Below, in pieces: positions 1-64,000 of a stretch of DNA of 64,000 nucleotides. How positions within the stretch are numbered: the stretch's first letter is position 1; every line of letters begins with the position of its first letter. This stretch comes from an uncultured Solirubrobacterales bacterium. GTDB taxonomy: Bacteria > Actinomycetota > Thermoleophilia > Solirubrobacterales > 70-9. The position numbers were made by a program, and so were the translations under genes. The stretch lies in the NCBI GenBank assembly GCA_963727985.1, contig CAVSIL010000009.1, forward strand, positions 39,670-103,669, given 5' to 3'. The notes under the pieces were generated by a model. The model did no database searches and was not told the DNA's origin. It saw nothing but the letters and a program-made list of their open reading frames with translations.

Positions 1-9854: not shown

Positions 9855-10520
9855 TGTGCACCGATGGATGCATCGGTTGCCAGATCGCGCCTTCCCCGCG
9901 AGGACCGGATGGAGCAGACGCTGCTTGCGGCGCATGCGCTGTTTGCCGAGCGTGGCTACGCGGCGGTGAAGATGGATGAGATCGCGGCCGCGGTCGGGGT
10001 CACGAAGCCGCTGCTCTACAACTACTTCGGCAACAAGGAGCAGCTCTACATCACCTGCATGGAGCGGGCGGGCGACTCGCTGACGGCGACGGTGGCCGAG
10101 GCGGTTGCCGACAGCGACAGCCCCGGCGACGCGCTCGGGGCCGGCGTCCGTGCCTTCTTCGCCTTCCTCGACAGCGACCGGGCCGCCTGGGCGGTGCTCT
10201 TCGACGAGACCCTCCCCCGCGGCGGCGAGGTCGCCGAACGGGTCGCCGACTACCGCGGCGCGATCGTCGAGCTGGTCTCCGGCTCGATGCTGGCGCAGCT
10301 GCCACAGGGCAAGCGCGACGCCGCCCGGATCGAGATCGAGGCCCTCTCCACCGCCCTGCTCGGCGCCGCCGAGGCGCTCGCCCGCTGGTGGCTGCGGACC
10401 GAGGAGATCGGCGCCAACGACGCCGCCGAGCTGCTGATTTCGACGATCGAGCCCGGCCTGCGGGCCCGCTCGGGCTCCCCCACTTCCAACCCCCCCGACC
10501 AAGGAAACAACAACTCATGA
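9852..10520 (+). CDS. TetR/AcrR-family transcriptional regulator
   Basis: FAERGYAAVKMDEIAAAVGVTKPLLYNYFGNKEQLY is a TetR HTH. The stop overlaps the next start (ATGA). ATG 9864 is an alternative start. Confidence 0.85.
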   Translation: MCAPMDASVARSRLPREDRMEQTLLAAHALFAERGYAAVKMDEIAAAVGVTKPLLYNYFGNKEQLYITCMERAGDSLTATVAEAVADSDSPGDALGAGVRAFFAFLDSDRAAWAVLFDETLPRGGEVAERVADYRGAIVELVSGSMLAQLPQGKRDAARIEIEALSTALLGAAEALARWWLRTEEIGANDAAELLISTIEPGLRARSGSPTSNPPDQGNNNS

Positions 10521-13135
10521 ACAGCAAAACCCGCCGGGTTGCCGTCGTCGGCGGCAACCGGATCCCGTTCGCGCGCTCCAACAGCGTCTACTCGCACGCC
10601 TCCAACCAGGACATGCTCACCGCCGCCCTCGACGGGCTGATCGACCGCTTCAACCTCGACGGCGAGGCCCTCGGCGAGGTCGCCGGCGGCGCCGTGCTCA
10701 AGCACTCCCGCGACCGCGACCTGGCCCGCGAGAGCGTGCTCAGCACCCGCCTCGCCCCGGAGACCCCCGCCTACGACGTCCAGCAGGCCTGCGGGACCGG
10801 GCTGGAGACGACGATCCTCGTCGCCAACAAGATCGCCCTCGGGCAGATCGACTCCGGCATCGCCTGCGGCGCCGACACCACCTCCGACGCCCCGATCGCG
10901 CTCAACGAGCAGCTGCGCGAGACCCTGCTCGACGCCAACCGCCAGCGCTCGACCCTGGGCAAGCTGCGCACGCTGGCCAACGTCCGCCCCGGGCACATCG
11001 TTCCCTCGGTCCCCCGCAACGAGGAGCCGCGCACCGGCCTCTCGATGGGTGAGCACTGCGCGATCATGGCGACCGAATGGGAGATCGGCCGGACCGAGCA
11101 GGACGAGCTGACCCTGGCCAGCCACGAGAACCTCGCCGCCGCCTACGAGCGCGGCTTCCTCGATGACCTGATCACTCCCTACCTGGGCCTGGAGCGCGAC
11201 CAGAACCTGCGCCCGGGCTCCAGCCTGGAGAAGCTGGCGAAGCTGAAGCCGGTCTTCGGCGGCCCCGAGGGGACGATGACCGCGGCCAACTCGACCCCGC
11301 TCAGCGACGGCGCCTCGGCGGTGCTGCTGGCCTCCGAGGAGTGGGCGAAAGAGCGCGGCCTGCCGATCCTCGCCTACATCTCCGAGGGCCAGACCGCGGC
11401 CGTCGACCACGTCCACAAGCGCGAAGGGCTGCTGATGGCGCCCGCCTACGCGATGCCGACGATGCTCGACCGCGCCGGCCTGAAGCTGCAGGACTTCGAC
11501 TACTACGAGATCCACGAGGCCTTCGCCGCGCAGGTGCTGTGCACGCTGAAGGCCTGGGAGGACGCCGGCTTCTGCCGCGAGAAGCTGGGCCGCGACAAGC
11601 CGCTCGGCAAGATCGACCGCAAGAAGCTCAACGTCAACGGCGGCTCGCTGGCCGCCGCCCACCCGTTCGCGGCGACCGGCGGCCGCATCGTCGCCGGCCT
11701 CGCCAAGCAACTGCACGAAGACGGCACCGGCCGCGGCGTCATCAGCATCTGCGCCGCCGGCGGCCAGGGCGTCGTCGCCATCCTCGAGAGCGCCGGAGGC
11801 CAGCAAATGAGCGACCGTTACTCGCAACTCGTCAACGCGCCCGTCGTCTCGACGGTCGCCAAGCAGCTGGGGCTGCCGCAGCCGGTCAGCCTCGACCGCT
11901 ACCGGGAGGGCGCTCCGGTCGTGGCCGGGCCCGTCCTCAGCGGCGCCGCCCCCGGCGGTCGTCTCGACCAGTACCTGCCGGGCTTCCTCGACCGGATCAA
12001 GGCCGAACGGGCCGGGACCGAGGGCAAGGCGAAGGCGCTCGTCTTCGACGCCACCGGGATCGCCGACTCGACCGAGCTGGTCGAGCTGCAGCGCTTCTTC
12101 TACCCGGCGGTCGGCCGCCTGCAGCGCAGTGGCCGCGTCGTCGTCATCGGCACCCCGCCGGCCGCGGCCGGCTCCGCCCGCGCCCACACCGCCCAGCGGG
12201 CGCTGGAGGGCTTCACCCGCTCGCTCGCCAAGGAGATCGGCGGCCGCGGCGCAACCGCGCAGCTGGTCTACGTAGAGAAGGGCGCCGAGGGCGAGCTCGA
12301 CTCGACCCTGCGCTTCCTGCTCTCGCCGCGCTCGGCCTACGTCTCGGGCCAGGTCGTCCGCGTCGGCAAGGGCGTGACGGCAACGCCTCAGATCGACTGG
12401 GAGCGCCCGCTCGCCGGCAAGGTGGCCCTGGTCACCGGCGCCTCGCGCGGCATCGGCGCCGCGATCGCCGCCACCCTGGCCCGCGACGGCGCCAAGGTCG
12501 TCGGCCTCGACATCCCCCAGGCCGCCGACGACCTGCGCGCGGTCACCGGGGCGATCGACGGCGAGGCGCTCGGCCTCGACATCACCGCCGCGGACGCCCC
12601 GGAGCGGATCGCCTCGCACTTCGCCAAGGGCGGCGTCGACATCGTCGTCCACAACGCCGGCGTGACCAAGGACCGCACGCTGGCGAAGATGCCGGAAGAG
12701 CGCTGGGCGCAGCTGATGGAGATCAACCTCTCCTCCGAGGAGCGCATCAACGACGCCCTGCTCGACGGCAAGCGCCTCAACCCCAACGGCCGGATCGTCG
12801 GCGTCTCCTCGATGGCGGGGATCGCCGGTAACAACGGCCAGACCAACTACGCGACCTCCAAGGCCGGCGTGATCGGGATGGTCGAATCGATGGCGCCCGA
12901 GCTGGCCAAGCGCAAGGCGACGATCAACGCCGTCGCCCCCGGCTTCATCGAGACGAAGATGACCGCGGCGATGCCGATCGGCCCGCGCGAAGCCGGCCGC
13001 CGGCTCGCCAGCCTCAGCCAGGGCGGCCTGCCGGTCGACGTCGCCGAGACGATCGCCTGGTTCGCCAGCCCTGCCTCGACCGGCGTCAACGGCAACACCG
13101 TCCGCGTCTGCGGCCAGAGCCTGCTGGGGGCCTGA
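10517..13135 (+). CDS. Acetyl-CoA acetyltransferase (thiolase) and FabG4-type two-domain 3-oxoacyl reductase in one continuous 872-codon ORF
   Basis: The thiolase part runs 10517-11806 (QQACGTGLE, NVNGGSLAAAHPFAATG). From ATG 11807 (MSDRYSQLVNAPV..) the sequence is FabG4-like (GKVALVTGASRGIG, NYATSKAG). There is no stop between them. Confidence 0.85.
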   Translation: MNSKTRRVAVVGGNRIPFARSNSVYSHASNQDMLTAALDGLIDRFNLDGEALGEVAGGAVLKHSRDRDLARESVLSTRLAPETPAYDVQQACGTGLETTILVANKIALGQIDSGIACGADTTSDAPIALNEQLRETLLDANRQRSTLGKLRTLANVRPGHIVPSVPRNEEPRTGLSMGEHCAIMATEWEIGRTEQDELTLASHENLAAAYERGFLDDLITPYLGLERDQNLRPGSSLEKLAKLKPVFGGPEGTMTAANSTPLSDGASAVLLASEEWAKERGLPILAYISEGQTAAVDHVHKREGLLMAPAYAMPTMLDRAGLKLQDFDYYEIHEAFAAQVLCTLKAWEDAGFCREKLGRDKPLGKIDRKKLNVNGGSLAAAHPFAATGGRIVAGLAKQLHEDGTGRGVISICAAGGQGVVAILESAGGQQMSDRYSQLVNAPVVSTVAKQLGLPQPVSLDRYREGAPVVAGPVLSGAAPGGRLDQYLPGFLDRIKAERAGTEGKAKALVFDATGIADSTELVELQRFFYPAVGRLQRSGRVVVIGTPPAAAGSARAHTAQRALEGFTRSLAKEIGGRGATAQLVYVEKGAEGELDSTLRFLLSPRSAYVSGQVVRVGKGVTATPQIDWERPLAGKVALVTGASRGIGAAIAATLARDGAKVVGLDIPQAADDLRAVTGAIDGEALGLDITAADAPERIASHFAKGGVDIVVHNAGVTKDRTLAKMPEERWAQLMEINLSSEERINDALLDGKRLNPNGRIVGVSSMAGIAGNNGQTNYATSKAGVIGMVESMAPELAKRKATINAVAPGFIETKMTAAMPIGPREAGRRLASLSQGGLPVDVAETIAWFASPASTGVNGNTVRVCGQSLLGA

Positions 13136-13136
13136 G

Positions 13137-14087
13137 GTGGCGACCCGCACCCTCGAGGGCTCCCCGAGCATCCTGCCGCTCTACGCGCGGGCGGCGGCGC
13201 CGATGATCCCCGGCGCCTCGCTGCTGCCGTTCGTCCCCGGCGGCGGTGGCGAGATCCCCGACCTCGACCTGCGGCTGGAGGGCGTCGTCGCCGACCCGGC
13301 CGACGTCGCCGCCTACGCCAAGGTCTGCGGCTTCGCCCTGCGCGACTCGCTCCCCGTCACCTACCCCCACGTGCTCGCCTTCCCGCTGCACATGGCGGTG
13401 ATGGCCGACGGCGGCTTCCCCTTCGGCGCGGTCGGCCTGGTCCACGTCGAGAACCGGATCGAGCAGCGGCGCCGCGTCGGGATCGGCGAGGAGCTGACGA
13501 TCCGCGTCCGTCCGACCAAGCTCGCCCCCCACCCCAAGGGCCAGACCTTCTCCCTGCTGACCGAGGTCATCGCCGGCGACGAGCTCGTCTGGCAGGGCAC
13601 CAGCACCATGCTGCGCCGCGGCAAGCCCAGCACCTCACCCAGCTCCTCCGAACCGCATCAAGTTTCCCGCCCCCCAGCCAGGAAATTTGATGCAGTTCGG
13701 GAGGGGGAGCTGAAGGCCAGCGCCGAGTGGAGGCTCGGAGGCGACCTGGGGCGGCGCTACGCGGGCGTCTCCGGCGATCGCAATCCGATCCACATGCACT
13801 CGCTGACCGCGAAGCCGCTCGGCTTCCCGGGGGCGATCGCGCATGGAATGTGGACCAAGGCCCGCTGCCTGGCGGCGCTGGAGGGCCGCCTGCCCGATGC
13901 CTTCGCCGTCGACGTGCGTTTCCGCAAGCCGATCCTGCTGCCCGCCCGCGTCGAGTTCGCCAGCGTCACGGAGGGCGAGGAGATCGCCTTCGCCGTGCGC
14001 GACGCCAAGCGCCAGACCCCTCATCTCGACGGCCGCGTGACGCCGCTCAAGCCCAACTCCAAAGCCAAAACCAGGAGGAAGAAGTGA
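13137..14087 (+). CDS. MaoC-like double hot-dog (R)-hydratase/dehydratase (HtdX-like)
   Basis: GTG start 2 nt after the upstream stop. C-terminal hot-dog motif YAGVSGDRNPIHMHSLTAKPLGFPGAIAHGMW. Confidence 0.8.
   Translation: MATRTLEGSPSILPLYARAAAPMIPGASLLPFVPGGGGEIPDLDLRLEGVVADPADVAAYAKVCGFALRDSLPVTYPHVLAFPLHMAVMADGGFPFGAVGLVHVENRIEQRRRVGIGEELTIRVRPTKLAPHPKGQTFSLLTEVIAGDELVWQGTSTMLRRGKPSTSPSSSEPHQVSRPPARKFDAVREGELKASAEWRLGGDLGRRYAGVSGDRNPIHMHSLTAKPLGFPGAIAHGMWTKARCLAALEGRLPDAFAVDVRFRKPILLPARVEFASVTEGEEIAFAVRDAKRQTPHLDGRVTPLKPNSKAKTRRKK
13648..13700. repeat. Palindromic element family 1, copy 1 (inside the MaoC-like CDS, in frame)
   Basis: CCGAACCGCATCAAGTTTCC-N13-GGAAATTTGATGCAGTTCGG. Arms and loop match the copies at 21438 and 41183. 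Confidence 0.85.
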
Positions 14088-15436
14088 CCACGACCATCGA
14101 CAGCGAGAAGAGCGCCAGCGTCGCCGAGCGCGGCATGGGCTTCGGCCTGCGGCAGCTCAACCGCCTCGCCGGCTCCGATCTGCTGGACCGGATCCGGATC
14201 CGCAAGCAGGTCGAGCGCGCCCTCTTCCAGGGCACCAAGAACGGCTTCCAGACGGCGACCGCCGCCGGCCGCACCTTCAAGTCGGCGCAGCAGCTGGGCA
14301 AACCGGCGCGCCAGAAGAAGGGCAAGTCGAAGGGCCTCTTCGACCTCGGCCCCGACGACGAGCAGCAGATGTTCCAGGAGGGCGGCCGCGCCTTCGCCGC
14401 GGACAAGGTCCGCCCCGCCGCCCACGATGCCGACGCCGCCTGCGAGACCCCCAAGGAGCTGCTGGCGGAAGCCACCGAGCTCGGCGTCAACATGCTCGGC
14501 GTCCCCGAGGAGCTCGGCGGCGTCATGCACGAGCAGTCGGCCGTCACCAGCGTCCTGATCGGCGAGGCCCTCGCCCACGGCGACCTCGGCATCGCCTACG
14601 CCGCTCTCGCCCCCGGCGCCGTCGCCACCGCGATCGGCCTCTGGGGCAGCGCCGAGCAGGAGGCCACCTACCTGCCGGCCTTCACCGCCGAGGACGTCCC
14701 CGCGGCAGCGCTGGCGATCCTCGAGCCGCGGCCGCTGTTCGACCCGCTGAAGCTGGAGACGACGGCGAAGAAGAAAGGCGACGAGTGGGTCCTCAGCGGC
14801 GCCAAGTCGCTGCTGGCCCGGGCCAAGGAGTGCGAGCTGTTCGTGATCGCGGCCGAGGCCGAGGGCATCGGCCCGGCCTTCTTCGTGGTCGAGTCCGGCG
14901 CCAAAGGCCTCTCGGTCGAAGCCGAGCCGGCGATGGGCCTGCGCCCCGCCGCCACCGGCCGTCTGCTGATCGACAAAGTCAAGGTCCCGGCCAGCGCCCT
15001 GCTCGGCGAGGGCGAGTGCAAGCCGAAGGACTACACCGCGGCGATCAACCGCTCCCGCATCGCCTGGTGCGGCCTCGCGACCGGCACCGCCCAGGCCGTG
15101 CTCGACTACGTCATCCCCTACGTCAACGACCGTCAGGCCTTCGGCGAACCGATCTCCAACCGCCAGGGCGTCGCCTTCGCGGTCTCCGACATCGGCATCG
15201 AGAGCGATGCGATGCGGCTCGCCACCTACCGGGCGGCCTCCCGCGCCGACCGCGGCGAGAGCTTCGAGCGCGAGGCGGCGATCGCCCGCCGGCTCTGCGC
15301 CACGAAGGGGATGCAGATCGGCTCCCAGGGAGTGCAGCTGCTCGGCGGCCACGGCTTCGTCAAGGAGCACCCGGTCGAGCGCTGGTACCGGGACCTGCGA
15401 GCAGCGGGCGTGATGGAGGGCGCCCTGCTCGTCTAG
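14084..15436 (+). CDS. Acyl-CoA dehydrogenase-family protein with ~130-aa N-terminal extension
   Basis: AGGAGGA RBS and a GTG overlapping the upstream TGA. ACAD C-terminal motifs QLLGGHGFVKEHPVERWYRD. Confidence 0.8.
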   Translation: MTTTIDSEKSASVAERGMGFGLRQLNRLAGSDLLDRIRIRKQVERALFQGTKNGFQTATAAGRTFKSAQQLGKPARQKKGKSKGLFDLGPDDEQQMFQEGGRAFAADKVRPAAHDADAACETPKELLAEATELGVNMLGVPEELGGVMHEQSAVTSVLIGEALAHGDLGIAYAALAPGAVATAIGLWGSAEQEATYLPAFTAEDVPAAALAILEPRPLFDPLKLETTAKKKGDEWVLSGAKSLLARAKECELFVIAAEAEGIGPAFFVVESGAKGLSVEAEPAMGLRPAATGRLLIDKVKVPASALLGEGECKPKDYTAAINRSRIAWCGLATGTAQAVLDYVIPYVNDRQAFGEPISNRQGVAFAVSDIGIESDAMRLATYRAASRADRGESFEREAAIARRLCATKGMQIGSQGVQLLGGHGFVKEHPVERWYRDLRAAGVMEGALLV

Positions 15437-15469
15437 GCAACCGCCCAATTTGCGAAGCGAAAGGCAACG

Positions 15470-16675
15470 ATGATCAATCTCGAGATACCGAAGAAGTTCA
15501 AGCCACTGGTCAGCCAGGGCAACCAGGTCGCAAAGGAGGTCTTCCGGCCGATCTCCCGCAAGTACGACGAGGCCGAGCACGCCTACCCGAAAGAGCTCGA
15601 CATGCTGGCGTCGCTGATCGACGGCATGAACGAGGGCTCCGACATGGGCGGCGCCGGCGCCGCCGGAGTGCGCCGCGAGAAGAGCGACGATGGCGAGAAC
15701 CGCAACGGCTCCAACCTCTCAACCGTGCTCGGCATCATCGAGCTCTGCTGGGGCGACGTCGGCCTGCTGCTCTCGATGCCGCGCCAGGGTCTCGGCAACT
15801 CCGCCATCGCCTCGGTGGCGACCGCGGAGCAGCTGGAGCACTACGGCGGCAAGTGGGCAGCGATGGCGATCACCGAGCCGGAAGCCGGCTCGGACTCGGC
15901 CGCGATCCGGACCACGGCGGAGCTGGACGGCGACGAGTACGTCCTCAACGGCGAGAAGATCTTCGTCACCTCGGGCGACCGCGCCGATCTGATCGTGGTC
16001 TGGGCGACGCTCGACCGCGCCAAGGGGCGGGCGGCGATCAAGTCGTTCATCGTCGAGCGCGACAACCCCGGCCTGAAGCTGGACCGGCTCGAGCACAAGC
16101 TCGGGATCCGCGCCTCCGACACCGCCAACTTCACCCTGCAGGACTGCCGGGTGCCGAAAGAGGCGCTGCTCGGCGACCCGGAGGTGAAGGAGAAGGGCTT
16201 CGCCGGGGTGATGGAAACGTTCGACAACACGCGGCCGCTGGTCGCGGCGATGGCGGTCGGCGTCGCCCGGGCGGCGCTGGAGGAGACCCGCAAACAGCTG
16301 AAGGGCGCCGGGGTCACGGTCGACTACTCGACTCCCGCCCTCTCCCAGCACGCCGCCGCGGCGCGCTTCCTGGAGATGGAGGCCGACTACGAGGCGGCCT
16401 GGCTGCTGACCCTGCAGGCGGCCTGGATGGCCGACAACAGCAAGCCCAACTCGCTGCAGGCCTCGATGGCCAAGGCGAAGGCGGGGCGCGCCTGCGTCGA
16501 CATCACCCTCGGCTGCGTCGAGCTCTGCGGCAGCGTCGGCTACGCCGAGCACGAGCTGCTCGAGAAGTGGGCGCGGGACGCGAAGATCCTCGACCTCTTC
16601 GAGGGGACGCAGCAGATTCAGCTGCTGATCGTGGCTCGGCAGCTGCTAGGCAAGAGCTCGAGCGAACTTAGGTAG
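15470..16675 (+). CDS. Acyl-CoA dehydrogenase
   Basis: AMAITEPEAGSDSAAIRTTA, IFVTSG, LFEGTQQIQ (catalytic-Glu region). Confidence 0.85.
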   Translation: MINLEIPKKFKPLVSQGNQVAKEVFRPISRKYDEAEHAYPKELDMLASLIDGMNEGSDMGGAGAAGVRREKSDDGENRNGSNLSTVLGIIELCWGDVGLLLSMPRQGLGNSAIASVATAEQLEHYGGKWAAMAITEPEAGSDSAAIRTTAELDGDEYVLNGEKIFVTSGDRADLIVVWATLDRAKGRAAIKSFIVERDNPGLKLDRLEHKLGIRASDTANFTLQDCRVPKEALLGDPEVKEKGFAGVMETFDNTRPLVAAMAVGVARAALEETRKQLKGAGVTVDYSTPALSQHAAAARFLEMEADYEAAWLLTLQAAWMADNSKPNSLQASMAKAKAGRACVDITLGCVELCGSVGYAEHELLEKWARDAKILDLFEGTQQIQLLIVARQLLGKSSSELR

Positions 16676-16679
16676 GCGT

Positions 16680-16787
16680 AGGAGGGTCGGGGGTCTCTCC
16701 CGCGGAGACCGTCGCGCAGCTGGGTTGCTCGCGAGGGCTCAAGCGCGGTTCCTTGAGCCTCCGCGGGAGAGACCCCCGACCCTCCTC
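16680..16787. repeat. Long GC-rich inverted repeat (28-bp perfect arms, 51-nt spacer)
   Basis: AGGAGGGTCGGGGGTCTCTCCCGCGGAG at 16680-16707 is the exact reverse complement of 16759-16786. Confidence 0.9.
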
Positions 16788-16849
16788 CCCAAGCCGGGCT
16801 CGCCGAACATAGGACCGGCGCCCCGGCCTATGAGGCAGACTCCCGATCC

Positions 16850-18307
16850 GTGAATCTGATCGAGGACTTGATGGAGCGGTCGCCGGCTTCGCGGCTGGGG
16901 GTTGTGGCGGTGGATGGGGAGGCGAATCGGCGGGATTGGTACTTCGGTGAATTGATTGCTTGTTCGGCGGGGTTGTCGGGGGCGTTCGCGGCGCGGGGGG
17001 TGAAGCGTGGGGACGTGGTGATGACGCTGGTTGGGAACCGGGTCGAGTGGGTGCTGACGCTGCTCGCCTGCTGGCGGATGGGGGCGGTGGCGCTGCCGTG
17101 CAACACGCAGCTGCGGCGGCATGACCTCGAGCACCGGGTGGCGGCGGCGAATCCCAAGCTCTGCGTCGGCGAGGAAGCCCTGTTGGCGGAGCTGCCGGAC
17201 GGGGTGGCGACGATGACGATGGCGGAGGTCGCCGTGGTGCTCGACGAGGACCTGCCGCAGGAGGCGCCGGCGCCGGTCGAAGACATGGATCCGGAGGACC
17301 CGGCGCTGATCGTCTTCACCTCCGGCACCACCGGCGAGCCGCGCGGGGTCGTGCACGCCTACCGCTACCTGTTCGGCCAGCGGATCCAGGCCACGCACTG
17401 GTTCGGCTCGCGCCAGGGCGACCTCGCCTGGTGCACGACCGCGACCGGGTGGTCGAAGTCGGCCCGCAACGTCTTCCTCGCCCCCTGGCTGACCGGCGCC
17501 GCCGCGGTCATCCACGACGGCCGCTTCGACCCGGCCGAGCGGCTCGAGCTCGTCGCCGCGCTCGGCGTCAACGTCCTCTGTCAGGCCCCGACCGAGTACC
17601 GGATGATGGCCAAGCGCGCCAACCTGCACCCGCTCCCGAAGCTGCGGCGGATGGTCTCGGCCGGGGAGCCGCTGGACCCGGAGACGATCGCCGCCTTCCG
17701 CGCCGCGACCGGGCTCGAGCCGGCCGACGGCTACGGCCAGACCGAGACCGGCCAGGTCACCGCCAACCTCGCCGGCGAGGAGATCCGTGTGGGCTCGATG
17801 GGCAAACCGCTGCCCGGCCTCGAGACCCGGGTCGTCGGCGCCGAGAACGGCGGCCCGGGAGAACTGCGGCTGCGCGCCGCCTCCTCCCCCACCTTCTTCA
17901 GCCGCTACCTCGACGGCGAGCGCTTCGAGGGCGAGTGGTGGCCGACCGGCGACCTGGTCCGCGCCGATGCCGACGGCTACCTCTTCTTCGAGGGCCGCGA
18001 CGACGACATCATCCTCTCCTCCGGCTACCGGATCGGGCCCTTCGAGGTCGAGTCGGCGCTGCAGTCCCACCCCGCCGTCGCCGAGGCCGCCGCGGTCGCC
18101 GCGCCCGACCCCGAGCGCGGCGCCGTCGTCCGCGCCATCGTCGTCCCCCACGACCGCGAGCCCAGCGAGGAGCTGGCACGGGAGCTGCAGGAGCACTGCA
18201 AGCGCGTCGCCGCCCCCTACAAGTTCCCACGCATCGTCGAGTTCGTCGCCGAGCTACCGAAGACGAGCAGCGGCAAGATCAAGCGGGCGCAGCTGCGCCA
18301 GGAGTAA
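16850..18307 (+). CDS. AMP-dependent acyl-CoA synthetase/ligase
   Basis: IVFTSGTTGEPRGV, DGYGQTETG and SSGKIKR motifs. Confidence 0.9.
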   Translation: MNLIEDLMERSPASRLGVVAVDGEANRRDWYFGELIACSAGLSGAFAARGVKRGDVVMTLVGNRVEWVLTLLACWRMGAVALPCNTQLRRHDLEHRVAAANPKLCVGEEALLAELPDGVATMTMAEVAVVLDEDLPQEAPAPVEDMDPEDPALIVFTSGTTGEPRGVVHAYRYLFGQRIQATHWFGSRQGDLAWCTTATGWSKSARNVFLAPWLTGAAAVIHDGRFDPAERLELVAALGVNVLCQAPTEYRMMAKRANLHPLPKLRRMVSAGEPLDPETIAAFRAATGLEPADGYGQTETGQVTANLAGEEIRVGSMGKPLPGLETRVVGAENGGPGELRLRAASSPTFFSRYLDGERFEGEWWPTGDLVRADADGYLFFEGRDDDIILSSGYRIGPFEVESALQSHPAVAEAAAVAAPDPERGAVVRAIVVPHDREPSEELARELQEHCKRVAAPYKFPRIVEFVAELPKTSSGKIKRAQLRQE

Positions 18308-18316
18308 CCTGGTCCC

Positions 18317-18829
18317 GTGGCCACCACCGAGACAACCGGCGCGGCGACCGTCGCTCGCGCCTACTTCGAAGCGGTCGGCCGGCGCGACCTCGACGCGATG
18401 ACCGAGTTCTACGTGCCCGGCGGCGTCGGAGAGATCTACGGCCTGGTCCGGCTCGAAGTGCCGACCAGCTACCGGGCCTGGTTCGGCAACCTCTTCCGCG
18501 CCTTCCCCGACTTCAAGATGGAGATCGTCGAGATCGTCGCCGAAGGCGAGAAAGCCGCGGTGCGCTGGCGCGCCAACGGCAGCTTCAGCGGCGACACGAG
18601 CTTCGAAGGGCTGGACCCGAACGGCGCCACCGTCAACGTGCAGGGCTGCGATGTCCTCACCGTCCGCGATGGCCGCATCCAGCACAACGACGCCTACATG
18701 AACGGCGCCGAAATGATGCGCCAGCTCGGCGCCCTGCCACCCGTTGGATCCGCCCCCGAAAAGGCGATGACGACGGTACTCAACCTGAAGACGCGCCTGA
18801 CCGCCTGGGTCGCCGCCCGACGCGGCTGA
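18317..18829 (+). CDS. NTF2-fold SnoaL-like/ester cyclase family protein
   Basis: ARAYFEAVGRRDLDAM..FPDFKMEIVEIVAEGEKAAVRW..DGRIQHND pattern. Confidence 0.65.
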   Translation: MATTETTGAATVARAYFEAVGRRDLDAMTEFYVPGGVGEIYGLVRLEVPTSYRAWFGNLFRAFPDFKMEIVEIVAEGEKAAVRWRANGSFSGDTSFEGLDPNGATVNVQGCDVLTVRDGRIQHNDAYMNGAEMMRQLGALPPVGSAPEKAMTTVLNLKTRLTAWVAARRG

Positions 18830-18863
18830 ACCCCGGCCCCCTGGCCACAGCCGGCAAAGCAGC

Positions 18864-29768: not shown

Positions 29769-30621
29769 ATGCGGGCAGCGGTCGTCACCGGGGCGGGAGG
29801 AGGACTGGGGCGCGCGATCGCGATCGAGCTGGCGGCGCGCGGCTTCGCCGTCTGGGCGACCGACGTCAATGCCGAGGCGGCCACGCGCACGGCTGAGGAG
29901 ATCCGCGGCGAAGTTGGCACGCCGGCCGATGGCATCGTCAGAGCCTCGTCCCTTGACGTTCGTGACGAGAAGGCCTGCCGTGAGCTCGCCTCGACCGTGG
30001 TCGCCGAGGCGGGCGCGCTCGACCTCTGGGTCAACAACGCCGGCATCCTCGCCACCGGCCTCGCCTGGGAGCAGGACGAGCCGACCCGCGGGGCGATGCT
30101 CGCGATCAACGCCGCCGGGACGATGAACGGCACCGTCGCGGCGCTGGCGCCGATGGTGGCCGCCGGCCGCGGCCAGGTCATCAACGTGATCTCGCTCGCC
30201 GGCATCGTCGCCGCCCCCGGCGAGGTGGCGTACTCGGCCAGCAAGCACGCGGCGATGGCCTTCACCCTCGGCACCCTGTTCGACCTGCGCCGTGCCGGTC
30301 ACAGGGGAATCGAGCTCTCGGCCGTCTGCCCCGACGGGATCTGGACGCCGATGCTCGAGGACAAGCTTGAGGACCCCGACGCCGCCGGCTCCTTCTCCGG
30401 CCACCTGCTGACTCCCGAGCAGGTCGCGAGAGAGGTCGGCAAGCTGACCGAGCGCCCACGCCCCGTCCTCATCCTCCCCCGCTGGCGCGGCCCGCTGCTG
30501 CGTACTCTTCGACCTCTTCCCCCGCCTCGGCCTGCGGCTGCTGCCGGTGGTGATGTGGGACGCGCGGCGCCGGCAGCGCCGCTACAAGAAGCTGATCGAG
30601 TCCGGTCGCTGGCCCAAGTAG
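29769..30621 (+). CDS. Short-chain dehydrogenase/reductase (frameshift near 30500)
   Basis: VVTGAGGGLGRAIA, NNAG and YSASKHA motifs. The C-terminal ~40 aa lie in another frame, ending TAG 30619-30621. Confidence 0.8.
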
Positions 30622-30642
30622 GAGCGGTGCGCAGCGCCTTGC

Positions 30643-31260
30643 TCAGACGCTGCGGAAAACTCCGATAACCCGGCCAATCACAACCGCCTCGGTGGTGATG
30701 ATCGGCTCCAGCTCCTCGTTCTCCGGCTGCAGCCGCACGTGGTCCTTCTCGAGGAAGTAGCGCTTCACGGTCGCGTCCTCACCGATCAGGGCGACGACGA
30801 TTTCGCCGTCGCGAGCGACGTCGCCGGGCCGCACGATCACGTAGTCCTCATCGAGGATGCCGGCGTTCTTCATGCTTTCGCCGCGGATCTGCAGGATGTA
30901 GTCCCCGTCCTCGCCGCCGATTACGTCGGGGACCTCGATGTAGTCCTCGATGTTCTCTTCGGCCAGGATCGGCGCGCCGGCGGCAACCTGCCCCACCAGC
31001 GGCAGCCCGCTGTCGGGCCGGATCGTCCGCTTCGCCTTCTCGTAGAGCAGCTCGATCGCCCGCGGTTTCGAGGGGTCGCGTTTGAGCAGCCCGATCTTCT
31101 CCAGGTTCGCCAAGTGCGCGTGCACGGTCGAGGACGAGTGCAGGCCCACGGCTTTGCCGATCTCCCGCACGGTCGGCGGATACCCCGTCTTCGCCGCGTA
31201 CTTGCGGATGAAGTCGAAGATCTCCTTCTGCCTCTTGGTCAGGTCAAGATCAACCATCAT
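30643..31260 (-). CDS. lexA: LexA repressor
   Basis: LTKRQKEIFDFI..GYPPTVREI, cleavage site VAAGAP, protease motifs GESM and VKR. Confidence 0.95.
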   Translation of the reverse strand: MMVDLDLTKRQKEIFDFIRKYAAKTGYPPTVREIGKAVGLHSSSTVHAHLANLEKIGLLKRDPSKPRAIELLYEKAKRTIRPDSGLPLVGQVAAGAPILAEENIEDYIEVPDVIGGEDGDYILQIRGESMKNAGILDEDYVIVRPGDVARDGEIVVALIGEDATVKRYFLEKDHVRLQPENEELEPIITTEAVVIGRVIGVFRSV

Positions 31261-31300
31261 CAGTCCCTAGTTTCTCCCATTCGCCGGCAACAAGCACGTT

Positions 31301-31314
31301 CGAACACTTGTTCG
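31301..31314. promoter_or_regulatory. SOS box (Cheo-type) CGAACACTTGTTCG upstream of lexA
   Basis: Perfect GAAC-N4-GTTC palindrome 41 nt upstream of the lexA start. Confidence 0.8.
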
Positions 31315-31392
31315 CAGGCTACCGCCCAGCCCGGACACTCGCAAGCCAACGGCGCCCCCGCGCCCCAAACATCTAGAATCGACCGCCCTCGA

Positions 31393-31478
<86 letters not shown>

Positions 31479-31483
31479 TCGGA

Positions 31484-31512
31484 AAGCCCCCGCGTGCGGG
31501 GGCTTTTCGTTT
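31484..31512 (+). terminator. Intrinsic terminator after tRNA-Leu
   Basis: 10-bp perfect stem AAGCCCCCGC/GCGGGGGCTT with a 3-nt loop, followed by TTCGTTT. Confidence 0.7.
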
Positions 31513-31526
31513 CCGAGGCCCGTGCG

Positions 31527-31865
31527 TCAGGCAGATACGACCAGCTCGCGCTTCGGCGTCCGCCGAGACTTCGAGCTGGGCGCCTCGTCCTGAAAGCCGT
31601 AAACAAGATGGGTGTCGAGCGCCTTGGCGAGTTTGCGCATCGTCGCGAAGCTGAATCGGTGCTGTCCGCTCTCAAGGCGAGAGACAACGGAATGGCTCGT
31701 TCCCATCCTCTTGGCAAGCTCCTCCTGGGTGAGGTCGAGCTGCATCCGCTTCTGGATCGCCAGCCGCGCGAAGTCCTCGTAGGGCTTCGGCTCGTCGAAG
31801 GGCGGCTTTGTAAGCGGCGCTCTTGCGAGCCCGCTTCTCCATGCCTTCGGCATGTGAGCTTCCAA
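31527..31865 (-). CDS. XRE-family HTH protein (antitoxin-like)
   Basis: LTQEELAKRMGTSHSVVSRLESGQH..ATMRKLAKAL. An alternative N-terminus MEKRARKSAAYKAALRR in another frame (start 31842) would imply a frameshift near 31800. Confidence 0.7.
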   Translation of the reverse strand: MEAHMPKAWRSGLARAPLTKPPFDEPKPYEDFARLAIQKRMQLDLTQEELAKRMGTSHSVVSRLESGQHRFSFATMRKLAKALDTHLVYGFQDEAPSSKSRRTPKRELVVSA

Positions 31866-31959
31866 TCGGTGAGTCGTTCATATGAGCCATCTTCGTCCAA
31901 CTTCCAATTGACTGCGTCCGGTAGTAATGTAGCAAAACTGCTAAGTCCGGCCAGCGGAA

Positions 31960-32901
31960 TCAGGGGGCATCGCCACCAGCCGCACGAGGCGGCTTGCGAG
32001 GCCGGGCCTCGGGATTTTGTGTCGGAGAGGACGCTATGTGCCGACCGGGGATGACATTGCCGCGGGGCATCGAGGCCGTCGTGCAGACCTGCAGCAGCGC
32101 ATTGCGCGGGTCGGGAGCGCCTGCGCGCGAGCGCGCGGTGCAGGAGGGGGACCGGAGCCGCGGGGGGATCGGACGTCGGCCCGTGCAGCTGCAGATCGCC
32201 GGGTAGCGGGCGCGATTGTGCGATGCCGCTGGGCGATCTGATTGCCGAAGATCAACCCCGACCAACTTGGCGCCGCCGGAGGTCGGCTTGTGCAGTCGGC
32301 GAGACGGTGACCGAGAGCCTGGCGCGGCGCGATGCCGCGCAGGCGGCGGGCGCGCGGGCAGCGGGCCACGGTACAGGTTGGCACCGCGCAAGATCGCCCC
32401 GCGAAAGCTCGGCAGCCGGTCAGGTCCGGCGCTAAGAGGTTGAGCCGCTCGAGGTCCGCATCGGGCGCCAGCGTCTCGGCCAGGGCGCCGAGGGTCAGGT
32501 CCGCCCCGGAGAGGTCGGCGCGGTCCAGGCGCGCGAGCTGCGACGAGGGCCGGGGCGCTGAGCCCGCGCAGGTCGGCGCCCTGCAGACTCGGCGAAGGAG
32601 ACGGTGGCACCGCCCATGGCCGCCCGAGGCGCCCGCAGGCCGCGCAGGTCGGAGTCAGGGAAAAGCGCCTGAGGAGTTGGCGCCGCGACTCGGCCCGGGG
32701 CGGCTGGCGGCGACTGCACCGTGCAGCCCCGCACACGGGCCCCGTTCAACCGGCCCTCGCCGAAGGCATGACGGGCACCAACTGGTCGCTCGGCTTCCGG
32801 ATGAAGGGTGGCGCCGGCGCCCGGGGCCAGTCATAGGCCGGGGAAGCAGGGACTGGAGTGCCGCCCAGAGCGCGCGCGCCGAAGTCCGTGGCGAGGGCCA
32901 T
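31960..32901 (-). pseudogene. Pentapeptide-repeat protein remnant, heavily frameshifted
   Basis: Minus-strand fragments in all three frames: LQGADLRG, ADLSGADLT, FRGAILRGANL, GAKLVGVDLRQSD. No single long frame. Confidence 0.4.
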
Positions 32902-32953
32902 GCCGCCTCATCGGCAGAGCTCGCCTGACTGAGCGCTGCATCTCGGGCAGCCC

Positions 32954-33556
32954 CTACGGTGCCAGCAGGGTCCGCGTCCAGCCGTCGCCCGCCCGCACGA
33001 ACAGGCGACGCTCGTGGATGCGGTCGTCGGCTTCGCTCCAGAGCTCGATCGTCTCCGGGCGTACCCGCAGGGCGCCCCAGTCCTCGGGGCAGACCGGCGC
33101 CGTCTCCTGGACCTCGGCCAGGTGGGCCAGGCGATCGCGGAGCTGGTCGAGGTCGTCGATCTCCTCGCCCTGGCGGGAGACGACGGTCTGCAGTTGGTGG
33201 AAGGGGTCGCGCTGGGCGAACAGCTCCTCGGCGAGGGCGCGCTCGGCAAGGGTCGCCTCGCCGGTGACATGGACCTGGCGGCCCAGCGCCGGCCAGTGGA
33301 AGAGCAAGGCGACCTGGGGATTGGCCTCGATCTCCTGCGCCTTGCGGGTCCAGAGGGCCGAGGTGAAGAGCAGGGCGTCGTCCTCGATTCGCTTCAGGGT
33401 CACCGTGCGGGCCGAGGGGCGGCCACCCTCCCCCACGGTGACGAACGCGACCGAGGCCGGCTGCGGAATCCCCTCCGCGCGCGCCTCCTCAATCCAGCGC
33501 TCGAGCTCGCGGATGGGGTCCTCGCCGGGCATGCCGTCGAGAATAGTTCTGGGCAA
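32954..33556 (-). CDS. pdxH: Pyridoxamine 5'-phosphate oxidase
   Basis: PSARTVTLK..LLFHWPALGRQVHVTG..WGALRVRPETIELW..RIHER pattern. Confidence 0.9.
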   Translation of the reverse strand: MPRTILDGMPGEDPIRELERWIEEARAEGIPQPASVAFVTVGEGGRPSARTVTLKRIEDDALLFTSALWTRKAQEIEANPQVALLFHWPALGRQVHVTGEATLAERALAEELFAQRDPFHQLQTVVSRQGEEIDDLDQLRDRLAHLAEVQETAPVCPEDWGALRVRPETIELWSEADDRIHERRLFVRAGDGWTRTLLAP

Positions 33557-33625
33557 AGCGGAATGCGGAGTACGCTCCTACCGAGCGTGCCGAGTGGGAT
33601 CGGCCCCAACCGAGGAGGAGGTCCG

Positions 33626-35200
33626 ATGTACGACTACGTGATCGTCGGAGCGGGCTCTGCCGGGTGCGTGCTCGCCGCGCGCCTCTCAGAGGACCCGGAC
33701 ACCAGCGTGCTGTTGCTCGAGGCAGGGCCGCCGGACGTGAACGAGAACATCCACGTCCCGCTCGGCTACCTGCAGCTGGCCCGGACCGAGGTCGACTGGG
33801 ACTACGACAGCGCCCCGGAACCGGGCTGTGGCGGCCGCCGCCTTCCCCTCCCCCGCGGCAAGGTCCTCGGCGGCTGCTCCTCCACCAACGCCATGGTCTA
33901 CATCCGCGGCAACCACGCCGACTACGACGAATGGGGTGTCGACGGCTGGGGCTGGAAGGACCTCTTCCCCTACTTCCTCAAGGCCGAGGACAACGAGCGC
34001 GGCGCTTCCGAGTGGCATGGCGTCGGGGGGCCGCTGGCCGTCTCCGACCAGCGCTCCGGCAACAAGATCACGCCCGCCTTCGTCGAGGCCGGGGTCGAAG
34101 CGGGCCTACCCCGCAACGAGGACTTCAACGGCGCCGAGCAGGACGGGGTCGGGATGTACCAGGTGACCCAGCGCGGCGGCATGCGCGCCAGCGCCTCGGT
34201 CTCCTACCTGCACCCGGCGATGGAGCGTCCGAACCTGACCGTGATGCCCTACATGCACGTGAACCGCGTGCTCTTCGAGGGGACGCGCGCGGTCGGGGTC
34301 GAGGCGAGCCAGCTCGGCCAGGCCCAGGAGCTGCGGGCCGAGCGCGAGGTGATCCTCTGCGGCGGCGCCTACAACTCGCCGCAGCTGCTGATGCTGTCCG
34401 GCGTCGGGCCGGCCGAACATCTGGCGATGCGGGAGGTCGAGCTGCTGCTCGACCAGCCGGCGGTCGGGGAGAACCTCAGCGACCACGCGGCTCACTACGA
34501 AGTCTGGACCACACCCGAGCCGGAGAGCCTGCTGGCGGCGCTCGAGCCCGCGGCGCTGGAGGAGTTCGCCGCCTCCCAGACCGGCCCCTTCGCCTCCAAC
34601 CTGGCCGAGGCCGGCCTCTTCGCCAGGGTGGACGCCGGCGCCGAGGCGCCCGACACCCAGTTCCACGTCGCTCCGATCCACATCGTCGAAGAGGGCATGG
34701 GCGACCCCCAGGCGCACGGGGTCTGGGTCTCCCCCTGCCTGCTGACGCCGCGCGCCCGCGGCTCGGTCCGGCTCGCCTCCAAAGACCCGACCGCGAAGCC
34801 GATCGTCCGCAACGGCTTCTACGCCGAGGAGGAGGACATGGCGCGGGCGATCGCGGCGGCACGGCTGGCCCAGGAGATCTGCGCCCAGCCGGCAATGCGC
34901 CGCTACTGCGCCGAGCCGTTCACGGTCCCGGCCGGCGAGTCCGACGACGACCTGCGCGCCCACGTCGCCGCCACCACGTACCCGGTCTACCACCCGGTCG
35001 GCACCTGCGCGATCGGCTCGGTGGTCGACGCCGACCTGCGGGTCGAGGGCCTGGAGGCGCTCCGCGTCGTCGACGCCTCGGTGATGCCGGTCGTCCCCCG
35101 CGGCAACACCAATGCCCCGACGATCGCGATCGCCGAGCGGGCGGCGGACCTGATCAAGGGCGCGGTACCGCTACAGGCCGCCGAGGTCAGCGCCGGCTAA
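33626..35200 (+). CDS. GMC-family FAD oxidoreductase (choline dehydrogenase-like)
   Basis: GAGGAGGAGG RBS. YDYVIVGAGSAGCVLAARLSED, GKVLGGCSSTNAM, HPVGTCAIG. Confidence 0.9.
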   Translation: MYDYVIVGAGSAGCVLAARLSEDPDTSVLLLEAGPPDVNENIHVPLGYLQLARTEVDWDYDSAPEPGCGGRRLPLPRGKVLGGCSSTNAMVYIRGNHADYDEWGVDGWGWKDLFPYFLKAEDNERGASEWHGVGGPLAVSDQRSGNKITPAFVEAGVEAGLPRNEDFNGAEQDGVGMYQVTQRGGMRASASVSYLHPAMERPNLTVMPYMHVNRVLFEGTRAVGVEASQLGQAQELRAEREVILCGGAYNSPQLLMLSGVGPAEHLAMREVELLLDQPAVGENLSDHAAHYEVWTTPEPESLLAALEPAALEEFAASQTGPFASNLAEAGLFARVDAGAEAPDTQFHVAPIHIVEEGMGDPQAHGVWVSPCLLTPRARGSVRLASKDPTAKPIVRNGFYAEEEDMARAIAAARLAQEICAQPAMRRYCAEPFTVPAGESDDDLRAHVAATTYPVYHPVGTCAIGSVVDADLRVEGLEALRVVDASVMPVVPRGNTNAPTIAIAERAADLIKGAVPLQAAEVSAG

Positions 35201-35811
35201 GAGCCGAGGGCCTTGTCGATGAACGGGCCCAGCAGGTCCGCCACCGAGGACGCCGTCGTCTCCGGCGACTCGCTGGGGCCGGTGATGTAGCTGATCGCCA
35301 GCCGCACCAGGGCTTCGGAGAGGAGGTCGACGTCGGCTTTCGCGGCCTGCGGCCAGCCCTGCTCGATCACGGCGCCGAGGCGCGCGGTCGCCCACTGGAC
35401 CACCGGCAGGCCCTGGGTGGTGACGAAGGGGAGCATGCCGCCGGTACCGTCGTCGCTGAGCAGGGTGCGGATCAGCGGATCCTCGCCGGCGGTCCGCAGG
35501 AACAGCTCGAGGGCGGCACCGACGGCGGCGCGGGGATCGTCGACATGCTGGAGGACCGCCACCTCGACATCGTCGAGAAAGCGCTCGCCCTCGTGGATGA
35601 CGAAGGCGAGGCCGAACTCGTTGCGGTTGCCGAACTCCTTGTAGAGGGTCTGGCGGCTGACGCCGGCGCTGGCGGCGATGTCGGACATCGTGATCTCCGA
35701 CCAGGCCTGCTGCTCGAGCCGGTCGCGGGCGGCGCCGAACAGGGTCTGGCGCAGCAGCTCCCTGGCCGCCTCGGGGTATGGGGTTCGCGTGCTCGCCACG
35801 GTCGCGCCCAT
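35197..35811 (-). CDS. TetR-family regulator of the alkB cluster
   Basis: ITMSDIAASAGVSRQTLYKEFGNRNEF HTH. Last gene of the alkB-rubredoxin-tetR arrangement. Confidence 0.85.
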   Translation of the reverse strand: MGATVASTRTPYPEAARELLRQTLFGAARDRLEQQAWSEITMSDIAASAGVSRQTLYKEFGNRNEFGLAFVIHEGERFLDDVEVAVLQHVDDPRAAVGAALELFLRTAGEDPLIRTLLSDDGTGGMLPFVTTQGLPVVQWATARLGAVIEQGWPQAAKADVDLLSEALVRLAISYITGPSESPETTASSVADLLGPFIDKALGS

Positions 35812-35828
35812 CGTCGCAGTGGGAGCGG

Positions 35829-36002
35829 TCACGCGGCCTCGTCGTCGGGCACGAAGTCGACCTTGTCGCGGACGCCGCAGTCGGGGCAGGCGTAGTCGTC
35901 GGGCACCGCGCTCCATGGCGTACCAGGCGGGAAGCCCTCGCGCGGGTGCCCCGCCTCCTCGTCGTAGACGTAGCCGCAGCCGGGACAGCGCCAGCGACTC
36001 AT
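35829..36002 (-). CDS. rubA: Rubredoxin
   Basis: 57 aa with CPGCGYVYDE and CPDCG. The ATG overlaps the alkB stop (ATGA). Confidence 0.9.
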   Translation of the reverse strand: MSRWRCPGCGYVYDEEAGHPREGFPPGTPWSAVPDDYACPDCGVRDKVDFVPDDEAA

Positions 36003-37213
36003 GCGGCGGCCGCCCCGGTGCCGGCGCCGTAGCGGGCGAGGATCTTCGCCCGCTTGCGCGGCTGGATGTTGGCGCGGGTGACATCGCCCTCGAAGTGGTC
36101 GAGCAGGCGCGGGTCCATCACCCGTCGCCACAGCGGCGGGAACCAGGCGAGCACGATCATCCCGGCGTAGCCGGTGGGCAGCTGCGGCGCTTCTTCGACG
36201 TGGCGCAGCGCCTGGTAGCGGCGGGTCGGGTTGGCGTGGTGGTCGCTGTGGCGCTGCAGGTGGTAGAGCAGCACGTTGGAGGCGACGTTGTTGCTGTTCC
36301 AGCTGTGCTCGGGCAGGCAGCGCTCGTAGCGGCCGTCCTCGCGCTTGTTGCGGCGCAGGCCGTAGTGCTCGAGGTAGTTGACGACCTCCAGCAGCGAGAA
36401 GCCGAGCACCGCCTGCAGCAGCAGGTACGGCAGCACGACGGGGCCGAAGACGATCGCCAGCGCGGCGAACAGCACCACCGTCATCGCCCAGGCGCTGAGC
36501 AGGTCGTTGCGCCAGCTCCAGTGCGACTGGCCGACGCGGTCGAGGCGCGCCGTCTCGATCCCCCAGGCGGAGGTGAGGCTGCCGGAAACGGTCCGCGGCA
36601 GGAAGGCCCAGAAGCTCTCCCCCAGCCGCGAGCTGGCGGGGTCCTCGGGGGTGGCGACGCGGACGTGATGGCCGCGGTTGTGCTCGATGAAGAAGTGGCC
36701 GTAGCCGGTCTGGGCGAGGGCGATGCGGCTGAGCCAGCGCTCCGAGTTGGCGCGCTTGTGGCCGAGCTCGTGGGCGGTGTTGATGGCGATCCCGCCGACG
36801 ACGCCGACGGTAAAGGCGAGCCCGAGGCTGTCGAGCGTCGAGAGGTCGCCGCTGGACCAGAGGTAGCAGGCGAAGATGAGGCCGGCGTACTGGATCGGGA
36901 TGAAGACGTAGGTGCACCAGCGGTAGTAGCGGTCCTGCTCGAGCCACTTGAGGATGCTGTCGGGCGGGTTGGTGGCGTCCACCCCGACGGCGATGTCGAG
37001 GATCGGGAAGGCGACGAAGATGAGAACGGGGCCGAGCAGCCAGAAGGCGCCGAGGCCGGTCAGCTCGACCGAGCCCCAGGCGAGGAACGGCGCCAGCGGC
37101 ACGACGATCCCCAGCAGCCAGGCGTAGCGCTTGGGGTCGGTCCAGGTCGCGGGGTTGACCTCGACCTCGTCGTGATGGTGGTGATGATGCGCGTCGGCGG
37201 TGGTGGCCTCCAT
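35999..37213 (-). CDS. alkB: Alkane 1-monooxygenase (integral-membrane di-iron)
   Basis: His boxes HELGHK, EHNRGHH and LQRHSDHH. The N-terminus carries a HHHHHH run. Confidence 0.92.
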   Translation of the reverse strand: MEATTADAHHHHHHDEVEVNPATWTDPKRYAWLLGIVVPLAPFLAWGSVELTGLGAFWLLGPVLIFVAFPILDIAVGVDATNPPDSILKWLEQDRYYRWCTYVFIPIQYAGLIFACYLWSSGDLSTLDSLGLAFTVGVVGGIAINTAHELGHKRANSERWLSRIALAQTGYGHFFIEHNRGHHVRVATPEDPASSRLGESFWAFLPRTVSGSLTSAWGIETARLDRVGQSHWSWRNDLLSAWAMTVVLFAALAIVFGPVVLPYLLLQAVLGFSLLEVVNYLEHYGLRRNKREDGRYERCLPEHSWNSNNVASNVLLYHLQRHSDHHANPTRRYQALRHVEEAPQLPTGYAGMIVLAWFPPLWRRVMDPRLLDHFEGDVTRANIQPRKRAKILARYGAGTGAAAA

Positions 37214-37250
37214 GGGCCTCCTCCTTGTCAGAGTTTCAAAGAACGTCTGC

Positions 37251-37279
37251 AACCTAGACAAAGAACCATGGTTTGTCAA
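37251..37279 (-). promoter_or_regulatory. Putative alkB promoter (TTGACA-17-TAGGTT) with AACCATGGTT palindrome in the spacer
   Basis: Minus strand GGTTGACAAACCATGGTTCTTTGTCTAGGTT, about 38 nt upstream of ATG 37213. Confidence 0.5.
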
Positions 37280-37349
37280 CCGACCGTACAAACCAGCACA
37301 AAATGCCCGGATTCGACCGGGCGAGAGCAACGGCGAGGGGGCGCGGGCG

Positions 37350-37574
37350 CTAGATCTTCAGCAACACGAAGGTGTTCAGCACCCAGATCAGGGCGACGGC
37401 AATCGTGGCGCGGGTGAGGTTGCGCTCGACCATCGAGCCACCGCCGAGCGAGCTGCCGCCGCCGCCGACGCCGAAGGCGCCGGAGAGGCCCGCGTCTTTC
37501 CCCGAGTGCAGCAGGATCAGGAAGATCAGGACGACGGAGAGAAAGACCTGGAGGACGCTGAGAAGCGTGTACAT
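37350..37574 (-). CDS. secG: Preprotein translocase subunit SecG
   Basis: 74 aa: MYTLLSVLQVFLSVVLIFLILLHSGKDAGLSGAFGVGGGGS.. Confidence 0.85.
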   Translation of the reverse strand: MYTLLSVLQVFLSVVLIFLILLHSGKDAGLSGAFGVGGGGSSLGGGSMVERNLTRATIAVALIWVLNTFVLLKI

Positions 37575-37585
37575 GGCCGGGAAGT

Positions 37586-39938
<2,353 letters not shown>

Positions 39939-39946
<8 letters not shown>

Positions 39947-40340
39947 TGCTCTTGGTCGTGAACTTCGAGGGGCACTTCGTGATCAGGGTTTCCGGCTCGC
40001 CGACGAAGGTGCCGCCCTGGATGGCGCCGGTGAGGACGATCTCGCGGCCGCCGCGGAAGGGGTCCGGCACGGTGCCGGTGTAGGTGACCGGCAGGGCCGG
40101 GCTCTTGCCGTCGCGGTCGACGACGCGGAAGGCGATGCCGGCACCCTCGTGGTGGACCGAGCCCTTGACGACCCTGCCGGTCATCTCGTAGCTGGTGCCG
40201 GGGGCGGCGGTGAGCAACTGCGAGGGCTCCTTCGCCTCGGTCGAGGCCGAGAACGAGGTGTAGATCAGGGCCACCGAGAGCAGCACGGCGACGCTGAGCG
40301 CGACCACGAGGCGGATCTTGCGCTTGCGCTGGGGGTCCAC
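39939..40340 (-). CDS. ccmE: Cytochrome c maturation heme chaperone CcmE, Cys-type variant
   Basis: N-terminal TM anchor and an OB-fold body (VPDPFRGGREIVLTG). KCPSKF occupies the position of the canonical AKHDENY heme-binding site. Confidence 0.85.
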
Positions 40341-40368
40341 GACGTCGGGATTATCGCAATCTGGTCGC

Positions 40369-40442
40369 GGCGGCGGGTGCCCCGGGGGTCGGCGGACGCG
40401 CTTCGCGCTGAGTGTCCGGCGACCCCCGGGGCACCCGCCGCC
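40369..40442. repeat. Long GC-rich inverted repeat (23-bp perfect arms, 28-nt spacer)
   Basis: GGCGGCGGGTGCCCCGGGGGTCG at 40369-40391 is the exact reverse complement of 40420-40442. It lies between divergent ccmE and an SDR gene. Confidence 0.9.
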
Positions 40443-40467
40443 CGTCGAGAGCTGGGAGAATCACGGG

Positions 40468-41184
40468 GTGAGCGATCAAGGCGCAAGCGACCCGGTTCTG
40501 CTGATCACCGGCGCCAGTAGCGGCATCGGGGCCGCGACCGCGCGAGCGGCGGCCGGGAAGTACCGGTTGGTGCTGGCGGCGCGGCGGCTGGAGGAGCTGG
40601 AGGCGCTGGCTGCGGAGCTCGGCGGCGAGGAGCGGGCGCTGGCCGTGCGCTGCGACGTCACCGAGTGGGACCAGGTCGAGGCGATGGCCGCGGCGGCCTT
40701 GGAGCGCTTCGGCCGCATCGACGCCGTCTTCGCCAACGCCGGCTTCGGGGCGACCCGCGGCTTCCTCGAGGAGTCGCCCGAGCACTGGCGCTCGATGGTC
40801 CTGACCAACGTCTACGGGGCGGCGCTGACGATCCGCGCCACCCTCCCCCACCTGCTCGAGCGCGGCGACGGCCACTTCCTCATCACCAGCTCGATCGCGG
40901 GACGGCGGGCGCTGCCGGGCTCGCTCTACTCGGCGACCAAGTTCGCCGCGACCGCGATCGGCGAGTCGCTGCGAGCGGAGCTGCGGCAGATGCACGAGAA
41001 CACCGCGATCAAGGTGACCCTGATCGAGCCCGGGATGACCGACACCGACTTCTTCGACAACCGGCCCGGCGAGTGGGCGCTGCGCGACACCGACATCGCC
41101 AAAGCCGTGATGTACGCGCTCGAGCAGGGGCCGGACGTCGACGTCAACGAGATCCTGATCAGGCCGACGAGCCAGCCGATCTGA
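40468..41184 (+). CDS. Short-chain dehydrogenase/reductase
   Basis: GTG start. LITGASSGIGAATA, NAG, YSATKFA. Confidence 0.85.
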   Translation: MSDQGASDPVLLITGASSGIGAATARAAAGKYRLVLAARRLEELEALAAELGGEERALAVRCDVTEWDQVEAMAAAALERFGRIDAVFANAGFGATRGFLEESPEHWRSMVLTNVYGAALTIRATLPHLLERGDGHFLITSSIAGRRALPGSLYSATKFAATAIGESLRAELRQMHENTAIKVTLIEPGMTDTDFFDNRPGEWALRDTDIAKAVMYALEQGPDVDVNEILIRPTSQPI

Positions 41185-41231
41185 ACTGCATCAGATTTCC
41201 GGCCCGACAGCCAGGAAATTTGATGCAGTTC
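41183..41231. repeat. Palindromic element family 1, copy 3 (fills the gap between convergent SDR and GT2 genes)
   Basis: GAACTGCATCAGATTTCC-GGCCCGACAGCCA-GGAAATTTGATGCAGTTC, 17 of 18 bp paired. The SDR stop TGA 41182-41184 overlaps its first bases. Confidence 0.9.
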
Positions 41232-41232
41232 G

Positions 41233-42255
41233 CTAGGGGAGCAGGAGGCGGATCAGCCGCCAGTAGCCGCGGAGGATGAGGCGTGCGGGCAGTGAACGGG
41301 CGGCGGGAGAGATGAAGGGGGAGTCGAGGTCGGCCGTCAGCCAGGAGGCGAACTCGGCGGCGCTGACCGTGCGGGTGGCCTGGACCTGGCGGCGCTCGCG
41401 CAGCAGGCGTGGCAGCCAGCGCAGGAATTCCCAGTTGGCAGCGAGCTTCTGGCGTCCCCAGCCGCCGGAGGCGGAGACGGCGAGCAGCGCCAGCTCGGTC
41501 GCCAGCAGGGCCGGCGCCAGCAGGATCAGCAGCGAGGTCGGGTAGGCGCGGACGAGGAAGGCGAGGCGGTTGCGCTCGAGCCAGCGCCACTTGTGCTCGC
41601 GGGCGCCGAACTCGTAGTCGTGGTCGACCACGGCCGCGGGCTCGATCCCGAGCGTGCCCCCGCGCAGCCGCAGCCGCAGCGAGAGGTCGACGTCCTCGTG
41701 GTAGAGGAAGAACTCGCCGGGGAAACCGCCGACCTCGTTCCAGGTCCGCAGCGGGATCGCCAGGCAGGCGCCGGAGAGGACCGTGACCTCGCCGGCCGGC
41801 GGCGCCGCCGCGATCGGCTCGCCGTGCCCCCCGGCCCAGACGATGCCGGTGAAGTGGATCGGGTTGCCGGCGGAGTTGATCCGGGTCCCGCCGGCGTCGG
41901 CGACCAGGGCCTGCCAGGCGGCCCAGCCGCGACCCTGCAACCAGGGCCGCCGAATCGCCGCGCCGAAGCCGGGCAGCGGCGCCGCATCGGGGTTGAGGAT
42001 GACCAGCAACTCGCCGCCGGCCACCGCGGCGCCGGCGTTGCAGCCGGCCGCGAAGCCGAGGTTGGCGCCGGTCTCGACGACCTTCGCCGACGGCGCCAGT
42101 TCCCGCACCGCCGCGGCCGTGCCGTCGCCGGAGTCGTTGTCGACGACGATCAGCTCGTCGCCCTCCCCCAGCTCCGGCAGCAGTGCCGGCAGGGTCCTGG
42201 CCAGCTCGTCGCGGCTGTTCCAGGCGACGATGAGGACGGAGAGCGTCGGAGGCAC
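41233..42255 (-). CDS. Family 2 glycosyltransferase
   Basis: LSVLIVAWNSRDEL..VVDNDSGDGT..NLGFAAGCN..GACLAIP..FFLYHEDVDLSLR. Confidence 0.85.
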   Translation of the reverse strand: MPPTLSVLIVAWNSRDELARTLPALLPELGEGDELIVVDNDSGDGTAAAVRELAPSAKVVETGANLGFAAGCNAGAAVAGGELLVILNPDAAPLPGFGAAIRRPWLQGRGWAAWQALVADAGGTRINSAGNPIHFTGIVWAGGHGEPIAAAPPAGEVTVLSGACLAIPLRTWNEVGGFPGEFFLYHEDVDLSLRLRLRGGTLGIEPAAVVDHDYEFGAREHKWRWLERNRLAFLVRAYPTSLLILLAPALLATELALLAVSASGGWGRQKLAANWEFLRWLPRLLRERRQVQATRTVSAAEFASWLTADLDSPFISPAARSLPARLILRGYWRLIRLLLP

Positions 42256-42309
42256 CGACGCGGAGGCTATTGAGCCATCCGCGCCGGTGCCGGCGACGTT
42301 GCTAAAGCG

Positions 42310-45073
42310 CTACTTCTTCTTGTTCGACTTCTTGCACGAGCTGATGTTCAGCCTGTACTTGTTGTTCTTGACCTTCTTGCTGTTCTGGCCCTTGAGGTTC
42401 AAGACGGCCCTCTGCTGTTCCTTGCAGAGATTGCTCGAGTTGACCAGCAGGCTCTTCTTGCCCTTTTCCATGGTCAGGATGAACTTGCTCACGGCCACAT
42501 CGGGCACCGTCGGGAAGACGGTCTTGAGACCGCCTCGCTTGGAGCTGATGACGCCGCGCAACTGGACGTTGATCTGTCCGCGGAGGTCGGCTACCAGGTT
42601 CGGCAACTTGTCGTTGGACGAGACCAGGTAGACCGGACCCTTGAGGAGGTCGTCCAGCAACGGCGACTTCGCCTTTGCGTGCCCGTAGATCGCTGCCTTC
42701 GGGCAGCTCTGCGCCGCCAGCTGGACCCTCGTGCACACCGTCTTGATGTGACTCTGATCGAGGAACAGCGAGTGCGGCAACGTCAACGCCGCACGGCCGA
42801 GGTTCGCATCGCCTTTGCGTGTTTCCAGGATCGCCCGGATGCGCGGGTTCTTGGCCCGCTTGGGCGAACCGTAGAGCCGGGTGAACAGCTTCGGCTTGAA
42901 CTTGAGGCTGTTGCAGCCGGTAGCCGAGTACGGAGCGCTGATCGGGTAGGAGCTGAACGCGCCCGGATTGGCCGGATCGGCCCCCCCGCCGCTGACCGTG
43001 CCGCTGCTGCCTCCGGACGAGCAGTTCGTCGGGTTGAGCATGAAGTCCGCTCGATTTACGTCGACGTCGATCGAGCGAATGTCCAGCTTCACCCCTCCGA
43101 ACACGTTCGGGATCACATCCGACAGCGCCGTGATCTGGGCGGTTTCGGGGTTGACGTGGAGGGCGCTCCTGACGACCACGGTGCCGAGGTCGTAGGGGCC
43201 GGCGACTGCCGGCGTGATCACGACCGCTGAGAGCGGCGCCCCCTTGTAGGGACCCGCCAGATAAGCCTGGCCCCCGATCTCGAGCGGACCGCCGCCACTG
43301 CCGGCCGCGACTGTCGCGGTTCCGATCTGACTGGCAAACGGACAACTCGGGCTCAGCGCCTCAGTCGTCCCTCTGGCTGCACCCGCCGCGGCGATCGCCG
43401 CCTCCGAGCAGTATGGAATCCCGGCGAGTTTGCCGGTCAGGCCCGGGGGCAGGGTGACGTTGACGGCCTTGAGCTCCTGTTCGCCGTCACGGCGGGCGAA
43501 CTTGACGTGGAACGGGCTGTAGGCGCCCGCCTGACTCGTCGTCGAGTTCGCCTCGTACTTCGGTGCGAACTTCCGCGCCGCCAGGGTCGCCGGGCAGCTG
43601 CCGCCGCTCGGGTCGCTGGTCAGCGTGAAGGACGAGGTCGGTTCGTTTTCGTCCGGGTTCCCCGACCAGGGATCGAGCACCGTCTTGGTCTCGTGCGGCC
43701 CGCAGATCGGCGGGACTGGTCAGCGTCCCCTTCGGGCCACCGTCGAACTTCACCTTGAAGGAGCGGAACGTCGCCTGCGGGTTTTCCTCCACGACCGCGG
43801 TCAGCTGACCGGTTACCGGGTCCGGGAAGACGTGCCCGATCAAGGCGCACGTTGACCCCGTAGCGGTCCGACCCGACATGGAGGAATATCCGGAACTGTT
43901 CGCCGCTGGCCGGGTTGTCGCTCTTCGGTTCGCCGACGTAGACGGTGCCGAACAGCGAGTCCGCCGGGCAGCGAAGGCGTCTGCACCTCGACGGTGCCGA
44001 TCTTCGAAGCGGCGGGACAGGCGATCGGGTCGTTGGTGTGGTACGCGAACTGGGCATCCGTGCAGGCGACCAGGCCGTTGGCGGAAGCGGGGTTCAGGCC
44101 CGTCCCTTCCGGCAACGTAACCGTGGCCGTCTTCAGATACGAGTTGGCGATCGGCTTCGTTGGGATCGAACGGGATGCCGACGTTGACGGTCGTCGCCAG
44201 CGGCGAGTCGACCGCGTCTCCCTGCGGGGTGACGTTGATCGTCGGGTTGAACGGCACCAATTCGCATCCGCTGCCTTCGAACGGAGTATCAAAAGATTCT
44301 TCGGCGGAATGGCTTTCGACCGCATAGGGGGGGCCGTAGGAATCGACGAAGAGGTGCGAGGTCTGCGGGCCTTCGCAGTTACTCGGCAACGTCAGGTAGG
44401 TGCCGTTACCAGCCTGGCCGTTGAAGACGAGGCGGGAGCCGATGACCGGCGGGCTCAGCGGCGGATTCGGTGCGTGGACGTCGCTGATCGTAAAGGTCAC
44501 GTGCTGATCGACGGGATCCAGTGATCCGACGATGAAGACCGGCCCCGTCAGGGTCAGGAACGCGACCATCGAAGGCACTCCTTCGAAGGGCACCACGTTG
44601 TAGACCGGCAGCGCCACGCGTTTCTGTTCCACGGGCGTTGTGTTGGTCACGACCGTCTCGTAGTTGATCCCGACCTGAGCGCCCGGGCAACTGACCGGGG
44701 CCGTCGGCAACTGCGCGATGCTGCACTTGGGGGCCGCCTCGGGATTGACACTCAGGCCTTCCGGGGTTTCGACAACGATGTCTTTGACAAAGTCGTCAGG
44801 GAAACCACCCGTGCTATTGAGCGTGAAGTCGGTGATGGCAAAATTCGGGTGCCCTGCGGCCTGCGTATACCACTGGCTCGACGGGCTGCTTTCCGTGCAC
44901 GGATTCGGCGACGGCGTCAGGGGTGGTACGGCAGGACCCACTTCGGAATCGACGTTTTCTTTGCACGTCATCGTTTCCCAATTTTCGATGCCGAATGCAC
45001 CTTGAGCCGCCGGCGCCGCGAAAACAGCGCCGAAAGCCATCACTGCAGCTAAAACGATCAATCGCCTAGCCAT
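42310..45073 (-). CDS. Secreted ~920-aa four-module Cys-loop repeat protein, unrecognised family (paralog A; at least four frameshifts)
   Basis: GAGGAGG RBS. Signal peptide MARRLIVLAAVMAFGAVFAAPAAQG/AFG. Segments in ORFs 43487..45073, 43840..44325, 43620..44057 and 42310..43680 align to paralogs B and C. Tail ..CKKSNKKK. Confidence 0.7.
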
Positions 45074-45235
45074 TCAAATCCTCCTCGGTAACCCATTTGA
45101 GCGAACCACGCTTCCCCTGCGTAGCGCTCTGTCACTTCTCCCACCAAAGACAGTAGCGGGCGGGGCGCGTGGGTCAAGTGCGATTTGCGACAAATTGGCC
45201 AGCAGGTCCTGTCCAATAGGTACAAACCGGCACAG

Positions 45236-47946
45236 CTAGCGCTTCATTTTTCGGTGCGATTTCCTGTGGCATGGGGTCTTCAGCCGCGGCCGCTTGCCGA
45301 GCTTCTTCCCGTTCTGGGCCTTGAAGCGGACGATCGCCTTGATCCCCTTGCCCTTGCAGAGGTTCCTCGAGGCGACCAGGAGGCCGTGCTTGCCGCCGGG
45401 CAGGATCATCGTGAACTTCGAGACCGGCACGTCGGGCACGTGGCCAAAGGTGGTACGGATCCCGCCCTTGAAGCTGTCGATGCGGCCGACGAGGTCGATG
45501 CCGACCTGGCCCCGCAGGTGGGCGACCAGGTCCGGCAGCGGGTTGTTGGAGGAACGTAGGTAGACGGGGCCCCTCAGCGGTTTGCCCAGCAGCGGCGTGA
45601 CCGCCCGAGCGCGGCCGTAGCGCGAGCGCTTCGGGCAGTCGTTGGCGGCGAACTGGACCCGGGTGCAGATCTTCGACAGGCTGGCCTGGTCGAGGAAGAG
45701 CGCGTGCGGGAGGCCGACCGAAGCGCGGGCGATGTTGGCGTCGCCGCGCCGTGCCTTCAGCACCGCGCGCAGGCGCGGGTGCTTGGCCCGCCTGGTCGCT
45801 CCGGACAGCCGCAGGTTGAGCCTGGGCCGGAACTTCAGCCGGCGGCAGCCGTTCAGCTGGACCGGGTCGGAGACCGGGAAGGACGAGAACGCCGCCGGGT
45901 TGGTCGGGTCGGCGCCGCCGCCCTTCAGCGAGCCGGCCGTTACCTGCGGCTTGCAGTTGGTGCCGTTGAGGGTGAAGTTCTTCTTGTTGATCTTCACCGC
46001 GACCGAGCGGATGTCCAGTTTGGCGCCGCCGAAGACGTCCGGGATCGCGTTGGTCGCGGCGCGGATCCGGGCCGTCTCCGGATCGACGAAGAGCGGCACC
46101 CTGACCACGACCGTGCCGAGGTCGAAGGGCCCGGCGACCGCGGGCGTGACCACGACCAGCGACACCGGCGCACCCCCGTAGGGGCCGGCGAGGAAAGCCT
46201 TGCCGGCGATCGTCAGCGGGGAAGCCCCGGTCCCCGTGGCGATCGTCGCGACCCCGACCTGGCTCTTGTCGGGACAGCTGGCGTTGGCCCGCTCGGCCAC
46301 CCCCGCCCGCGCCGCCGCGGCGGCGATCGCGGCCGGCGGGCAGTAGGGGACGCCGGCCAGCTTCGCGGTCGCGCCCGGAGGCAGGACGATGTCAACGCCC
46401 TTCAGCTCCTGCTGCCCGTCGGTGCGGGTGAGGCCGGCGGCGAAGGGCGTGAAGGTGGCGGCTTTGGCGCTCTTCGGGCCGGCCTTGAAGCCGGGCGCGA
46501 AGGGCCGGGCCGCCATCGTCTTCGCGCAGGGGCCGCCGCCGGGCGCATTGCTCAGCGTCAGCGGGCCGGTCGGCGCCGCGGCGGCGTTCCCCGACCAGGG
46601 CGAGATCTGGGTCGTGGTCGTGTTGGCGCAGATCGGCGGGCTGCTCAGCGGCGCTTTGGCGCCGCCGGCGATCTGCAGCTGGAACGAGCTGAAGGCGACC
46701 TGCGGGTTGTCGGCGAAGACCGCGGTCAGCTGGCCCGTCTGGGGATTGGCCTTGACGTTCCCGATCAGCCGCACCGAGAGTCCGTAGCGGGGTGACTCGG
46801 CATCGACGAAGACGCGGTACTCGTTGCCGGAGGCCGGGTCGCGGCTGAGCTGCTGGCCGAGGAAGACCCTGGCCGGCAGCGAGTTGGCCGGCAGCACCGG
46901 GGTCTGGATCGCGGCGGTGCCGATCTGCGAGTTGGCGGGACAGGCGACCGGGTTCCTGGTCCCCTTGCCGAGCTGGGCGTCGCTGCAGAAATGCAGGTCC
47001 GGCGCCGAGGAGGGGTTGAGCCCGAGCCCGCGCGGCAGCGAGACGTTCGCGGTGCGCAGGTCGAGGAGTTCAGCGGCTGCAGGCCCTGCGGGACCTTGAG
47101 GTCGACGGTCACGCCGGACGGCGAGTCGGTCGTCGGCGATTCGGAGGCGCTGGAGACCGTCGGCGCGAACGGGACCGACTGGCAGCCGTCGCTGTTGGCC
47201 GGTGGCTTGGTCGTGTAGGTCTGGAACTGCCCCGGGTTCTCGTAGGAGTCGACCTTGAGGGTCGTGGTCGAGGGCGCGTTGCACTGGCTCCCCATGGTCA
47301 GGAAGGTGCCGCCCTTGGTCCCGTCGAAGACGAGCCGGTTCTCGACCAGCGGCAGCGTCGTCGGGATCTCGCTGATCGTGAAGCCCTCGTGGTAGTCGCC
47401 GTCCTAGGCGACATCGGCGACCAGGTAGACGTTGGCGACCGGGATCCCCGGCAGGCCGACGCTGAAGCCGAACAGCGCCGGCACCCCCTGCGGCGGGTCG
47501 AGGTTGTAGACGGGGAACGGCAGCGGCCCGACCGGGAGCCCGAGCACCTCGGAGGTCACTTCGCTGATCCCGACCTCGCTGCCCGCGCAGTTGAGGGTGT
47601 TGGCTTCGAAGCTCGCTTTCGCGCACTGCGGGACCGCCTGCGGATCGACGTTGAGGCCCTCCGGGAGGTCGACCCGGGCATCCCTGATCGCGCCTTCGGG
47701 AGCACCGCCGATCGGCGGCGGGCCGCCGGCGAGGTTCATCGCGAAGTCGGTGAGGCCGACCGGCGGGTGCCCGGCGGCCTGGGTGAAGAACTGCGCGCTT
47801 GGGCTCGAGTAGGTGCATTTCGGGGCGTCGGACTTGCAGGTGCCCGCTTCCCACTTGGAAACGCCGAAGGCGGCCTGCGCGGCCGGCGCGGCGATTGCCA
47901 GCGCGAGCGCGATCGCCGCGGCGAATGTCCCCAGTCGAACCCTCAT
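45236..47946 (-). CDS. Secreted ~900-aa four-module Cys-loop repeat protein, unrecognised family (paralog B; about three frameshifts in the first third)
   Basis: Signal peptide MRVRLGTFAAAIALALAIAAPAAQA/AFG. About 620 codons are intact (ORF 45236..47854). Tail ..CHRKSHRKMKR. Confidence 0.75.
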
Positions 47947-47958
47947 CGGTTCTACGCC

Positions 47959-50836
47959 CTACCCATTGCGAACGCTTCTCAACCGGCCCTTGCCGCGGCA
48001 GGCCGGAACTCGCAGCTTCAGCCGCTTCTTCTTCAGCCGCTTGCCGTTCTGGGCTTTGAAGTTCATGAACGAGAAGGAGCGGTGGGCGCAGAGGTCGCGC
48101 GAGTTGACCAGGAGACCGCGCTTGCCGCCCTTCATCGTCAGCACGAACTTGCTCACCGGCACATCGGGCACGGGGTAGAAGACGTTCTTGATCCGCCCCC
48201 TGGCGGAGCCGATGACGCCGTGCAGCTGCACGTTCACCTGGCCCCTGAGGTCGACCAGAAGGTCCGGCAGCGGATTGTCGGAGGAGACCAAGTACACGGG
48301 GCCGGCCAGTTCGTCGTCGAGCAGCGGCGTCCGCGCCCGCGCGTAGCCGTAGATCGCGGCCTTGGGACAGGCGTGCGCCGCCAGCTGGACCCGGGTGCAG
48401 ATGGTGCGGATGTGGGACTGGTCGAGGAACTGGGAGTGCGGCAGGGTGACGGCGGCGCGGCCGATGTTGGCGTCGCCGTCGCGGGCAACGAGCACGGCGC
48501 GGAATTTCGGGTGCTGGGCGCGCTTGGTGCTCTTCCTGCCCCCGTAGAGACGGGTGAACAGCTTCGGCCTGAAGCGAAGGGCGTCGCAGTCGCTGGTCTG
48601 GAACGGGGTGCTGACCGGGAAGGCGCTGAACGCGGCCGGGTTGGCCGGATCGGCGCCGCCGCCGTTGAGGACGCCGGCGCTGGCGAGCGGGCCGCAGCTG
48701 GTCGGGTTGAGGGTGAAGTCCCTGCGATCGATGTTGACGTCGACAGAGCGAATGCTGAGCTGGGCGCCGCCGAAGACGCTGGGGATCGGGTCCGAGACGG
48801 CGCGGATCTGCGCCGTCGCCGGGTCGACGAACAGCGCCACCCGCACCACGACCGTGCCCAGGTCAAAGGGCCCGGCCGTGGCGGGGGTGACGACTGCCAG
48901 GGAGAGAGGGGCCCCGTGGTAGGGGCCTGCGAGGAAGACCTTGCCGTCGGCTATGCGGAGCGGCGCCGGGCCGGTGCCGGCGGCGATCGCGGCGCTCCCG
49001 ACGAGGCTGCCGGCGGGACAGCTGGAACTGGCGCGCTGTTCGCCGCCGCCGCTCGCGGCCGCCGCGGCCAGGGCCGACTCCGGGCAGTAGGGAATGCCGG
49101 CGAGCTTGCCGGTCATCCCCGGCGCCAGGGTGACGTCGACGCCCTTCAGCTCCTGCTGCCCGTCGGTGCGGGCGATCCGCATCGTCAGCGGGCTGAAGGC
49201 GCCGGCCTTGGTGCCCTTCGGCCTCGCCTCGAAACCCGGGGCGAAGGGGCGTTCGGCGAGCGCCTTCGCGCAGGCGCCGCCACCGGGGGCATTGGTGAGG
49301 ACGATCGGCGCCGAGGGCGTGGCCGCCGGGTTGCCCGACCACGGGGTGAAGCTCGAGCCGGCCCGGGTCGCGCAGATCGGGGGACTGGAGAGGACCGCCC
49401 GCGGGCCGCCGTCGAAGTCGAGCTCGAAGGAGCTGAACGGCACCTGCGGGTTGTCGGCGACGGTCGTGGTCAGCTGCCCCGTCCGCGGGTCGGCGCTGAC
49501 GTTGCCGAGCAGCCGCACGTCGATCCCGTAACGGTCGGACTTGGCGTCGATGAAGATCCGGTACTCGTTGCCGGAGGCCGGGTCGCGGCTGAGCTGCTGG
49601 CCGGCGTAGACGTTGCCGGTCAGCGAGCCTTCGGGCAGCGGCGGCGATTCAATCGTGACCGTGCCCACTTTCGAGGCGGCCGGGCAGTCGGTTCCCGGCG
49701 CGCTGCTCTGCTTGCGGAACTGCGCGTCGCTGCAGGTCTGCAGCCCGGCGGCGGCGGAGGGGTTCAGTCCCATCCCGACCGGCAGCGCGACCCGCGCGGT
49801 GCGGGTGTCGGAACTGTCCTGGTTGCCGCCGCCGAGGATGTGCGGCACGTCGACGTCGACCCTGGCCCCGGCGGGCGAGTCGGTCGCGGCGGTACCCGGG
49901 TCGACCGCGAGCGACGGGTCGTAGGGGATCGTCCCGCACTCTTTGGGCGAGGTCCCGGGTGGGATCGGCGACTCGAAGCGCGGTTCGGCGTCGCGCGGGA
50001 ACTGATATCCGGCGCTTTCCTCTTCGGCGTAGGAGGCGGCCAGCAGGTAGGTGGAGTAGAGATGCCCCGACGGCCCCGGGAAGCCCTCGCCGAGACAGGT
50101 GCTGGGGGTGGTGATGAAGGTGCCGTCGCCGGCGGTGCCGTCGAAGACCAGGCGGTTTTTGAGGATGACCCCTTCCAGCCCCGGCAGTTCGAGCCGCTTT
50201 CGGGACGGCGATCGTGAAGCCCTCGTGGAAGTCGCCGGCCCAGGCGACGTCGGCTTTGAGGAAGATTTCCTTGCCGAGCAGTTCGAGGCCGAAGCGGGCG
50301 GGTTCGCCGTTGGGCGGTTTGATGTTGTAGACGGCGGTCGGCGGGATCGGGAGAGGGATGCCGATGATGGGGTCGGCCGCGGTGACGGTGGCGGTACCGA
50401 CCCGAGCCCCGACCGCGTCGCAAGAGCTGGCGGAGGCTTCGAAGGTGGCGAGGTCGCAGCGCGGGGTCGCTCCCGGGTTGACGCTGAGGCCGACCGGCAG
50501 GTCGACGCGAACGTCCTTCAGTTCCCCGACCGGTTTTTCGAGGGGCCCCGGTTCGCTGTGTTTGACGATGAACTGCGTGAAGCCGACGGGCGGATGGCCG
50601 GCTGCCTGTTCGAAGAACTGGGCGGGGGTGTCGACGCTGCAGGTCGGAGTGTCGACGGTGCAGGTTCCCGCTTGCCAGCCGGAGTCGACGGTCGGGTTCT
50701 GCGGATCGCTGGGGGCGATGATGCCGCCGGTGTTGGCAGCGGCGAGCGAGGCCACCGGCCCCAGGGCGAGCAAGCACAGCATCAGCCCAGTCACGGCTCC
50801 GATCCATCCCGGTCGTTGCATCCCTCTCCGTTGCAT
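47959..50836 (-). CDS. Secreted ~950-aa four-module Cys-loop repeat protein, unrecognised family (paralog C; frameshift(s) near 50200)
   Basis: GGAGG RBS. MQRRGMQRPGWIGAVTGLMLCLLALGPVASLAAA signal. 629 intact codons (ORF 47959..49848). Tail ..RLKLRVPACRGKGRLRSVRNG. The stop lies 12 nt from the start of B. Confidence 0.75.
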
Positions 50837-50924
50837 CCCAATCCCCCTCCGTCGATTCATTCTAGAGGAAGACCGTACCCGATTTTGATGACATGAATCA
50901 ATATTTCTTGGTAATCTCGCCGCC

Positions 50925-51269
50925 ATGAGCAAGCACAACGGCACCGGCACGCTCCCGGTCGATTGGGAGAACCTGGCGCGGGCAACAGCGCACCCGCTGC
51001 GGATCTCAGTCCTGGAAATCCTCGGCATGGACGGGGGTCGCACCCTCTCCCCCAACGAGCTCAGCCAGGAGCTCCAGATTCCCCTCAGCAACACCAACTA
51101 CCACGTAACCGAGCTGGCCAAAGCGGGGCTGATCGAGCTCGCCCGCCGACGTCAGGTGCGCGGCGCCACCGAGCACTTCTACCGGCTCGCGAGCGACAGG
51201 AAGAGCGCAACGGCGGACTCGCACCACGATCGATCTCGACCACAATCCGGCCTCGCAAGTTCGATATGA
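50925..51269 (+). CDS. ArsR-like winged-helix transcriptional regulator
   Basis: HPLRISVLEILG..LSPNELSQELQIPLSNTNYHVTELAKAGLIE. Divergent from the paralog cluster. Confidence 0.75.
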   Translation: MSKHNGTGTLPVDWENLARATAHPLRISVLEILGMDGGRTLSPNELSQELQIPLSNTNYHVTELAKAGLIELARRRQVRGATEHFYRLASDRKSATADSHHDRSRPQSGLASSI

Positions 51270-51278
51270 TGATTTCAT

Positions 51279-51515
51279 ATGAGCCGCCTGCTGTCCGTAT
51301 CCCTACCCGACGACCTCGCTGAGGAGACTGACGCTCTTGCCCAGAGCCTGGGCAAGACACGAAGTGAGGTCGTCCGCGACGCCCTGCGCCGTCAGGTCCG
51401 GGTTGAGCGCTTCGCCGACCTGCAGCGCTACGGGCGTGAGCGCGCCGAGGCCCTCGGGGTCGGACCCGATGACAGCGAGGCCTTGATTGACGAGATGCGC
51501 TCCGGGCGCGGCTGA
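51279..51515 (+). CDS. Ribbon-helix-helix (CopG-like) antitoxin
   Basis: LSVSLPDDLAEETDALAQSLGKTRSEVVRDALRR. The stop overlaps the PIN gene. Confidence 0.75.
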   Translation: MSRLLSVSLPDDLAEETDALAQSLGKTRSEVVRDALRRQVRVERFADLQRYGRERAEALGVGPDDSEALIDEMRSGRG

Positions 51516-51931
51516 TCCTGCGGGTCGCCTGCGACACCAACGTCCTCGTGTCGGCGTTCATCGCCGCCGGACCGCCCAGCCGCATCCTCGAGGAGACGAT
51601 CAATGCTCGTTTTGAGCTCGTCCTGCCCCAGCCAGTGATGGTCGAGCTGGAGCGGATCCTCACCGAGAAGCTGGGCTTCGAGCAGCAGCGCTGGAGAGAG
51701 GTCGAGGAGCTTCTCGTCGATCTTGCGGTCGAGCTGGCTCCAGCGCCTGAGGATCCGCCCGAGGGGGTGACGGGAGACCCAGATGACGACCTTATCCTTG
51801 CCTGTGCGATCCAGGCCGCGGTGGACGTTCTCGTATCCGGCGACCACCGGCACCTGCTCCCCGTTGGAGAGCATCGCGGCGTTCGAATCCTCACTCCGCA
51901 GGCGCTGCTCGCAGAGCTGCGAGGAAGATAG
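51512..51931 (+). CDS. PIN-domain toxin (VapC-like); start codon uncertain
   Basis: LRVACDTNVLVSAF..GDPDDDLILACA..VLVSGD. The frame is open from 51491 with no ATG, GTG or TTG before GTG 51548. CTG 51512 or an indel is possible. Confidence 0.7.
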   Translation: MILRVACDTNVLVSAFIAAGPPSRILEETINARFELVLPQPVMVELERILTEKLGFEQQRWREVEELLVDLAVELAPAPEDPPEGVTGDPDDDLILACAIQAAVDVLVSGDHRHLLPVGEHRGVRILTPQALLAELRGR

Positions 51932-51970
51932 GGCGACAGTGGTTGGGCTGCTCGCCGTCGGACGAGGAGA

Positions 51971-52043
51971 AGCGGACGACGGGGTTCGAACCCGCGACCT
52001 CGAGCTTGGGAAGCTCGCGCTCTACCAACTGAGCTACGTCCGC
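51971..52043 (-). tRNA. tRNA-Gly (anticodon CCC)
   Basis: Minus strand GCGGACGTAGCTCAGTTGGTAGAGCGCGAGCTTCCCAAGCTCGAGGTCGCGGGTTCGAACCCCGTCGTCCGCT folds as a canonical cloverleaf. Confidence 0.9.
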
Positions 52044-52108
52044 GCTGTCGGCTGATTCTATGACCGGCGGGCGGTTGCCGGGGGCCGCGATCTAACCTTC
52101 AGCGCCCC

Positions 52109-52630
52109 GTGAGTGCCCGCGCCGCCATCGCCGTCCTCGCCGTGCTGGCCATCGTCGGCCTGCTCACCTTCGGGCTGCTCAGCAAGGGCTCCTCCGGGAT
52201 CGCCGTCGGCGAGGTCGCTCCCGCCTCCCCCCTGCCCCAGCTCGAGGGCGGTGGCAGCGGCTCGCTGGCCGACTACCGGGGGCGCTGGGTGCTGGTCAAC
52301 TTCTGGGCCTCCTGGTGCATCCCCTGTCGCGAGGAGGCGCCGGCGCTGGAGGAGTTCCAGCGCCGCCACGGCGACGGCGGCTTCACCGTGCTCGGGATCG
52401 ACAGCCGCGACCTCAGCGGCGACGGCCGCGCCTTCGTGCGCCGCTTCGGGCTCACCTACCCGCAGCTGCGCGACGGCGACGGCGCCACCGCCCACGACTT
52501 CGGGACCACCGGCGTGCCGGAGAACTACCTGGTCGGCCCCGGGGGCAGGGTGCGGCTGCTGGTCCGCGGCCCGATCACCGCCGAGTACCTCGAAGAAGCG
52601 GTGGCGCCGCTGGTTTCCGAGCGGGCGCCG
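52109..52630 (+). CDS. ccmG: Thiol:disulfide oxidoreductase CcmG/TlpA/ResA family
   Basis: Membrane anchor, VNFWASWCIPCREE and GVPENYLV. The ORF runs on in frame into ccmH. Confidence 0.75.

Positions 52631-64000: not shown

Follow-up and report, generated by a model that had tools for sequence, protein, structure and literature searches.

A family of 51-bp coding palindromes in uncultured Solirubrobacterales

The Rickettsia palindromic elements (RPEs; Ogata et al. 2000, 2002, as summarised in PMC10969869 and PMC3733652) are approximately 100–150 bp long and are found in the AT-rich, reduced genomes of obligate intracellular Alphaproteobacteria. Two of them, RPE-4 and RPE-6, carry a CGTC tag (PMC3733652, PMC10969869). 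The REP superfamilies have been described with a GTAG or CGTC tag at one end (PMC3733652), and Actinomycetota are not among the REP/REPIN hosts described in PMC3733652 and PMC3116915. Intragenic REPs have been reported from Opitutus terrae, Thioalkalivibrio and Xanthomonas (PMC3733652, PMC3116915); in-frame palindromic repeats, for which an earlier note on the DNA considered here had named Rickettsia as the known case, are thus not unique to that genus. In-frame coding capacity is also known for ERIC, BOX, Coxiella QMITE1 and the Anabaena MITEs (PMC10969869), and the mitochondrial genes of Nematomorpha contain coding palindromes of up to 284 bp (PMC6649704).

How does the repeat studied here compare with these systems? 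The DNA analysed is a 64-kb stretch (64,000 nucleotides, hereafter the window) of a contig from an uncultured Solirubrobacterales bacterium. It contains three copies of a 51-bp palindrome that recurs, within genes and between them, in the genomes of its relatives. A literature search found no description of such elements for Solirubrobacterales or other Actinomycetota, and Rfam yielded no family at the gathering threshold on the elements, only sub-threshold matches to generic hairpins (miRNA precursor; E of at least 0.014).

The palindromic unit and its copies in the window

A search of the window with the arm GAACTGCATCAAATTTCC, allowing three mismatches or fewer, gave six matches, a pair of inverted arms at every one of three sites. 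Shuffling led us to expect 0.01 matches, and none of 100 shuffles reached six. A repeat search recovered the same three copies (direct family D14; inverted pairs I1, I8 and I10). The palindromic repeat with arms of about 19 bp that the earlier note had described at three places is therefore borne out. Its three sites stand, and its exact ends do not, the conserved 51 bp being as follows.

13649..13699: copy 1, CGAACCGCATCAAGTTTCC-CGCCCCCCAGCCA-GGAAATTTGATGCAGTTCG; plus-strand reading in element frame 2 is EPHQVSRPPARKFDAVR, residues 172–188 of a MaoC/HtdX-like protein
21438..21488: copy 2, inverted relative to copy 1; plus-strand reading in element frame 3, inside a DUF255/thioredoxin-like gene
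41182..41232: copy 3, intergenic; it occupies precisely the whole interval that separates two convergent genes

Copies 1 and 2 are 84% identical when compared as inverted copies and 72% when compared as direct copies, which indicates their opposite orientation. The density of the element in the window is approximately one per 20 kb.

The unit is a palindrome of 17 codons, C-GAACTGCATCAAATTTCC-N13-GGAAATTTGATGCAGTTC-G, whose 19-bp arms are AT-rich relative to the host genome. The flanking C is present in 56 and the flanking G in 55 of the 61 listed copies, which supports a unit of 51 bp, and the ends CGAAC and GTTCG are found in 55–56 of the 61. Every copy listed is complete, with both 19-bp arms and the spacer, and the spacer measures exactly 13 nt in 62 of 62 copies among the matches listed. 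Its sequence is variable and follows only a loose pattern, nnCCYRSYRGGnn; of the conserved 13-nt loop proposed earlier, the length and the loose pattern were upheld and the sequence was not. The element has no ORF of its own. Frame 1 is the sole frame with a stop, a TGA at positions 40–42, and frames 2 (ELHQIS-x5-KFDAVR) and 3 (NCIKFP-x4-GNLMQF) are stop-free in either orientation. Because the unit comprises 17 codons, its insertion never shifts the reading frame, whichever its orientation, and because only frame 1 has a stop, 17 residues are simply added in two of the three phases.

Each copy in the window is predicted to form a hairpin with a 19-bp stem on either strand (−29 to −40 kcal/mol; z-scores −4.3 to −6.3). 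Changes in the arms are compensatory, as at the pair 21–37, where CG is replaced by UA in 10 copies (Fisher p = 5e-7). Only three arm pairs covary individually, and a shuffle test of covariation over the whole structure was not significant, most arm pairs being invariant. The left flanks are rich in C and the right flanks in G; we rejected an extension of the palindrome into them, since their pairwise complementarity equals the shuffled expectation and their C/G richness is compositional. An intrinsic terminator was likewise rejected: the interior of the stem is AT-rich, and a T-run after the hairpin is absent on either strand.

Host genes and range of the family

The genes that contain or adjoin the three copies are the following.

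13137..14087, plus strand: host of copy 1; it encodes a MaoC-like (R)-hydratase/dehydratase of the double hot-dog type, a homolog of mycobacterial HtdX
20407..22431, plus strand: host of copy 2, a Thioredox_DsbH/DUF255 gene that also has a GlcNAc 2-epimerase-like region
40318..41184, plus strand: short-chain dehydrogenase (SDR) ORF ending in copy 3
41233..42255, minus strand: family 2 glycosyltransferase (GT2) gene next to copy 3

In the host of copy 1, Pfam assigns MaoC_dehydratas to residues 206–293 and a weak FAS1_DH_region match to residues 72–130; because these domains bracket residues 172–188, the copy lies between the two hot-dog halves. HtdX (4oob/3wew; E = 7e-47) is the best PDB match of this protein; the sequence alignment between the two is gapped in the linker and places the copy there, between the halves. 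An AlphaFold model based on a shallow alignment of 24 orthologs had a mean pLDDT of 36. The earlier proposal that the palindrome is read in frame between the two hot-dog halves is confirmed, the frame of the ORF being unbroken, and the intact frame suggests that copy 1 is translated as 17 added residues.

We aligned 24 MaoC orthologs and surveyed the linkers of 120. The element peptide occurs at the same linker site in at least 19 of the 120, and the palindromic element itself is present in the DNA of four orthologs (L121, L073, L102 and L114), of which L121 has a near-consensus copy at the same site. Orthologs free of the insert, for which the earlier note had suggested looking, do exist: they are 305–307 aa long, and in L120 and L122 the absence is seen at the DNA level. 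That note had also held that the same peptide in orthologs would speak against an insertion. The insertion reading nevertheless stands, because the DNA of the orthologs is the same palindrome, other orthologs are empty, and the same DNA is found in unrelated genes and in intergenic positions. The linker is hypervariable, insertion boundaries there are not clean at the DNA level, and two other unrelated palindromes occupy the same place in other orthologs. In a neighbour-joining tree of 115 orthologs, from which six with an undelimitable linker were left out, the four types of linker (A, B, C and empty) are dispersed over the branches; the tree is poorly resolved and star-like. The survey suggests that the element in the MaoC linker is an old insertion, inherited by several species.

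Copy 2 also lies in frame in a gene, a point absent from the earlier note. In contig L123, which is 97.7% identical, its host gene is intact, with a 672-aa ORF containing the element in frame; in the window, five extra-base events relative to L123, which are probable assembly indels, break the gene. Two orthologs, of 655 aa in L124 and 663 aa in L125, are devoid of the element. Four species have the same boundary at this DUF255 site, GTTC then T; the net gain at the insertion is +42 nt, and the DNA boundaries are not clean. At copy 3, the SDR ORF takes its stop codon from the first three bases of the element, TGA instead of the consensus CGA, and the stop codon of the GT2 gene (CTA on the plus strand, 41233–41235) abuts the last base of the copy. 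The true start of the SDR ORF is probably further downstream, because its adh_short domain begins at residue 60.

The earlier note had postulated a repeat family with further copies elsewhere, and a scan of public genomes bore this out, with at least 58 further complete copies from 25 species-level MAGs, every spacer being 13 nt. The window and the matches listed together contain at least 61 copies at approximately 45 distinct sites. Among the matches listed, 24 of the 25 MAGs are labelled Solirubrobacterales and one Actinomycetota only, the arms are near-identical over the 25 species, and other taxa gave single-arm matches only. No element was found in viral contigs, whose one match involved a single arm and is attributable to chance. 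Independent ENA, JGI and NCBI assemblies, both short- and long-read, contain the element. A protein-database search with the two peptides that the element encodes gave no candidate with three 5-residue words in common.

Among the copies listed, 17 at eight distinct sites are in frame (11 in frame 2, six in frame 3, none in frame 1), and at about one in six distinct sites the element lies in frame within an ordinary housekeeping gene. Besides the dehydratase, the hosts include DUF255, MoeA, Mfd, an amidohydrolase and an APH-type kinase, and Pfam domains flank or span the insert in the MoeA/MoCF_biosynth, Amidohydro_1, APH, Mfd, DUF1990 and DUF255 hosts. Phase-1 insertions are found near C-termini only, with the TGA of the element serving as the stop codon, and some genes end in this way at +42 within the element. 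Most of the other listed copies lie 0–4 nt after a stop codon, often as the entire spacer of convergent genes; there are 25 gene ends within −3 to +12 nt of an element, of which 21 are within 4 nt. The comparison of intragenic and intergenic placement that had been suggested earlier therefore gives, for the copies listed, eight of about 45 sites in frame and most others just behind stop codons. We rejected TAG or CTAG as a target, because stop-codon usage beside the elements equals the background.

Comparison with known repeats and alternative explanations

The likeness to Rickettsia that was drawn in the earlier note is apt as an analogy, given the frequency of in-frame insertion in housekeeping genes. 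Both RPEs and the present element are dispersed palindromes that occur between genes and in frame in unrelated housekeeping genes, with a family-specific peptide and insertions common to related species. In RPEs the peptide lies at fold-compatible positions, and for copy 1 the alignment with HtdX points to a linker. The feature typical of RPEs, an in-frame palindrome in unrelated functional proteins, is found here at eight sites and with two peptides among the copies listed. Unlike RPEs, the element is 51 bp long, has AT-rich arms within a free-living actinobacterial lineage of 70% GC, ends in CGAAC and GTTCG, and touches stop codons in most copies, and it bears no evident sequence relationship to them; it stands apart from RPE-1 to RPE-10 by their described length and by its host, Solirubrobacterales MAGs. 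With REPs and REPINs it shares a short hairpin palindrome, a position mostly just downstream of coding regions, the lack of a target-site duplication and an occasional in-frame position in genes, including DNA-repair genes (here Mfd), and REPs resemble it in having persisted for long within a lineage and in staying uniform in sequence there. However, neither GTAG nor CGTC is found anywhere in the unit, which is a single perfect palindrome with a 13-nt spacer, whereas REPs are imperfect palindromes of 20–40 bp in variable dimers, and no RAYT was found among the three genes between paired copies. ERIC, BOX, QMITE1 and the Anabaena MITEs are, like the element, small non-autonomous repeats for which in-frame fusions with host ORFs are possible, but they are 70–300 bp long, with target-site duplications and a recognisable parent IS, neither of which we found for the element. 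The Nematomorpha palindromes are also perfect inverted repeats in coding sequence with both arms translated; they are organellar and, unlike the element, do not form a single dispersed family at both gene ends and in genes. Other candidates were rejected. The element is not an integron attC site, since its ends (..CCGAAC / GTTCGG..) do not fit the RYYYAAC...GTTRRRY cores and its copies are single, among core metabolic genes and in ORFs, and form no cassette arrays; there are no arrays of the CRISPR kind; and 17 aa is too short for an intein.

The element is therefore a new REP/RPE-like family of coding palindromes, set apart from RPEs and REPs by their descriptions. We consider it probable that it is a small non-autonomous palindromic repeat of the REP/RPE type, non-coding by origin, and that within the genomes sampled it is confined to an uncultured Solirubrobacterales clade of 70% GC. 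Its spread might have depended on a mechanism that works on the hairpin in its folded state and produces no duplication, of the HUH/RAYT or IS200-IS605 type, and its arms might be kept constant by a sequence-specific partner, either a mobilising enzyme or a binding protein. The surviving intragenic copies would be those at places where 17 extra residues appear to be tolerated, such as the inter-domain linker of the HtdX-like protein. The REPs of E. coli act on the 3′ ends of mRNAs, and at gene ends the transcribed hairpin of the present element (−30 to −40 kcal/mol) may similarly affect the mRNA 3′ end, through stability, read-through or ribosome release.

Several observations bear on mobility and on constraint. 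No target-site duplication was detected at offsets 0–7 and lengths 2–6, the counts matching the shuffled expectation; neither longer relatives nor solo arms were found in approximately 1 Mb of loci; no mobilising enzyme was found among the three genes between neighbouring copies (a P450, a class IV aminotransferase and an ORF without a Pfam match); and there was no sign of recent polymorphism for the insertion, since the window and L123, the only close pair (about 98% identity), have both copies in common. Judged from the aligned sequences, the MaoC and DUF255 insertions are old, with identical boundaries in several species and empty sites in others. Over 10 orthologous sites, the divergence is 7.7% in the arms, 16.7% in the flanks and 37.8% in the spacer; that is, the arms diverge less than half as fast as the flanking coding DNA and about five times more slowly than the spacer. 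At the DUF255 site, 0–5 of 38 arm positions differ, versus 20–36% of 4-fold degenerate sites. The codons AAA, TTT, AAT and TTG, which are rare in the host genome, persist in the arms although GC3 exceeds 0.9. That the arms are so well conserved where orthologous sites are old is unexpected for decaying selfish DNA, and host function or homogenisation fits it equally.

These data raise the possibility, which we regard as a tentative one, that the element is primarily a host cis-element under purifying selection and not a selfish repeat, serving as the site of a dimeric protein or as a sequence-specific structured RNA, with its intragenic copies kept as useful. The slow divergence of the arms and their near-identity over 25 species among the matches listed, the rare codons, the fixed length of the spacer in the 62 listed copies, the symmetrical changes in both arms, and the failure to find target-site duplications, a transposase or solo arms in the loci examined are all consistent with this idea. 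The copies nevertheless lie in unrelated genes and in hypervariable spots, their positions follow no logic with respect to promoters, related species have empty orthologous sites without visible compensation, and there is only about one copy per 20 kb of the window. A cis-element of this kind is compatible with the REP/RPE-type repeat that we favor, because a long-term association of the REPIN-RAYT type would look alike.

Two further explanations are, in our view, very improbable. If the element were a classical MITE, derived by deletion from a DDE-transposase IS, the 19-bp arms would be its terminal inverted repeats. The arms do resemble such repeats, and the family is dispersed and non-coding. 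This reading is largely refuted, in that no boundary offset or length tested gave a target-site duplication, just 13 nt separate the arms, about 1 Mb of loci contained no longer relatives or solo ends, no transposase lies beside or between copies in the loci examined, and 51 bp falls short of the 70–300 bp of such elements. Uptake-signal-like sequences, spread and kept uniform by biased recombination, provide the other comparison: the DUS of Neisseria and the USS of Pasteurellaceae also occur as inverted pairs behind genes and in tolerant coding regions. The conservation of the sequence between species, orthologous sites included, its presence behind genes and in coding regions and the lack of detected transposition signatures would agree with such a role. 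Against it, the arms are never single and are always exactly 13 nt apart among the copies and loci examined, and the density is approximately 50-fold below that of DUS or USS.

It is even less probable that the intragenic 51 nt remain untranslated through ribosome bypass or RNA removal. Precedents for bypass are the hopping in T4 gene 60 and the 'byp' elements of yeast mitochondria, and a very stable hairpin within a coding sequence is reminiscent of them. The length of the element, however, is an exact multiple of three, none of the eight in-frame sites among the copies listed uses frame 1 (p of about 0.04 if the frames were equally likely), gene callers read through the element in independent assemblies, and no matched take-off and landing codons are evident. 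Finally, the linker peptide might be native and conserved, as the shared peptide at one place in several orthologs suggests, or it might be an artefact of assembly, as the probable assembly indels in the window suggest; both ideas are refuted by the identical DNA in unrelated genes and intergenic positions, the element-free orthologs and the recurrence of the element in independent ENA, JGI and NCBI assemblies.

Meaning for the genomes of Solirubrobacterales

With this finding, the range of protein-coding palindromes comprises not just AT-rich reduced genomes, like those of Rickettsia, but also free-living, uncultured soil Actinomycetota of 70% GC. A simple unit of 51 bp, or 17 codons, with one stop in one frame explains how the repeat can occupy essential genes without destroying them. 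For the annotation of these MAGs, this means that the element can produce 17-residue inserts in enzymes, C-terminal tails that end at the internal TGA, and convergent genes separated by very little DNA. The family also provides a natural test of selfish versus functional repeats, in that constrained arms can be compared with a freely evolving 13-nt spacer, and filled and empty orthologous sites are available for this purpose in many species.

We speculate, with considerable reservation, that the arms are under purifying selection at the nucleotide level, even within ORFs, as a palindromic site of fixed geometry, 19 bp + 13 nt + 19 bp, for a partner dedicated to it and inherited vertically. Candidates for this partner would be a domesticated HUH/RAYT-like enzyme or a protein that binds the hairpin or the duplex. 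As a corollary, the linker of the HtdX-like protein would be a recurrent landing pad, because two other, unrelated palindromes lie at this place in other orthologs. If the arms are indeed selected by such a partner, the family would constitute an order-wide, long-lived 'coding REPIN' system in Actinomycetota, which the 17-codon length and the stop-free frames would allow to live inside essential genes.

A palindromic unit of constant geometry

Inspection of the window sequence confirmed that the same element occurs at all three stretches flagged by the earlier note:

13649-13699: copy 1, within the MaoC/HtdX-like gene 13137-14087 (+)
21438-21488: copy 2, within the DUF255 gene 20407-22431 (+)
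41182-41232: copy 3, between the convergent SDR gene 40318-41184 (+) and GT2 gene 41233-42255 (-)

The arm GAACTGCATCAAATTTCC, with up to three mismatches, has six matches in the 64-kb window, forming three inverted pairs, against an expectation of 0.01 from dinucleotide-preserving shuffles of the window; a repeat search recovered the same three places (repeats D14, I1, I8 and I10). Whichever strand is folded, every copy forms a hairpin whose stem measures 19 bp (-29 to -40 kcal/mol; z-scores of the three window copies, -4.3 to -6.3), and the arms have about 40% G+C, as against 64-76% for the window. Copies 1 and 2 lie in opposite orientations (84% identity when inverted versus 72% when direct).

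When a degenerate arm pattern was used to scan species-representative genomes, at least 119 loci were returned. At least 58 complete elements were present among the matches listed, making 61 with the three window copies, and flank clustering assigned these to about 45 distinct sites. The source of the listed elements was 25 MAGs, of which 24 bear the label Solirubrobacterales and one that of Actinomycetota only; two of the MAGs carry at least nine (SMAG_U742) and at least eight (SMAG_U535) copies. Among the matches listed, those in other phyla were single arms, which we took as chance, no solo arm was found in any Solirubrobacterales locus, and one decayed copy was seen, in a MAG labelled uncultured Actinomycetes. 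The inter-arm spacing is exactly 13 nt in every copy. Because a C on one side (56 of 61 copies) and a G on the other (55 of 61) are conserved outside the 19-bp arms and the spacer, the unit is 51 bp long, C-GAACTGCATCAAATTTCC-N13-GGAAATTTGATGCAGTTC-G. The conserved loop sequence claimed previously was not borne out, in that the spacer is constant in length and follows only a loose pattern, itself palindromic (nnCCYRSYRGGnn). No target-site duplication was found at any offset in the element flanks; the left flank is C-rich and the right flank G-rich, with complementarity no greater than composition predicts.

Reading frames and in-frame hosts

The unit corresponds to 17 codons. A TGA at positions 40-42 lies in frame 1; the reading is ELHQIS-x5-KFDAVR in frame 2 and NCIKFP-x4-GNLMQF in frame 3. 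Palindromic symmetry makes these properties equal in both orientations. When the coding frame across the element was assigned from the GC3 of both flanks, a gene was found to run through it in 17 of the 61 copies, representing eight distinct sites; 11 of the 17 copies use frame 2, the other six use frame 3, and frame 1 is never used. Several further genes terminate at +42, the TGA belonging to the element. Frame logic accounts for which insertions survive, and the peptide that the element adds within genes may be a passenger located in linkers and loops.

In-frame hosts of the element (copies or species)
HtdX-like MaoC dehydratase: 4 species
DUF255 thioredoxin-like protein: 4 species
MoeA, element within the MoCF_biosynth domain: 2
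Amidohydro_1 enzyme: 2
Mfd: 1
DUF1990 protein: 1
APH-type kinase: 1
Membrane protein: 1

The ORF at 13137-14087 encodes 316 aa, with MaoC_dehydratas at residues 206-293 and, N-terminally, a weak hot-dog match, and its closest solved relative is mycobacterial HtdX (4oob, 3wew; E = 7e-47). In the HtdX alignment, the linker that joins the two halves is gapped and Pro/Lys-rich, and it is here that element residues 172-188 lie, in agreement with the earlier reading of copy 1 as translated in frame at that place. The linker is the sole hypervariable segment among the best 120 homologs (77-98% identical), whose gene surroundings are conserved (thiolase, SDR, MaoC and two acyl-CoA dehydrogenases); the element peptide is present in at least 19 of the 120, and a short linker (total length 305-308 aa) in 20. 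At the DNA level, a near-consensus element occupies the same site in contig L121, the site is filled in loci of three more species (L073, L102 and L114), and L120 and L122 lack the element. The ortholog comparison proposed in the earlier note therefore yielded both element-bearing and element-less genes, and several species have inherited the MaoC copy as an insertion. A native linker motif is ruled out, since the DNA element lies at this site in some species and is missing in L120 and L122. The insertion boundary is not clean, and the target cannot be defined from it.

Two imperfect palindromes of other types were also observed in this linker, in other orthologs. Type B (GCCGACGGGCCGAAAAGTCG...CGACAAATCGGCCC; L124:10505-10570) encodes PADGPKSR..KSAHRPGVGE in 34 of the 120 orthologs, and a related palindromic copy of type B is found elsewhere (L110:2022-2070); type C (GGACGCAGTTTCCGCCG/CGGCGGGAAGTACGTCC; L125:10499-10540) encodes NAVVPGMREEVRS in 34 of the 120. 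Repeats of several families may have landed recurrently in this linker. Upstream, at 10388-13135, the thiolase and a 442-aa SDR protein form a single 915-aa ORF, either a real fusion or a further indel error; they are two genes with a 4-nt overlap in L121-L124 and two separate genes in L120. An AT-rich perfect-centre palindrome at 9819-9856 (CACATTACTCGCATATAAA/TTTATATCCGGGTAATGTG), in the region that holds a TetR-family gene in front of the thiolase operon in L123 and L124, may be an operator.

Copy 2, not reported earlier as coding, is likewise in frame, within the DUF255 gene. The window version of this gene is spread over several frames, with five extra-base events (20504-5, 20780, 21058, 21557 and 22149) relative to L123, a 97.7% identical contig in which the ORF is intact at 672 aa, element included. 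L123 instead has broken thiolase and acyl-CoA dehydrogenase genes; because different genes are broken there, the evidence suggests that the window breaks are assembly indel errors rather than pseudogenes or decay. The adjoining MMPL gene also shifts frame near 22840. DUF255 orthologs of 655 aa (L124) and 663 aa (L125) lack the element, and the insertion boundary common to four species is a T after GTTC.

Gene ends and neighbouring features

Copy 3 constitutes the entire space between the SDR and GT2 genes: the SDR stop TGA (41182-41184) is its first codon, where the consensus is CGA, and its last base abuts the GT2 stop. Without the 49-bp core, the two genes would share an overlapping CTAG stop. 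Across all loci, 25 gene ends lie -3 to +12 nt from an element, 21 of them within 4 nt, and they often flank both sides of one copy. Stop-codon type showed no bias among these 25, and neither stop-codon preference nor a target motif accounts for the clustering. No T-run was found 3' of the hairpin. E. coli REPs act as RNA 3' hairpins at gene ends, and by analogy the element might do the same.

A second palindromic family, GCTGTTCCTT-N18-20-AAGGAACAGC with a variable spacer, was also observed, together with other features of the window:

29696-29735: second family, immediately 5' of the RNase P RNA gene
53112-53149: second family, flanked by TGA (11 nt upstream) and TCA (2 nt downstream), apparently between convergent gene ends
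61067-61105: second family
L008:4373-4411, L017:599-637, L123:6618-6657: second family, other loci
29328-29663 (-): bacterial RNase P class A RNA (Rfam)
29097-29242 (-): c-di-AMP (ydaO) riboswitch (Rfam)
31393-31478 (+) and 51971-52043 (-): tRNAs (Rfam)
42424-49810: three tandem paralogous units of ~2.7-2.9 kb each, 63-75% identical, which appear to encode large low-complexity minus-strand proteins, probably secreted

Constraint, spread and kinship

At 10 orthologous element sites common to different species, divergence was 7.7% in the arms (38 bases), 16.7% in the flanking DNA (mostly coding) and 37.8% in the 13-nt spacer. At the DUF255 site, the arms differ at 0-5 of 38 bases versus 20-36% at 4-fold degenerate positions, and some intergenic pairs have identical arms and spacers differing at 9 of 13 positions. 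Compensatory double changes occur at three stem positions: pair 21-37, where 10 copies have UA in place of CG (Fisher p = 5e-7), and pairs 16-42 and 9-49 (p = 0.007 and p = 0.018, respectively). Therefore, the 13-nt spacing is maintained together with the arms and the pairing between them, and the spacer sequence is free. The family exists with the geometry described, and its insertions are inherited, filled and empty orthologs both being present.

How might the element have spread? The hallmarks of DDE transposition (target-site duplication, a full-length parent IS, an adjacent transposase) were not found at the loci compared; no transposase was found between paired copies, which enclose genes for a P450 and a class IV aminotransferase as well as one ORF without a Pfam match, and the sole match in a viral collection was due to chance. 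We infer that the family spread through a mechanism that recognises hairpins and leaves no duplication, as in the HUH/RAYT or IS200-IS605 type.

The classic in-frame palindromic repeats are the Rickettsia RPEs (PMC10969869). Di Nocera et al. described GTAG-/CGTC-tagged REPs within genes, often repair genes, of Opitutus, Thioalkalivibrio, Xanthomonas and Rickettsia (PMC3733652), and Nematomorpha mitochondria also have coding palindromes (PMC6649704). Thus, the Rickettsia precedent cited in the earlier note stands, but the phenomenon is not restricted to Rickettsia; with this correction and that of the loop sequence, its interpretation is supported overall. The element works like RPEs and intragenic REPs, but fails sequence-level membership tests for both. 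Because it lacks a GTAG or CGTC tag, falls well short of RPEs in length and matches no Rfam family, we consider it a new, RPE/intragenic-REP-like family. No mention of such repeats in Solirubrobacterales or Thermoleophilia was found in the literature searched; the phenomenon is known, and the 51-bp family itself is undescribed. The family lives in an unexpected genomic setting, and the contrast between its constant arms and free spacer could provide a way of testing whether such repeats are selfish or functional.

Follow-up and report, generated by a model that had tools for sequence, protein, structure and literature searches.

The window analysed here, a 64,000-nt stretch of DNA from a soil actinobacterium of the order Solirubrobacterales, carries three paralogous genes in the minus-strand order C-B-A (Table 1). 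Each of the encoded proteins consists of a signal peptide, a short N-terminal segment with two cysteines, four repeats of ~225 aa and a basic tail, and paralog C, the copy adjoining a regulator gene, is the one that is universally conserved. The reconstructed proteins share 49% (A-B), 49% (A-C) and 56% (B-C) identity. An earlier note on this DNA had placed three genes on one strand, 54 nt from a glycosyltransferase gene on one side and 88 nt from an ArsR-like regulator gene on the other; positions, neighbours and gaps proved correct, and the common strand is minus. The lower GC content that it reported for A was likewise confirmed (0.638 versus 0.710 in B and 0.706 in C), and the A-type ortholog of locus L001 is also low in GC (0.631).

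Table 1 Features of the C-B-A locus (positions in the window; repeats refer to paralog C).
Feature	Position	Strand	Remarks
GT2 glycosyltransferase	41233..42255	-	340 aa; 54 nt downstream of A; PF00535 E 8e-16
Paralog A	42310..45073	-	919 aa reconstructed
Paralog B	45236..47946	-	903 aa reconstructed
Paralog C	47959..50836	-	958 aa after dropping one surplus base near 50194
Repeat D4 and Lys/Arg-rich tail	47962..48573	-	most conserved part
Repeat D3	48547..49251	-	235 aa; modelled alone with AlphaFold2
Repeat D2	49252..49914 (approximate)	-	hhalign probability to D4 96.7% (E 3.5e-10), to D3 86%
Repeat D1	49915..50590 (approximate)	-	most variable repeat; hhalign probability to D3 90.3% (168 columns), to D2 90.9%
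Intergenic block	50872..50915	-	conserved, in the 88-nt gap between regulator and C; promoter-like for C
HTH_20 winged-helix regulator	50925..51269	+	ArsR-like fold, no Cys; PF12840 E 3.6e-11

As assembled, all three genes are disrupted. Besides the single surplus base in C, we found four in A (at 44152, 43962, 43841 and 43714), and in B one frameshift near 47066-47067 and an in-frame TAG at 47404-47406, at a position occupied by Trp in the paralogs and orthologs. With six frameshifts and one TAG inside 8.5 kb, A, B and C might be taken for pseudogenes in decay that yield no product in this organism, but we regard this as most improbable. Each disruption is a single-base event, stop-free proteins are obtained once the disruptions are skipped, and conservation at the protein level persists downstream of every shift. 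The corrected proteins match intact orthologs along their full length. Reconstructed A has exactly the length of the intact ortholog P0121 (919 aa, 79% identity, 100% coverage), intact orthologs of C comprise 935-978 aa with up to 90% identity, and all three paralogs are intact in locus L001 (951 aa for the C type, 915 and 915 aa for the others), where B shows 75-87% identity to its 915-aa ortholog. Damage of the same kind is seen in the flanking genes, where about 10 kb contain at least eight comparable frameshifts: two in the essential argS, at least one in ccmH, three in a metallophosphatase gene and one each in tgt and a protein kinase gene. Because these flanking genes, essential argS included, are broken likewise and the orthologs are intact in about 80 species, the disruptions in the three paralogs are almost certainly consensus errors of the assembly and the genes intact in the organism. 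The worry about pseudogenes raised in the earlier note is thereby largely removed. As these apparent pseudogenes almost certainly result from assembly errors, genes in this genome should be annotated with a frameshift-aware caller.

The internal homology of the proteins is real according to profile-profile comparison with hhalign (Table 1), which bears out the claim of four homologous modules. The module proposed earlier, a loop between two cysteines closed by a CPxxS motif, is too small, since the loop is part of a ~225-aa repeat with two further conserved cysteines, and the first copy in B and C does not read CPxxS. Every repeat opens with a strand ending in a D/T-LPxG(L) motif and contains four conserved cysteines, giving 18 per protein (2 + 4x4); 17 of them are invariant and one is nearly invariant in an alignment of 38 sequences. 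A, B and C each carry all 18. Compared repeat by repeat, the A and C types share an identity of 0.33 in D1, climbing to 0.59 in D3 and D4. The AFG(I/V) motif said to mark the N-termini does not hold for C, which reads ...VDSGWQAGTC at this place. The Lys/Arg-rich tails are present as described, with 11-14 Lys/Arg among the C-terminal 30 residues, and the conserved cysteine of the tail is the fourth cysteine of repeat 4.

Judged by eye, each N-terminus has a hydrophobic h-region followed by an AxA-type cleavage site, as expected of a signal peptide. The family consensus carries an N-terminal RR, so that export by the Tat route may be possible, although the nine predicted disulfides would suit Tat badly. 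The earlier statement that the proteins have neither an LPXTG motif nor a hydrophobic anchor was upheld. No LP.TG pattern occurs in A, B or C, which places them outside the sortase-anchored class. Past residue 45 the 19-residue hydropathy peaks reach 1.46-1.82 and none of them is C-terminal, where only the basic tail is present. The three proteins also have no lipobox; a signal-peptide cysteine is found in C only (C21), lies outside the conserved columns and is absent from the C ortholog P0006. No wall-binding module (SLH, CWB2, LysM) was found either, and Pfam returns no family for A, B, C, P0006 or P0121. That wall-binding modules, SLH, LysM, LPXTG and lipobox are all missing speaks against a location at the surface.

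The regulator belongs to the HTH_20 family (PF12840, 43.3 bits versus a cut-off of 27), and its score with the ArsR/SmtB model NF033788 (30.1 bits) is below the cut-off of 55. In a synteny table built with the L001 proteins as the only markers, an HTH_20 gene lies divergently upstream of the C type in 77 of 79 loci by script and in 78 after inspection of L064. A divergent HTH_20 regulator with one to three paralogs is kept as a unit in about 78 of 79 species loci. When 28 intergenic regions were aligned, a conserved block emerged in the gap, with the consensus ATACCAAAAAnTATTGAyTCAnGTCATyAAAATCGGGTAnnnT. In the window it contains TTGATT (50901-50896) and TACGGT (50877-50872) separated by an 18-nt spacer. 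A simple sigma-70 scan did not call the block; from its sequence it is a possible C promoter and maybe an operator.

The glycosyltransferase gene, probably the last of the operon, encodes a generic GT2 enzyme (PF00535, 58.9 bits versus a cut-off of 23.3) with sub-threshold NCBIfam matches only, the best being MftF-like (69 bits versus a cut-off of 280). Since its catalytic domain has no signal peptide, the enzyme is probably cytoplasmic. The downstream neighbour is visible in 71 loci, 49 of which have three ordered paralogs and 18 the C type alone. A GT2 gene follows the paralogs in 49/49 three-copy loci versus 4/18 single-copy loci. To the question of which neighbours are conserved, the answer is divided: the regulator is kept upstream in about 78/79 loci, whereas the GT2 gene occurs almost only with extra paralogs. 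The idea that the proteins are glycosylated finds no support in an enzyme that is generic, probably cytoplasmic and missing from most single-copy loci.

In nearly all loci the cluster sits between ccmH-ccmG and ccmE-ccmF, and this position, together with the 18 conserved cysteines, might suggest a joint function of C, B and A with the genes for cytochrome c maturation and thiol redox on either side (ccmG/H upstream, ccmE/F downstream). We give this very little credence. No CXXCH haem-binding motif (C..CH) is present in A, B or C, so that they are not c-type cytochromes. Moreover, ccmE/F and ccmG/H form separate transcription units; between them lie an SDR gene in the opposite orientation and the regulator, along with inserts that vary in size up to about 6 kb. 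As all loci come from one order, the position may be inherited synteny; distant relatives do not adjoin ccm genes.

The paralogs belong to a very large family with 8529 representatives at 50% identity. All members that bear names come from uncultured Solirubrobacterales, and every one is annotated as hypothetical. No Pfam or NCBIfam model matches the paralog family and no PDB sequence does, in agreement with the earlier view of an unrecognised family; by these sequence searches, the ~225-aa repeat family is very common and has no name or domain model. Fragments of A, B and C gave no match to DUF11 (PF01345/TIGR01451) at E up to 1, nor did P0006 and P0121 in Pfam at E up to 0.1 or P0006 in NCBIfam at E up to 0.001. 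Weak DUF11 matches in relatives sit in N-terminal extensions, outside the common core. Some relatives have added N-terminal Ig_2, DUF11, NHL or fn3/PhoD_N domains, and giant relatives of 2112-7161 aa contain the unit in 5-16 copies. The 7161-aa relative is encoded beside Wzy_C, flippase, GT2, GT4, Bac_transf and LytR_C genes, a surface-polysaccharide gene cluster. Between genomes with 91% ArgS identity, the C type retains 84-86% identity, which is slow evolution for an exposed protein and speaks against the surface reading.

The AlphaFold2 model of a full-length C-type protein is mostly beta (pLDDT 72, pTM 0.69), and its pTM hints at a compact, defined arrangement of the domains rather than beads on a stalk. 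D3 modelled alone (pLDDT 73.7, pTM 0.68; about 90 pLDDT for the same region in the full-length model) is predicted to fold into about 12 beta strands with two short helices within the Cys loop. The structural comparison recommended in the earlier note was made with a single repeat and with the full-length model and returned generic matches. No PDB structure matched the single repeat at better than E 0.2. The full-length model matched pilus subunits, integrin legs, MG domains of alpha-2-macroglobulin and FN3 arrays, with the Saf pilus subunit 5y9h as the best match (E 1e-7). From these models, the comparison yields just generic Ig-like domain arrays. The kinds of protein matched fit an extracellular or surface location. 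The generic nature of the matches, which do not exceed TM 0.17 with the full-length model or better E 0.2 with one repeat, also counts against the surface reading.

C, B and A share with known secreted tandem-domain proteins an all-beta architecture, repeats opened by a strand ending in LPxG(L), and growth both by added Ig, fn3 and DUF11 modules and by multiplication of repeats into giants. Their repeats nevertheless match none of the Pfam families DUF11, Cna_B, SdrD_B and Big, and an Ig-like domain is about half the size of the C/B/A repeat with its four conserved cysteines. The best yet weak likeness in fold is to the chaperone-usher pilins Saf (full length), PsaA and AggA (one repeat), at TM 0.10-0.42 and about 10% sequence identity. 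These matches, with a faint likeness of single repeats to the biofilm protein BslA as well, raise the possibility that C, B and A assemble into a single heteromeric fibre or layer outside the cell, e.g. base, shaft and tip, with a GT2-made glycan aiding assembly or attachment. The donor-strand-complemented chain of the Saf subunit and the link between GT2 and the three ordered orthologous paralogs described above would fit such a structure. We consider it quite unlikely, as TM is only 0.10-0.17 for 5y9h and the PsaA match to one repeat has E 0.33. Chaperone-usher assembly is an outer-membrane pathway of Gram-negative bacteria, and the L001 gene calls show no assembly gene such as a chaperone, usher or sortase near the locus (gene order is alike elsewhere). 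The C type, furthermore, suffices alone in 18/71 loci, and the association of GT2 with extra paralogs may merely reflect the common ancestry of related genomes.

Long beta-sandwich chains are also found in alpha-2-macroglobulin, TEP and complement-type MG proteins and in thioester adhesins, which are among the fold matches, and the TQAAGHP motif of the N-terminal segment is, we presume, superficially like Gln-containing thioester motifs. An identity with these proteins was rejected at TM of at most 0.09 to ECAM, TEP1, CD109 and C5. No CGEQ motif was seen while reading the A, B and C sequences. The two N-terminal cysteines, both invariant at variable spacing, fit a disulfide, so that no conserved odd cysteine is left among the 18.

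The absence of an anchor motif would equally suit proteins released freely from the cell as a new type of binding protein or enzyme, acting e.g. on soil polymers. In alignment A1, H76, D198 and H200 do not vary, the TQAGxHP motif is retained in distant relatives, and some relatives have NHL or PhoD_N-like fusions. An active or metal-binding site could then be formed by the conserved His and Asp in the N-terminal segment and in D1 (QAAGHP, GDxHEGFT), a doubtful proposal given that distant relatives carry GDYG in place of D198-x-H200. Free secretion in itself also appears unlikely to us, because the proteins resemble no enzyme family by sequence or fold, D3-D4 rather than D1 are most conserved, and multiplication of the unit in giants is usual for structural or adhesive proteins.

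Weighing the above, we believe with a probability of about 0.5 that C, B and A are cell-surface or envelope proteins held non-covalently, with a conserved C-terminal and a variable N-terminal half. This role, already suggested in the earlier note, is plausible from signal peptides, relatives with Ig_2, DUF11, NHL and fn3 domains, giants and one polysaccharide-cluster neighbour, and it stays at the level of a proposal. C, B, A and GT2 would be transcribed as one operon from the conserved putative promoter, opposite the divergent HTH_20 protein that would regulate it. Each protein would be exported by its signal peptide and fold outside the cytoplasm into four homologous beta-rich domains, each locked by two disulfides, with one more in the N-terminal segment to make nine. 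D3-D4 and the Lys/Arg tail may bind non-covalently to anionic components of the wall or membrane while D1-D2 would face outwards as the variable half, and the proteins would have a structural or adhesive role on the surface of Solirubrobacterales cells. They would be similar to Gram-positive S-layer proteins, which likewise look abundant, are secreted with no covalent anchor, sometimes adjoin glycosyltransferase genes and are conserved in the cell-facing part. C, B and A differ from these in lacking an SLH, CWB2 or other wall module and in a sequence more conserved than usual for S-layers.

Solirubrobacterales belong to the commonest bacteria in soil and are seldom cultured, and we found little literature on their cell surface. 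The family described here numbers thousands of proteins, and its core copy, which has its own regulator, is syntenic and nearly universal. A repeat model in the style of Pfam would annotate several thousand "hypothetical" proteins, including the giants of up to 7161 aa. If C, B and A are envelope components, metaproteomics, cryo-electron tomography and cell-sorting antibodies for Solirubrobacterales would find obvious targets in them. We put forward only tentatively, and think it unlikely as a whole, that the four-Cys repeat of ~225 aa represents a new superfamily of domains and that the three proteins build a hitherto unseen envelope layer or fibre of Solirubrobacterales, attached by a GT2-made glycan and controlled by the HTH_20 regulator. 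If such a surface layer or fibre exists, the new structure would be a hallmark of a lineage that ranks with the most abundant and the least cultured in soil.

None of the three paralogs, C, B and A, has an uninterrupted reading frame as assembled. The breaks were mapped by cross-paralog tblastn and by reading of the three frames, and once they are skipped each gene yields a stop-free protein. The three products are 49–56% identical to one another and all are encoded on the minus strand, in line with the tandem same-strand arrangement described in the earlier note.

Features of the window and the breaks mapped in them
Feature	Position	Strand	Remarks
c-di-AMP (ydaO-type) riboswitch	29097-29242	minus	adjoins RNase P RNA gene
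RNase P RNA gene	29328-29663	minus	adjoins ydaO-type riboswitch
ccmF, ccmE	37586-40340		System I (Ccm) gene set
Paralog A	45073-42310	minus	919 aa with breaks skipped; four single extra bases: 44152, 43962, 43841, 43714
Paralog B	47946-45236	minus	903 aa with breaks skipped; in-frame TAG 47404-47406 versus TGG in C (ADVA-stop versus ADVAW); one frameshift near 47066-47067
Paralog C	50836-47959	minus	958 aa with break skipped; single break, extra base near 50194
Conserved block in 88-nt gap	50872-50915		consensus ATACCAAAAAnTATTGAyTCAnGTCATyAAAATCGGGTAnnnT
Regulator–ccmG stretch	51270-52108		holds PIN-like ORF and tRNA-Gly(CCC)
PIN-like ORF	51548-51931
tRNA-Gly(CCC)	51971-52043
ccmG-like thioredoxin, ccmH	52109-53141		System I (Ccm) gene set
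ccmH	52704-53098		at least 1 frameshift
argS (arginyl-tRNA synthetase, essential)	53830-55475		2 frameshifts, both in first 52 codons
Metallophosphatase	55522-56262		3 frameshifts
Protein kinase	56897-58127		1 frameshift
tgt	58279-59494		1 frameshift

Six frameshifts and one in-frame stop in 8.5 kb could mark C, B and A as pseudogenes, a worry already raised in the earlier note. However, comparison of the window with the proteins of L001, the syntenic contig of a relative, uncovered breaks of the same type in the flanking genes, at least eight frameshifts in ~10 kb, which is a similar density. The L001 copies of the three paralogs are intact (951, 915 and 915 aa), and the match between reconstructed A and the intact A-type ortholog P0121 (919 aa) covers 100% of the length. 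Since flanking genes including the essential argS are broken likewise, the breaks in A, B and C are, by this comparison, almost certainly assembly errors rather than marks of gene decay, and we regard pseudogenes as highly improbable. Among the related genomes are many metagenome-assembled ones built from long reads, so the window probably stems from such an assembly. Its assembly appears to be prone to indels throughout, and ORF-based annotation of it will therefore be fragmented. A link between the indels and GATC methylation sites was dropped as uninformative because GATC is too frequent (590 in 64 kb).

An alignment of 38 intact orthologs of the C and A types revealed 17 invariant Cys residues and one nearly invariant. 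The same 18 are present in each of A, B and C, and C has one additional, unconserved Cys within its signal peptide. Two of the 18 lie in the N-terminal segment, followed by four in each of the four ~225-aa segments D1–D4. In profile–profile comparison, the segments D2 and D4 matched with a probability of 96.7% (E 3.5e-10), D1 and D2 with 90.9% (E 1.2e-6), D1 and D3 with 90.3% (E 1.5e-6, 168 columns), and D2 and D3 with 86% (E 4.8e-6). This comparison shows that D1–D4 are homologous. The four-copy module reported earlier is thus a real repeat, but its pattern LPxG ... C ... CPxxSxVG only opens a far larger unit. Each repeat runs from a beta hairpin ending in LPxG through a Cys-bounded helical loop and about eight further strands to a second Cys pair (PxxC ... 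C..F.P), and the conserved Cys of the basic tail is the final Cys of repeat 4. Two motifs proved less general than claimed, as C lacks the AFG motif assigned to the start of all three proteins and CPxxS is missing from copy 1 in B and C. The AlphaFold2 model of the full-length C-type ortholog P0006 is mostly beta (pLDDT 72, rising to ~90 in the D3 region; pTM 0.69), and D3 alone was modelled as ~12 strands and two short helices (pLDDT 73.7). The identity between A-type and C-type proteins climbs from the N- to the C-terminus (D1 0.33, D2 0.46, D3 and D4 0.59).

No Pfam or NCBIfam model matched the paralog fragments or the intact orthologs, and neither the full-length nor the single-repeat profile gave a significant match to PDB sequences, in agreement with the earlier note, which called the family unrecognised. 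Foldseek of the full-length model against the PDB returned only generic multi-domain matches (TM ≤0.17), all of them chains of Ig-like or FN3 domains: the legs of integrin alpha, a chain of Saf pilus subunits, BbgIII, alpha-2-macroglobulin, TEP and complement proteins, and phage FN3 proteins. Only generic FN3/Ig arrays were found in BFVD. One repeat alone had no PDB match at E < 0.2, the nearest (all E ≥0.2) being PsaA, AggA, BslA and UafA, which are Ig-like pilins, adhesins or a hydrophobin; no well-characterised family emerged. In kind the proteins are familiar, being secreted and built as chains of beta-sandwich-like repeats. As judged by these searches and predicted models, however, the repeat has no detectable sequence or structural relative, and there is no domain model for it. 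A tblastn search against plasmids gave no match, and literature searches on surface proteins of Solirubrobacterales or Thermoleophilia brought up nothing relevant.

Several readings were dropped: a c-type cytochrome, since CXXCH is absent; a lipoprotein, since the signal-peptide Cys is confined to C and unconserved; and a thioester protein, given TM ≤0.09 to such proteins and an even set of 18 conserved Cys. A sortase-anchored protein was dropped too, A, B and C having neither an LPXTG motif nor a hydrophobic anchor, as stated earlier. Free secretion as a binding protein or enzyme is unlikely in our estimate, and is still the foremost of the alternatives. The basic tail holds up, with 11–14 Lys/Arg among the last 30 residues of the paralogs, and may serve in retention.

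Word-indexed searches each returned more than 2500 proteins at E 1e-3, and an exhaustive profile search returned 8529 representatives at 50% identity, 3221 of them below E 1e-30. Named members are called hypothetical except for one JGI "invasion protein IalB" and one "uncharacterized repeat protein", and those with an organism given are from uncultured Solirubrobacterales or Actinomycetota MAGs. An apparent reach into Chloroflexota (L056) and Dormibacterota (L076) was rejected, as both are short contigs. In both the C-type gene adjoins the same regulator as in Solirubrobacterales, which makes mis-binning the likelier explanation, and L076 also carries GT2 and SDR genes; both are probably mis-binned. 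Many relatives have N-terminal extensions with Ig_2, DUF11, NHL or fn3/PhoD_N-like modules, and giant relatives of 2112–7161 aa have 5–16 copies, chiefly of the D2–D4 unit.

The context survey tabulated genes and counted arrangements in 80 species-level genomes. The HTH_20 winged-helix regulator gene is divergent upstream of the C-type gene at 77 of 79 loci by script, and at 78 after inspection of locus L064. Where the downstream neighbour is in view (71 loci), three paralogs occur at 49, two at 4 and one at 18; the GT2 glycosyltransferase gene comes next at 49/49, 3/4 and 4/18 of these respectively, counts that ignore shared ancestry. These counts make the regulator and the C-type gene the core unit, while B, A and GT2 travel together, again with shared ancestry ignored. 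The regulator pointed out in the earlier note is therefore a conserved neighbour, and GT2 is one at all three-copy loci but not at most single-copy loci. In the window GT2 follows A after 54 nt, as first described. It is generic, with no signal peptide on its catalytic domain and only sub-threshold NCBIfam matches, and no record turned up when its exact protein was looked up among public assemblies. The suggested glycosylation had this neighbour as its sole support and is not retained. That C, B and A form a heteromeric fibre or layer depending on GT2 is doubtful, somewhat less probable than free secretion.

The AT-rich 88-nt gap between C and the regulator was confirmed. Its block conserved across species reads, in the window, TTGATT, an 18-nt spacer and TACGGT, promoter-like for C, with a GGAGG ribosome-binding site after it. 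A simple consensus promoter scan did not call the block, which may also be the HTH_20 operator; no inverted-repeat operator was found in the gap, and no intrinsic terminator on the coding strand inside the cluster. The lower GC of A (0.638 versus ~0.71 in B and C), also noticed earlier, recurs in the A type of L001 (15874-18621; 0.631), ~7 points under the neighbours in both cases, which makes it a trait of the A type and no sign of recent transfer. A is the fastest-evolving copy, with 58–64% identity versus 86% for C between the same two genomes.

At nearly all loci the cluster has ccmH-ccmG on one side and, on the other, an SDR gene and then ccmE-ccmF. The regulator–ccmG distance ranges from ~90 nt in L001 to ~6 kb in other genomes, which marks a variable spot. 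Most Actinobacteria use System II; here the System I set is split by the regulator–paralog–GT2–SDR insertion in ~80 related genomes. While ccm genes on both sides might suggest that the paralogs act in cytochrome c maturation, ccmH-ccmG and SDR/ccmE-ccmF are separate transcription units, the paralogs lack CXXCH, and distant relatives have other neighbours, so that such a role is very improbable. Adjacent giants of 2112 and 3420 aa lie beside mreBCD/PBP2 (L083 3670-20263), the 7161-aa giant sits amid the Wzy_C, flippase, GT2, GT4, Bac_transf and LytR_C genes of a surface-polysaccharide cluster (L084 10001-31486), and other distant relatives occur in clusters of several large paralogs.

We believe, with a probability of roughly 0.5, that C, B and A encode exported, disulfide-stabilised multi-domain beta proteins that are retained at the envelope and have a structural or adhesive role on the cell surface. 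The genes would be transcribed as a regulated operon and the products exported by a presumed route, with putative Cys pairs stabilising the beta domains. The conserved D3–D4 half and the basic tail would be directed towards the cell, and the variable D1–D2 half outwards, where relatives gain extra domains. No expectation is overturned. Although a dominant lineage of soil bacteria contains thousands of its members, the family has no domain model, and the repeat merits such a model and a look in metaproteomes.
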